Shown: positions 1-64,000 of the stretch, one piece after another | How positions within the stretch are numbered: position 1 is the stretch's first letter | Layout: each line of letters begins with the position of its first letter | DNA from: Eledone cirrhosa | Taxonomy: Eukaryota | DNA length: 64,000 nt | Assembly: GCA_964016885.1 (NCBI GenBank) | Contig: OZ024740.1 | Span: 413,106,001 to 413,170,000 of the forward strand | Reading direction: 5' to 3' | Position numbers and translations under genes: made by a program | The notes under the pieces: generated by a model | Databases searched by the model: none | Seen by the model: only the letters and a program-made list of their open reading frames with translations | Told to the model about the DNA's origin: nothing

Positions 1-99
1 GTCATGGTGTAAGCATCCTCAAACACTCCTTCCAGCAGATACTGCGAAGTGCAACCGTCTCCTATTATTCGGCTGGATCCACAAACGAGTCCAGACGAA

Positions 100-900
100 A
101 CCCGACCCCTGTGCTATGCCCGCAAAATATTTCCAGCGATTCTTTCTTGATTGATTCTACTCACATGCCTGTAGATTCGGAGATGTAATCTCTCAATTTA
201 GAGCAGTAGCAGCTCTACCTGGAGCAACACTCGGATTTCCAAGCTACCCACTCTATCGAGTAACGTCTCTGCAACAACCCTTAGGAGCTTAGGAGGAACT
301 CCCTTTTGGCTGCTTGTAATCGCGATAATTATCGTTCAATAGCTAAAATGCATGGCCATAGGTAAGATTTCACACGAATTGTGACTTGAAGATAGGAAGA
401 CTGGCTTTTCCACCTACCTCCTTTCATCTGATTACCTAATGCTTAAGCTGCCGCATTACTGCACCACATGTCTCAATTGTTGCACTTAATGCACCCTGTT
501 GCCTTCTATCACTCGAGATACCCGAAATTCTTCATCTGTTTCAGTAGAAGTCTATTCACATGCAGTGCACTGTGCAGGCTTCCTGGGTCGACGGGTGTCT
601 CAATCTTCGCATCACTGACTTTGCTCAAGTCGTGCTGCAAACCACATCACACCTATCATGTGCACGTCGAAGACCAACATCTGACGAGTTAAAACTATGT
701 CATCTTCAAATTTCTGCCAGCTGATTCTACACCCGCCGTTGGTGATGCCAATTCCGACCAGGCTACGCATCTCAATAATACAGTTCATGAATATTATGAC
801 GTAAATGGTGACAGTACGCATCCTTGGTGAAGTCTGACTTCGACATTTAATGATTTTGATTTAGCACCATTTATAGGTACACAAATATTTCACCCACCAT
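100..900 (-). mobile_element. Degraded RTE-clade LINE, RT and C-terminal remnant
   Basis: Minus-strand translation gives 'RISWQKFEDDIVL' (RT F/YADD region), 'LTYGH' and 'TLLDRV'. These are colinear with the better-preserved copy at 16712-17815. Confidence 0.75.
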
Positions 901-2532
901 TTCTCAAAGACCTGTTGCAGTGTGAATACCTGTCCGGCTGTAGCGAGTCACAGTCAAACATCCCACTGTTCACAAGCTAACTTTGATACGACAATCTTTC
1001 TACGTATCTTTGCCATACACGTGACATGGAATTTGTTGGGTAGGCTTTATAAGAAGACTCTTCTCTAATTGGGAACATTCTATCCTGTCTCCCATTTTGA
1101 AAATTGGGTTTATTACTCCCGATCGCTTTTGAGTTCCTGATCTAAATACGTATGAAAATGTCTGATTAGACCTCTGTTTTAGTAATGAGCTCTCTGTTAC
1201 GTACATGTTCTTCCAGCACAAACACATGAATAAATATAAATAGGATAAGGGAAATCAGGGACAGAGGTCAATAACTGATTTTCCTATTGTCTTTGATCTC
1301 TTCGATATCGTGCTGGATATTGGTGATCAAAAATAGGTTGTCAACCAATCACCATCTAGTTATCTGCATAATATGACTACCTAAAGCGAAGGAAGCCCAC
1401 AAAACTGGCAGGTCTTAGTCGACCTATTAGATGAAGGAATTCAGGACCATGTATTTGTGTATATAGATTTCGCCTGGACATAGCACACATCCGCATTTAT
1501 ACCTGTTTAAATGTATATATGTGCTTGCATATATATACATTTTTGTGTGTTTGTGTGTGTGTGCGTGTGTACGTGTGTGCGGGCGCGCGTGTATGTGTGT
1601 GTGTATTTGTGTGAGCGTATATGCATGCGTTTCTTATGTGAATGTATTCGTACATCGTAGTGTGTTTGCGGGCAAACATTGACTTCTTGTTAAGTAATTT
1701 GTGGTTTAATTAGATATTCTCTTATTTAAGTTATCAAATACAATAGTATAGTAAGTTGCAGATATTGTATCATACATTGTGTACGTGATGTACTGTGTGT
1801 AGTGCACAATTTGTATAGTATGGCAGTATAATGATTTATAATGTGTATAGCATAGCGTTATAATGCATACGTACTGCATTGTGTAATCTTCGAATAATAA
1901 TAGGACTAGCAAATATGGTTCGTTCTTAAAATTACTTTATTATCATCAGATGTATTAGGAAATTACATTTAATTCTGAATCAAGTATTCTAACACGGAAA
2001 ATTGATTTACGATACGAATCATAAAGCATAAAGCCATTGAAGATGTAAATCATTAATAATTATATCCTTATTCACGAACAAAGATTTTCCATGTAAATAT
2101 TACTATAAATTATAGCTAGTTAAATCTATAAATGTTTTATAAAATATATCAATAAAAAAACGAAGAAAAGCATGTAATATTTTAGTAAATATCGACAATG
2201 ACTTTGAATGTTTTTAGTGCAGAAACAATTTTAATTTTTTTTACTCTAGTTACCAAAGAATTGTCAAAGCTTTCACAATTGTCAGTGTTAATTTTCAGTT
2301 TTTGCTTGTTTCTATCTGCGTATATTTCAATGCATTTCTTCGTTTGCGAAATACGTAAACATCCTATTAGAAGGAGCTTCTAAATCAACTTTAAAACAAT
2401 CTTTTTTATCTATGAGCGAAGGAACGGCATATTGGCTATTGTAGTTACACCCACACCTTATCCATACGTAATGGCTGCCCATTTGTTATCGAGTATAGCC
2501 ATTGCACGATATACCATTATTAATAATTATTA

Positions 2533-3069
2533 ATTAATTCTATCGTGCAATGCTTGTGCGTGAAGATATTTTCTAAAGTGAGGAAAGACTGTGCACTGAG
2601 CCAATCCCACTCTCTGAGCGACAGTAACTATAATCCGAAAAGAAGAAAAGATCCCATCATCGGTAACTACTGAGCCGCAGGTTTTATATCGGAGTTATCC
2701 CAGTGTCTTGAGTTTCCTTCTCCTAGAAGAATGCGCTGACAAATTCTAGGGGTCCTTCACTCCCAGTGGTTTAACCGCGCGATCGAGTGTCCAATCCGAC
2801 GAATATACATACGCATGCATCCATGTATATACACATATACATTCATATGTACATGTATATATACATATTTACACATTTTCGGATGGCCGTTGACTCTTAT
2901 GAGTTCTTCCGCCCTTTGTCAGGTTTTGTTTTTTGTCCTGCAGGGTGTCAAAAATCCCCCTCCTCACCAAGTAAACATTAATTGTACTGTGAAATGCCTG
3001 CGTGAAGATATTTTTTAAAGTGAGGAAAGACTGTGCACTGAGCCAATCCCACTCTCTGAGCGAGAGTAA
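2533..3069. repeat. ~90-bp direct repeat pair (2533-2627 and 2978-3069)
   Basis: 'tgcgtgaagatatttt.taaagtgaggaaagactgtgcactgagccaatcccactctctgagcga.agtaa' occurs twice. Confidence 0.9.
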
Positions 3070-3327
3070 AATATATGTAAAACATTCCAAAGATTATGCA
3101 TCTAATAACTGCATATACACATATACAGATACAATGCACACATACAACTCAAAATATATACATCCACATATACAATAACATCCATACCTACACATGCATG
3201 CATACAGACATGCATACCTATCTACCAAGTTTATGTTGTGTAAATTCCAATGAGAGAGTCTTGTGTCTATGTTAGAAATCGACTCTCTCTCTGTTGGTAA
3301 AAATTTGTGAAATTATAAAACCAGAAG

Positions 3328-3448
<121 letters not shown>

Positions 3449-3674
3449 ATATGTGAGAAAAACCATAGACCCTCCAACTCAACTTTTGAAATGCAGAAGA
3501 ACTGCGAAACCGGTAAAGGAACCAAATAAATATATTTTTTTTTAAATAAGACTCCAGTTGCATTTTCGATATCATATTTTTTTCTTTATACTTTCAATCG
3601 TGTAGGACACTTCGGTTATTTTTCATTTTGTAAAAAAACCTCATTTTCTAATATATATATATATATATATTCAC

Positions 3675-3928
3675 AAGTATTCCAATACGGCAAGGCCTAA
3701 TTAATTCCCCTTGGAGTACGTACAATCTGGACATACTCCAGATACATATTTGTACACAGGTATACAATTTCTGGACACACTCCAGATACATGTGTACAAT
3801 TTGCGCACAAGTATACAATTTGTGCACAGGTATACAATTTCTGGACACACTCCAGATACATATTTGTGCACAGGTATTCCAATACGGCAAGGCCTAATGG
3901 ATCCCCCTTGCAGTACGTACAATCTGGT
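3675..3928. repeat. Compound minisatellite bounded by a ~52-bp direct repeat
   Basis: 'gtattccaatacggcaaggcctaat...agtacgtacaatctgg' at both ends, with internal 'tacaatttctggacacactccagataca' and 'tttgtgcacaggtatacaa' subunits. Confidence 0.85.
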
Positions 3929-4142
3929 ATTATGCCAATACTATATATCATTTCACACCTTTTATTATTAAGGTTTTTGATGTTCTATTGAGAGAATCAA
4001 TTTTACTGAAAATATCGAATAATGTACACCATTTTACCAGAAATAAATTCAGGTCCACCCACACACACACCCCCACACACATTCTCACACACACACATAT
4101 ATACACACACACATACACACGCATACATTAACATACAAAGAG

Positions 4143-4176
<34 letters not shown>

Positions 4177-4349
4177 TTCTCCGTATAAGACAAGAGCTGA
4201 AAAATATCTGTTAACATGTTAAAGTATCCCCCACACACTTACAGACACATTCCTACTGACCATCCCTCTACACGAATTACTCTGCTACACACACACACAC
4301 ACAAACACACACACATATTTGTTGTGAAAGACTTATTTCTCAGTCAGCC

Positions 4350-4713
4350 GACACAAACCTACATTTGGCGCAAAATCAATTTTTTACATTCACATGGCCT
4401 CTACCGACCGATCAAAATTGTTTTGACCACAATAATTTTTGCAACAGGAATTGGCGCAAAACTTATTTTAATACCGCTGGAGCCACTTTTTTAACATAAA
4501 AACAGGTAGAATTCCCAAAACTAATCAGATCAGAGCAAACATCACGGACGCTCTATTTCAAAATTATTTTTGAAAAGCACTAGAAATGCGCAACCGGTAA
4601 AACTTAAAACCAAAACTGAATACTAACCAATGCTATTACTAATTCTCACTTATTCCTAATTAAACTATTTTTCACTGTGAACAATTTGTCAGCATTTTCT
4701 ATTCCGTTTACCA
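4350..4713. mobile_element. Unclassified dispersed repeat, copy 1 (inverted homologue of 18682-19099)
   Basis: Colinear reverse-complement similarity (e.g. caaacctacatttggcgc, atgcgcaaccggtaaaa, aatttgtcagcattt). The same end abuts (TA)n in both copies. Confidence 0.85.
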
Positions 4714-4744
<31 letters not shown>

Positions 4745-5081
4745 TATATATATATATAATTATATATATATATATACATATATATCCAGGGAGTGTTTTG
4801 GATGTATAATCATTTTTTCATTACCATTATAAGGTGTCTGACGAGCCGTGGTCTGCAGGGTCAGGCTGGATCGATACAGATGGAACCATCAGCTGATCAG
4901 TGGCAAAAGGAGTAACCACTCGTCCTTGTTTTATTTTATTTTAATATATATATCCATATATATATATATATATATATATAGGTTTTAATATAGATGAGAT
5001 TCTACAGGACTAGAACTGTTTCATTCTTTAGAAATCATCAGGAATCTCTTTGTGGTTACCTCCGACTCAACCCGGAATAAC

Positions 5082-5125
<44 letters not shown>

Positions 5126-6262
5126 ATTGGGGGAGGGCGGAGTGGGGTTTATAAATCTGTATATGGGTGAATACGCGTGTCTGTAAGGTCGTTGAAACGA
5201 CATAGAAGTCTGAAGTAGCCACCCAACGGTTAAATATCGAGGTCTCTGTCAAACATTTGCTTCCATGCACCTGAGTGGCTCAGCGTCTCGGCGTTTGCGT
5301 GTCTGGACCATACAAATACTGTTGCAGCTTGCTGTTGACGAGTTCCGTCTACATCTGCTACTATGTTGCCATAGCTTAAGTCGGTTCTTCCTATGCGCCG
5401 CTCTTAACGACATCATCAGAGGGTGCTTCGAGGTATCTGGCTTCTTGTCAACTGGAACCCATTGGTGATATCCTTGTTGATGTTAAGCGCCCTGGCGGAA
5501 TAAACCTCTTCCCAATCGAGGAAGGTAAATCCCTAATGTTGGACTTCACGTGTTGTAAATCGTTCTCTGCAAACCTCAGACCCGCAGTCCACAATGCCGG
5601 AGAGTAGAAGATAACTAAATTTCGGGCCTTACCCAACCGCTTCCTTCATGTACCTGTAAATGTTAAGACCTCAATCATCCAAGATTCCGCAGTGATGATT
5701 TCCTTCGTAAAATTGGAAAGAAAGCAGCTCACCTGAAGAAGGCCTCCCTTGAAGCAAGGTCGCTGTCACATCGAGTGGCCAATCTCCCCCGCAATGCCAT
5801 TGCCAATTTATAAAATAGATGTAGCTGCGGTGTTGGAGTCTTTCGATCTCCCCGTTTCTTTTGTTACTTCATTCCTTTTTTCTAACACTTATTCCTCTTT
5901 TCCTTTTATGGTAAAAAGCGTAAAGCTGAATTGCAAAGAACGGCATAAATTTGAGATAAAATTCAGAAAACTTATTTTATGTAAAGACAGGAGTAATACT
6001 GAGGTTGTAGGATATATTTTATATTTCATTGATGCAATACTTAAAGTTAAGAAACCTACAGGTATTCAAAGATATAATCTAAGTAATAAACTGAAAATGT
6101 CGTTAGCATTGAAGTAGCAATCGATAATTTCATCTACCCTGTCTCACTTCCATTTGTTTACCTGGCTAGTCTGTGATTTATCCGTCTATTTCTGTCTTCA
6201 TGCAGATTTACAATAAACACACAGACAGACACAGGCACAGACACGCACACACGCACACACAC

Positions 6263-6301
<39 letters not shown>

Positions 6302-6387
6302 GGAAATGTGGTAAGGAACCAGAAGCCCCATAACCCGCCAGAGTACTCAATACTTGGGTATTAGAGTGGGTAATAGGAAAATGTTCC

Positions 6388-6480
6388 AGACCCCTACGGC
6401 AGAGCTCAAGCCGTTTCGATGACTATTTCAGGAGTACTGAAATAGCCGTCGAAACGATTTGAGCTCTGCCGTCGGGTTCT
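6388..6480. repeat. Near-perfect hairpin (core arms 6396-6431 and 6437-6472, loop gagta)
   Basis: acggcagagctcaagccgtttcgatgactatttcag pairs with ctgaaatagccgtcgaaacgatttgagctctgccgt. Confidence 0.92.
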
Positions 6481-6486
6481 TGAATA

Positions 6487-6536
<50 letters not shown>

Positions 6537-6809
6537 GGATGTAATCATACAGTTATATCTGTATAGAGACACGTGTATAACCGAATACTAATTTACATAT
6601 AATTATAGTACGTTTTGGTAATTAATAAAGATATGTTTAAGGAAGTGCCTCAGCAGACGAAATTTATGATATAGTTACTTGTATATAAATCCAGATTGAG
6701 TAACCGTGACTGCACCAACGTGTATGAATATATACATATATTTATTATGTAGACATAAAAACATGTGATAAATACGAATTTAATAGTAAAATGGAAATAT
6801 GATGAATAG

Positions 6810-6850
6810 ATTTAATCGATTTTCGTATCTAATTTCACCTCCATCAGAAG
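6810..6850 (-). ncRNA. Degenerate minimal hammerhead-like motif 3' of the old PLE
   Basis: Minus strand reads ctgatgga-ggtg...tac-gaaa-atcgat-ta, with palindromic stem III aatcgatt. The core deviates from CUGANGA. Confidence 0.4.
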
Positions 6851-7099
6851 ACGTGTATATCAACCAATCAACCAGAAGGAAACATGTATTTATACAGATA
6901 TAACTGTATCATACACTTCGATTGTTAGCGGAATTCTTAATATATAACTTAATTACCAATGCGATCGCTGTATATATGACAATTCGAATGACCATTTTAT
7001 AATGATACTAAAAGGGGAAAAAAATGATGTCTGCATCAGTAAAGCAAAAGGGAAAAGGAACGAAACGATGTCATGTAGTGTTGGAATGGGGAAATTATG

Positions 7100-8320
7100 G
7101 TAGTATTTCTCGTGAAAACTAAATATACCTATTGATATGTAAATACCCCACGGAGACCTCGTTCTTTAAGTTGAAGTATGTGTTTCATGACTTCAATACT
7201 TTGAGTACCGATTTCTCACTGATGCAAAGAGAACAAATCTTTGCTCCGTTAATATATATTTATTTGCCAGAATCATCCTGTAAAGGTCAGGGCCTAATGA
7301 ACGAAGTATGTGAGTAGAATCATTCAGTAAATCGTTCATAATACCAACATATATGTGTTTGGTTGGTGGTATCAAGTGCAAATTCAGTCTCATATACTAT
7401 AGACCTAATGCTACAGTTCCGTTGCAAACGGCAATCTTTCTTTAACTTGCAAGAACATCCTGGATGTTTTGGGGGGTTTGTTAGCAGCTATTGGCCTCAC
7501 GGAGTGGTGGCAAGAAAGGTTTCCCTTCAAGGAGTGTCTACTAAATATTTTGCTATACCTATGTTGTAGGGAAAACTATGTATCTGCCAGGTCTAAGTAC
7601 TAATTACAGTCACCACTGAGAATATTAATTATATTATACAGAATCTACGTATTATCACAGGCGCCGTTTGATAACGCCAGTCTCCACAATTGTAATGGTT
7701 GATGCGGTCCGTGTTTGATTTACGAAATATAATAAAGCGGGTCGGGGGTTGTTTTAACAGTAAATGTGTTTGCAGGTCAGTGTTTGGTTAATGAGTAGGG
7801 AAATCAAAGAATGTTTTTCCCACATTAATATTTGCATTTAGACATTAGCAGGCTTTGAACCAGCTTATTTTTGTAATCATAGTCTTAAGCCTGTTGTGTG
7901 AGAGAGTTATTACATACTCTTGTTTTTAAACTACAATCTAAGGGAGACATGTTGCAATACGCCGCTGCCTTCTCGAATGTCTTGTTAGTGGATGATGTTA
8001 GCGATCCTACGACTAATACTAGGGACTAAATTTTACAAAGAACTATTCACTATTAATATGTTGAAATTTTTGATTTTCCTTAGGTTTATGTCAGGGTTTA
8101 TAAGAACTAATTTTATAGCCTAGAGTGCTGCAATAATCTATTTAATCGTTACGAGACTTTTCCAGGACATGGCCATTCCAATTAAGTGTTAAAGAAATGC
8201 CATCGTCTAGGTTTATACTTATAGTGTGGTTGGGAAATTTAATCTTATCTGTATGTAGAATATAGAAGCCAACAGTGTCGTACTCATCAGAGCTAACATA
8301 TAACAACATATATATATATA
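7100..8320 (-). pseudogene. Highly degraded PLE RT + GIY-YIG (Naiad-like motifs)
   Basis: Fragments in the correct order across frames: 'VGFYILH..NLDDGI', 'YKP*HKP', 'LVPSISRRIA', 'FEKAAAYCN', 'GCSCK..C..NC.IRSIVY' and 'IYVG'. Many stops and frameshifts. The clade call is tentative. Confidence 0.7.
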
Positions 8321-8546
8321 TCAATATAATACTCCATAATAAACAGAAAAGATTTCCTGGAATAAGTAATTCTTTTGAATTCCAGGTCGCTAATATAACA
8401 GAAAATACGAGCTAGATTGTAAAGCCTAAAATAATTCAGGCCTAGAGGTAGAAGTGTAAAAGACTACTATATCAAAATGTGTGAAACCAGCCCTATTTTT
8501 CGAAGGAATATCTCTGAATCGGGATATGACAGATGGAGTGTTCTGC

Positions 8547-9494
8547 GACAGTAAGAGGAAAATATAAATAGGGGGAACGAGCGAGACAGTAAACAAACAT
8601 GCTACTCCCTCTCCTACTTCCTCCCGTTTGACCTGTGCGAGATTCTTTCCTCACTCACATTTCGACCAGGTCGGATGGTCTTTATTCTCTCTCGTCTACG
8701 ATTTCACAGAACTTATGTTCATCGATTTCAGGGACTTGACTCCTTCTTCCTCACTTTTCGTTGCATTACCATCTTTGTTTGTTTACTGTCTCGCTCGTTC
8801 CCCCTATTTACGTGTCCCAACGACTTTCTTTAGCCGTTGCTCGCACCAACCAGAGGTATATGGTATTTAAAGCGATGAAATACCAAGGAAGGCTGGAAGA
8901 TCACTGATGAAGGACTAAATTGATTCATATGTAACCCATTTGCAACCAGGCAGCACGCCATGTTTTCATATTTATTATATATATTTTCCTCCGCTGTCAT
9001 CCGTCTGTTTCTTTCTTACTGATTCCCCATTTCTCTGTATCTCTCACTTCCTTTTACCCCCTCTACCAGTCACTCTCTCTGTTAGCCTCTTCCTCACACT
9101 TTCACTCACTCACTCTCTGCTACTCCATCTCTTGCTTCCTCCCGTTTGACCTGTGCGAGATTCTTTCCTCACTCACACTTCGACCAGGTCGGATGGTCTT
9201 TATTCTCTCCCGTCTACGAATTCACAGAACTTATGTTCATCGATTTCAGGGACTTGACTCCTTCTTCCTCACTTTTCGTTGCATTACCATCTTTGTTTGT
9301 TTACTGTCTCGCTCGTTCCCCCTATTTACGTGTCCCAACGACTTTCTCTAGCCGTTGCTCGCACCAACCAGAGGTATATGGTCTTTAAAGCGATGAAATA
9401 CCAATGAAGGCTGGAAGATCACTGATGAAGGACTAAATTGATTCATATGTAACCCATTTGCAACCTCGCAGCACGCCATGTTTTCATATTTTTC

Positions 9495-9497
<3 letters not shown>
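8547..9497 (+). mobile_element. Non-coding 518-bp-unit element, ~1.7 head-to-tail copies with 5' inverted fragments (locus A)
   Basis: 8600-8972 repeats at 9118-9490 (offset 518). 8565-8599 is the reverse complement of ~8776-8810. Ends in (TA)n. Homologous to 27323-28357. Confidence 0.85.
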
Positions 9498-9655
<158 letters not shown>

Positions 9656-9689
9656 CGCCACACTCGCTATATATATATATATGTATGTT

Positions 9690-9951
9690 TGAGCACCCTT
9701 TGGTCACGAATTAACATGGGATTTGCACCCGGAAAGTTTCGCTCCTAGGTACAAGTCCAGCAGTCGCCCGTGCATACCAGCCTCCCCTGTCCACGCCACG
9801 GATGATGTCCGAGGGAAGGCAATAGCCGATACAACTTGGCGTCGCAAGCTATAATACAGTGTCTTGCTCAAGGACACAATGTATCTCCTGGTCCGAGAAT
9901 TGAACTCACAACCTTCCGATTGCAAGCGCAATCAATACTCTAACCACGCCA

Positions 9952-9955
<4 letters not shown>
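9690..9955 (-). mobile_element. tRNA-derived SINE
   Basis: Minus strand has A-box-like tggcgtggttag and B-box gagttcaattc, followed by gtgtccttgagcaagacact, a motif common in metazoan SINE bodies. Flanked by (TA)n. Confidence 0.8.
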
Positions 9956-10016
<61 letters not shown>

Positions 10017-10130
10017 GTTAGAATATGTGTAATAAGGCCAAGACAATGCAGATATGGACATAGAAAAAAGAATGCAATAGTGAGAGATATTGATGAGAAT
10101 TCGTCTTTCACCTTGAATTTATTTAAATGT

Positions 10131-10165
10131 CCTTAATTTTCGAGATAATATCTCTTCTTCGGAGG
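10131..10165 (-). ncRNA. Minimal type I hammerhead ribozyme (PLE-1 3' pLTR)
   Basis: cct-CCGAAGA-a-gagat(att)atctc-GAAA-a-TTA-agg. CCGA variant of the CUGA core; palindromic aatt stem III. Confidence 0.7.
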
Positions 10166-10547
10166 GAAGTAAAAGTCTCAGACCAGCGTCTAAATTTCCA
10201 ATGAAGCCATGCTGACCGGAAATAGTATAGAGTTCTAACTTTAATATCAAAGAATTAAAATTAGGTGGGTAAAGAGTAGTCTCCCTTTAAGAGGGGTTTG
10301 TTTATGTTTTTGTTGTGTTTTTTTAAATTTTATATGCGCGCCTGTATATGTGTGTGGGAGAAAGCATGAAGGTGTAGGTATGTGGGTGTGTGTGTGTGAG
10401 TGTGGGAAGATAGGTCTAATCGTAAAAGTGGGGGGTAGGTGTTATCTGGTGTTAGAACTGGTTTTGTGTGTGTATGTGTGAGAGAGAATAAGTGGAGGTG
10501 TGCGCGTGCGTGTGTGTGGGGTGTGTAAAGTGGGGCTAGAGGCCCTA

Positions 10548-11901
10548 TCAGGTTATAAATTGGGTGTTGAGCTCTAGTCTATTATTGATTGGTTGATGTG
10601 TTCTATCTATAATGAGTGCTTCCTTGATTCTAAGATTGCCGAGGTTTCTTTCCTTAGTTTCTATCCTAACTGTTATGTTTTTATCAGTGTTTTTGCATTT
10701 AACTAGGTGTTTCTTAAATGAGGAAGCGTTAGTATTGAGGTGTTCTTTTATTCTTATGTGGAGTGGTCTGGTGGTACTACCTACGTAGAAGTTGTTGCAT
10801 TTGTCACACTCTAGTCTGTAAACTACGTAAGCCTGGTGGCATAGGTCTGTGTCGTTGATGGGGCAGTTGGCTAGTCTGCAGCAGTTGTCATGTCTGGTGG
10901 AGTGTCTCTTAGCTAGCCGTCCACGCAAAGAAGGACCCGAATGGGCCAGTTGAATATCCAGACATTCTCGTCTGATGGCTCTGCGGATGGCTGTTGTTGT
11001 TTCTTCACTGAAGTGTGGGAGCTTCAGGAAGCAAGTGTTAGTGCCTCGGGTGTGGTGTCCTCTGTTCTTTCTGGCACGGTTTGTGGTGGATGTCGTGTAT
11101 CCGTTCAGTTTGAGTACTTCCAGGAAATGTGTGGTGTGTGTGTCTCGGTCTCTGGCGTCGGTGCATTTGTTCTTGATACGTGCCAGTTCGTTCTTTATGT
11201 ATCCGAACTTGGCACCGAGTGGGAGGGCCGATCTGAAATGTACGAACAGGTCCCTGCTGGCGGATTTTTTATAGAAGCAGGTGTGGATGTTGCCTTCCTC
11301 TGTTACCCTGAGTTGGAAGTCCAGCAGGGATAGGGATCCGCGGTCATCGGGGTGTTCTATGCTGAACTTTATACTGGCGTCCATGCTGGAGAATGTTGTG
11401 TATATTTTCTCTGCCTCCTCACGGGATGATGTAAGGATGAGTATGTCATCTACATATCGGGTGAAGAAAGCATGGGAATGGCAGGTGTTGAGGGCTCGGC
11501 ATTCTAGCTGGTTCATGTAAGTGATGGCCAGCAGGCCAGAGAGGCTGGATCCCATGGGTAATCCTGTTGTCTGTCTGTATGTGTGGTGGTGGAAGGTGAA
11601 GTACGTGTTGTCTACTGTGAAGGACAAAAGTTGGTGTATGTCCGTCGGGTGGAGGCCGTAGCAGTGGATGTTCTCTGCGACCACGCAGTCCGTCAATAAA
11701 TCGACAGCTGGGTGAGCGGCGATTGTAGTGTAGAGGGAGACAACGTCGAGGCTAAAAGCGTATTTATTAAGTTTAAGTTGTTCTGGCTGGAGTTGGTGTA
11801 ATCTACGTATAACTTCGTCGGAGCTACTGACATGTCCGGGGAAGGTGGAGAGTAGAGGCTTGAGGACCTGGGAGAGAAGCCAGGAAATTTTGTATATTGC
11901 A
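10548..11901 (-). CDS. PLE reverse transcriptase + GIY-YIG endonuclease (5'-truncated, uninterrupted)
   Basis: Motifs SLDVVSLYT, GLPMGSSLS, RYVDDI, LLDF, a Cys-rich linker, and VVYRLECDKCNNFYVGST..R..EH. The predicted start lies in the inverted segment and is artefactual. Confidence 0.93.
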
Positions 11902-12100
11902 CTTTCTCCCACACACATATACAGGCACGCATATAAAATTTAAAAAAACACAACAAAAACATAAACAAACCTCTCTTAAAGGGAGACTACTCTTTACCCA
12001 CCTAATTTTAATTCTTTGATATTAAAGTTAGAACTCTATACTATTTCCGGTCAGCATGGCTTCATTGGAAATTTAGACGCTGGTCTGAGACTTTTACTTC

Positions 12101-12135
12101 CCTCCGAAGAAGAGATATTATCTCGAAAATTAAGG
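12101..12135 (+). ncRNA. Minimal hammerhead (inverted pLTR copy of PLE-1)
   Basis: Identical motif in the opposite orientation. Confidence 0.7.
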
Positions 12136-12294
12136 ACATTTAAATAAATTCAAGGTGAAAGACGAATTCTCATCAATATCTCTCACTATTGCATTCTTTT
12201 TTCTATGTCCATATCTGCATTGTCTTGGCCTTATTACACATATTCTAACGTTTATACCTCATTACACAATGCTTCAAGTGAACTATAACCTCCT

Positions 12295-13507
<1,213 letters not shown>

Positions 13508-14859
13508 ATATATATATATGTGTGAATATAAAGAGAAAGAGAGAAGGATAACGATATAGATAGATATAGAGATAAGATGAAAAGGGTGTGGGAAGAGAGA
13601 CAAAGAGAGAGACATCAAACTATTTGTGAAAACAAAAATTGAAATTAAATGCGAAAAGCCAGCTGTGTTCATATTTGATTGTCTAATATATCATATTATC
13701 TGTACACAGCTATACAAAGTGTGAAGTATATAATAATTTCTCTTGTGTGCACTCCAACTTGTCTGGAAAACACGAATCTGAGAGTATTCTAAGGGAGATA
13801 TTGTGGAAAATGTCGATGCTCAACATGATGATAGACAAACATCTGTTTTACGTAAATTAGACAAATATTCAACAGACGGATATGATTAGACAATTATTCA
13901 ACAGACGATAAGTAATTTAGAACCTGAACATGGAAATCAGAATTACATATGAATTACTGTCAACTGGAGAAAAAAAATTCACTGCACCCAACTTGGATTC
14001 TAGAGTTCAATGAAGCTGATTCTGTAAAAGAAAACCCAATTGTAAATGAAACCAAATGGGGAAAACATGGAGGAAACGCCACACTAAACGAACATTTTTA
14101 TTGGAATGCTTATAACTGTGAAAGGGATGCTGAAATCTATTCAAGAGGGGTCATATTAGCTGCATCCATATATTTTCCTAAGTATGAATCAAAGTACCAA
14201 AAATGCATCTAGATCATTTCCACACGCATATAAATCACTATTTTGTTCCCAGGTACTTAAAAGGGATATTAAAATGACAAATAATGAAAAACAAGTGGCA
14301 GAAAATATTTAGTGTCAAGAAAATAAATGCTAGAGAAGATAAAAAAAAAAGCCAGGGAGAAAGAGTTCTGAAAAAACTCATCTGAAAAAACTGAAAGAAT
14401 TCTGACAAAACACTGAAATTATTAATTCATCTTATAAGTTTGACGAAAGAACAAAAGTTTACATCTAGACCAACAGTGGATATCAAGAACTAGAGAATTA
14501 TATCCAATATTTCTATCGGAGGTACGATTGATTGCGTTTTTTTGTCGAAAGGATGTGGTACAATTGAAAATCCATCCTATCAAAAGATTGTGATATACAT
14601 CTAGATAGATATCCGTTTCAAATTTCTACTTGAACAGAATGGTAACGTTAGAAAAAATATAACCATACTGGAGTCGTTTCTACTCAAATGTCTGTAAACA
14701 ATGAAAAACTGGCAGAAAGTAGTCACATAAATAAGGGATTTTGAGATTTATTGTGATTTAACTAGAAGATCCACTCTTTTATTCAGAAGTAACTGATTAT
14801 ATATAGATCACTGTGTTAAAAGGTGACGCTATAATCTGACTTCAAGTCATCAAAATTCA

Positions 14860-15635
14860 CTAACGAAACCACATATTATCCAATTTAGGTGAACAACGAG
14901 GAATTATTATGATTTACCATTATTATAAGAATCAGAGGAAATCCAAAAGCAATGAACCAAATATAGAAATATATATGAAAAATTGATACAAACAAAATCG
15001 CTATTACACATAGCTATCGCAGTATCTCCTACTAAACGTTTAAATACGATTATTGACATTATTTCGAAAACACTATATACCTAGATGCCGTATATGGGAT
15101 GACAGATTTTTGCCGCATCTACCGTAACAGCAGCGCCAAATTCTGTATAAGTTAGTTTCGATGTGGAATAACTTTGGAATAACAGCCATGCAATATTCGA
15201 TCGGAGAAATGGAAAGATTATTTCAAGTAGATTTCCCATTGAATACATATTAGATGCTATTATTCTCATTCCTGTGAAGAATACGCTATCAGTGAAAAAC
15301 GTTTACATACAAAAATTAGAAGAGAATTATATTATGTACTTTAGAAGATGTATGGAGGTTTTATGGAAGAGATTTCTTCATGATTGTTTTAATATATGGA
15401 CAGAATTTCCTGATTCTTAGGAATTCAGCAGCATCCTGAACAGTCAATATCTAACACAGAAATGTTAACAGGAGATGAATACAACAAACTTACTCTTCTG
15501 AGCATAATGATGATTAAAAGTAAAACAATCATCACAGCAGCTATACGTTACAATAACACGAATGCACACCAATGCATTCATTTCCTATCACGCCATTCAA
15601 CAGAAGTAAAACATAACATTCCATAATTTCCAGTC
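14860..15635 (+). pseudogene. Degraded PLE RT remnant related to PLE-3
   Basis: 'WKRFLHDCFNIWTE', 'EFSSILNS' and 'KLTLLSIMMIKSKTIIT...HQCIHFLSRHSTEVKHNIP' align with PLE-3 'WKRYLDDCFIIWTE...KLPFLDIMIIKNDTTIT...HQYLNFKSCHPPHTKRNIP'. It may extend upstream. Confidence 0.8.
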
Positions 15636-15814
15636 AGGAATAAATAGTGAAAATAAGTACCAGAGAAGTAATAAATCTGTGATATATCAAACTATCTATT
15701 TATTTATCTATATATCTATAATTCCTTTTCTCTTCTCTCTTTCTCTCTCTCTCTCTCTCTAGTATGATTTACAAATTTGTGGAATAAATAATACGTACAT
15801 ACATATACATGCAC

Positions 15815-15943
<129 letters not shown>

Positions 15944-16012
15944 ACTCTCAATAAGTGTTAACCTAATAACTTTCGTAACTTATACTCGTGTGTTATTGTG
16001 GTTTTAACTTCC

Positions 16013-16066
<54 letters not shown>

Positions 16067-16076
16067 ATGTGTGTGT

Positions 16077-16630
16077 AACAGGTAAACAGAAATAACAACA
16101 CAATCGGTACAGTATATGGAAGGGATATATTAGGTTAACGCTTTATATAGTAGGAAGAGTGTCTAACAGGTTTTGGACCCTAGTCCTTCACCAGAAGAAA
16201 GAATGGGAAATAAGATTGATTGACGGTCGGGATGGAATTGGAAAAAATGTCTTCAGATAAAAACTACCAGTGGTACCCGGCGTTGCACGGGATAAGGTGA
16301 TTTGGAACGCGGGCCGCCAACAGACCTAATCTTAGAAAAACTGCATGCCTGGACAATATGTAAACAAAATAAACCGAATACTCTGATGGCTGGATAATCT
16401 TTAAGATTTTCCTCGATGAAGCAGGAAAAATGCAGGTTTACACCTAGGGGATCAAGAACATTAATTTTTTTTATGTGCATAATAGGCCTTGAAATTTCGG
16501 GAAAATCCGCTACACGTAACGCCTCAAAAAAGCACTAAAAATCTGATAAAATGAAGTGTTTCACCTAATGCGGGCCATAGGCCATAAAAAAGTTGGATTT
16601 TCTTTGCTCGCCGTATGAAGAAGAGACTGA
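16077..16630 (-). mobile_element. Probable PLE 3'-end remnant with decayed hammerhead (~16164-16196)
   Basis: Minus strand reads ctggtga-a-ggac(tagg)gtcc-aaaa-cctgtta, an HHR with two core substitutions. Upstream 'LDPLGVN' resembles PLE C-terminal P.GLN. Confidence 0.5.
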
Positions 16631-16634
16631 CTAA

Positions 16635-16711
16635 TCTTCTTCTTCTTCTTCTTCTTCTTCTTCTTCTTCTTCTTCTTCTTCTTCTTCTTCTTCTTCTTCT
16701 TCTTCTTCTTC
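16635..16711. repeat. (CTT)n tract, the (AAG)n tail of the adjacent RTE
   Basis: Directly abuts the 3' end of the minus-strand RTE. Confidence 0.9.
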
Positions 16712-17815
16712 TGGCCCAGTATTTCTGAGAGAGTTCTGTCTGAAGCAACCGTCTCCAACTGATCTGACTGCATCCCCAAGTAACATCAGCCAATCTCATT
16801 TATGTTATCCTTGCAGGGTGTCTACACCTGGGTCACCTGTCGGTTGGCTTTATCCGTAAAATCTGTCCAGCGATTCATTCCTGATACTTTCTACTTACAT
16901 GTCCATAGTATCAGAACTGTGGTCTCCCAATTCGGAGAGGTAGCGGCTCTACGTGGAGGAAATCTCTGATTTACAAGGTACGCACTCTATCGAGTAACGT
17001 TACTTCTACCGCTTCGGAGTAACCCAATTTAAGCCGCCTGTATTCGTGATCGTATTCTTTTGGTCATTACCCAAGAACCATGACCATGGGTAAGGGTTGG
17101 AATGAATATCAAAATGAAGTTTGTGAGTTCGGTTTTTACACTTACTTCCACTATTCTGATTACTGAATCCTGAAACTTGCGCATTACTGCGCAAGTTTTC
17201 GCAGTTTTTTAACTAAATCCAACCTCCTGCCTTCCATCTCTTGTAAAAACCGCCCCGAGATACTTGAACTTCTCCACCTGCTTTAGTAGTATTCCATTTA
17301 CATTATAGAATGCACTTCGTGGTCGTTCTTGAAAGGATGAGGGTCTCAGCTTTCGCAGCACTGATCTTCATTCCATGCAGATTCGGCATCAAACCCAAGT
17401 TTCTGTCAAGTTAAATAATACCATATCGTCTGCAAATTCCAGCCGACTGATTTTGAAACCACCATTCGTGATATCAATTCCAACCCGACTGCGCATATCA
17501 ATCCAGTTCATTATAATAGTGAACAAGATTGATGAAAGTACGCAGACTTGTCGGAGTCCTGCACCCACATTGAGTGGTGTCGATTTAGTATAATTTATTC
17601 GAAGACAATACTTAGGCTATCGTATGGAGACAACAGGGCAGCCAGACGCTGATCAAAAATCTCATACGCCTGTACAATCTTTCACAACTGGTCCCGAGGA
17701 ATGCGGGATCTACAGAACAGGAATAGACCTCTTTGCAATAAATCCTCGATTTCTTGCAGACCTACCACAGAGTGAAAATTTGGTCGCCTGAGCTGCGTCC
17801 AGTACGAAAAGCCCA
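16712..17815 (-). mobile_element. 5'-truncated RTE-clade LINE
   Basis: Motifs 'ISRLEFADDMVL', 'EKFKYLG', 'LTHGHGSWVMT', 'TLLDRVR' and 'YYGHVSR...KPTDR*PR'. Disrupted frames. Confidence 0.88.
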
Positions 17816-18207
17816 CAGTTCATATAGAATACTTAATATATATATATATACTAGAAATTGATTAACATATAAATAAACATATGAAACAATCACAGTGGAT
17901 AATTTGTACAAGTGTGTAAGCACACATAGCTAGGTAGGTAACTAAATAAAATTAACTAGAACTTCAAAAATAGATACCTTATAATATTAATCTTCCCTGT
18001 ATATATTCCATTAAAGAAATATATTTCACCAATTAATCGAATAGTAAACCACGGAGGCCGATACTTGGATTTTCATTAGAATCTTGGAGCTTATTTTACG
18101 GGTGATATGGCGCATGCCTTTCTGGCATGACACCCATAATTTTCATTTAGATTAAATTCATTTTGATTTATCTTAATTTTGTGTATATATATATATATAT
18201 ATATATA

Positions 18208-18611
18208 AATGTAATCTGAGGTTTCGAATATTAATAATAATATTGGATTCGTTTGCAATTATGCAAACAGACTCTTTTAAGCCATGACAGTAGAATGTGC
18301 CCCTCATTCTTGCTCTTGTGTTGGCATGTAAAGAGATCTGCAGACACTAATGTTTCTGGGTGATTACACTTCATCAGAGCAGTTTACTCTTCACCTACCA
18401 ACTGTCAGAGCTAGTGAAAATATATGGTATTTTCAAAAATATACAGTGATTGATCGGCCTGATTTGCATATTAGCAGACTGGCTGATCAGTCAGATCTAC
18501 AAGAACAAGAATGAGGGGCTCCTTCGACTGCTATGGCTTAAAAGAGGCTATTTGCATAATTGCAAACGAATCGAATATTATTATTAATATTCCAAAAGCT
18601 CAGATTAAATT
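18208..18611. mobile_element. MITE-like fold-back element, ~110-bp diverged arms
   Basis: aatctgag..gaatattaataataatatt.gattcgtttgcaattatgcaaa..cttttaagccat..cccctcattcttg has its reverse complement at 18497-18608. Lies next to (TA)n. Confidence 0.85.
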
Positions 18612-18644
18612 GATTGTATTCAGCCATGTACAGCGATAACGTTT

Positions 18645-18681
<37 letters not shown>

Positions 18682-18685
<4 letters not shown>

Positions 18686-19099
18686 TAAAAAGGAAAATAA
18701 AATGCTGACAAATTTTTCCCAGTAAAAAATAGTTTAATTAGGAATAAGTATAAATTAGTAATAAGTATTAGTTAGTATTCAGTTTTAGTTTTAAGTTTTT
18801 ACCGGTTGCGCATTTTTTATGCTTTTCAAAAATAATTTTGAGATAGAGCGCTCGTGATGTTTGCTCTAATCTGATCAGTTTTGGAAATTCTTCCTGTTTT
18901 ATGTGAAAAAAGTGGCTTGGGAGGTATTAAGATTTGTTTGTTCGTTGAATGTCACGTGAACAAGCAGTATAAATTTCGCGCCAATTCGTGTTGCAAAAAT
19001 TCTTGTAGTCAAAACAATTTTGATTGGTCGGTAGAAGTCAAGTGAATGTTTAAATTGATTTTAGTGCGAACTAGTTTCGCGCCAAATGTAGGTTTGTCG
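18682..19099. mobile_element. Unclassified dispersed repeat, copy 2 (inverted homologue of 4350-4713)
   Basis: See copy 1. This copy carries extra internal sequence around 18935-18970. Confidence 0.85.
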
Positions 19100-19171
19100 A
19101 AGAGTGTCCTTTTCCGCTTGATTGAGTTGCAGTCATGTTGTGAGGTCAACAGTTCAGGTGTCTATTAAGAC

Positions 19172-19266
<95 letters not shown>

Positions 19267-19933
19267 CATATATATATATACATATATACACACACAGACA
19301 CATATGTATATATATATAAATGGAGAGAAAGGGGAGAGGACGAGTGGTATAGATGATGAAGACAAGTGGATGTGGGTGTACATACACAAATCACAAAGGT
19401 TAAACAAACAGAAATGTTAAAGATAAAATTAAACCAAAACTTGGTGATACAGACAGGTAAACAGACACACAAGATGGGAGAGACGGCTTGCAATCATATC
19501 TACATGCAAACAACCGGGTGGAGGGTATTTATTTACGAAACCTAATACCCCATCATTCAAAGTAGTACAAACAAACCTTCAATTATGGAAATTGCTATTC
19601 AATTGTAGCTGACACAGCTAATAACATATTAAATAACATATTAAATAGGTTTTCAGCCATTTTGTTTTCTACGTTTAAACAGCTATCAGATTAATTCTAT
19701 CTTAACATGGTCGATATCTGTCTGTGAATTATATAATTTGTATTAACATGATCATTATTTTTCCAGTCAATTATCTATATTGACGGTGTTCTCATTGTTA
19801 TTGGTATTGCTATCAACATCAGCATTATTGCGTGTTTCGATAGAATTACAAAATTTGATATACACAAAATGAAAAGAAATCTATTAGTGCTGTTATCATA
19901 CATACACATACACACACGTATATATATATATAA

Positions 19934-19986
<53 letters not shown>

Positions 19987-20139
19987 TGTGTGTTTGTTTT
20001 CGCATATATCAAACAGCCACAGATACAACAACAAACACATAAAAGTAAACACATGTATGGGCGTACTTATGTGTGTCTGTATTTTATATGATCATATCTG
20101 CATACATACTTATATTCATACACTCAAGGAAACACACAT

Positions 20140-20198
<59 letters not shown>

Positions 20199-20199
20199 T

Positions 20200-20340
20200 G
20201 ATATTAAATAAATGGAAACTATATTCATAAAACCATATTTATTCTATTATATATATTTCAGGAGTACCAAAACTTTGGTACGCAATCATCAGATAAAATA
20301 CAAAGATTGTTTTATAAATATTGACATAACCAGGAAGAAG
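20200..20340 (-). mobile_element. PLE-type terminal remnant with hammerhead-like motif (20248-20296); homologue of 58160-58325
   Basis: Minus strand reads CTGATGA-ttgc-gtaccaaa(gt)tttggtac-tcct-GAAA-tatata. Flanks match 58160-58325. Confidence 0.65.
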
Positions 20341-20764
20341 AACTTAACGGTTCAAGTTTTTCCTGCATACTAAAGGAAGAGAAAGAGAAGAAAAGTCAAA
20401 TATTTCAAATTATTAAGATGAGTATGCAAATGAGGTTGAGGTGTAGGGCTGAGAAAAACGTTATTTTTATACACTATGTAGATTTAAATAATTATTAGGA
20501 TATATATATCTGTGTGTGAGCAGAAGAACGAGAAAGAAAGAAGAGCTTGTATTTACGTTAATTTAAAAAGAATTAAGAGTTTGTAGAAATGGTGGAATAT
20601 GATTCCAGAATTAAAAAAAAAATTATTTAGCTATATTCTGAGTTATAATATTGTATATATAATCAATTAGACTATATGAAAAGTTATGGTTGTAAGTACA
20701 TTTAATCTTATTACATTACAACAGGTTGTAAGTATATATACCAACAAATTAAATATCTCTTCTG

Positions 20765-20834
<70 letters not shown>

Positions 20835-21028
20835 GATAAATCTACCAAGAGTTTACGGTAGTGTCCAATCCGTATGAAGAACTCAATGTATTCCGGATAT
20901 CATGGAAAGAAGAGATGTAATGAAAAATCACTTTCGGTGAAAGATAAACGGTATACAGAGTCAAGATAAAATATTACACAAATAATGAATAAAACAATGA
21001 AGCAGTTCCTTATATTAAACAAAAAAAG

Positions 21029-21182
21029 TTCATTATTTAACGATCGTTTCTAGGATATATATGTGTTAGAATTGGCATGCATATTCAACAGATCTATGTA
21101 CAAAATTATTCAAAATTATACAAACTATCAAGATTAAATATACATACCAACACATATATACGCCGTCTTCAGAAATAATGAA
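21029..21182 (-). ncRNA. Type I hammerhead ribozyme with extended stem II (left arm)
   Basis: Reverse-complement copy of 27078-27231. Confidence 0.75.
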
Positions 21183-21809
21183 ATATATTTATTGATAATA
21201 ACAACAATTCAAAATTTCAGGTCCGTTTGGGAACAAAATTGACCAATGAAAATACAAAAGGTTTAATGCAGTTCGGTGTGTGTATATACATGTAACTACC
21301 CTTACACATATTTTACAAAAATGTATGCTCAACTTGTATACGCATACCAAAAGGATGGATGCAAATACAAAATGTCAAGGTTAATGTCTCTGTAAGTTTA
21401 TAATGCACAGATAAGATGCGTATAGACACATAAATATGAAATAAGTGTATACACATAATCTCATACTCACACATATCCGTACAATCACACACACACGCGC
21501 GTATATGCATAAACATACACATAACTACGAACATACAAACACACACACACCCCCACTCACATATATATATGTGGATATAAAATCCTAAGCACATGGATAT
21601 TAATTCACTCACATAAACACTGGCACACACATTTAGATCAAGATACAGAAATTAGGTGGGAGGGGGGGAGAGGTCAGTATTCAACGGTTTGGGCAGACTG
21701 CTTAATATAGATGTATCTATAAACTAAGAAAATAAAAAATTATAAATAATAAATAAACATTAAAAAGGAAAGAAAAGAAAAAGAAAAAAGAAAAAAGAAA
21801 TATATCAAG

Positions 21810-21867
<58 letters not shown>

Positions 21868-21868
21868 C

Positions 21869-21899
<31 letters not shown>

Positions 21900-22009
21900 C
21901 AAACACATACATACATATACACACATCCACACTTAGAACATACATACACACACAAATATAAACATATACATATACACACATACATACATATACACACATA
22001 CATATAAAT

Positions 22010-22078
<69 letters not shown>

Positions 22079-22355
22079 TACACATATAATCACACATACT
22101 ATATAGACACACATATATATACACACATACACGCACATATACATACACTTACATACTTATATACATACAGATATACACATACATACCTATATATACACAC
22201 AAATACATACAGACATACATACATACATACAGACAAATACTTACGCATCCATATATCGGTATATACATACAAACACCACTACACTCTCACACAACTCAGA
22301 CATACAAAGAAAAAGGTATATACCTATACACATATACATATACAAATAGAGAAAC

Positions 22356-22424
<69 letters not shown>

Positions 22425-22618
22425 CACATATACACACATACACATACATACACATACATACATGTACACACACATAGATATATATACATACACACATACA
22501 CACATACATATATAGTCATACACACACATACACCTACACGAACATACACATACACATATATAAAGATATATATACACACACACACACACATACACACACA
22601 CACATATATATAAAATAA

Positions 22619-22665
<47 letters not shown>

Positions 22666-23234
22666 CATATACATACACACATACATAGACATATATGTAC
22701 ATACATACACATACATACATACATACACACACATACATACATATATATATACACACATAGACATATACATACATACACACACAACATACATACACACATA
22801 TATACTCATACATAGAATTAGATATATATTCATACATACATACGCACTTACATATACTCATATATACAAATACATACGCATCCATATATGCGTATATACA
22901 TAGAAACACCACTACACCCTCACCCAACTCAGACATACAAAGAATAAGGCATATACATATACATATATACACGCATTAATAGAGATATATATACACATAT
23001 ATATATATATATATATATACACATACACTTATATATATATACCCACACACACATACAACCATAAATACACATACAAACACCCACATATACATATATATAC
23101 ACACATATATATATACACACACATAAAAAACAGACATGCACATATATATTTTTTTACACATATATATACACATATATATACATATACTCACCCTCACATA
23201 TACACACATACACATAAGTTATATTATAATAATA

Positions 23235-23281
<47 letters not shown>

Positions 23282-23528
23282 CGAATATAGACATATATAC
23301 ACACATAGATATATATATATATATACACATACATATACACACACACATACACACGCTCACATATATATGTGTGTGCACACACACATATATACACATACAC
23401 ACATATACACATAAACACATATATGTGTATACATGCACACACACACATATATCCACATAGATACGAAGATAGACATATAAATAGAGAGACATACATATAT
23501 ATACACACACATATATACATACATACAT

Positions 23529-23589
<61 letters not shown>

Positions 23590-24658
23590 CACACATACAC
23601 ATACACATATATATACACATGCATATATACACATATATATATACATACCCACATATATATACACACACAATCTTACATTCTTATTTGCATGCGCATATAT
23701 GTATTTTTATATTCAGATATAAATACCCAAACATATATACACCTACCTACATATATATTCATACATACACGCTTACAAACACAGATGATAATAGTATGGG
23801 GGAAAGGGGGGGGTTGGAGAAGGGGATTATAGTAAATATATGTTTCAAGAAACATATATGTATGTATATGTATATGTATATGTATATGTGTATGTATATG
23901 TATATGTATATGTATTAATTTTGATTTCTATTTGCATATAATTATATTCTGCTATTGATAAAATACAATATCTGTTTTATTTATTATATACCTAATTAAC
24001 ATATACTATAGAAATAAATATATAATTTTTAATTTAGTTAACCTATAATTTATATTCTACTACCGATGTAATACTTTATTTGTTTTTTTCCCTATTACTA
24101 AATTCATTTCCTAATATTGATACCATAACGTTATTAACTTTAATTTAGTTATACTATAATTAATACTCTACTACTATTTAACTTCAAAATTCTGCTTCAA
24201 ATATTATAAACCTAACTAATTTACACCTTAGAAATCAATATGTTAACTATCTTTAGTTTAGTTAACATATAATTAATGGTATACTTATTTATTTTGAAAT
24301 GCATAAATTTTGCCTTATTTCTTATTTATTGTATTTCCAAACACTGAAACTATGTAAAAACATACATTGGATCCAGATACGGATAATATTCTATGTTTCT
24401 TGAAACATATATTTACTATAATCCCCTTCTCCAACCCCCCCCTTTCCCCCATACTATTATCATCTGTGTTTGTAAGCGTGTATGTATGAATATATATGTA
24501 GGTAGGTGTATATATGTTTGGGTATTTATATCTGAATATAAAAATACATATATGCGCATGCAAATAAGAATGTAAGATTGTGTGTGTATATATATGTGGG
24601 TATGTATATATATATGTGTATATATGCATGTGTATATATATGTGTATGTGTATGTGTG

Positions 24659-24713
<55 letters not shown>

Positions 24714-24960
24714 ATGTATGTATGTATATATGTGTGTGTATATATATGTATGTCTCTCTATTTATATGTCTATCTTCGTATCTATGTGGATATATGTGTG
24801 TGTGTGCATGTATACACATATATGTGTTTATGTGTATATGTGTGTATGTGTATATATGTGTGTGTGCACACACATATATATGTGAGCGTGTGTATGTGTG
24901 TGTGTATATGTATGTGTATATATATATATATATCTATGTGTGTATATATGTCTATATTCG

Positions 24961-25019
<59 letters not shown>

Positions 25020-25590
25020 TATTATTATAATATAACTTATGTGTATGTGTGTATATGTGAGCGTGAGTATATGTATATATATGTGTATATATATGTGTAA
25101 AAAAATATATATGTGCATGTCTGTTTTTTATGTGTGTGTATATATATATATGTGTGTATATATATGTATATGTGGGTGTTTGTATGTGTATTTATGGTTG
25201 TATGTGTGTGTGGGTATATATATATAAGTGTATGTGTATATATATATATATATATATATGTGTATATATATCTCTATTAATGCGTGTATATATGTATATG
25301 TATATGCCTTATTCTTTGTATGTCTGAGTTGGGTGAGGGTGTAGTGGTGTTTCTATGTATATACGCATATATGGATGCGTATGTATTTGTATATATGAGT
25401 ATATGTAAGTGCGTATGTATGTATGAATATATATCTAATTCTATGTATGAGTATATATGTGTGTATGTATGTTGTGTGTGTATGTATGTATATGTCTATG
25501 TGTGTATATATATATGTATGTATGTGTGTGTATGTATGTATGTATGTGTATGTATGTACATATATGTCTATGTATGTGTGTATGTATATG

Positions 25591-25639
<49 letters not shown>

Positions 25640-25836
25640 TTATTTTATATATATGTGTGTGTGTGTATGTGTGTGTGTGTGTGTATATATATCTTTATAT
25701 ATGTGTATGTGTATGTTCGTGTAGGTGTATGTGTGTGTATGACTATATATGTATGTGTGTATGTGTGTATGTATATATATATCTATGTGTGTGTACATGT
25801 ATGTATGTGTATGTATGTGTATGTGTGTATATGTGT

Positions 25837-25898
<62 letters not shown>

Positions 25899-26175
25899 GT
25901 TTCTCTATTTGTATATGTATATGTGTATAGGTATATACCTTTTTCTTTGTATGTCTGAGTTGTGTGAGAGTGTAGTGGTGTTTGTATGTATATACCGATA
26001 TATGGATGCGTAAGTATTTGTCTGTATGTATGTATGTATGTCTGTATGTATTTGTGTGTATATATAGGTATGTATGTGTATATCTGTATGTATATAAGTA
26101 TGTAAGTGTATGTATATGTGCGTGTATGTGTGTATATATATGTGTGTCTATATAGTATGTGTGATTATATGTGTA

Positions 26176-26234
<59 letters not shown>

Positions 26235-26342
26235 ATTTATATGTATGTGTGTATATGTATGTATGTGTGTATATGTATATGTTTATATATGTGTGTGTAT
26301 GTATGTTCTAAGTGTGGATGTGTGTATATGTATGTATGTGTT

Positions 26343-26373
<31 letters not shown>

Positions 26374-26376
26374 ATG

Positions 26377-26450
<74 letters not shown>

Positions 26451-27077
26451 CTTGATATATTTCTTTTTTCTTTTTTCTTTTTCTTTTCTTTCCTTTTTAA
26501 TGTTTATTTATTATTTATTATTTTTTATTTTCTTAGTTTATAGATACATCTATATTAAGCAGTCTGCCCAAACCGTTGAATACTGACCTCTCCCCCCCTC
26601 CCACCTAATTTCTGTATCTTGATCTAAATGTGTGTGCCAGTGTTTATGTGAGTGAATTAATATCCATGTGCTTAGGATTTTATATCCACATATATATATG
26701 TGAGTGGGGGTGTGTGTGTGTTTGTATGTTCGTAGTTATGTGTATGTTTATGCATATACGCGCGTGTGTGTGTGATTGTACGGATATGTGTGAGTATGAG
26801 ATTATGTGTATACACTTATTTCATATTTATTTGTCTATACGCATCTTATCTGTGCATTATAAACTTACAGAGACATTAACCTTGAAATTTTGTATTTGCA
26901 TCCATCCTTTTGGTATGCGTATACAAGTTGAGCATACATTTTTGTAAAATATGTGTAAGGGTAGTTACATGTATATACACACACCGAACTGCATTAAACC
27001 TTTTGTATTTTCATTGGTCAATTTTGTTCCCAAACGGACCTGAAATTTTGAATTGTTGTTATTATCAATAAATATAT

Positions 27078-27231
27078 TTCATTATTTCTGAAGACGGCGT
27101 ATATATGTGTTGGTATGTATATTTAATCTTGATAGTTTGTATAATTTTGTATAATTTTGTACATAGATCTGTTGAATATGCATGCCAATTCTAACACATA
27201 TATATCCTAGAAACGATCGTTAAATAATGAA
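27078..27231 (+). ncRNA. Type I hammerhead ribozyme with extended stem II (right arm)
   Basis: ttcattattt-CTGAAGA-[~115-nt hairpin]-GAAA-cgatc-GTT-aaataatgaa. Perfect 10-bp stem I and palindromic stem III aacgatcgtt. Confidence 0.78.
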
Positions 27232-27285
27232 CTTTTTTTGTTTAATATAAGGAACTGTTTCATTGTTTTATTCATTATTTGTTTA

Positions 27286-27322
<37 letters not shown>

Positions 27323-27327
<5 letters not shown>

Positions 27328-28357
27328 AAAAAATGGGGAGAAGAATACTGCAGGTTGCACATGGATACCATGTAATAAAATAAGTCCCTCATCAGTGATT
27401 TGCCGACGATCATAGATATTTCATTGCATTAAAAATCATATACCTCACGTCGGTGCAATAATAATTAAATTAAGTTATTAGGACAATTAAAACGTGTAAA
27501 GCGAGTGAGACAAGATAACAACAAAGAGGAGAGCTAACCGTAGAAGGAAGGGAACAAGCTTCATAGTTATTCTGTTAGCATAAGCTAGGTGAATATATGA
27601 GCGCTTAGAAAAAAGACCTTTCGGGAACGAATCCAAATGTGAGAAAGAGAGAAAATGTTTTCGTCGCGAACGGGGTGAAGTGAGAAGAGGAGAAACAGTG
27701 AGTGAGTGAGTGGAAGTGTGAGAAAGAGTTAACTGACATGACAGAGGGGGCGAAAGAAAGTAGGAGAAACAGAGAGAACGAGGGAGCAGTAAGAGAGAGA
27801 GAGAGAGAAAAAAACAGAATCGCAGTTTAGGTAAATATATGTGAAAAAATGGGGAGAAGAATACTGCAGGTTGCACATGGATAACATGTAATAAAATAAG
27901 TCCCTCATCAGTGATTTGCCGACGATCATAGATATTTCATTGCATTAAAAATCATATACCTCACGTCGGTGCAATAATAATTAAATTAAGTTATTAGGAC
28001 AATTAAAACGCGTAAAGCGAGTGAGACAAGATAACAACAAAGAGGAGAGCTAACCGTAGAAGGAAGGGAACAAGCTTCATAGTTATTCTGTTAGCATAAG
28101 CTAGGTGAATATATGAGCGCTTAGAAAACAGACCTTTCGGGAACGAATCCAAATGTGAGAAAGAGAGAAAAGGTTTTCGTCGCGAACGGGGTGAAGTGAG
28201 AAGAGGAGAAACAGTGAGTGAGTGAGTGGAAGTGTGAGGAAGAGTTAACTGACATGACAGAGGGGGCGAAAGAAAGTAGGAGAAACAGAGAGAACGAGGG
28301 AGCAGTAAGAGAGAGAGAGAGAAAAAAACAGAATCGCAGTTTAGGTAAATATATGTG
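27323..28357 (-). mobile_element. Non-coding 516-bp-unit element, 2 head-to-tail copies (locus B)
   Basis: Offset 516 (27325 vs 27841) with near-identical units. The reverse complement aligns along its length with the locus A unit. The 3' end abuts (TA)n. Confidence 0.88.
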
Positions 28358-28404
28358 ATTATTCATGTATATATATATATGTTAATCAATTTCTAGTTAT
28401 TATA

Positions 28405-28465
<61 letters not shown>

Positions 28466-28675
28466 ATAATAATAGATGTGATGACTAAAATCAAAAGAAG
28501 GCTCGATAAGGATAAATATTTATCAAATATATAAGAATCATAGAGCAACTATGTTTTCCTTTGGTTGCAATGTTTTTCGAAATAATTTCTGCGTTCACAG
28601 ATTGATTTTTTTTAGTTTCAGAAGATCCCGTTAAGTGTGAAAGCAACGATTCTTTGCTTAAACTTTAATCTGTTA

Positions 28676-28736
<61 letters not shown>

Positions 28737-28789
28737 ATGCGAGACAAACGACAACAGAAACACGAAACCTCCATCTGAATTTTATTTTT

Positions 28790-28925
28790 AAAAATCATAA
28801 GAACTGTGAAACTATGTGACTAAATAAATAAATATTCTTGAAAGACTCCAGTTGCATTTTCCATTTGTTTAAGTTATATCCCAGCGTGGGATATCTCTTT
28901 TTAAAACCCTCATTTTCTGTTATAT
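28790..28925 (+). repeat. Dispersed repeat homologous to ~3495-3650
   Basis: Both share 'agaactg.gaaac', 'aagactccagttgcattttc' and 'aaa.cctcattttct', followed by TA-rich sequence. Confidence 0.65.
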
Positions 28926-28984
28926 AATATATATATGTGTGTGTGTGTGTCGAAACTGGAGAAAAAGCTAGACGGGGCATACAC

Positions 28985-29323
28985 ACGTATTCTCCGTGCT
29001 GCTTAAAATGTATCTTGGAGGGAACACTCAACAAATAAGGATCTCTATGGCAATATACTACCTATCACCAGGTCAATACGTAAACAGAGACTCGGATTTG
29101 CTGGCCATTTCTGGCGCAGCAAGGAAGAAATAGCAGGTGATGTATTGTTATGGAGTCCATCTCATGGAGCAAGAAACGCTGGTCGTCCCAAGAAGACATG
29201 CGTCAAGCAACTTGCGGACGATACTGGATGCACTGCGGAAAAATTAGCAAACGCTATGAGGGACAGAGATTGATGGAGGAAACTTGTCGTAGAAAGCCGA
29301 GCAAGCTCGACCTGATGATGATG
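28985..29323 (+). mobile_element. 3' end of an RTE-X/RTE-like LINE with (TGA)n tail
   Basis: Translation 'LRAA*NVSWREHSTNKDLYGNILPITRSIRKQRLGFAGHFWRSKEEIAGDVLLWSPSHGARNAGRP'. Ends in tgatgatgatg. Confidence 0.82.
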
Positions 29324-29865
29324 GTGTATGTATGTATCTATTTAACTATCTCTTCTCTCTTTATTCATCTCATGCTTGCTGACAACAGCCTGTGATTTAT
29401 GTAGAATTTATCGACACATTAAATCTAAAAATATAGATCCATATCAAGATATTTTTTATTGATTACATCATTTGTTAAAGGATATATTTATATTAATAAT
29501 AGACATATCTATTCATGTTTATTCCTAACGTCAGTGTAAATATCTGAAAATATATCTAATAATCCGCTCACAAATGAAGGTTCCTTCATTTGTTTTTAAG
29601 ATTTAAGTACACTGGTATTTAAAACATCCCCTTCAGTGTGCAAATACGTGTGTGTATGTGTGAGTTTGCACGTGAGTCTACGTGTAGGTATGGCATATTG
29701 AACAGACATCGAAGCCATGAAGATGCATTTGATAAAATACATTTAGTTTTATTTTCTGGTATAAAAAAATAAGAATCAAATTATGTTTTTTTAATGTTAT
29801 CAAATGCATTGTATTGGCTTCCACGTCTGTTCACAATTTTGAATTTATCACAAAAATGTAATGTC

Positions 29866-30090
<225 letters not shown>

Positions 30091-30177
30091 AGTGAAAAAT
30101 TGAACGGGAACAAAACAGAAGGCAGTACGAACAAAGGTTTATTAGTTTCACGCTCTTGAGAGTGGGGTGGTGGTCGG

Positions 30178-30210
30178 GTCGACGTTTCGGGCATAATCCC
30201 TTCTTCAGGC
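30178..30210 (-). ncRNA. Minimal hammerhead ribozyme (PLE-2 3' pLTR)
   Basis: CTGAAGA-a-ggg(attatg)ccc-GAAA-c-GTC with palindromic acgt. Stem I is weak. Confidence 0.75.
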
Positions 30211-31404
30211 GAAAAGTGTGTGGGAAGAGAGTTCCAAGCGTGTGTTGGGGAGTGGGGGAGAGACATTTAGAAAAAAGGGGGTGAGAGGAAACGGTACAAA
30301 TGAAAATAAATATAAAAGCATAAAAGAATAAAAATAAACATGAAGTAAAACAAGTAGTGGAAGGGTGTGGGGCGTGTAGGGGTGGTGGCGGGTGGTGTGG
30401 GTGAGAGGAAGGCGGGGTGTCCGAGCGGGGAGAGCTGAATGTGGTGTGTGTGTGTAGGTGTACGTGTGTGTGTGCGTGTGTGGATGGGGAGGCGTCAGAG
30501 GGGTGGGGGAGGGGAGGAGAGGATTCCGGAGGCTGAGTGTGTAAATATGTGGTGGTACGCACGTGTGTGTGGTGTTTATACGTATTGTGGATGTAGGTGG
30601 CGCGTGGGAAAAAAAATTTTTTTAGTGTATGTCCGTGGGTAAGTTCCTAAGGTAATTCCGTAGAGGATGTGGTGGGATGCCGGGTAATTTCCTTGTGATG
30701 GAGTTGAATCGTGGGAGCGATGTCCAATGTGTGTAATCCGTGGTTGGGTTTGTCGGAAGAGAGATGTGGGGTGCAAGCGCAACGGGAAATGATTAGAGGG
30801 TCAAGGCAGGAGGAAGGTTGTGTGTCTGTGTGTGCGGAGAGGTGGTCAGAGATTCAAGGCATAGCAGCAGTCGGAGATAATGGCAGGTGGTGAAAGTCGA
30901 TGTGTCAGTGTGTGCGGAGGTGCGGTGGACAGGGGTGAGTATGGATAGGTGTGAAAGGTGTGGTGAGAAGGGGGTGTATTAGTAGAGATGTGTGTGTGTG
31001 TGGTGAAGGGGTGTTAGTGGGTGTTAGTATACTGGTGGTGGGGAAAGGGTTGAATAGGGGTGTTAGTGGGGGTCAGTGGTGGTAGGGTGTATAGAGTGGG
31101 TGGTGTAAGTGGGTGTGTGGGTTCGCGTGCGTGGGGTCGGGGGAGGGGGGGGGGGGCTTGGTGTTAGTGGTATTAGTTGTTGGGTGGTGGGAGTGGATGT
31201 ATGGGTGTGGGGTTAGTGGTGGTAGTAGGGTGTGGTTAGTGTGAGTGCGTGTATATATGTACCGCTGGGTGTGTGCGTGATAAGGGGAAGGAAGGAAGAA
31301 GAAAGGAGGGATGTTAGTATTGTTAGTTGGGGAAGGGTGGTCGGGTGTGTGGTGGGGTTGTTAGTATTGTGTATGTATGTGGGGGGGGGCATGGCGGTCG
31401 AAGG

Positions 31405-34103
31405 CTAAAGGAATAGGGGCGGGAAGTTCAGGCCGGGTGGAGTGTGGGTCTGTAGGGTGAAGATGGTGCGTTGTTCGACCCTGAGGAGGGTGGTGGGTGT
31501 TCCGTGGCCTTGGAGTAGGACACAGACTGTGAGGTGGTGCGCGGAATGTCTAGGGGCTCCAAAGTGGCGGGTGATGGGGGAACTACCGCCGAGACGAATA
31601 TCCCGGAGGTGTGCGGTAAACTGTTTCGCCAGGCGACGTCCAGTCTGTCCGACGTAGGTTGCGCTGCACTCCTTGCAGCGAAGTCCATAGACTAGGTTGG
31701 AGGAAGTGCAGCGGAAAGCGTGCCGGACAGAGCGAGAGTGGCCGTTGGGACCCTGGAAGATGGTGGTGTTGGTGATGTGGGGACAGGTGTTGCAACGAGG
31801 CGTGGAACAGGGAAGGGAATCGGGGGGGGAGCTGCGGACGATGAGGGTGCAGAGATTGCGTGCGCGTTTGGAGGAGGGGAGTGGTGGGGCTGGGAAGATG
31901 TGGGAGGTGGAGGAATCCACTGGAGGCGTCGGAAGAGGCGGAGGATGGTGCGGTGGAGGGGTAGGGTGGAGGGTGATAGGTGATGGGGACTGGGAGACGG
32001 TGGGTGGGTGTGGGGTGAGGGTGGTGGAGCGGGGGACAGCACGGGCGCGGGTGAGGGCGGTGTGGACGAGAGAGGGGGTAACCTCTGCGGATGAAATGGC
32101 TGACTAAGGAAAGGGCCTGGGACTCAAAGTCAGCATCTCGGCTACAGAGGCGGCGGATCCTGAGGAGTTGGGAGTACGGAATAGAGTGTTTAGTGTGTGT
32201 AGGGTGGGAAGAGGTGAAGTCGAGGTAGGAGTGGGAGTCGGTGGGTTCGAAGAAGGCGGAGGTGTCAAGGGAGTGGTGGGAGGTGTCGAAGGCGACGGAG
32301 ATGTCTAAGAAGTGGACGTGAGTGGTGGAGATACAGGTGGTGAAGTGGAGGGAGGGGTGGAAGGAGCAGAAGAAGGAGAGAAAGGAGTCGAGCTGTTCTC
32401 GGGTGAGGGTCGTGGCTCCGATACAGTCGTCGATGTAACGACCGTACAGTTCGGAGCGTGGGTCCGGAGTACTGGGCAAAAATTTGGGCCTCAACATGGC
32501 CAACAAAAAGGTTGGCACAGATTGGGCCCATTCTTGTGCCAATGACTACCCCCGTGACCTGTTGGTAAAACTCACCCGAGAAAGAGAAACAGTTTAGGGT
32601 GAGGACAAGCTCGGCGAGGCGAAGGAGGGTGGGGGTAAAGGGGATGGGGGAGGAGCCAAGGTCGAGGTAGTGCTTGAGGGCACGCAGGCCGTCGACGTGG
32701 GGGATGGCTGTATAGAGCGACTTGATATCTAGGGTGAAGAGAAAGGGCTGTGGGCCGGGTGGGAAGGTGAAGGAGTCGAATAGGCGAAAGGCGTGGTTGG
32801 TGTCGGAGATGTGGGAGGGGAGGGTGGTAACCATGGGGGCGAGGATGGAGTCAAGAAAGGCGGAGATGTGTTCGGTGGGGCAGTTGCAAGCGGAGACGAT
32901 GGGGCGGCCGGAGTTGTCAGGTTTGGGGAGTTTGGGGAGAAGTAGATAGTGGGGGTGTGAGGGGGGGACGATGAGGTGGGAAGCGCTGGGGGAGAGGAGG
33001 GAGGAGGAGACAAGATGTTGGATGGTGGAAGAAACTTGTTGTTGGTAGAGGGGTGTGCGATCGGAGGGTAGAGGGCGGTCGAAGAGGGGGCTACGGAGCT
33101 GCCTGAGGGCTTCGGCCGTGTAGAGGTCCGCGCGCCACACCACCACGGAGCCTCCCCTGATCGCCGGTTTGATGACGATGTCATCTCGGCAACGGGGGGA
33201 GCGGAGAGCGAGGAGTTCGCCCCGTGAGATGTTATTCCATTGGAACCGGGGGCGGAAGTCGAAGCGATTAACTGCGCTACGGCTGGCATCGACGAACGCG
33301 TCCAGGGTGCTAAATTGCCCTGGAGCCGGCGTCCAAGACGATGGTCATCGGCGCAGGGCGAGAAATTGGTTTGGGGCGTTCGGAGCCGGTGGTGTTTGAC
33401 CGAAATGTGCCTGTAGCTTCGTGCGTCGCACGAATCGCTCGACTTCCGTTCGTGTGCGGAAGTCATCGCTGTGTGGCGTGTGGGGTATGAAGCGAAGGCC
33501 TCTACTGAGTAGTGAGCGCTCAGGTGCGGAGAGGGGGAGGTCAGGGTGTATGGTGACAACAAGTGGTAGAGTTTGGGTGTGTGAGGGAGATTGGGTAGGA
33601 GGTGAGGGAGGGGTGGAGAGTGGCGGGTGGTGGTGGATGGAGGTGGTCGGGAGGAGTGAGTGTAGCTTACTGGCGTTGGTGGAGGTGAGGAAGGAGAAGA
33701 GGTCGTGGTTGAGGTTTTGGATGAAGAGGAGGATGGCGTGGGCGAGGAGGGGTGGCAGGCGGAGTTAAGGCGGAGGAGGGTGGCGGTCAGTTGGTAGTCA
33801 AGTTTGCGGATGGTGGAGCGGGAGGCCTGGAGGGAGTTGCGCATTAGGAGGCGCGAGGATCGGGTGATGATACGTTGGGTGGAGAGGGATGCGGAGTGGG
33901 GGGATTGTAGACGGAAGCCGAGGGGGATAAGGTGGGGATGTAGGCAGCGGCTGAGGAAATGGATGTGGCTGGAAGGCCGGGTTTTGGCGAAGAGATGGTA
34001 GGAGAGTTGAGGGGCTGAAGTGAGATAGCAGGGTGGGAGGAGGTGGTGAGGAAAGTTTGAGAAGGGTGTTGAGTTGGTGGAGAAAGGATCTCAGGCCGGG
34101 CAT
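31405..34103 (-). pseudogene. Frameshifted PLE polyprotein (RT + GIY-YIG)
   Basis: ATG at 34103 (MPGLRSFL). Motifs LPKLPK..GRPIVS, TLDIKSLYT, GVVIGTRMGP, RYIDDC, FLDI, CSTPRCNTC, NLVYGLRCKEC..YVGQTGR and PPGLN, split over several frames. Confidence 0.92.
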
Positions 34104-34605
34104 GGTGGGCGTGGAGTGAAAGCAGGGGGAGGAATGAGAAGGAAGGTGTGTGAAGCGGGGGGGGGGGGGGGGGTAACGAAGGCGTGAGTGCGAATGATGG
34201 GCAGAGACGGGGAAGGGAAGAAAATCAAAGAGAAATAACGTAAGGAGAGTATACACAGGAAAATCATAGACAAAAAATCATAATCTTTAAAAAACACAGG
34301 CAATCATTGACAAAAATACATAGACAGAAATAAAAAAAGTACAGTAAATAAATCAATAAAAAAGTAATGCAAAGAAAAGCAAAAAGTAAAAAACAAGTTG
34401 TGGGAAGGTGTGGGGAAAGTTCAGCGAGTGGTCATGGCGGATTAGATCGGGGTTGAGCCGCTAGTCAAGGTAGTATTCCAAGGAGGTATGGAAGCCGTGG
34501 GAGGGTGTATTGTATAGTGAAAAATTGAACGGGAACAAAACAGAGAGGCAGTGCGAACAAAGGTTTATTAGTTTCACGCTCTTGAGAGTGGGGTGGTGGT
34601 GGCGG

Positions 34606-34638
34606 ACGAAGTTTCGGGCATAAGCCCTTCTTCAGGCG
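34606..34638 (-). ncRNA. Minimal hammerhead (PLE-2 5' pLTR, mutated triplet)
   Basis: CTGAAGA-a-gggc(ttat)gccc-GAAA-c-TTC. Confidence 0.65.
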
Positions 34639-34883
34639 AAAAGTGTGTCGGAAGAGAGTTCCAAGGGTATGAAGGGGAGTGGGGGAGAGACATTTAGAAA
34701 AAAGGGGGTGAGAGGAAACGGTACAAATGAAAATAAATATAAAAGCATAATAAAAATAAAAATAAACATGTAGTAAAACAAGTGGGGAAGGGTGTGGGGC
34801 GTGTAGGGGTGGTGGCGGAGGGAGTGGGGAGAGGGAGGCGGGGTGTCCGAGCGGGAAGGGCTGAATGTAGTGTGTGTAGGTGT

Positions 34884-34946
<63 letters not shown>

Positions 34947-35354
34947 AATGTGAGTGTTGGAGGAAGAACGGGGGTTGCATGCTCAGGAAAAGGTGTGTGT
35001 TGGTGGGGTGTATGTCGGTGTGTGTGTGCGTGTGTGGATGGGAAGGAGTCAGACGGGTGGGGGAGGGGAGGAGAGGTTCCGGAGGCTGAGTGTGTAGATA
35101 TGTGGTGGTACGCACGTGTGTGTGGTGTTTATACGTATTGTGGATGTAGGTGGCGTGTGGGAAAAAAAATATATTAGTGTATGTCCGTGGGTAAGTTACT
35201 AAGGTAATTCCGTAGAGGATGTGGTGGGATGCCGGGTAATTTCCTTGTGATGGAGTTGATTCGTGGGAGCGATGTCCAATGTGTGTAATCCGTGGTTTGT
35301 TTGGTCCTAATAAACAGTCATATAACATACAGCACGCACAACAGCTATACGGAA

Positions 35355-38300
35355 CACACTAAGTAACAGACAACCTCATTACAGTACACACTAAGTAACA
35401 GACAACCTCATTACAGTATACACTAAGTAACAGACAACCTCATTACAATACACACTAAGTAACAGACAACCTCATTACATTATACACTAAGTAACAGAAA
35501 ACCTCATTACAATACACACTAAGGAACAGACAACCTCATTACAGTACACACTACGTAACAGACAACCTCATTACAATACACACTAAGTAACAGACAACCT
35601 CATTACAGTACACACTAAGTAACAGACAATCTCATTACAGTACACACTAAGTAACAGACAACCTCATTACAGTATACACTAAGTAACAGACAACCTCATT
35701 ACAGTATACACTAAGTAACAGACAACCTCATTACAGTATACACTAAGTAACAGACAACCTCATTACAGTACACACTAAGTAACAGACAACCTCATTACAG
35801 TACACACTAAGTAACAGACAACCTCATTACAGTACACACTAAGTAACAGACAACCTCATTACAGTACACACAAAGTAACAGACAACCTCATTACAGTATA
35901 CACTAAGTAACAGACAACCTCATTACAGTACAAACTAAGTAACAGACAACCTTATTACAGTACACACTAAGTAACAGACAACCACATTACAGTACACACT
36001 ATGTAACAGACAACCTCATTACAGTATACACTAAGTAACAGACAACCTTATTACAGTACACACTAAGTAAAAGACAACCTCATTACAGTACACACTATGT
36101 AATAGACAACCTCATTACAGTATACACTAAGTAACAGACAACCTCATTACAATACAAACTAAGTAACAGACAAACTCATTACAGTACACACTAAGTAACA
36201 GACAACCTCATTACAGTATACACTAAGTAACAGACAACCTCGTTACAGTATACACTAAGTAACAGACAAGCTCATTACAGTATACACTAAGTAACAAACA
36301 ACCTCATTACTATACACACTAAGTAACAGACAACCTCATTACAGTACACACTATGTAACAGACAACCTCATTACAATACACACTAAGTAACAGACAACCT
36401 CATTACAATATACACTAAGTAACAGACAACCTCATTACAATACACACTAAGTAACAGAAAACCTCATTACAGTACACACTATGTAACAGACAACCTCATT
36501 ACAATACACACTAAGTAACAGACAACCTCATTACAATACACACTAAGTAACAGACAACCTCATTACAGTACACTCTAAGTAACAGACAACCTCATTACAG
36601 TATACACTAAGTAACAGACAACATCATTACAGTATACACTAAGTAACAGACAACCTCATTACAGTATACACTAAGTAACAGACAACCTCACTACAGTATA
36701 CACTAAGTAACAGACAACCTCATTACAGTATACACTAAGTAACAGACAACCTCATTACAGTACACACTAAGTAACAGACAACCTCATTACAGTATACACT
36801 AAGTAACAGACAACCTCATTACAGTATACACTAAGTAACAGACAACCTCACTACAGTATACACTAAGTAACAGACAACCTCATTACAGTATATACTAAGT
36901 AACAGACAACCTCATTACAGTACACACTAAATAACATACAACCTCATTACAGTATACACTAAGTAACAGACAACCTCATTACAGTATACACTAAGTAACA
37001 GACAACCTCATTACAGTACACACTAAGTAACAGACAAACTCATTACAGTATACACTAAGTAACAGACAACCTCACTACAGTACACACTAAGTAACAGACA
37101 ACCTCATTACAGTATACACTAAGTAACAGACAACCTCATTACAGTATACACTAAGTAACAGAAAATCTCACTACAGTACACACTAAGTAACAGACAACCT
37201 CATTACAGTATACACTAAGTAACAGAAAATCTCACTACAGTACACACTAAGTAACAGACAACCTCATTACAGTACACACTATGTAACAGACAACCTCATT
37301 ACGATACACACTAAGTAACAGACAACCTCATTACAATACACACTAAGTAACAGACAACCTCATTACAGTACACTCTAAGTAACAGACAACCTCATTACAG
37401 TATACACTAAGTAACAGACAACATCATTACAGTATACACTACGTAACAGACAACCTCATTACAGTACACACTAAGTAACAGACAACCTCATTACAGTACA
37501 CACTAAGTAAAAGACAACCTCATTACAGTACACACTAAGTAACAGACAACCTCATTACAATACACACTAAGTAACAGACAACCTCATTACAGTATACATT
37601 AAGTAACAGACAACCTCATTACAGTATACACTAAGTAACAGACATCCTCATTACAGTACACACTAAGTAACAGACAACCTCATTACAGTACACACTAAGT
37701 AACAGACAACCTCATTACAGTATACACTAAGTAACAGACAACCTCATTACAGTACACACTAAGTAACAGACAACCTCATTACAGTACACACTAAGTAACA
37801 GACAACCTCATTACAGTATACACTAAGTAACAGACAACCTCATTACAGTATACACTAAATAACAGTCAACCTCATTACAATACACACTAAGTAACAGTCA
37901 ACCTCATTACAGTATACACTAAGTAACAGTCAACCTCATTACAGTATACACTAACTAACATACAACCTCATTACAGTACACTCTAAGTAACAGACAACCT
38001 CATTACAATACACACTAAGTAACAGACAACCTCATTACAGTACACACTAACTAACAGACAACCTCATTACAGTACACTCTACGTAACAGACAACCTCATT
38101 ACAATACACACTAAGTAAAAGACAACCTCATTACAGTAAACACTAAGTAACAGACAACCTCATTACAGTACACACTAAGTAACAGACACCCTCATTACAG
38201 TATACACTACGTAACAGACAACCTCATTACAGTATACACTAAGTAACAGACACCCTCATTACAGTATACACTAAGTAATAGACAACCTCATTACAGTACA

Positions 38301-41300
38301 CACTAAGTAACAGACAACCTCATTACAATACACACTAAGTAACAGACAACCTCATTACAGTATACATTAAGTAACAGACAACCTCATTACAGTATACACT
38401 AAGTGACAGACATCCTCATTACAGTACACACTAAGTAACAGACAACCTCATTACAGTACACACTAAGTAACAGACAACCTCATTACAGTATACACTAAGT
38501 AACAGACAACCTCATTACTGTACACACTAAGTAACAGACAACCTCATTACAGTACACACTATGTAACAGACAACCTCATTACAGTACACACTAAGTAACA
38601 GAAAACCTCATTACAGTATACACTAAGTAACAGACAACCTCATTACAGTATACACTAAATAACAGTCAACCTCATTACAATACACACTAAGTAACAGTCA
38701 ACCTCATTACAGTATACACTAAGTAACAGTCAACCTCATTACAGTATACACTAACTAACATACAACCTCATTACAGTACACTCTAAGTAACAGACAACCT
38801 CACTACAGTATACACTAAGTAACAGACAACCTCATTACAATACACACTAAGTAACAGAAAACCTCATTACAGTACACACTATGTAACAGACAACCTCATT
38901 ACAATACACACTAAGTAACAGACAACCTCATTACAATACACACTAAGTAACAGACAACCTCATTACAGTACACTCTAAGTAACAGACAACCTCATTACAG
39001 TATACACTAAGTAACAGACAACATCATTACAGTATACACTAAGTAACAGACAACCTCATTACAGTATACACTAAGTAACAGACAACCTCACTACAGTATG
39101 CACTAAGTAACAGACAACCTCATTACAGTATACACTAAGTAACAGACAACCTCATTACAGTACACACTAAGTAACAGACAACCTCATTACAGTATACACT
39201 AAGTAACAGACAACCTCATTACAGTATACACTAAGTAACAGACAACCTCACTACAGTATACACTAAGTAACAGACAACCTCATTACAGTATATACTAAGT
39301 AACAGACAACCTCATTACAGTACACACTAAGTAACATACAACCTCATTACAGTATACACTAAGTAACAGACAACCTCATTACAGTATACACTAAGTAACA
39401 GACAACCTCATTACAGTACACACTAAGTAACAGACAAACTCATTACAGTATACACTAAGTAACAGACAACCTCACTACAGTACACACTAAGTAACAGACA
39501 ACCTCATTACAGTATACACTAAGTAACAGACAACCTCATTACAGTATACACTAAGTAACAGAAAATCTCACTACAGTACACACTAAGTAACAGACAACCT
39601 CATTACAGTATACACTAAGTAACAGAAAATCTCACTACAGTACACACTAAGTAACAGACAACCTCATTACAGTACACACTATGTAACAGACAACCTCATT
39701 ACAATACACACTAAGTAACAGACAACCTCATTACAATACACACTAAGTAACAGACAACCTCATTACAGTACACTCTAAGTAACAGACAACCTCATTACAG
39801 TATACACTAAGTAACAGACAACATCATTACAGTATACACTAAGTAACAGACAACCTCATTACAGTACACACTAAGTAACAGACAACCTCATTACAGTACA
39901 CACTAAGTAAAAGACAACCTCATTACAGTACACACTAAGTAACAGACAACCTCATTACAATACACACTAAGTAACAGACAACCTCATTACAGTATACATT
40001 AAGTAACAGACAACCTCATTACAGTATACACTAAGTAACAGACATCCTCATTACAGTACACACTAAGTAACAGACAACCTCATTACAGTACACACTAAGT
40101 AACAGACAACCTCATTACAGTATACACTAAGTAACAGACAACCTCATTACTGTACACACTAAGTAACAGACAACCTCATTACAGTACACACTAAGTAACA
40201 GACAACCTCATTACAGTACACACTAAGTAACAGACAACCTCATTACAGTATACACTAAGTAACAGACAACCTCATTACAGTATACACTAAATAACAGTCA
40301 ACCTCATTACAATACACACTAAATAACAGTCAACCTCATTACAGTATACACTAAGTAACAGTCAACCTCATTACAGTATACACTAACTAACATACAACCT
40401 CATTACAGTACACGCTAAGTAACAGACAACCTCATTACAATACACACTAAGTAACAGACAACCTCATTACAGTACACACTAACTAACAGACAACCTCATT
40501 ACAGTACACTCTACGTAACAGACAACCTCATTACAATACACACTAAGTAAAAGACAACCTCATTACAGTAAACACTAAGTAACAGACAACCTCATTACAG
40601 TACACACTAAGTAACAGACACCCTCATTACAGTATACACTAAGTAACAGACAACCTCATTACAGTATACACTAAGTAACAGACACTCTCATTACAGCATA
40701 CACTAAGTAATAGACAACCTCATTACAGTACACACTAAGTAACAGACAACCTCATTACAGTATACACTAAGTAACAGACAACCTCATTACAGTATACACT
40801 AAATAACAGTCAACCTCATTACAATACACACTAAGTAACAGTCAACCTCATTACAGTATACACTAAGTAACAGTCAACCTCATTACAGTATACACTAACT
40901 AACATACAACCTCATTACAGTACACTCTAAGTAACAGACAACCTCACTACAGTATACACTAAGTAACAGACAACCTCATTACAATACACACTAAGTAACA
41001 GAAAACCTCATTACAGTACACACTATGTAACAGACAACCTCATTACAATACACACTAAGTAACAGACAACCTCATTACAATACACACTAAGAAACAGACA
41101 ACCTCATTACAGTACACTCTAAGTAACAGACAACCTCATTACAGTATACACTAAGTAACAGACAACATCATTACAGTATACACTAAGTAACAGACAACCT
41201 CATTACAGTATACACTAAGTAACAGACAACCTCACTACAGTATACACTAAGTAACAGACAACCTCATTACAGTATACACTAAGTAACAGACAACCTCATT

Positions 41301-44300
41301 ACAGTACACACTAAGTAACAGACAACCTCATTACAGTATACACTAAGTAACAGACAACCTCATTACAGTATACACTAAGTAACAGACAACCTCACTACAG
41401 TATACACTAAGTAACAGACAATCTCATTACAGTATATACTAAGTAACAGACAACCTCATTACAGTACACACTAAGTAACATACAACCTCATTACAGCATA
41501 CACTAAGTAACAGACAACCTCATTACAGTATACACTAAGTAACAGACAACCTCATTACAGTAGAAACTAAGTAACAGACAAACTCATTACAGTATACACT
41601 AAGTAACAGACAACCTCATTACAGTACACACTAAGTAACAGACAACCTCATTACAGTATACACTAAGTAACAGACAACCTCATTACAGTATACACTAAGT
41701 AACAGAAAATCTCACTACAGTACACACTAAGTAACAGACAACCTCATTACAGTATACACTAAGTAACAGAAAATCTCACTACAGTACACACTAAGTAACA
41801 GACAACCTCATTACAGTACACACTATGTAACAGACAACCTCATTACAATACACACTAAGTAACAGACAACCTCATTACAATACACACTAAGTAACAGACA
41901 ACCTCATTACAGTACACTCTAAGTAACAGACAACCTCATTACAGTAAACACTAAGTAACAGACAACATCATTACAGTATACACTAAGTAACAGACAACCT
42001 CATTACAGTACACACTAAGTAACAGACAACCTCATTACAGTACACACTAAGTAAAAGACAACCTCATTACAGTACACACTAAGTAACAGACAACCTCATT
42101 ACAATACACACTAAGTAACAGACAACCTCATTACAGTATACATTAAGTAACAGACAACCTCATTACAGTATACACTAAGTAACAGACATCCTCATTACAG
42201 TACACGCTAAGTAACAGACAACCTCATTACAGTACACACTAAGTAACAGACAACCTCATTACAGTATACACTAAGTAACAGACAACCTCATTACTGTACA
42301 CACTAAGTAACAGACAACCTCATTACAGTACACACTAAGTAACAGACAACCTCATTACAGTACACACTAAGTAACAGACAACCTCATTACAGTATACACT
42401 AAGTAACAGACAACCTCATTACAGTATACACTAAATAACAGTCAACCTCATTACAATACACACTAAGTAACAGTCAACCTCATTACAGTATACACTAAGT
42501 AACAGTCAACCTCATTACAGTATACACTAACTAACATACAACCTCATTACAGTACACGCTAAGTAACAGACAACCTCATTACAATACACACTAAGTAACA
42601 GACAACCTCATTCCAGTACACACTAACTAACAGACAAACTCATTACAGTACACTCTACGTAACAGACAACCTCATTACAATACACACTAAGTAAAAGACA
42701 ACCTCATTACAGTAAACACTAAGTAACAGACAACCTCATTACAGTACACACTAAGTAACAGACACCCTCATTACAGTATACACTAAGTAACAGACAACCT
42801 CATTACAGTATACACTAAGTAACAGACACCCTCATTACAGTATACACTAAGTAATAGACAACCTCATTACAGTACACACTAAGTAACAGACAACCTCATT
42901 ACAATACACACTAAGTAACAGACAACCTCATTACAGTATACACTAAGTAACAGACAACCTCACTACAGTATACACTAAGTAACAGACCACCTCATTACAG
43001 TATACACTAAGTAACAGACAACCTCATTACAGTATACACTAAGTAACAGACAACCTCACTACAGTACACACTAAGTAACATACAACCTCATTACAGTATA
43101 CACTAAGTAACAGACAACCTCACTACAGTATACACTATGTAACAGACAACCTCATTACAATACACACTAAGTAACAGACAACCTCATTACAGTATACACT
43201 AAGTAACAGACAACCTCACTACAGTACACACTAAGTAACATACAACCTCATTACAGTATACACTAAGTAACAGACAACCTCACTACAGTATACACTAAGT
43301 AACATACAACCTCATTACAGTATACACTAAGTAACAGACAACCTCACTACAGTATACACTAAGTAACAGACAACCTCATTACAGTATACACTAAGTAACA
43401 GACAACCTCATTACAGTATACACTAAGTAACAGACAACCTCATTACAGTATACACTAAGTAACAGACAACCTCATTACAGTATACACTATGTAACAGACA
43501 ACCTCATTACAGTATACACTAAGTAAAATACAACCTCATTACAGTATACACTAAGTAACATACAACCTCATTACAGTATACACTAAGTAACAGACAACCT
43601 CACTACAGTATACACTAAGTAACAGACAACCTCATTACAGTATACACTAATTAACAGACAACCTCATTACAGTATACACTAAGTAACAGACAACCTCATT
43701 ACAGTATACACAAAGTAACAGACAACCTAATTACAGTATACACTAAGTAACAGACAACCTCATTACAGTATACACTAAGTAACAGACAACCTCATTACAG
43801 TATACACTAAGTAACAGACAACCTCATTACTATACACACTAAGTAACAGACACCCTCATTACAGTATACACTACGTAACAGACAACCTCATTACAGTACA
43901 CACTATGTAACAGACAACCTCATTACATTACACACTAAGTAACAGACAACCTCATTACAGTATAAACTAAGTAAGAGACAACCTCATTACAGTACAAACT
44001 AAGTAACAGACAACCTCATTGCAGTATAAACTATGTAACAGACAACCTCATTACAATACACTCTAAGTAACAGACAACCTCATTACAGTATACACTAAGT
44101 AACAGACAACCTCATTACAGTATACACTAAGTAACAGACAACCTCATTACAATACACACTAAGTAACAAACAACCTCATTACAGTATACACTAAGTAACC
44201 GACAACCTCATTACAATACACACTAAGTAACAGACAACCTCATTACAGTATACACTAAGTAACAGTCAACCTCATTACAGTACACACTAAGTAACAGACA

Positions 44301-47300
44301 ACCTCATTACAGTACACACTACGTATCATACAACCTCATTACAGTATACACTAAGTAACAGTCAACCTCATTACAGTACACACTAAGTAACAGACAACCT
44401 CATTACCGTACACACTAAGTAACAGACAACCTCATTACAGTATACACTAAGTAACAGACAACCTCATTACAGTATACACTAAGTAACAGACAACCTCATT
44501 ACAGTACACACTAAGTAACAGACAACCTCACTACAGTATACACTAAGTAACAGACAACCTCATTACAGTATACACTAAGTAACAGACAACCTCATTACAG
44601 TATACACTAAGTAACAGACAACCTCATTACAGTATACACTAAGTAACAGACAACCTCATTACAGTATACACTATGTAACAGACAAGCTCATTACAGTATA
44701 CACTAAGTAAAATACAACCTCATTACAGTATACACTAAGTAACATACAACCTCATTACAGTATACACTAAGTAACAGACAACCTCACTACAGTATACACT
44801 AAGTAACAGACAACCTCATTACAGTATACACTAAGTAACAGACAACCTCATTACAGTATACACTAAGTAACAGACAACCTCATTACAGTATACACAAAGT
44901 AACAGACAACCTAATTACAGTATACACTAAGTAACAGACAACCTCATTACAGTATACACTAAGTAACAGACAACCTCATTACAGTATACACTAAGTAACA
45001 GACAACCTCATTACTATACACACTAAGTAACAGACACCCTCATTACAGTATACACTACGTAACAGACAACCTCATTACAGTACACACTAAGTAACAGACA
45101 ACCTCATTACAGTACACACTAAGTAACAGACAACCTCATTACAGTATAAACTAAGTAAGAGACAACCTCATTACAGTACACACTAAGTAACAGACAACCT
45201 CATTACAGTATAAACTATGTAACAGACAACCTCATTACAATACACTCTAAGTAACAGACAACCTCATTACAGTATACACTAAGTAACAGACAACCTCATT
45301 ACAGTATACACTAAGTAACAGACAACCTCATTACAATACACACTAAGTAACAAACAACCTCATTACAGTATACACTAAGTAACCGACAACCTCATTACAA
45401 TACACACTAAGTAACAGACAACCTCATTACAGTATACACTAAGTAACAGTCAACCTCATTACAGTATACACTAAGTAACAGACAACCTCATTACAGTATA
45501 CACTAAGTAACAGACAACCTCATTACAGTATACACTAAGTAACAGACAACCTCATTACAGTACACACTAAGTAACAGACAATCTCTTTACAGTACACACT
45601 AAGTAACAGACAACCTCATTACAGTATACACTAAGTAACAGTCAACCTCATTACAGTATACACTAAGTAACAGACAACCTCTTTACAGTATACACTAAGT
45701 AACAGACAACCTCATTACAGTACACACTAAGTAACAGACAACCTCATTACAGTACACACTACGTAACAGACAACCTCATTACAATATACACTAAGTAACA
45801 GACAACCTCATTACAGTACACACTAAGTAACAGACAACCTCATTCCAGTATAAACTAAGTAACAGACAACGTCATTACAATACACACTATGTAACAGACA
45901 TCCTCATTACAGTACACACTAAGTAACAGACAACCTCATTACAGTATACACTAAGTAACAGACAACCTCATTACAGTACACACTAAGTAACAGACAACCT
46001 CATTACAGTACACACTAAGTAACAGACAACCTCATTACAGTACACACTAAGTAACAGACAACCTCATTACACTATACACTAGGTAACAGACAACCTCATT
46101 ACAGTACACACTAAGTAACAGACAACCTCATTACAGTACACACTAAGTAACAGACAACCTCATTACAATACACTCTAAGTAACAGACAACCTCATTACAA
46201 TACACACTAAGTAACAGACAACCTCATTACAGTACACACTAAGTAACAGACAACCTCATTACAGTATACACTAAGTAACAGACAACCTCATTACAGTATA
46301 CACTAAGTAACAGACAACCTCATTACAGTAAACACTATGTAACAGACAACCTCATTACAGTACACACTAAGTAACAGACAACCTCATTACAGTACACACT
46401 AAGTAACAGACAACCTCATTACAGTAAACACTAAGTAACAGACAACCTCATTACAGTATACACTAAGTAACAGACACCCTCATTACAGTAAACACTAAGT
46501 AACAGACAACCTCATTACAGTATACACTAAGTAACAGACAACCTCATTACAGTATACACTACATAACAGACACCCTCATTACAGTATACACTAAGTAACA
46601 GACAACCTCATTACAGTATACACTACGTAACAGACAACCTCATTACAGTATACACTAAGTAACAGACAACCTCATTACAGTATACACTAAGTAACAGACA
46701 ACCTCATTACAGTATACACTAAGTAACAGACACCCTCATTACAGTATACACTAAGTAACAGACAACCTCATTACAGTATACACTAAGTAACAGACAACCT
46801 CATTACAGTATACACTAAGTAACAGACAACCTCATTACAATACACACTAAGTAACAGACAACCTCATTACAGTATACACTAAGTAACAGTCAACCTCATT
46901 ACAGTACACACTAAGTAACAGACAACCTCATTACAGTATACACTAAGTAACAGACAACCTCATTACAGTATACACTAAGTAACAGACAACCTCATTACTA
47001 TACACACTAAGTAACAGACACCCTCATTACAGTATACACTACGTAACAGACAACCTCATTACAGTACACACTAAGTAACAGACAACCTCATTACATTACA
47101 CACTAAGTAACAGACAACCTCATTACAGTATAAACTAAGTAAGAGACAACCTCATTACAGTACACACTAAGTAACAGACAACCTCATTACAGTATAAACT
47201 ATGTAACAGACAACCTCATTACAATACACTCTAAGTAACAGACAACCTCATTACAGTATACACTAAGTAACAGACAACCTCATTACAGTATACACTAAGT

Positions 47301-50300
47301 AACAGACAACCTCATTACAATACACACTAAGTAACAAACAACCTCATTACAGTATACACTAAGTAACCGACAACCTCATTACAATACACACTAAGTAACA
47401 GACAACCTCATTACAGTACACACTAAGTAACAGACAACCTCATTACAGTATACACTAAGTAACAGACAACCTCATTACAGTATACACTAAGTAACAGACA
47501 ACCTCATTACAGTAAACACTATGTAACAGACAACCTCATTACAGTACACACTAAGTAACAGACAACCTCATTACAGTACACACTAAGTAACAGACAACCT
47601 CATTACAGTAAACACTAAGTAACAGACAACCTCATTACAGTATACACTAAGTAACAGACACCCTCATTACAGTAAACACTAAGTAACAGACAACCTCATT
47701 ACAGTATACACTAAGTAACAGACAACCTCATTACAGTATACACTACATAACAGACACCCTCATTACAGTATACACTAAGTAACAGACAACCTCATTACAG
47801 TATACACTACGTAACAGACAACGACATTACAGTATACACTAAGTAACAGACAACCTCATTACAGTATACACTAAGTAACAGACAACCTCATTACAGTATA
47901 CACTAAGTAACAGACAACCTCATTACAATACACACTAAGTAACAGACAACCTCATTACAGTATACACTAAGTAACAGTCAACCTCATTACAGTACACACT
48001 AAGTAACAGACAACCTCATTACAGTATACACTAAGTAACAGACAACCTCATTACAGTATACACTAAGTAACAGACAACCTCATTACTATACACACTAAGT
48101 AACAGACACCCTCATTACAGTATACACTACGTAACAGACAACCTCATTACAGTACACACTAAGTAACAGACAACCTCATTACATTACACACTAAGTAACA
48201 GACAACCTCATTACAGTATAAACTAAGTAAGAGACAACCTCATTACAGTACACACTAAGTAACAGACAACCTCATTACAGTATAAACTATGTAACAGACA
48301 ACCTCATTACAATACACTCTAAGTAACAGACAACCTCATTACAGTATACACTAAGTAACAGACAACCTCATTACAGTATACACTAAGTAACAGACAACCT
48401 CATTACAATACACACTAAGTAACAAACAACATCATTACAGTATACACTAAGTAACCGACAACCTCATTACAATACACACTAAGTAACAGACAACCTCATT
48501 ACAGTATACACTAAGTAACAGTCAACCTCATTACAGTACACACTAAGTAACAGACAACCTCATTACAGTACACACTACGTATCATACAACCTCATTACAG
48601 TATACACTAAGTAACAGTCAACCTCATTACAGTACACACTAAGTAACAGACAACCTCATTACCGTACACACTAAGTAACAGACAACCTCATTACAGTATA
48701 CACTAAGTAACAGACAACCTCATTACAGTATACACTAAGTAACAGACAACCTCATTACAGTACACACTAAGTAACAGACAACCTCACTACAGTATACACT
48801 AAGTAACAGACAACCTCATTACAGTATACACTAAGTAACAGACAACCTCATTACAGTATACACTAAGTAACAGACAACCTCATTACAGTATACACTAAGT
48901 AACAGACAACCTCATTACAGTATACACTATGTAACAGACAAGCTCATTACAGTATACACTAAGTAAAATACAACCTCATTACAGTATACACTAAGTAACA
49001 TACAACCTCATTACAGTATACACTAAGTAACAGACAACCTCACTACAGTATACACTAAGTAACAGACAACCTCATTACAGTATACACTAAGTAACAGACA
49101 ACCTCATTACAGTATACACTAAGTAACAGACAACCTCATTACAGTATACACAAAGTAACAGACAACCTAATTACAGTATACACTAAGTAACAGACAACCT
49201 CATTACAGTATACACTAAGTAACAGACAACCTCATTACAGTATACACTAAGTAACAGACAACCTCATTACTATACACACTAAGTAACAGACACCCTCATT
49301 ACAGTATACACTACGTAACAGACAACCTCATTACAGTACACACTAAGTAACAGACAACCTCATTACAGTACACACTAAGTAACAGACAACCTCATTACAG
49401 TATAAACTAAGTAAGAGACAACCTCATTACAGTACACACTAAGTAACAGACAACCTCATTACAGTATAAACTATGTAACAGACAACCTCATTACAATACA
49501 CTCTAAGTAACAGACAACCTCATTACAGTATACACTAAGTAACAGACAACCTCATTACAGTATACACTAAGTAACAGACAACCTCATTACAATACACACT
49601 AAGTAACAAACAACCTCATTACAGTATACACTAAGTAACCGACAACCTCATTACAATACACACTAAGTAACAGACAACCTCATTACAGTATACACTAAGT
49701 AACAGTCAACCTCATTACAGTACACACTAAGTAACAGACAACCTCATTACAGTACACACTACGTATCATACAACCTCATTACAGTATACACTAAGTAACA
49801 GTCAAACTCATTACAGTACACACTAAGTAACAGACAACCTCATTACAGTACACACTAAGTAATAGACAACCTCATTACAGTATACACTAAGTAACAGACA
49901 ACCTCATTACAGTATACACTAAGTAACAGACAACCTCATTACAGTACACACTAAGTAACAGACAATCTCTTTACAGTACACACTAAGTAACAGACAACCT
50001 CATTACAGTATACACTAAGTAACAGTCAACCTCATTACAGTATACACTAAGTAACAGACAACCTCTTTACAGTATACACTAAGTAACAGACAACCTCATT
50101 ACAGTACACACTAAGTAACAGACAACCTCATTACAGTACACACTACGTAACAGACAACCTCATTACAATACACACTAAGTAACAGACAACCTCATTACAG
50201 TACACACTAAGTAACAGACAACCTCATTCCAGTATAAACTAAGTAACAGACAACGTCATTACAATACACACTATGTAACAGACATCCTCATTACAGTACA

Positions 50301-53300
50301 CACTAAGTAACAGACAACCTCATTACAGTATACACTAAGTAACAGACAACCTCATTACAGTACACACTAAGTAACAGACAACCTCATTACAGTACACACT
50401 AAGTAACAGACAACCTCATTACAGTACACACTAAGTAACAGACAACCTCATTACACTATACACTAGGTAACAGACAATCTCATTACAGTACACACTAAGT
50501 AACAGACAACCTCATTACAGTACACACTAAGTAACAGACAACCTCATTACAATACACTCTAAGTAACAGACAACCTCATTACAATACACACTAAGTAACA
50601 GACAACCTCATTACAGTACACACTAAGTAACAGACAACCTCATTACAGTATACACTAAGTAACAGACAACCTCATTACAGTATACACTAAGTAACAGACA
50701 ACCTCATGACAGTAAACACTATGTAACAGACAACCTCATTACAGTACACACTAAGTAACAGACAACCTCATTACAGTACACACTAAGTAACAGACAACCT
50801 CATTACAGTAAACACTAAGTAACAGACAACCTCATTACAGTATACACTAAGTAACAGACACCCTCATTACAGTAAACACTAAGTAACAGACAACCTCATT
50901 ACAGTATACACTAAGTAACAGACAACCTCATTACAGTATACACTACATAACAGACACCCTCATTACAGTATACACTAAGTAACAGACAACCTCATTACAG
51001 TATACACTACGTAACAGACAACCTCATTACAGTATACACTAAGTAACAGACAACCTCATTACAGTATACACTAAGTAACAGACAACCTCATTACAGTATA
51101 CACTAAGTAACAGACACCCTCATTACAGTATACACTAAGTAACAGACAACCTCATTACAGTATACACTAAGTAACAGACAACCTCATTACAGTATACACT
51201 AAGTAACAGACAACCTCATTACAATACACACTAAGTAACAGACAACCTCATTACAGTATACACTAAGTAACAGTCAACCTCATTACAGTACACACTAAGT
51301 AACAGACAACCTCATTACAGTACACACTACGTAACATACAACCTCATTACAGTATACACTAAGTAACAGTCAACCTCATTACAGTACACACTAAGTAACA
51401 TACAACCTCATTACAGTACACACTAAGTAACAGACAACCTCATTACAATACACACTAAGTAATAGACAACCTCATTACAGTACACACTAAGTAACAGACA
51501 ATCTCATTACAGTACACACTATGTAACAGACAACCTCATTACAGTATACACTAAGTAACCGACAACCTCATTACAGTATACACTAAGTAACAGACAACCT
51601 CATTACAGTATACACTAAGTAACAGACAACCTCATTACAGTACACACTAAGTAACAGACAAGCTCATTACAGTACACACTAAGTAACAGACAACCTCATT
51701 ACAGTACACACTAAGTAACAGACACCCTCATTACAGTATACACTAAGTAACAGACAACCTCATTACAGTATACACTAAGTAACAGACAACCTCACTACAG
51801 TATACACTAAGTAACAGACAACCTCATTACAGTACACACTAAGTAACAGTCAACCTCATTACAGTACACACTAAGTAACAGACAACCTCATTACAGTACA
51901 CACTACGTAATATACAACCTCATTACAGTATACACTAAGTAACAGTCAACCTCATTACAGTACATACTAAGTAACATACAACCTCATTACAATACACACT
52001 AAGTAACAGACAACATCATTACAGTACACACTAAGTAACAGACAACCTCAATACAGTATACACTAAGTAACAGACAACCTCATTACAGTACACACTAAGT
52101 AACAGACAACCTCATTACAGTACACACTAAGTAACAGACAACCTCATTACAGTACACACTAAGTAACAGACAACCTCATTACAGTACACACTAAGTAACA
52201 GACAACCTCATTACAGTAAACACTAAGTAACAGACAACCTCATTACAGTATACACTAAGTAAGAGACACCCTCATTACAGTAAACACTAAGTAACAGACA
52301 ACCTCATTACAGTATACACTAAGTAACAGACAACCTCATTACAGTATACACTAAATAACAGACACCCTCATTACAGTATACACTAAGTAACAGACAACCT
52401 CATTACAGTATACACTACGTAACAGACAACCTCATTACAGTATACACTAAGTAACAGACAACCTCATTACAGTATACACTAAGTAATAGACAACCTCATT
52501 ACAGTATACACTAAGTAACAGACACCCTCATTACAGTATACACTAAGTAACAGACAACCTCATTACAGTATACACTAAGTAACAGACAACCTCATTACAG
52601 TATACACTTAGTAACAGACAACCTCATTCCAATACACACTAAGTAACAGACAACCTCATTACAGTATACACTAAGTAACAGTCAACCTCATTACAGTACA
52701 CACTAAGTAACAGACAACCTCATTACAGTACACACTACGTAACATACAACCTCATTACAGTATACACTAAGTAACAGTCAACCTCATTACAGTACACACT
52801 AAGTAACATACAACCTCATTACAGTACACACTAAGTAACAGACAACCTCATTACAATACACACTAAGTAATAGACAACCTCATTACAGTACACACTAAGT
52901 AACAGACAAGCTCATTACAGTACACACTAAGTAACAGACAACCTCATTACAGTACACACTAAGTAACAGACACCCTCATTACAGTATACACTAAGTAACA
53001 GTCAACCTCATTACAGTACACACTAAGTAACAGACAACCTCATTACAGTACACACTACGTAACATACAATCTCATTACAGTACACACTATGTAACAGACA
53101 ACCTCATTACAGTATACACTAAGTAACCGACAACCTCATTACAGTATACACTAAGTAACAGACAACCTCATTACAGTATACACTAAGTAACAGACAAGCT
53201 CATTACAGTACACACTAAGTAACAGACAAGCTCATTACAGTACACACTAAGTAACAGACAACCTCATTACAGTACACACTAAGTAACAGACACCCTCATT

Positions 53301-56300
53301 ACAGTATACACTAAGAAACAGACAACCTCATTACAGTATACACTAAGTAACAGACAACCTCATTACATTATACACTAAGTAACCGACAACCTCATTACAA
53401 TACACACTAAGTAACAGACAACCTCATTACAGTATACACTAAGTAACAGTCAACCTCATTACAGTACACACTACGTAATATACAACCTCATTACAGTATA
53501 CACTAAGTAACAGTCAACCTCATTACAGTACATACTAAGTAACATACAACCTCATTACAATACACACTAAGTAACAGACAACATCATTACAGTACACACT
53601 AAGTAACAGACAACGTCAATACAGTATACACTAAGTATCAGACAACCTCATTACAGTATACACTAAGTAACAGACAACCTCATTACAGTACACACTAAGT
53701 AACAGACAACCTCATTACAGTATACACTAAGTAACAGACAACCTCATTACAATACACACTAAGTAACAGACAACCTCATTACAGTACACACTAAGTAACA
53801 GACAAACTCAATACAGTATACCCTAAGTATCAGACAACCTCATTACAGTATACACTAAGTAACAGACAACCTCATTACAGTATACACTAAGTAACAGACA
53901 ACCTCATTACAGTATACACTAAGTAACAGACAACCTCATTACAGTACACACTAAGTAACAAACAACCTCATTACAGTAAACACTAAGTAACAGACAACCT
54001 CATTACAGTATACACTAAGTAACAGACACCCTCATTACAGTATACACTAAGTAACAGACAACCTCATTACAGTATACACTATGTAACAGACAACCTCACA
54101 ACAGTAAACACTAAGTAACAGACAACCTCATTACAGTATACACTAAGTAACAGACAACCTCATTACAGTATACACTAAGTAACAGACAACCTCATTACAA
54201 TACACACTAAGTAACAGACAACCTCATTACAGTATACACTAAGTAACAGTCAACCTCATTACAGTACACACTAAGTAACAGACAACCTCATTACAGTACA
54301 CACTACGTAACATACAACCTCATTACAGTAAACACTAAGTAACAGACAACCTCATTACAGTATACACTAAGCAACAGACAACCTCATTACAGTATACACT
54401 AAATAACAGACACCCTCATTACAGTATACACTAAGTAACAGACAACCTCATTACAGTATACACTACGTAACAGACAACCTCATTACAGTATACACTAAGT
54501 AATAGACAACCTCATTACAGTATACACTAAGTAACAGACAACCTCATTACAGTATACACTAAGTAACAGACAACCTCTTTACAGTATACACTAAGTAACA
54601 GACTACCTGATTACAGTATACACTAAGTAACAGACAACCTCATTACAATACACACTAAGTAACAGACAACCTCATTACAGTATACACTAAGTAACAGTCA
54701 ACCTCATTACAGTACACACTAAGTAACAGACAACCTCATTACAGTACACACTACGTAACATACAACCTCATTACAGTATACACTAAGTAACAGTCAACCT
54801 CATTACAGTACACACTAAGTAACATACAACCTCATTACAGTACACACTAAGTAACAGACAACCTCATTACAATACACACTAAGTAATAGACAACCTCATT
54901 ACAGTACACACTAAGTAACCGACAACCTCATTACAGTATACACTAAGTAACAGACAACCTCATTACAGTATACACTAAGTAACAGACAACCTCATTACAG
55001 TACACACTAAGTAACAGACAAGCTCATTACAGTACACACTAAGTAACAGACAACCTCATTACAGTACACACTAAGTAACAGACACCCTCATTACAGTATA
55101 CACTAAGTAACAGACAACCTCATTACAGTATACACTAAGTAACAGACAACCTCATTACAGTATACACTAAGTAACCGACAACCTCATTACAATACACACT
55201 AAGTAACAGACAACCTCATTACAGTATACACTAAGTAACAGTCAAACTCATTACAGTACACACTAAGTAACAGACAACCTCATTACAGTACACACTACGT
55301 AATATACAACCTCATTACAGTATACACTAAGTAACAGTCAACCTCATTACAGTACATACTAAGTAACATACAACCTCATTACAATACACACTAAGTAACA
55401 GACAACATCATTACAGTACACACTAAGTAACAGACAACCTCAATACAGTATACACTAAGTAACAGACACCCTCATTACAGTATACACTAAGTAACAGACA
55501 CCCTCATTACAGTATACACTAAGTAACAGACAACCTCATTACAGTATACACTAAGTAACAGACAACCTCACAACAGTATACACTAAGTAACAGACAACCT
55601 CATTACAGTATACACTAAGTAACAGACAACCTCATTACAGTACACACTAAGTAACAGACAACCTCATTACAGTATACACTAAGTAACAGACAACCTCATT
55701 ACAATACACACTAAGTAACAGACAACCTCATAACAATACACACTAAGTAACAGACAACCTCATTACAGTACACACTAAGTAACAGACAACCTCATTACAG
55801 TACACACTAAGTAACAGACAACCTCATTACAATACACACTAAGTAACAGACAACCTCATAACAATACACACTAAGTAACAGACAACCTCATTACAGTACA
55901 CACTAAGTAACAGACAACCTCATTACAGTACACACTAAGTAACAGACAACCTCATTACAATACACACTAAGTTACAGACAACCTCATAACAATACACACT
56001 AAGTAACAGACAACCTCATAACAATACACACTAAGTAACAGACAACCTCATTACAGTATACACTAAGTAACAGACACCCTCATTACAGTACACACTAAGT
56101 AACAGACAACCTCATTACAGTACACACTAAGTAACAGACAACCTCATTACAGTACACACTAAGGAACATACAACCTCATTACAGTACACACTAAGTAACA
56201 GACAACCTCATTCCAGTATACACTAAGTAACAGACAACCTCATTACAGTACACACTAAGTAACAGACAACCTCATTACAGTACACACTAAGTAACAGACA

Positions 56301-57380
56301 ACCTCATTACACTATACACTAAGTAACAGACAACCTCATTACAGTACACACTAAGTAACAGACAACCTCATTACAGTACACACTAAGTAACAGACAACCT
56401 CATTACAATACACACTAAGTAACAGACAACCTCATTACAATACACACTAAGTAACAGACAACCTCATTACAGTACACACTAAGTAACAGACAACCTCATT
56501 ACAGTACACACTAAGTAACATACAACCTCATTACAGTATACACTAAGTAACAGACAACCTCATTACAGTATACAATAAGTAACAGACAACCTCATTACAG
56601 TATACACTAAGTAACAGACAACCTCATTACAGTATACACTAAGTAACAGACAACCTCATTACAGTATAAACTAAGTAACAGACAACCTCATTACAGTATA
56701 CACTAAGTAACAGACAACCTCACTACAATACACACTAAGTAACAGACAACCTCATTACAGTACACACTAAGTGACAGACAACCTCATTTACAGTATACAC
56801 TAAGTAACAGACAACCTCATTACAGTATACACTAAGTAACAGACAACCTCACTACAGTACACACTAAGTAACAGACAACCTAATTACAGTATACACTAAG
56901 TAACAGACAACCTCATTACAGTACACACTAAGTAACAGACAACCTCATTACAGTATACACTAAGTAACAGACAACCTCATTACAGTATACATTAAGTAAC
57001 AGACGACCTCATTACAGTATACACTAAGTAACAGACAACCTCATTACAATATACACTAAGTAACAGACAACCTCATTACAGTAAACACTAAGTAACAGAC
57101 AACCTCATTACAGTATACACTAAGTAACAGACAACCTCATTACAGTACACACTAAGTAACAGACAACCTCATTACAATACACGCTAAGTAACAGACAACC
57201 TCATTACAATACACCCTAAGTAACAGACAACCTCATTACAGTACACACTAAGTAACAGACAACCTCATTACAATACACACTAAGTAACAGACAACCTCAT
57301 TACAGTACACACTAAGTAACAGACAACCTCATTAAAGTACACACTAAGTAACAGACAACCTCATTACAGTATACACTAAG
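35355..57380. repeat. 32-bp satellite array, ~688 units, consensus CACTAAGTAACAGACAACCTCATTACAGTAYA
   Basis: Continuous tandem array of ~22 kb. Variation is substitution-only until a 1-bp insertion near 56789. Confidence 0.99.
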
Positions 57381-57515
57381 TAGTAGTAGCCACTGTCGTA
57401 GTAGAAGTCACTGTCGTAGTAGTAGTCACTGTCGTAGTAGTCACTGTTATAGTAGTCACTGTCATAGTTGTAGTCACTGTTGCAGTAGTCACTGTTAGAG
57501 TTGTCGCTGTGGTAG
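57381..57515. repeat. 15-18-bp minisatellite (TAG)n-TCACTGTCG
   Basis: About 8 variant units directly abutting the satellite. Confidence 0.9.
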
Positions 57516-57681
57516 TACGGCTTAATTCGGGATGTTTTTTTACAAACACACCGAGCATTATAATAAATGTTCGGTGAATCCATACGTACATATATATATG
57601 TGTGCATGTATGTATATATATATATACATACTACTGTACGTCTGTATACATGTATGTATGTACGTATACATACTTATAATT

Positions 57682-57763
<82 letters not shown>

Positions 57764-57932
57764 TATATATATATATATATATATACGAATTAGTTATAAG
57801 CGTCTGACACGTTAAGACCCTCTTCCTGCTATATCAAGCGTTGATCTAATATATTCCTTCCATATGCTGCAACGATGTTGTTATTTCTGTTTACCTTTTA
57901 CGTACATTCATATATATATATATATCTATCTA

Positions 57933-58047
<115 letters not shown>

Positions 58048-58221
58048 TTATATATATATAAATATATTAATTCAAAATATTAACAAAAATAGACATTCGT
58101 GTGTTCAAGTATATTTTATTATACATATTTCAGATAAGAGACTCCAACCGCGAAGGTTGCATTTTTTTCTGGGTATGTCAATATTTATATATTTATTTAT
58201 AAAACTAATCTATATTATATT

Positions 58222-58276
58222 TTATCTGATGAAAGCGCACCATAATCTGCTTTGGTGGCCCTTGAAATATGTATAA
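58222..58276 (+). ncRNA. Hammerhead-like motif in PLE-type terminal remnant
   Basis: CTGATGA-aag.g.cacca(...)tggtg.c.ctt-GAAA-tat-GTA. Stem I is poor. Homologous to 20248-20296. Confidence 0.6.
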
Positions 58277-58564
58277 TTATATAAATATGGTTTTATAAAT
58301 ATAGTTTCCATTTGTTAATATATTGTATATATATATATGCAATGGCGGACTGGGTGTAAACATATTGGTTGTCAGGAGATTAAGGGGATCTACCTACATA
58401 TAGAATGCTATCATATAGTTTTTATAATAAATAAATAACATTTTCGAAAAATACATAAGTGGAAACACAACAGTGCAATCAAATTTTTGCGGAAAAATAT
58501 GTTACCTTCTCCAATAAAAAATATTATGTATTTTGCGAAATCCAGAGTCTTTCAATAATGACGA

Positions 58565-58965
58565 GAAGACGACTCTAAATATTACTAATAGCTCTAGGAA
58601 TGCCATGAACGACACCACATCTTTTTAACTTTGATTTTGAAAGTAGGTTTATAATTATCAATTTTCATTATCCATTTGTAGCTGTCTAGGTGGCCTAGTT
58701 GGGGGAGTCGTAGACGTTGCTGATCCTGGTCTGAAGTTCAATCCTGGTCGGGAGTAGGGTTCCCAGTAAACATTTTCAGTTTTTGTTTGGGGGAGGGGGT
58801 TGTATATAAGAACTTGACCAGAATTGAACCCAAGGACAGGATCTCCACTCAGACAACTACGAAAATCTTATGAACATCCATACTTATAAACCTATTTTCA
58901 AAACAAAGTGTTGTGGTGTCGTTCATGTCTTTCTTAAAGTTACTGCTCCTACTTAAGGTCGACTT
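58565..58965. mobile_element. Diverged fold-back element with inward-facing tRNA-like segments
   Basis: catgaacgacaccaca..ttttgaaagtaggtttataa has its reverse complement at 58884-58926. The centre has tggcctagttgg and gttcaatcc on +, and a B-box-like gggttcaattc on -. Confidence 0.7.
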
Positions 58966-59289
58966 CTAAATCATCAATAATAGCTGATATGTCGCTGGTA
59001 AACGCTTCCATATATATATCTATTATATACAAACTCGGCATTCAACAGTTTTCCAAGAAATGGAAAGCTGAATAGACCTGTTTTTGAGGAAGAATTATTT
59101 TCCTCGTTTCTAGCACTGCCCACTCACGTCTAGTTTCCTCTTTCTCCTTTAATTTCTCATTCAATTTTGTGAGGAAATACGGGCGTCCGAACGTTTAAGT
59201 CTCCTTTCTTACGATACCAAACGTAAAATTAAAATATATCTTCATTGTATTCTTTGGATTAATTTATTTCTGTTTGCGTTTTGTGTGTG

Positions 59290-59381
<92 letters not shown>

Positions 59382-59547
59382 TAGCTAAATATACACGGGT
59401 GTGTATGATTGTGTATAGAAGATTATATTAATAAGAGGAATTCCAACTTTGTCTGATTTACTCGTTTTATTTACAATCCTTTAAAATATATATAATATGG
59501 TATTATAATGAAATAGTATGATAGAATATTAAATTCTAAGTGTTAAT

Positions 59548-59586
59548 TGAACAAGTACTTTCATGCTTTCGCAATCTTCAGGTTCA
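59548..59586 (-). ncRNA. Minimal type I hammerhead (PLE-3 3' pLTR)
   Basis: tgaac-CTGAAGA-t-tgc(gaaa)gca-t-GAAA-gta-CTT-gttca. 5-bp stem I and palindromic aagtactt. Confidence 0.78.
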
Positions 59587-59966
59587 TGATATGTGGTGAC
59601 AGTCGAGTTTGCAATTTACAACTGTAATGAGATGGGTAAATTTACTACCTTTTATACATTTTATACAGAGAAAAGTGGCTCCAGAATGCAAAGCCCTGTA
59701 AACTGTATTTCGACCAATCAGTGTGTAGTTTCACTGAATTACTACAGCTGATTGGTTTAAGCGTCACGGCTGGTTGAGCATGCTAACGACCAATAGTCAT
59801 ACCCAACGTATCAATTGTTTTGCTTTTTGAAATGATGAAAATAGCATTTTCTATTAATCATCACCATCAACATCACTTTTATTATTATTATTATTATTGT
59901 TGTTGTTGTTGTTGTTGTTAGTGGTCGTGGTCATAGTGGTAGTAGAAGTAATACCCCTAGGCGTTA

Positions 59967-62149
59967 TTATTGTTCATTTAGCTTGGGTTTGAATTTATCA
60001 ATAAAATTCTTTTCCTTGATTTTTCTCTTGATTTCACTTGGGCTGTGTAATTTATAGAATGGGAATATTATAAATATTCCCTGACCACATGTTGCCAGGT
60101 GGTCGCTTAGGGGTATCTGACGGACATTTGGGTCTCTGATTTGTTGACGGTGTACCCGTGCACGTTCCGATAGTGCATTTCCAGTTCTTCACAATTCGGG
60201 CATTTAATGCAGTAAATTAAATTTCTGCTTTTGCAGTTCATATTTGCATTTGGGAATATTTTTCCAGTTTTTGTTTTCATATATTGACCGGCGTGTATGG
60301 ATTGACATGTGCCGCATCGATTATCATTGCATTTAGATACAGTGAATGATTGGTCTTTGTTGTTAAGGTCAAACTTTGCTTTTGTTAGCAATTGCTTCAA
60401 ATTTGTTGGCTGACTTTTACTAAGAGTCAAAGATCGATCTGTGATTAAGCCTTTTAATTCATTACTTTGAGCAATGATCGGTAGGTTTGCTTTGGCAGTT
60501 GAATATATTCTGGTGACATGGGTTGTGTGTCATTATAAATGGTATGACCAGTTCTTGGTTTCTTCTTCCTTGGGTTGTTCTAAGTTGTTGTATAGGTATT
60601 TTTATAGCCCGCTGTATGCCATTTTCTATAAGTAGAGATGGGTATTTTTGTTTGAGCAAAAATTCTCTTAGTTCTGTTAGGCGTTTGTACCTGGTATTCG
60701 TATCTTCTACAATGGTACAAATTCTTCTGGCTAGGCAGTATGGGATGTTGCGTTTTGTATGAGGTGGATGGCACGACTTAAAATTCAGATATTGATGGGT
60801 GTCTGTGTGTTTATAATATATATCCGTGGTAATGGTGGTGTCGTTTTTGATTATCATTATATCTAGGAATGGTAATTTGGTCCTACTCATCTCTTTTGTG
60901 AATTGGAGAGATAGGTGTAGGTTATTCAGGAGGATATTGAACTCATCCAGAGTATCTAGAGATTCTGTCCAGATGATGAAACAGTCGTCAAGGTATCTCT
61001 TCCAAGATTTTTCAATGTACTTTCTAAAGTCAGTACTATATTTTTCCTCTATTTCTTGGTAGAGTTGTTGTTCTAAGTATCCCATTACAGAGTTCGCGTA
61101 AACGGGAGCAAACTTCGTTCCCATCGCTGTGCCTCTAATTTGGATGTAATTCTTTCCATTGAAGAAGAAAGTGTTGTTTTCCAGAATAAGTTTAACTGCG
61201 TCTAATATAAATGGCGCTGTGAATCTAATGGGAATCACCTCTCTATGTTTTTCCACCCAGTATTTAACCACCTTTATTCCTAAATCATGTGTAATGTTGG
61301 TGTAAAGGCTTACCACATCAAAACTGAGTAGAAGTGAATTCGTTTCCGTGGTTTTGGGAAGATGGGACAGGAAGTCGATATCATCCCGGATGAAACTGGG
61401 TTTATGAATACATAGTGGTTTCAAAATAATGTCAACAAAATTGCTTAGACGGTGCTTGGACCAGCTATAATAGGTCTAAGTTTTAAGTCTTTTGGGTGTA
61501 ATAATTTAATGTACTCACTGTTTTGTTCTCTTACTGCCAGTTGTATTTCTTTTGACTTTTGAGCTTTCGGTAGGCCATACAGGTTGCTGGGTTTCGGCTC
61601 AAAATTGGTGATGTAGTCACTTTCCTTATCAGTAAATGAGTTGTGGTATTTTGAAGCCAGGTTGTTGATCTTCTTCATGATGTTGTGGTCTATATTTGAC
61701 GGTATTTCATGATAGAATGTTGTGTCTTTCAGTTGTTCCTCAACCAAATCCTTGTAGTATTCAGTATCCATTATAACAACTGCACTCCCTTTATCTGCTT
61801 GTTTAATTATTATTGTTTTATCATTTTGTATACGTTTAAGTGCAGACATTTCTGATTTGTTAATGTTTGGCCTAACATTAGTATTATGTCTAAGAGGAAA
61901 TTTAGAGAGGATGTCAATGTATTGGTCGAGATAAATATTTCTTCCTTTTGGCGGAGTGAAATTTGATTTATTCTTTACTAGTGATTCATCACTCTCATTA
62001 TTTTTATCAGCAAAGAATTCTACAAGACGTAATTTTCGACAGAATTCGTGGGTATCCTCCTTCAGTTCTTGGTGGTTGACTGTTGGAGTCGGTGTGAATT
62101 TCAGTCCTTTTGACAGAATTTGCATTTCATCATTGTCAAGATCTCTTTT
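59967..62149 (-). pseudogene. PLE RT + GIY-YIG, 5'-truncated, frameshifted
   Basis: Motifs LSKGLKFTPTP, KQADKG, YGLPK..K, LRPII, SFDVVSLYT, GTAMGT, RYLDDC, CNDNRCGTC, NLIYCIKCPNC and KFKPKLN. Frame breaks near 61445, 60490 and 60185. Confidence 0.94.
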
Positions 62150-62706
62150 AGAGACCCAAATGTCCGTCAGATACCCCTAAGCGGCCACCTGGCAACATGT
62201 GGTCAGGGAATATTTATAATATTCCCATTCTATAAATTACACAGCCCAAGTGAAATCAAGAGAAAAATCAAAGAAAAGAATTTTATTGATAAATTCAAAC
62301 CCAAGCTAAATGAACAATAATAACGCCTAGGGGTATTACTTCTACTACCACTATGACCACGACCACTAACAACAACAACAACAACAACAACAACAATAAT
62401 AATAATAATAATAAAAGTGATGTTGATGGTGATGATTAATAGAAAATGCTATTTTCATCATTTCAAAAAGCAAAACAATTGATACGTTGGGTATGACTAT
62501 TGGTCGTTAGCATGCTCAACCAGCCGTGACGCTTAAACCAATCAGCTGTAGTAATTCAGTGAAACTACACACTGATTGGTCGAAATACAGTTTACAGGGC
62601 TTTGCATTCTGGAGCCACTTTTCTCTGTATAAAATGTATAAAAGGTAGTAAATTTACCCATCTCATTACAGTTGAAAATTGCAAACTCGACTGTCACCAC
62701 ATATCA

Positions 62707-62745
62707 TGAACCTGAAGATTGCGAAAGCATGAAAGTACTTGTCCA
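62707..62745 (+). ncRNA. Minimal hammerhead (inverted pLTR copy of PLE-3)
   Basis: Same motif with one stem I substitution (gtcca). Confidence 0.72.
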
Positions 62746-62998
62746 ATTAACACTTAGAATTTAATATTCTATCATACTATTTCATTATAATACCATATTA
62801 TATATATTTTAAAGGATTGTAAATAAAACGAGTAAATCAGACAAAGTTGGAATTCCTCTTATTAATATATATATATATATATATATATATTTCTCTGTGT
62901 GTGAGTGCGTGTGTGTGCATGTATATATACATGTATGTATGTATATATGAAGAGAGAGAGAGACGAAGAGAGAAAGCTAGAGATTGAGAGAAATACAA

Positions 62999-63099
<101 letters not shown>

Positions 63100-64000
63100 C
63101 ATTTATATATACATACATACGTTTCTCTGTATGCGTGAACGTGTGGTTACACAAATTGCATTTCGCTATACATTTATAATGAATTTGTTTTCTGTCAGTA
63201 ATTGATTCTCTCGGGGCTACACAACAGACTTCCTTTTATTCATCATAATAGAATCGTTATTAATATAATTTAATTACGATAGAAAATATTTTAAAGAAAT
63301 GTCACAAGATTAATATTAGCGCAAAAAGTTGCAGTATTTTTTAGTTTATTAATCCTTTGTTGTAAGATGTATACAGCTCTGCACATTTTATTGATTCCAA
63401 CAGAGAAGGAACATTGATATTTATATATATTGTAAACGGAATCTAAATGATTAATGTAAACCAAAGTAATTCTAGTTTCTATCATAAAACGTATGTGTTT
63501 GTACCATTATAAAATCCAGGAATATCTATTCCTTACTGCTTAGGTTTAATATGAGCGATATATGACTGATGTCATTGTTCTAAACAAAAGGTCTCATTTA
63601 AATTTTAATCAATTTGATTTCAAAGTTGTCTCTCTTGTCTCCCATGACAAGAAATATCTTCAACGCTAATATTTAGTGTCTTTATTTATTGTAGATTTTA
63701 TATAAAATTTATTTAAAATGTTGGATGTTCATGAATACAGGTAATTAATTTGAACAAACTGTTGGAATAGATTATCAGTTATGTTAATGAGTTTTAATTT
63801 CATTACTGTTTAAATTTAAATTGATTTAGAAGCCGTTATTTCACAATATCTTGTGCTTGTAATTGTGATCCATGGATAGTTTTCCTATGCCATTTTTAAT
63901 TAAGTGTTGATATGTCTCATATGTCATGCCGTTGTTTTTTGTTCGATGGGGTGGAATATATACACCTTATCTATCTCTGAATGAGTGTCTCTCGAAACCC

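Follow-up and report, generated by a model that had tools for sequence, protein, structure and literature searches.

Two loci in a 64,000-nt stretch of the Eledone cirrhosa genome (contig OZ024740.1, forward strand, positions 413,106,001 to 413,170,000; hereafter the window) carry head-to-tail copies of a non-coding repeat of about 517 bp. A first-pass annotation took them for dimers of a retrozyme-like family, probably mobilised by PLE machinery. What kind of element is this, how are its copies made, and does its CUGAUGA motif belong to a ribozyme? Our answer, to which we give a probability of roughly 0.7, is that the repeat is a high-copy non-coding family, likely a non-autonomous PLE of the Naiad type, whose 3′ part contains a predicted hammerhead in SGC order (site, GAAA, CUGAUGA) that would cut after unit position ~400. 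The rearranged hammerhead and the link to Naiad PLEs are the main point that the first reading had missed.

Anatomy and abundance of the repeat

The units and their surroundings are placed in the window as follows.

8555-8599, minus strand: inverted pieces 5′ of locus A; 8565-8599 matches unit 318-352 in reverse complement (35 nt, 100%), and 8555-8570 likewise matches the unit start (16 nt, 94%)
8600-8976, plus strand: upstream unit of locus A, 377 bp, 5′-truncated (unit 142-518), 96.4% identical to the full unit
8977-9494, plus strand: full unit of locus A, 518 bp, 67% pyrimidine, subfamily A (from unit alignment and composition)
9452-9494, plus strand: optional 3′ tail, 43 nt
9495-9655, no strand: (TA)n run at the 3′ end of locus A, the likely target site
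27839-28358, minus strand: upstream full unit of locus B, its 5′ end including ~5 nt of a third unit
27323-27838, minus strand: downstream full unit of locus B, 516 bp, subfamily B
27292-27322, no strand: (TA)n run at the 3′ end of locus B

Much of the first-pass description of these loci was borne out. The A and B units align along their length as diverged members of one family (345 of 491 aligned columns identical, 70%), with a score of 265.5 against a mean of -62.6 and a maximum of -19.5 in 200 shuffles. Units of the same locus are near-identical (96.4% over 388 bp in A, 98.3% over 529 bp in B), the unit ends at the same position beside (TA)n at both loci, and a short TA run lies at the unit junction. 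The GC content is 0.44 and 0.39. The CUGAUGA motif is retained at both loci, and there is no credible ORF: the stop-free frames of 100-150 aa over the units are of low complexity, and A and B have no frame in common. The proposed dimers held for locus B (28358-27323, minus strand), whereas at locus A the full unit is preceded by a truncated one, and 5′ of both lie inverted unit pieces that have the form of a typical PLE 5′ inversion. Each locus has one variant common to its two units and absent from the other sampled main copies.

Three other features of the window are recorded here. Upstream of locus A, at 8285-8291 (minus strand), lies a lone CUGAUGA for which no GAAA partner is evident; it may be what is left of a PLE hammerhead. 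A 22-kb satellite with a 32-bp unit (688 copies, 93% matches) occupies 35356-57382, and mirrored reading frames at 21313-26947 suggest a large inverted duplication of TA/CA-rich sequence.

In the 3.0-Gb genome, searches with the A and B units returned 2830 and 2144 candidates, of which 40 each were scored, full copies being 94-99% identical. A 35-nt pattern common to A and B had 7,827 exact matches against none for its control, a count of motifs and not of insertions; a pattern of a second spacing gave 633 matches against 1 and exposed further subfamilies, and two more diverged groups yielded 1813 and 3213 candidates. Copies are dispersed over many contigs, with units of ~430 to 630 bp across the family. 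Subfamily B is young, its main copies being 0.8% off the family majority. The 630-bp units (L062, L075, L083, L018) arose by internal duplication between short direct repeats at unit ~153 and ~300, which are likely a hot spot of template switching.

In most of the top copies a 5′-truncated partial unit precedes a full one. Of these top copies, 28 of 30 in A and 25 of 28 in B are followed by a TA run (duplicates L032 and L057 left out); four of the five exceptions lie inside arrays, and the remaining one is a shorter copy, also ending in TA. The 5′ junction lies directly after a TA run at 12/28, 15/25 and 13/28 loci. The first-pass annotation had called for a tabulation of monomers and multimers, and we ran it on loci chosen by their 3′ end alone (30 fetched, one duplicate dropped). 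Of these 29 loci, 18 are shorter than one unit and 11 hold one full unit plus more, four of them with at least two near-full units; no exact monomer was present. Dimers are thus not the rule, most copies being truncated or partial-plus-full tandems. There are also seamless arrays, of 9.4 and 4.7 units, and in nearly all full copies the unit start is joined directly to the end of another unit. Some copies, and most inverted pieces, stop 43 nt before the usual end, at unit 475. At five loci (L019, L020, L027, L040, L106) different subfamilies are inserted side by side in one TA run, and one unit is an A/B chimera.

Partial tandems, 5′ inversions and an optional tail are among the features listed for insertions of Naiads and other PLEs in section 6 of PMC8557442. 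The fixed 3′ end at (TA)n, the ragged 5′ ends, the partial tandems and the inversions agree with the PLE-type insertion proposed at the outset, and it is very likely that the family is a non-autonomous PLE. A tblastn search with the PLE proteins of the window over 139 loci found no RT/EN ORF in the unit or attached to it, the only matches being to separate neighbouring PLEs. Rare variants are shared by units of the same locus in 9/86 and 7/37 cases, against 44/2185 and 3/755 across loci. This supports the view that the units of one locus were copied from one source; the sharing would be expected if one template was copied repeatedly, but equally if a unit was duplicated locally at a later time.

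A predicted hammerhead in rearranged order

The GAAA of the unit lies 23 nt upstream of CUGAUGA. Since no GAAA follows CUGAUGA, a type I hammerhead is absent; what stands of the retrozyme-like label is the non-coding, tandem-forming unit with a hammerhead-like RNA, and not the classical type I ribozyme. A scan of all six block orders gave one solution per unit, on the sense strand only, in the SGC order. In the descriptor, stems I and III total 13 and 12 bp in the two units, values reached by 0 and 8 of 2000 shuffles. Core positions are given in the hammerhead numbering, and the cut site follows the NUH rule.

9332-9433, plus strand: predicted rearranged hammerhead of the locus A full unit (from descriptor, alignment and RNAalifold; the structure is predicted)
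its helices, plus strand: P0 9332-9335/9430-9433; hairpin P1 9336-9357; stem II 9359-9363/9389-9393; P4 9364-9369/9409-9414; stem III 9373-9377/9398-9402; stem I 9379-9385/9415-9421
its core, plus strand: H17 9378 (predicted cut 9378/9379); GAAA 9395-9398; CUGAUGA 9422-9428
8814-8915, plus strand: predicted SGC hammerhead of the truncated locus A unit (coordinates of the second unit minus 518), predicted cut 8860/8861
27900-28000, minus strand: predicted SGC hammerhead of the locus B upstream unit, CUGAUGA 27911-27905, predicted cut 27955/27954
27384-27484, minus strand: predicted SGC hammerhead of the locus B downstream unit (coordinates of the upstream copy minus 516), predicted cut 27439/27438

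A point change in the truncated locus A unit leaves stem I with 4 contiguous pairs. The usual stem II is absent from the unit: the strand after CUGAUGA and the strand before GAAA form 1 bp only, so that the unit lacks one of the features that define the described hammerheads, type SGC included. In the predicted structure, stem II forms between the strand before GAAA and one that lies upstream of the site, and P0 between the strand after CUGAUGA and one further upstream, the hairpin P1 being placed between P0 and stem II. A further predicted helix, P4, extends stem III.

In an alignment of 14 subfamily sequences, 92.4% of 476 cells are paired, against 83.7% after shuffling and 27-46% in slid controls. 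The covariation score is 0.348 against 0.166 for shuffled alignments, and none of 500 shuffles reaches it; the 14 sequences are related and the structure was drawn from them, and this shuffle count is not a probability. Two-sided changes occur in 14 of 34 pairs (P4 5/6, P1 4/7, stem I 3/7, stem II 1/5, P0 1/4, stem III 0/5). Stem III is nearly invariant, with 98.6% of its cells paired, and the figures for stem II and P0 are 85.7% and 87.5%, the latter with two rows of the P0 alignment one base out of register. Without a given structure, RNAalifold recovered the four nested helices P0, P1, P4 and stem III.

The core letters do not vary; at the cut site A or C is found and never G, and N7 is U, A or C, with G in addition in an older family. 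This combination of an invariant core, a free N7 and a cut-site base that is never G would be the pattern of a catalytic RNA. The A15.1-U16.1 pair (columns 60-81) is kept in 14/14 sequences, whereas beside G12 subfamily A has a C-U mismatch and others have no pair. A descriptor search that made no use of family sequences found 13 matches against none in the control, nine of them in one older family group with the same SGC layout but without P1. We consider it highly probable that the 3′ part of the unit folds as a hammerhead-type structure.

Other readings of the motif were tried and rejected. The descriptor finds the SGC order alone, and not the canonical type I, II or III; a type I hammerhead that would span two adjoining units and use a GAAA at about B position 225 is not conserved in A and was not found by the descriptor either. 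As for a C/D-box snoRNA, the Rfam matches are at chance level (E 0.93-8.6). Rfam returned no ribozyme family for the whole window at the gathering threshold or for two stretches at E up to 10, a search that is insensitive here, as it also missed the type I motif of a PLE at ~30200.

Do the 5′ ends of the copies mark the predicted cut? They stop within unit 396-489 in 6 of 29 first-pass and 17 of 38 second-pass cases (p = 0.068), with no pile-up at the predicted cut itself, where a TA microhomology confounds the few ends that do fall there. The sharpest cluster, at 439-447, lies 40 nt beyond the predicted cut, at the start of the C block; it holds 8 of 27 second-pass ends against 1 of 29 first-pass ends (p = 0.01, a post hoc value from the youngest B copies), and 0 of 11 in an unbiased second-pass set. 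Because the 5′ ends do not clearly mark the cut, and because of the confounding microhomology, we put the predicted cleavage at about even odds, measurable self-cleavage being slightly the likelier outcome.

Probable relation to Naiad elements and search for a partner

According to PMC8557442, Naiads have no canonical hammerheads, and eight families, including one from Octopus and one from a squid, are marked there as 'HHR half core'. We read by eye the 3′ ends, ~350 nt each, of 53 of the 54 published Naiad consensus sequences in the supplement of that paper. The full split-stem SGC layout is clear in five of them (two from Octopus, three from Acropora), whose sequences are quite different, and the Beroe and Euprymna ends fit it in part. 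In a coral end the junction has no unpaired bases and a G-C pair stands beside G12. Six nematode ends (three from Nippostrongylus, one each from Haemonchus, Heligmosomoides and Ascaris; File S5) show complete type-CSG hammerheads (CUGANGA, site, GAAA), with textbook cores and long stems. In the same ~350-nt part, neither motif was seen by eye in the other 40 ends. Other conserved structured 3′ motifs are present in Naiad-1_Movir and in bivalve and hemichordate Naiads of File S5. Naiads may swap ribozyme classes. The 3′ motif of the Morbakka Naiad looks twister-like.

Hammerheads with non-circularly permuted blocks are known from environmental RNA sequences without a known host element, CSG from only two sequences, according to the main text of PMC10085705. 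We see an even chance that Naiads carry such hammerheads (complete ones of type CSG in nematodes and, in the cephalopod, coral and comb jelly elements, a new topology of SGC order whose stem II has become a four-way junction), and that the repeat is a cleaving Naiad-type retrozyme with thousands of copies, in a class that searches for types I, II and III do not see. If so, animal retrotransposons would give these hammerheads a biological home and thousands of natural variants, and the puzzle of the Naiad 'half core' would be explained. The published inference that hammerheads are dispensable in Naiads would also be weakened, and surveys with type I descriptors would undercount animal retrozymes. 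Moreover, the split stem II is a test case for the assumption that nothing can interrupt the CUGANGA block.

Which element could provide the proteins? The unit's own motifs of 10-13 nt had no match in the Naiad supplement, and two short motifs of the published Octopus Naiad consensus had none in the genome at up to 2 mismatches. A back-translated Naiad RT motif gave 3 matches against 3 in the control, a count at chance, and translation of these matches revealed Naiad-like remnants. An 85-aa Naiad-like piece, which matches no Pfam family, then had 53 matches among 88 candidates (all scored), mostly broken and 36-70% identical to the query. Among 21 Naiad remnants examined, two keep a GIY-YIG remnant upstream of the RT and nine keep a common 3′ end. 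Seven of these ends, aligned with one another, have the S-G-C order, and in stems III and I 89.8% of the 88 cells are paired; their covariation is not above shuffles on most measures (59, 144, 21 and 20 of 500). At position 3 of the core the remnants have U and at position 8 A (e.g. L221:4732-4862 and related loci), and natural U3-A8 hammerhead variants exist.

In a comparison that may have missed other lineages, the unit did not match the 3′ ends of three PLE families and two Naiad remnants, the remnants scoring z below 2.1; one score of z = 4.8 in this comparison came from a low-complexity C/A/T stretch. Because their 3′ sequence does not match the unit, the Naiad remnants are relatives by layout and not the parent. 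As the remnants found are old and broken and subfamily B is young, the driver may be another PLE clade. The preference for (TA)n is common to the other PLEs of the window too and is not diagnostic of Naiads. We hold it probable that the repeat family descends from a Naiad 3′ end.

Neighbouring PLEs (PLE1 and PLE2 of the window and the L108/L116 family) were rejected as parents, being separated from the repeat by TA runs and having no 3′ end in common with it. The PLE at 10014-12255 (minus strand) has a 463-aa open frame (RT and C-terminal GIY-YIG), a 5′ inverted pLTR and TA flanks; in its pLTR lies a minimal type I hammerhead variant with CC for CU at the start of the core. At 30092-35356 (minus strand) there is a frameshifted PLE, presumably Neptune-like. 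Each of its pLTRs contains a minimal type I hammerhead of canonical form, missed by Rfam, and the end of this PLE resembles the last 8 nt of the unit. L108 and L116 belong to a third PLE family flanked by TA, which has an RT, a C-terminal GIY-YIG and inverted pLTRs. Another short TA-flanked element, in inverted pairs, recurs at many loci (L108, L116, L200).

Mechanism, alternatives and known systems

Copy anatomy, copy number, covarying helices and intact core letters are direct observations, and it is from the anatomy that we infer the following mechanism. A tandem locus would be transcribed in the pyrimidine-rich sense, and a PLE RT/GIY-YIG protein acting in trans would nick a (TA)n run for target-primed reverse transcription. 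The cDNA would start at an internal AU-rich site of the RNA, of which there are two, separated by 43 nt: the unit end or junction, and position 475; PMC11167929 describes two internal RT start sites for an anole PLE, which match the two 3′ ends of the repeat family. Having copied the unit, the RT would continue on the same template, into a terminal redundancy or a second pass, either by strand transfer across the redundancy or around a circle. A variable stop point would leave partial-plus-full tandems and arrays of up to 9.4 units, and priming on the second strand would produce the 5′ inversions. The ribozyme, probably slow or protein-assisted, would trim tandem transcripts to unit length. 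Because the unit pairs weakly with itself and second-pass 5′ ends lie at 439-447, we favour strand transfer across a terminal redundancy rather than a circle.

The circle nevertheless deserves attention. Two ribozymes could free a unit-length RNA, ligated into a ~517-nt circle on which the RT would roll to give 1.x to 9.x units; type I retrozymes work this way (PMC7229834), both window loci carry two predicted ribozymes one unit apart, and the long seamless arrays and the rare variants shared within loci would be expected. However, units folded as circles are only 41-44% paired and are 67% pyrimidine, compared with the highly self-paired circles of PMC7229834, the 5′-end cluster seen in the second pass only suggests the end of a linear RNA, and strand transfer accounts for the same arrays, so that circular RNA appears unlikely as the main template. 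The cleavage itself can also be questioned. A hammerhead descendant that no longer cuts could be a platform on which the PLE protein binds or primes, with tandems formed by strand transfer and transcripts starting near unit 442. The split stem II and the mismatch beside G12 would be understandable in such an RNA, as would 5′ ends that cluster at the start of the C block and not at the predicted cut. An anole PLE inserts in vitro without hammerhead cleavage (PMC11167929), and 8 of 9 Xenopus retrozyme dimers failed to cleave (bioRxiv 10.64898/2026.07.22.740005). The catalytic pattern of conservation speaks against the loss of cutting, as do U3 and A8 of the Naiad remnants, which preserve that core pair; we find this reading doubtful, though it has some weight.

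Two other explanations concern the nature of the family. The first-pass annotation had itself considered that the unit might be a mere pLTR, and a pseudo-LTR, the 3′ end of an autonomous PLE left by 5′ truncation, would suit the frequent 5′ truncation of PLE insertions and the likeness of layout to Naiad 3′ ends. It is very improbable, as nearly all full copies join unit start to unit end, no PLE RT is attached at the 139 loci, arrays of pure units exist, and the 3′ ends of the three PLE families and two Naiad remnants match nothing in the unit beyond the low-complexity stretch. A satellite or tRNA-derived SINE, multiplied by local duplication and with CUGAUGA present by chance, would explain that tandem arrays exist, and local duplication or conversion could also yield the shared rare variants. 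This origin is extremely unlikely, given that the copies are dispersed on many contigs, with inversions, fixed 3′ ends and ragged 5′ ones, that an intact core is surrounded by six covarying helices and that no Rfam family is found at threshold. A non-autonomous PLE with a predicted hammerhead remains our reading, and it can be set beside several known systems.

Animal non-LTR retrozymes (PMC7229834; bioRxiv 10.64898/2026.07.22.740005) are likewise non-coding tandem units of a few hundred bp that lack LTRs, with one hammerhead core each and a GC content under 45%, non-autonomous and co-occurring with PLEs, and the unit length falls in the 51-972 bp range of the bioRxiv report. However, retrozymes carry type I hammerheads, whereas the repeat has a predicted SGC-order core with a split stem II, invisible to type I descriptors; and retrozyme circles are highly self-paired (PMC7229834), whereas the unit is pyrimidine-rich and weakly paired.

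Naiad PLEs (PMC8557442) share the (TA)n target, the partial tandems, the 5′ inversions, a 30-40-nt tail and, in the 3′ UTR, the 'HHR half core'. Read by eye, the Octopus Naiad ends have the helix order, the 23-nt spacing from GAAA to CUGAUGA and the P1 loop of the unit. Naiads are 3.3-4.4 kb long, whereas the repeat units measure 0.43-0.63 kb and have no ORF, and cephalopod Naiads are described as long-dead remnants without a recognised ribozyme, whereas subfamily B is young.

The type-SGC and type-CSG hammerheads of PMC10085705 resemble the predicted structure in the S-G-C order (type SGC), the pseudoknotted stems I and III, the full set of core letters and the short linker from stem I to the strand before GAAA. 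They come from metatranscriptome and metagenome sequences, and the main text of that paper gives no PLE or animal context. Block C is assumed there to be uninterrupted, whereas here CUGAUGA leads into P0, an upstream strand completes stem II and P1 lies between. Hammerhead variants with additional helices are mentioned in passing in PMC13725137 and may be a precedent for the stem II junction; the available part of PMC10162972 holds nothing on them. In mainly open literature, with PMC10085705 represented by its main text, we found no report of the repeat family itself, nor of any SGC or CSG hammerhead in an animal genome or in PLEs, Naiads included.

Chlamys elements such as MRC1 (PMC8557442) are non-autonomous derivatives of the N-terminal-EN clade of PLEs, with pLTRs and multicopy head-to-tail insertions like those of the repeat. 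They differ in being green algal, in their (CA)n or (C)n targets and in having a recognisable autonomous partner, and no ribozyme is reported for them. Because the type I order is absent and a direct stem II does not form, we file the repeat under neither retrozyme nor type SGC. In its predicted mode of operation it would work like an animal retrozyme or a non-autonomous Chlamys element, and it is best filed as a non-autonomous PLE with a variant predicted hammerhead.

Follow-up and report, generated by a model that had tools for sequence, protein, structure and literature searches.

A probable self-cutting hammerhead motif in S-G-C order within a retrozyme-like repeat of Eledone cirrhosa

A CUGAUGA sequence directly preceded by a helix lies at positions 9422-9428 of the window analysed here, a stretch of 64,000 nucleotides from the genome of Eledone cirrhosa, and it raises the question of whether the surrounding strands make up a hammerhead at all, and whether an RNA with this layout would cut itself. 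The motif that contains it (9332-9433, plus strand) presents the cut-site block, the GAAA block and the CUGAUGA block in this chain order, here called S-G-C, and not in one of the circular orders CGS, GSC and SCG that characterize types I, II and III and are free of crossing stems. The explanation that we consider best overall, and probable, is a self-cutting S-G-C hammerhead carried by a retrozyme-like passenger repeat of Penelope-like elements (PLEs). In the accessible literature, non-circularly permuted hammerheads have so far come from environmental sequence and one doubtful bacterial case, with no host or role; the Eledone motif would be a permuted hammerhead borne by a young mobile repeat of an animal, with a copy number above 6,500.

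The carrier repeat and its insertions

The genome around the window comprises 3.0 Gb and has abundant (TA)n. The family A carrier insertion (8565-9495, plus strand) consists of a 35-bp inverted 5' piece (8565-8599), a 5'-truncated unit and a full 518-bp unit, the latter two spanning 8600-9495 and being followed by (TA)n. The focal motif sits in the 3' part of the 518-bp unit, and an upstream tandem copy, 518 bp away at 8814-8915 (plus strand), has a mismatch in stem I and an altered k-turn bulge. The family B insertion on the minus strand (27320-28350, ends approximate) holds two tandem 516-bp units between (TA)n runs, with one motif copy at 27900-28000 (C3 at 27911, H17 at 27955) and a second 516 bp downstream at 27384-27484 (C3 at 27395, H17 at 27439). 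The unit length of 517 bp given in the preliminary description does not hold, the unit having 518 bp in locus A and 516 bp in locus B. The two carriers are about 67-71% identical, and the identity of the motif (73 of 103 columns) is only modestly higher than that outside it (274 of 432). No credible open reading frame (ORF) was found in the carrier units. A separate element at 9690-9950 (minus strand), with a (TA)n run on either side, has the look of a tRNA-derived SINE and may resemble cephalopod SINEs.

Two DNA searches of the genome returned 2,344 and 638 candidates, the best 40 of each being 97-100% identical. Aligned pieces reach 1,542 bp, that is, up to three units, and one head-to-tail array comprises at least 11 matches at steps of about 520 bp. 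The 5' ends of copies are scattered, inverted 5' pieces are present, and the 3' ends fall +123/124 from the predicted cut in 72 of 134 aligned pieces and +73 in a further 22. In tandem or inverted 5'-truncated copies, a tail and a microsatellite target, the carrier insertions fit the hallmarks of PLEs. Their two 3' end classes lie about 50 nt apart, and the published PLE tail measures 30-40 bp in the accessible part of PMC8557442. The length of the tandem unit varies from 505 to 637 bp across copies; a subfamily of 630-637 bp (L062, L075 and L080) arose when about 120 bp inside the unit were duplicated.

Predicted core, split stem II and k-turn

Three blocks on the plus strand supply the predicted core of the focal copy. 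Block S (9373-9378) contains the stem III 5' strand GGTAT, with U16.1 at 9377 and H17 at A9378, and the cut is predicted between 9378 and 9379. It is followed by the 5' strand of stem I (9379-9385, pairing with 9415-9421) and by block G (9394-9402), which comprises U11.1 (9394), G12-A13-A14-A15.1 (9395-9398) and the stem III 3' strand. Block C (9415-9429) consists of the stem I 3' strand, CUGAUGA from C3 to A9 (9422-9428) and A10.1 (9429). The hammerhead core bases CUGANGA, GAAA and UH are therefore all found, at 9422-9428, 9395-9398 and 9377-9378, respectively. Both flanking helices are in hammerhead register: stem III (9373-9377/9398-9402) opens with the A15.1-U16.1 pair, and stem I (9379-9384/9416-9421) begins at 1.1-2.1.

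Much of what the preliminary description had noticed is recovered in this layout. The helix that it reported directly 5' of CUGAUGA is present at locus A (9379-9385 with 9415-9421) and, on the minus strand, before 27911 and 27395 at locus B; of the compensatory changes that it saw between the loci, one is two-sided (C-G to U-A) and the other only one-sided (G-U to A-U). The conserved GAGGTATA with the triplet AUA (H17 = A9378), the complementarity of GAAATA(C/T)C to GGTAT and that of GTCC (9332-9335) to GGAC (9430-9433) all hold, and the cut that it placed after gaggtata is identical to the site predicted here (A9378). Its idea of a non-canonical hammerhead likewise finds support in the letters, with the core in exact register but in S-G-C order.

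A descriptor of the S-G-C layout with stems I and III of 4 bp each matches only the four motif copies in the window, and the same descriptor gave a mean of 0.02 matches on 150 shuffles, 3 of which had one match. Position 17 is a non-G base in all 100 distinct copies of a set of 49 A, 30 B and 21 C copies, from which 5'-truncated copies starting in TA/TG runs and two chance matches (L127 and L129) had been removed. Nested folding energies are not better than those of shuffles (z -0.68, -0.34 and +0.27), and nested folding pairs the stem III loop differently from the S-G-C model; unremarkable energies are what would be expected of a fold in which most helices cross. As judged from sequence, 9332-9433 is very probably a complete hammerhead core in non-circular S-G-C order and a real fold, and there is a good probability that it would cut itself.

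Stem II in this motif would be split. Its sole contiguous pair is 10.1-11.1 (A9429-U9394), paired in 95 of the 100 distinct copies as U-A, U-G or C-G, in keeping with R10.1-Y11.1, and no contiguous multi-pair stem II between blocks C and G was found in the focal motif. After nucleotide 10.1 follows the outer helix H2, in which GTCC (9332-9335) pairs with GGAC (9430-9433); it is paired in 94.6% of cells in 14 A/B rows, with zero two-sided changes, and takes a six-pair form in family C. The distal part of stem II would be provided by an upstream strand in H4, where TCGC (9359-9362) pairs with GCGA (9390-9393, positions 11.2-11.5). The register of H4 is identical in families A, B and C, and it is the weakest helix, with 77.6% of cells paired over five columns, the fifth of which is often unpaired in family A, and 68 of 105 cells paired in the older family C. 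Between these strands stands the hairpin P2 (9336-9357), an optional arm of the junction with two-sided changes in 5 of 7 pairs; it is absent from family C, which has two bases in its place, and the junction around the one-pair stem II is accordingly four-way in families A and B and three-way in family C. No tested precedent for a one-pair stem II beside a junction was found in the literature searched. A strict canonical hammerhead descriptor has 0 matches in the window, missing even canonical-looking motifs at 30208 and 34635, and an any-order descriptor with a contiguous 3-bp stem II, which has many chance matches in AT-rich DNA, has none at the four motif sites.

Stem III carries a k-turn consensus, with 9370-9372 (3n, G2n and A1n) as the non-bulged strand and 9403-9408 (a 3-nt bulge, G1b, A2b and 3b) as the bulged strand. 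The standard sequence pattern is present, in which a 3-nt bulge and then tandem G-A and A-G pairs separate two helices, as k-turns are defined in the accessible part of PMC5689011. G1b and A2b are found in 100 of 100 copies, G2n in 99 and A1n in 98. Beyond the k-turn, the six-pair NC helix joins CCAACC (9364-9369) to 9409-9414; it is paired in 89% of cells, with two-sided changes in 5 of 6 pairs, and its one A-C mismatch in the focal copy is restored to a pair by T at 9411 in about 89% of DNA-contig depth. Like the standard k-turns Kt-7 and box C/D, as given in the accessible part of PMC5689011, the motif has C:G at -1b:-1n in families A and B and U:U at 3b:3n in families B and C; unlike them, it is placed in a hammerhead stem III, and the focal 3b:3n is A-A.

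Linkers of 0-4 nt connect the NC helix, H4 and stem I at their far ends, that from stem I to H4 being 4 nt in 92 of 100 copies and that from NC to stem I being 1 nt in most copies. An RNA with this consensus would probably kink, and stem III, bent back in this way, would bring the distal ends of all three hammerhead stems together. The resulting three-helix cage would stand in for the usual contact between loop I and loop II. This combination of a split stem II and a k-turn offers a testable new way of organising a hammerhead core.

Conservation across copies and competing explanations

In the genome, a gapped pattern that spans the complete motif is matched exactly 6,529 times and one for the S and G parts 7,296 times, with 0 matches for the control in each case. 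Family C was found with a pattern that fixes only stem III, the GA letters of the k-turn and the core (18 matches, control 0), and its helices outside the pattern keep their register, with 112 of 126 cells paired in stem I and 106 of 126 in the NC helix, the outer helix doing so too. Three families in Eledone cirrhosa, A, B and C, keep the layout. Because the search patterns fixed the letters of stem III and the core, the conservation of these parts within families is partly circular. DNA contigs, which come from three runs of one sample and were not selected by a motif pattern, show variation of at least 10% within 9349-9439 only at 9370 (3n), 9408 (3b) and 9411, and at no core base.

Covariation over many copies, which the preliminary description had proposed as a check, was assessed in an alignment (A2) of 59 distinct, gap-free 72-nt copies, other lengths and a copy with a deletion (L071) having been left out; a different alignment, A1, includes one truncated row (L080). 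In these 59 copies, 90.2% of cells are paired, compared with 72.2% after shuffling and 25-47% with partners slid, and 19 of 23 pairs show two-sided changes. Stem I is paired in 94.1% of cells, with two-sided changes in 4 of 6 pairs, and stem III in 99.0%, with two-sided changes also present. The number of pairs with a two-sided change is not above that of shuffles (94/500), and the two-sided changes trace to about three to six events at the level of subfamilies, not to 59 independent ones. As a pattern in the alignment, the covariation is strong, yet it is no statistical proof.

Several other explanations have to be weighed against a hammerhead that works as a monomer. The type II model of the preliminary description, in which GTCC/GGAC is stem II, ACTT/AGGT is stem III and AACGA/AATAA replaces GAAA, or else the motif is a decayed relic, appears highly improbable. 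The letters AACGA/AATAA form the 5' arm of the covarying hairpin P2, and the GAAA within the stem I loop is the G12-A15.1 strand, which forms stem III in register; this GAAA is the working strand, and a type II model is unneeded. GTCC/GGAC does form in the nested fold, and ACTT/AGGT is compatible in 53 of 54 cells and could act as an alternative 'off' pairing; however, it shows no two-sided change, its duplex has an energy of +0.1 kcal/mol, it would exclude P2 and stem III, and it has no counterpart in family C, which lacks these letters yet keeps the S-G-C layout. The nested type II model reaches -3.8 kcal/mol, versus -12.4 kcal/mol for H2, P2, NC and stem III together, and it provides no A15.1-U16.1 pair at the cut triplet. 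Decay is at odds with a core that does not vary by 10% or more at any position in the DNA contigs and is kept in three families. Chance complementarity in an amplified repeat, to which the non-significant folding z-scores and the small number of independent lineages lend some colour, deserves very little credence: six helices hold their register across three families and the tails of the PLE group Naiads, as given in the accessible part of PMC8557442, with differing letters, the shuffles yield a mean of only 0.02 matches, and the pairing in the 59 copies largely refutes it.

Two further explanations accept the pairing and assign it another role. One is that the same strands act only between two tandem units or two molecules, so that a dimer would restore a non-crossing order, and this seems to us quite unlikely. 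Luense and colleagues are said to have reported dimer action for minimal PLE hammerheads in 2017, copies are often tandem, and covariation does not distinguish pairs in cis from those in trans. A monomer requires two pseudoknots and a tight three-helix cage; the near-fixed linker lengths are nevertheless what would be expected of a compact monomer, stem III is not palindromic, the layout does not need a dimer, and published SGC ribozymes cleave with the four predicted stems, according to the accessible text of PMC10085705. The other is that the fold is real and is no longer catalytic, or is so only with protein, the k-turn and junction being a scaffold that positions priming at the 3' tail and is bound by a Penelope-like reverse transcriptase or an L7Ae-family protein. 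This, too, is unlikely, even though the k-turn is conserved as well as the core is, and the U-U at 3b-3n in families B and C is of the box C/D type, which can require a protein in order to fold (PMC5689011, accessible part). A weak Rfam match to snR66 (E 0.41, far below the cut-off) also covers the k-turn letters, and was rejected as a snoRNA because CUGA falls outside the terminal helix. It would also fit elements that end 73-124 nt beyond the site, where 5' ends show no enrichment, although a circle or an uncut last copy accounts for such ends too. The retention of the core bases, of a non-G at position 17 (100 of 100) and of U16.1-A15.1 across families with different helices argues against a mere scaffold.

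Relatives and a possible route of spread

The monomeric S-G-C hammerhead that we prefer has its closest published counterpart in the type-SGC hammerheads HRIMA-1 and variants, for which cleavage rates of 0.007-0.19 per minute have been shown (Eckert et al., 2023; PMC10085705). According to the accessible text of that paper, S-G-C is a validated ribozyme topology, its RNAs cleave with the predicted four stems, and its examples come from metatranscriptomes, none being from the genome of a known organism; the words k-turn and kink do not occur in its main text. The focal motif shares with type SGC (PMC10085705, as accessible) the block order, all core bases, the crossing stems I and III and the short linker that leads from stem I into the strand of stem II. 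However, type SGC has a contiguous stem II, whereas the focal motif has one pair and a junction with an upstream strand, and it also differs in its stem III k-turn and its thousands of copies in an animal retroelement. The helix that joins the far sides of stems I and II in the accessible description of type SGC was not identified in the motif, where linkers of 0-4 nt stand instead. The motif would work like type SGC but fails one defining feature, a contiguous stem II. Rfam hammerhead models, another check proposed in the preliminary description, gave no match in 8560-9490: no hammerhead appears among the 3 Rfam matches there, nor among the 150 listed of 201 matches in the window. A literature search that covered few subscription papers found no permuted hammerhead in an animal retroelement; in their accessible parts, a 2026 retrozyme preprint (Li et al., 10.64898/2026.07.22.740005) deals with type I motifs alone, and a single sentence of a virus paper from 2026 cites hammerhead permutations.

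Naiads (Craig et al., 2021; PMC8557442) use a (TA)n target, and the accessible text reports that they lack canonical hammerheads; eight Naiad families are flagged HHR_half_core there, the other half of the core lying 35-50 nt away, to one side or the other. The Naiad consensus sequences in the accessible supplement were read by eye around core motifs, covering 60 of 62 CTGATGA places, 19 of which (places 26-44) are in the Naiad nucleotide part. Eight of the 19 (26, 28-31, 37, 40 and 41) show an SGC-like layout in which an upstream strand pairs before GAAA; three of the eight are near-identical, two belong to octopus records, and stem I amounts to only two pairs at place 26. Places 34 and 35 have a CSG order with full stems I-III, and nine of the 19 lie in ORFs or were left unparsed. 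Three other core variants yielded 3 CSG cases among the 30 inspected of 91 places. To our knowledge, type CSG has been published from only two metagenome sequences. CSG with full stems occurs at at least 5 Naiad places in the accessible supplement of PMC8557442, three of them just before nematode record headers.

In the accessible records, the tails of octopus Naiads have the helix set and the k-turn in common with the Eledone element, with different letters in every helix (PMC8557442). Naiads are also like the carrier in their tandem and inverted copies, their tail and (TA)n; unlike them, the carrier has no ORF. All eight SGC-like Naiad places have an opened core, in which the partner of position 11.1 lies in the upstream strand and is not the base that follows A9, whereas families A, B and C keep R10.1-Y11.1. 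The alternative, Naiad-type pair holds in 0 of 49 A copies, in 26 of 30 B copies, in which the base concerned closes P2 as well, and in 3 of 21 C copies.

No autonomous element joined to the motif was found in 8 regions and 20 regions upstream of family C copies. Nor was a Naiad ORF, which has an N-terminal GIY-YIG, CxC and a reverse transcriptase, found joined to it among 45 GIY-YIG loci, where every endonuclease motif read was of the C-terminal type. Motif pairs 2.9-9 kb apart were considered as ends of an autonomous element and discarded as separate insertions, (TA)n lying between them in both pairs read; the ORFs beside such pairs are presumably Neptune- or Nematis-like. A 30-base Naiad-tail pattern has 0 matches in the genome, and a looser one has 5, of which 3 are of the family C type and 2 are chance matches (L127 and L129). 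Four 12-14-base motifs of the Eledone element have no match in the accessible Naiad supplement. Because no Naiad ORF was found joined to the motif, the case for a Naiad origin of the carrier consists of shared architecture and target, on which grounds we consider this origin likely.

If the S-G-C reading is true, it would explain directly why Naiads seem to have no hammerheads, and also why searches by descriptor overlooked them. We lean slightly towards a wider proposal, that active, non-circularly permuted hammerheads are found across the whole Naiad clade and in its non-coding passengers, with CSG and full stems in nematodes and, elsewhere, S-G-C order, a stem II made by a fourth strand and a cage closed by the k-turn. 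Under this proposal, the fourth strand would enter at the core in Naiad tails or one pair outside it in Eledone, and cleavage may, owing to the k-turn, require an L7Ae-family protein of the host. The hammerhead architecture would then be new, the ribozymes would be the first permuted ones in animal genomes, and the retrozymes would form a class that escapes standard searches.

Penelope-like retroelements, likely related to Naiads, probably spread the repeat as a retrozyme-like passenger, along the lines of the retrozyme model (Cervera and de la Pena, 2020; PMC7229834, accessible part). Tandem transcripts would be cut into monomers of about 518 nt, which would then be circularised. A Penelope-like reverse transcriptase would prime at (TA)n about 120 nt past the cut and run round the circle, and such copying would yield head-to-tail arrays whose 3' end is fixed and whose 5' ends are ragged or inverted. 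For the carrier, circle-based spread has, in our estimation, somewhat better than an even chance. In the accessible parts of PMC7229834 and 10.64898/2026.07.22.740005, metazoan non-LTR retrozymes are, like the carrier, non-coding, head-to-tail repeats of low GC content with one hammerhead per unit and thousands of copies, and they sit beside autonomous PLEs. They differ in having type I hammerheads and units of 150-450 bp, in contrast to the S-G-C order and units of 505-637 bp in the carrier. Retrozymes of this kind are expressed as monomers, both linear and circular.

Joins of 5' ends to (TA)n show no enrichment where the cut is predicted, with 129 of 7,425 (1.7%) compared with 9 of 570 (1.6%) at the single control site in a genome-wide test of family B only, and a smaller sample has a 5' end at the cut in 2 of about 19 places. 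Genomic ends bear no footprint of cutting because copies end 73-124 nt past the cut, and a circular template would also give no enrichment, so that the test neither supports nor refutes cleavage, although one line of evidence that might have favoured it falls away. Starts at zero offset among the aligned pieces were discarded as a footprint, being mostly artefacts of query edges. About 8 of the 19 (TA)n-joined 5' ends lie 8-10 nt after the predicted cut, several of them in one subfamily; some carry A or C at 11.1, and either microhomology or a distinct short element may be involved.

Other hammerhead-like motifs occur in the window. Those at 30208 and 34635 (minus strand), about 4.4 kb apart, are canonical-looking type I Penelope hammerheads (CTGAAGA ... 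GAAAC) and flank ORF pieces of 232-359 aa, which suggests a Penelope-like element with pseudo-LTRs. Type III hammerhead motifs have been described mostly from plants, and a repeat family with a type III-like S-C-G order is seen at 58150-58270 (plus strand, C3 58226) and 20250-20370 (minus strand, C3 20292), as well as outside the window at L123 477 (plus) and 975 (minus) and L149 2308 (plus); its stems look weak and AT-rich. The window also contains a 22-kb satellite (35356-57382) of 688 copies of a 32-bp unit with strong strand skew. In addition, a large inverted repeat extends over about 21100-27150, with identical context at 27088 (plus) and 21172 (minus) and mirrored microsatellite tracts between them, and a second inverted pair stands at 62712 (plus) and 59581 (minus).

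Follow-up and report, generated by a model that had tools for sequence, protein, structure and literature searches.

The locus analyzed here raises the question of why a hammerhead ribozyme should carry a stem II of 115 nt, and what a ribozyme so enlarged may do for the element that bears it. The role of the hammerheads of Penelope-like retroelements (PLEs) is described as open by Craig et al. (PMC8557442). Taken jointly, our observations are best explained, with a probability of roughly 60%, by a terminal-repeat hammerhead with a stem II that is kept throughout the family, an RNA that would start with a cap 7 nt before the ribozyme core, and self-cleavage that, if it happens at all, would happen only in the dimer. 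The link between hammerheads and PLEs and the palindromic layout of the insertions are already known, and what is new here is an edge of the genomic copies at position -7 relative to the core, with a position-specific extra G.

A hammerhead with an enlarged stem II in a head-to-head insertion

The window, the whole 64,000-nt stretch of Eledone cirrhosa DNA that was analyzed, contains two copies of the hammerhead, both near the outer ends of a single 6.5-kb head-to-head insertion in (TA)n (Table 1). The arms of this insertion form a 2.9-kb inverted repeat with 97.7% identity; the right arm ends about 60 to 70 nt past the predicted cut site, and the left arm is longer by a tail of 135 nt. Such a layout, with an inverted truncated copy, is known for PLEs (PMC8557442, PMC3846280). 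In a host transcript through the palindrome, the two arms would likely pair together and thereby mask both motifs.

Table 1. Features of the insertion and its hammerheads, in positions of the window
Feature	Position	Strand	Remark
Type I hammerhead ribozyme motif, right arm of insertion	27078-27231	+	Sequence reading
Stem I, 5' strand	27078-27087	+	Perfect pairing with 27222-27231
Stem I, 3' strand	27222-27231	+	
Core CUGAAGA (core positions 3-9)	27088-27094	+	
Stem II, 115 nt	27095-27209	+	C-A mismatch at base, basal helix, second helix, apical module
Stem II apical module	27131-27169	+	GAU/AUC helix, internal loop, UGUA/UACA helix
GAAA	27210-27213	+	
Palindromic stem III	27213-27220	+	
H17 (U27221), GUU triplet	27221	+	Predicted cut after 27221
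Putative capped transcription start	27081	+	-7 from core, TCATT initiator-like context
AATAAA, possible poly(A) signal	27067-27072	+	9 nt before putative start; kept in several subfamilies
ATTGG (reverse CCAAT box), possible upstream promoter element	27013-27017	+	
Candidate retained intron, 54 nt	27113-27166	+	GTATGT ... T-rich YATAG; predicted
Right arm: 5'-truncated PLE 3' end, TA/TG-rich 3' UTR and hammerhead	23854-27293	+	Ends at reverse-transcription start site 1
Left arm: inverted 5'-truncated copy	20832-23856	-	97.7% identical to right arm
Mirror hammerhead copy	21029-21182	-	1 nt different from the 27078-27231 copy
One-sided tail, 135 nt	20832-20966	-	Ends at start site 2 beside small hairpin
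(TA)n target repeat, left flank	20767-20831		
(TA)n target repeat, right flank	27292-27322		

An earlier note, made from the letters of this stretch alone, had proposed a type I hammerhead of the PLE kind, its stem III of the dimer type and its stem II enlarged to a long imperfect hairpin, and this proposal is supported. The core motifs, the 10-bp stem I, the palindromic stem III, and the GUU triplet all lie where they had been placed, and stem II folds as described, at -40.5 kcal/mol (z -7.7 versus 40 dinucleotide shuffles), compared with only -18.4 kcal/mol for the opposite strand. For the whole hammerhead region z is -6.3, and none of 200 shuffles was equally stable. A CUGANGA and GAAA core, stems I to III, an open-ended stem I, and an NUH triplet are all present, as expected for type I. 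The canonical 10.1-11.1 closing pair, a consensus feature with known exceptions, is absent from stem II, the imperfect base of which consists, from the base upward, of C-A, G-U, G-C, and C-C, with mismatches at C27095-A27209 and C27098-C27206. Stem I would be 10 bp long in a read-through RNA but 7 bp long if the RNA began at 27081, and stem III has 2 to 3 bp in the monomer and 8 bp in the dimer.

Other features of the window were noted in passing. Directly past the end of the element, a 516-nt direct tandem duplication (98.3%, 27316-28358) starts in the (TA)n. At 59424-62869 lies another palindromic PLE insertion, in which 720-bp inverted ends (98.6%) surround a broken reverse transcriptase (RT) frame; its minus strand carries a minimal hammerhead at 59581, with a 12-nt stem II and a palindromic stem III. 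Outside the left arm, at a distance of 540 nt, there is a third hammerhead-like motif (20292, minus strand), in which stem II measures 26 nt and stem III consists of TA only. A pair of 447-bp inverted repeats encloses a fragment of an unrelated PLE ORF (10548-11939, minus strand) with Pfam matches to RT and GIY-YIG, and 688 copies of a 32-nt unit (93% matches) make up a 22-kb satellite at 35356-57382.

The parent element

A search of the 3.0-Gb genome with 18 bases of the 3' core gave 7,455 exact matches, and the control gave none. Copies were located by such sequence patterns, and a DNA similarity search of the genome, which skips common words, returned none. In several of the 20 long loci that we fetched, the same 3' end is preceded by an open frame of 830 codons, and one locus, L048, presents the full unit of 7,081 nt (7.1 kb), in the order hammerhead, 5' UTR, 813-amino-acid ORF, 3' UTR of about 4.3 kb, hammerhead, and (TA)n. 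The 3' UTR (L048:3184-7330) is mostly degenerate TA/TG repeat, with a G/U-rich sense strand, and greatly exceeds in length the 3' UTRs of the Hydra elements described.

The 813-amino-acid protein has 118 homologues and can be aligned, across the RT and YIG motifs, to a Pfam-positive PLE protein of the window; a search of the L048 ORF itself for the Pfam RT domain gave no match. Its single ORF encodes an RT followed by a C-terminal GIY-YIG endonuclease motif. By eye, we recognized DKT, a CxCx5C linker, YIG, CxxC, and CxH around E and N; at the RWK position L048 reads RWR, and several homologues read RWK. DKT, CxCx5C, CxxC, and CxH are given as marks of the Hydra clade (PMC8557442), and insertion traits of the Hydra type are likewise present, namely, the (TA)n target, partial tandems, an inverted truncated copy, and a one-sided tail. 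Judged by these motifs, the parent is a Penelope-like retroelement of Hydra-clade character. Residues ~490 to 585 of the L048 ORF form an N/T/K-rich insert past the RT thumb that is absent in most homologues; N-rich inserts are known in rotifer PLEs (PMC3846280).

Three other assignments were considered and rejected. A Naiad PLE needs an N-terminal endonuclease and has no canonical hammerhead, whereas the endonuclease motif here is C terminal. A non-LTR retrozyme needs noncoding head-to-tail arrays of short units, whereas here there is an autonomous parent and a head-to-head layout. The window's own RT ORFs were tried as the parent and gave no tblastn match to the fetched long loci. The family is young, as identity is 99 to 100% in the 150 best genomic matches to the N terminus, many of them in intact 830-codon frames and in tandems. 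No relatives of the ORF were found in metagenome contigs.

A stem II kept across the family

With the stem III of the window fixed, we searched the genome for the two cores at spacings of 4 to 120 nt. Cores 90 to 120 nt apart occur 12,888 times, against 23 in the reversed control, and this ratio shows that the paired pattern is not due to chance. Much smaller numbers were obtained at 61 to 89 nt (306 versus 16 in the control), at 31 to 60 nt (80 versus 17), and at 4 to 30 nt (112 versus 8, with one more fixed base in the pattern). For this stem III, long-stem hammerheads thus outnumber short ones by about 100 to 1 in this genome, and compact descriptors undercount PLE hammerheads. The same stem III is also found in a family with a 20-nt stem II (L058, L064, and L257 to L266), the palindromes of which are centred about 60 to 110 nt upstream of the core.

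The claim that standard searches would miss the motif stands in part. Rfam gave no hammerhead among the 150 listed of the 154 matches in the window, nor in a focused search, but it also missed a short-stem control hammerhead of the same genome, and its silence is therefore uninformative on stem length.

In 26 representatives, 96.9% of the cells of the stem are paired, compared with at most 60% in slid controls, and changes on both sides of a pair were found in 19 cells, versus 5.3 in shuffles, a number reached in none of 500 shuffles. Among 97 distinct variants, oppositions in the basal helix are G-U 93 times and A-C 8 times, which indicates that pairing is kept on the sense RNA and bears out the earlier remark that several differences are G-U compatible on the hammerhead strand. 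Stem I covaries as well. As the copies are related, these covariation counts are not independent events. On the strength of this pattern across sequences, the 115-nt stem II is an RNA structure that compensatory changes maintain throughout the family. The description of it as microsatellite-like sequence turned into structure holds for the subfamily of the window, with its TA/TG-rich basal helix, but not for a sister subfamily that forms G/C-rich pairs in the same register, and it is therefore the structure and not the repeat that is conserved. Long stems that differ in sequence are found in several distant families, and in two of these families the fold is no more stable than in shuffled sequences (z 0.1 and -0.7).

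The apical module is near invariant in sequence across subfamilies, and this suggests that something reads it. We considered the apical hairpin as a third start site of reverse transcription and rejected it, since 0 of 131 copies end there.

A candidate intron within the stem

One possibility that is compatible with our preferred reading, and that we hold only tentatively, is that what makes stem II long is a spliceosomal intron retained in loop II, spanning 27113-27166 or reaching a later acceptor before the ORF; the mRNA would then be the spliced form, and copying into DNA would be confined to unspliced RNA. Among 102 variants, 94 have GTAYGT at +32 to +34 from the putative start and, 41 to 54 nt further on, a T-rich tract and YATAG, a distant subfamily has GTAAAT, CTAAC, and CATAG, and the unspliced leader holds 10 upstream ATGs. 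However, the implied intron lengths of 42 to 54 nt are short for most animals, the donor pairs within a conserved helix and lies in TA/TG-rich sequence that is prone to chance donors, and one long-stem family lacks a conserved donor at the same place. A genome search for precisely spliced copies found 1, versus 1 in the control, and retention is normal for PLEs; contigs of four sequencing runs of unknown kind contained no GT-AG joint, which is uninformative. A precedent is the Penelope element of D. virilis, reported to retain a 75-nt intron 46 nt past its start (PMC2377424). AGACG at +28 to +32, comparable to the downstream promoter element treated in the same source, occurs in the sister subfamily, and no such element was matched in the subfamily of the window. 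Alternatives for the length of the stem are a protein-binding apex or mere tolerance. In the short-stem family, an intron upstream of the hammerhead was considered as well and set aside, as no clear splice signals were seen by eye in the output listed.

A sharp 5' edge and a putative capped start

Palindromes centred at most 30 nt from the core account for 2,315 matches in the genome, that is, about 1,150 palindromes. From 47 loci we obtained 41 distinct junctions and hence 82 arms; upstream of the core, 37 of these arms reach 0 to 6 nt, 38 exactly 7 nt, and 7 at least 8 nt. The edge is also seen in a sample that was not picked for it, where 20 of 41 copies begin there; about half of the sampled copies begin 0 to 8 nt before the core.

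At the -7 edge, a nontemplated G precedes 9 of 38 arms, versus 2 of 37 at shorter edges (p 0.047). Genome-wide, 649 matches have G at -8, versus ~740 with T (30 T in the first 100 of 2,456 matches, counted by eye), and at -7 there are 9 G versus 76 T (first 100 of 486 matches, by eye). Some palindromes have the extra G on both arms, and some of the extra Gs could derive from the partner arm or from short re-copied stretches. In L1, an extra 5' G is described as a mark of cap copying (PMC11702581). From the sharp -7 edge and the position-specific extra G, we infer that the RNA of the element quite probably starts, capped, at 27081.

It is doubtful that the edge instead represents the 3' product of cleavage and polyadenylation at AATAAA, with the GU-rich 5' arm of stem II as the downstream element, or a hard stop at a cDNA fold-back. 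The AATAAA just upstream, which is retained in several subfamilies, does offer an alternative source for a 5' end at this place, a CA dinucleotide is found at the edge, and self-priming has been proposed for PLE palindromes (PMC3846280). Moreover, full-length copies do not stop at the edge: among 30 ORF-bearing copies, 12 are truncated before it, and 0 of the 18 with an upstream hammerhead start at it, which means that a plain start-to-end template fails to explain full-length copies. Neither route, however, predicts an extra G at a specific position, and fold-back on stem I would add a templated base. Joined arms are often truncated at different places, yet one of them begins exactly at -7, and of 59 distinct upstream sequences, 50 have the conserved reverse CCAAT box between -57 and -79.

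Two further observations concern junctions at this edge. One subfamily (L196:1290-1520, also L189, L192 to L195, and L211) has a SINE-like insert at -7, with the first 18 nt of the hammerhead duplicated on its flanks, and copies with this insert have been amplified; tRNA-like box motifs were recognized in the insert by eye, and ARAGORN found no tRNA. At the junctions of L160, L175, and L185 there are 13-nt tandem re-copies of the first bases of the RNA, which look like repeated template jumps at the RNA 5' end.

Signs for and against an active ribozyme

The core is conserved among family copies. When copies were picked by the 5' half (n = 131), 122 had the exact 3' core, 5 had a point change, and 4 were interrupted. 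In 307 contexts, H17 is U 163 times, A 123 times, C 21 times, and never G; a first search had required U at this position. The closing pair of stem II is C-A in 95 of 97 variants and U-A in the other 2, in place of the G10.1-C11.1 pair reported as typical for PLE hammerheads (PMC4209133); a U-U at the base of stem II is a known tolerated mismatch (PMC3088659). Because of A27209 of the C-A pair, a competing fold can form in which the core is paired to the end of stem I; this competing fold is the consensus fold of the alignment. By energy prediction (in kcal/mol), the active monomer fold lies 3 to 5 above the best monomer fold, and the stem III duplex gives -10. The lone ribozyme is thus predicted to misfold and the monomer to be off, and, together with the C-A base of stem II, this suggests that cutting likely needs the dimer.

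A pile-up of copies at the cut site was looked for and rejected: in a sample picked by hammerhead patterns, only 2 of 233 arms begin there, with no excess over neighbouring bins. The templates would therefore be uncut or religated, and, given the C-A closing pair, cleavage may be weak or absent. The hammerhead of an anole PLE is described as cutting only with its protein, and the templates there are likewise uncut or religated (PMC11167929).

Another reading of the same data, which we consider unlikely, is that the ribozyme is catalytically dead or irrelevant and that core and long hairpin form a scaffold for reverse transcriptase binding and folding. The C-A closing pair, the invariant competing fold that buries the core, and the missing pile-up at the cut all fit this reading, and insertion of the anole PLE in vitro is reported not to need cleavage (PMC11167929). 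However, H17 varies among exactly the three permitted bases, core position 7 is variable and the remaining core held, stem I covaries, and the anole hammerhead does cut in the presence of its protein, according to the same source.

Proposed mechanism and significance

In the mechanism that we favor, that of a capped RNA whose ribozyme cuts, if at all, only as a dimer and is off as a monomer, reverse transcription would start at two sites, about 60 and about 200 nt past the cut site, and would run through the uncut ribozyme up to the cap. The 3' ends of the arms do fall at two sites, 76 of 233 at one and 94 of 233 at the other. Two cDNAs, one per target strand, would then join head to head and give the tiny palindromes, and longer copies, such as that of the window, would come from RNA that extends beyond the start, either read-through or religated RNA. 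The AATAAA could end the mRNA before the second hammerhead, in which case only short cDNA would be made from such RNAs and long copies would depend on RNA that is read-through or circular. Most likely, the long arm contains a sequence-specific module, either a protein-binding hairpin or the signals of a retained intron, that is tolerated by the core.

A more speculative extension, which we regard as a long shot, is that the hammerhead serves as a copy counter at the cap, distinguishing a one-ribozyme mRNA from a two-ribozyme read-through RNA by a nested switch of cap, ribozyme, and intron. An mRNA from -7 to the poly(A) signal before the next repeat would contain one ribozyme, stay uncut and capped, and be translated once the small stem II intron is spliced out. 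In a read-through RNA, the two ribozymes would pair via stem III, cut, and close the RNA into a unit-length circle, which would serve as the template for scar-free tandem copies. If this were true, the two classes of genomic copies would record the two templates.

Finally, the idea that the long stem arose by accident, as a fold-back or microsatellite insert of a single successful master copy, and that its pairing is unselected deserves almost no weight and is largely refuted already, for although TA/TG repeats fill the genome and the element readily makes inverted repeats, there are compensatory pairs across subfamilies, a sense-strand bias of G-U over A-C, and distant families that are also long-stemmed with different sequence.

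The broader value of a young and abundant family is that its insertions record the template, here with two starts of reverse transcription and a sharp 5' edge that bears a cap-like G, and without a stop at the cut site, a record that suggests a ribozyme placed at the extreme 5' end of the RNA.

Comparison with known systems

In the literature outside subscription journals, we found no PLE hammerhead with a comparable stem II and no cap-marked edge at stem I. The closest systems are the hammerheads of Hydra-clade PLEs described by Craig et al. (2021, PMC8557442), which share the type I fold, the short palindromic stem III, the location on the sense strand near the 3' end, and the (TA)n target. 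The base of stem II is often mismatched there too, by U-U in place of the C-A found here. The Hydra motifs listed in that work have stems of about 3 to 7 bp and loops of at most 10 nt, and the longest loop in its table is 36 nt, in a spike moss element, compared with the 115 nt of the present stem II. The Hydra elements are mostly shorter than 3 kb, whereas the unit here is 7.1 kb with a repeat-rich 3' UTR of 4.3 kb; short length (<3 kb) and a compact hammerhead, which are typical and not defining for the clade, are thus not matched.

The minimal PLE hammerheads of Cervera and De la Pena (2014, PMC4209133) share the dimer-type stem III, an extra nucleotide after position 9, opposite-strand pairs (100 to 700 bp apart there), and a low expected activity. 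Helix II of these ribozymes has 6 to 8 bp with a conserved G10.1-C11.1, whereas here it has more than 40 bp without such a pair. With the D. virilis Penelope of Schostak et al. (2008, PMC2377424), our element would share a transcription start inside the terminal repeat, and as in that element, a donor-like motif lies about 30 to 45 nt past the start and all genomic copies are unspliced. The Penelope intron ends where the hammerhead begins (PMC4209133), whereas the putative start and candidate intron of our element would lie inside the hammerhead.

The anole Poseidon element PAc, as described by Frangieh et al. (2024, PMC11167929), has in common with our family two internal start sites of reverse transcription, a one-sided tail, and an uncut template. 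Its tail is 30 to 40 nt long and lies inside the ORF, in contrast to the noncoding tail of 135 nt here, and our hammerhead is far larger than that of PAc. Metazoan non-LTR retrozymes (10.64898/2026.07.22.740005) likewise have a type I hammerhead on PLE-derived noncoding pieces, but they are described as head-to-tail arrays of short units, whereas the copies studied here are head-to-head stubs of an autonomous element.
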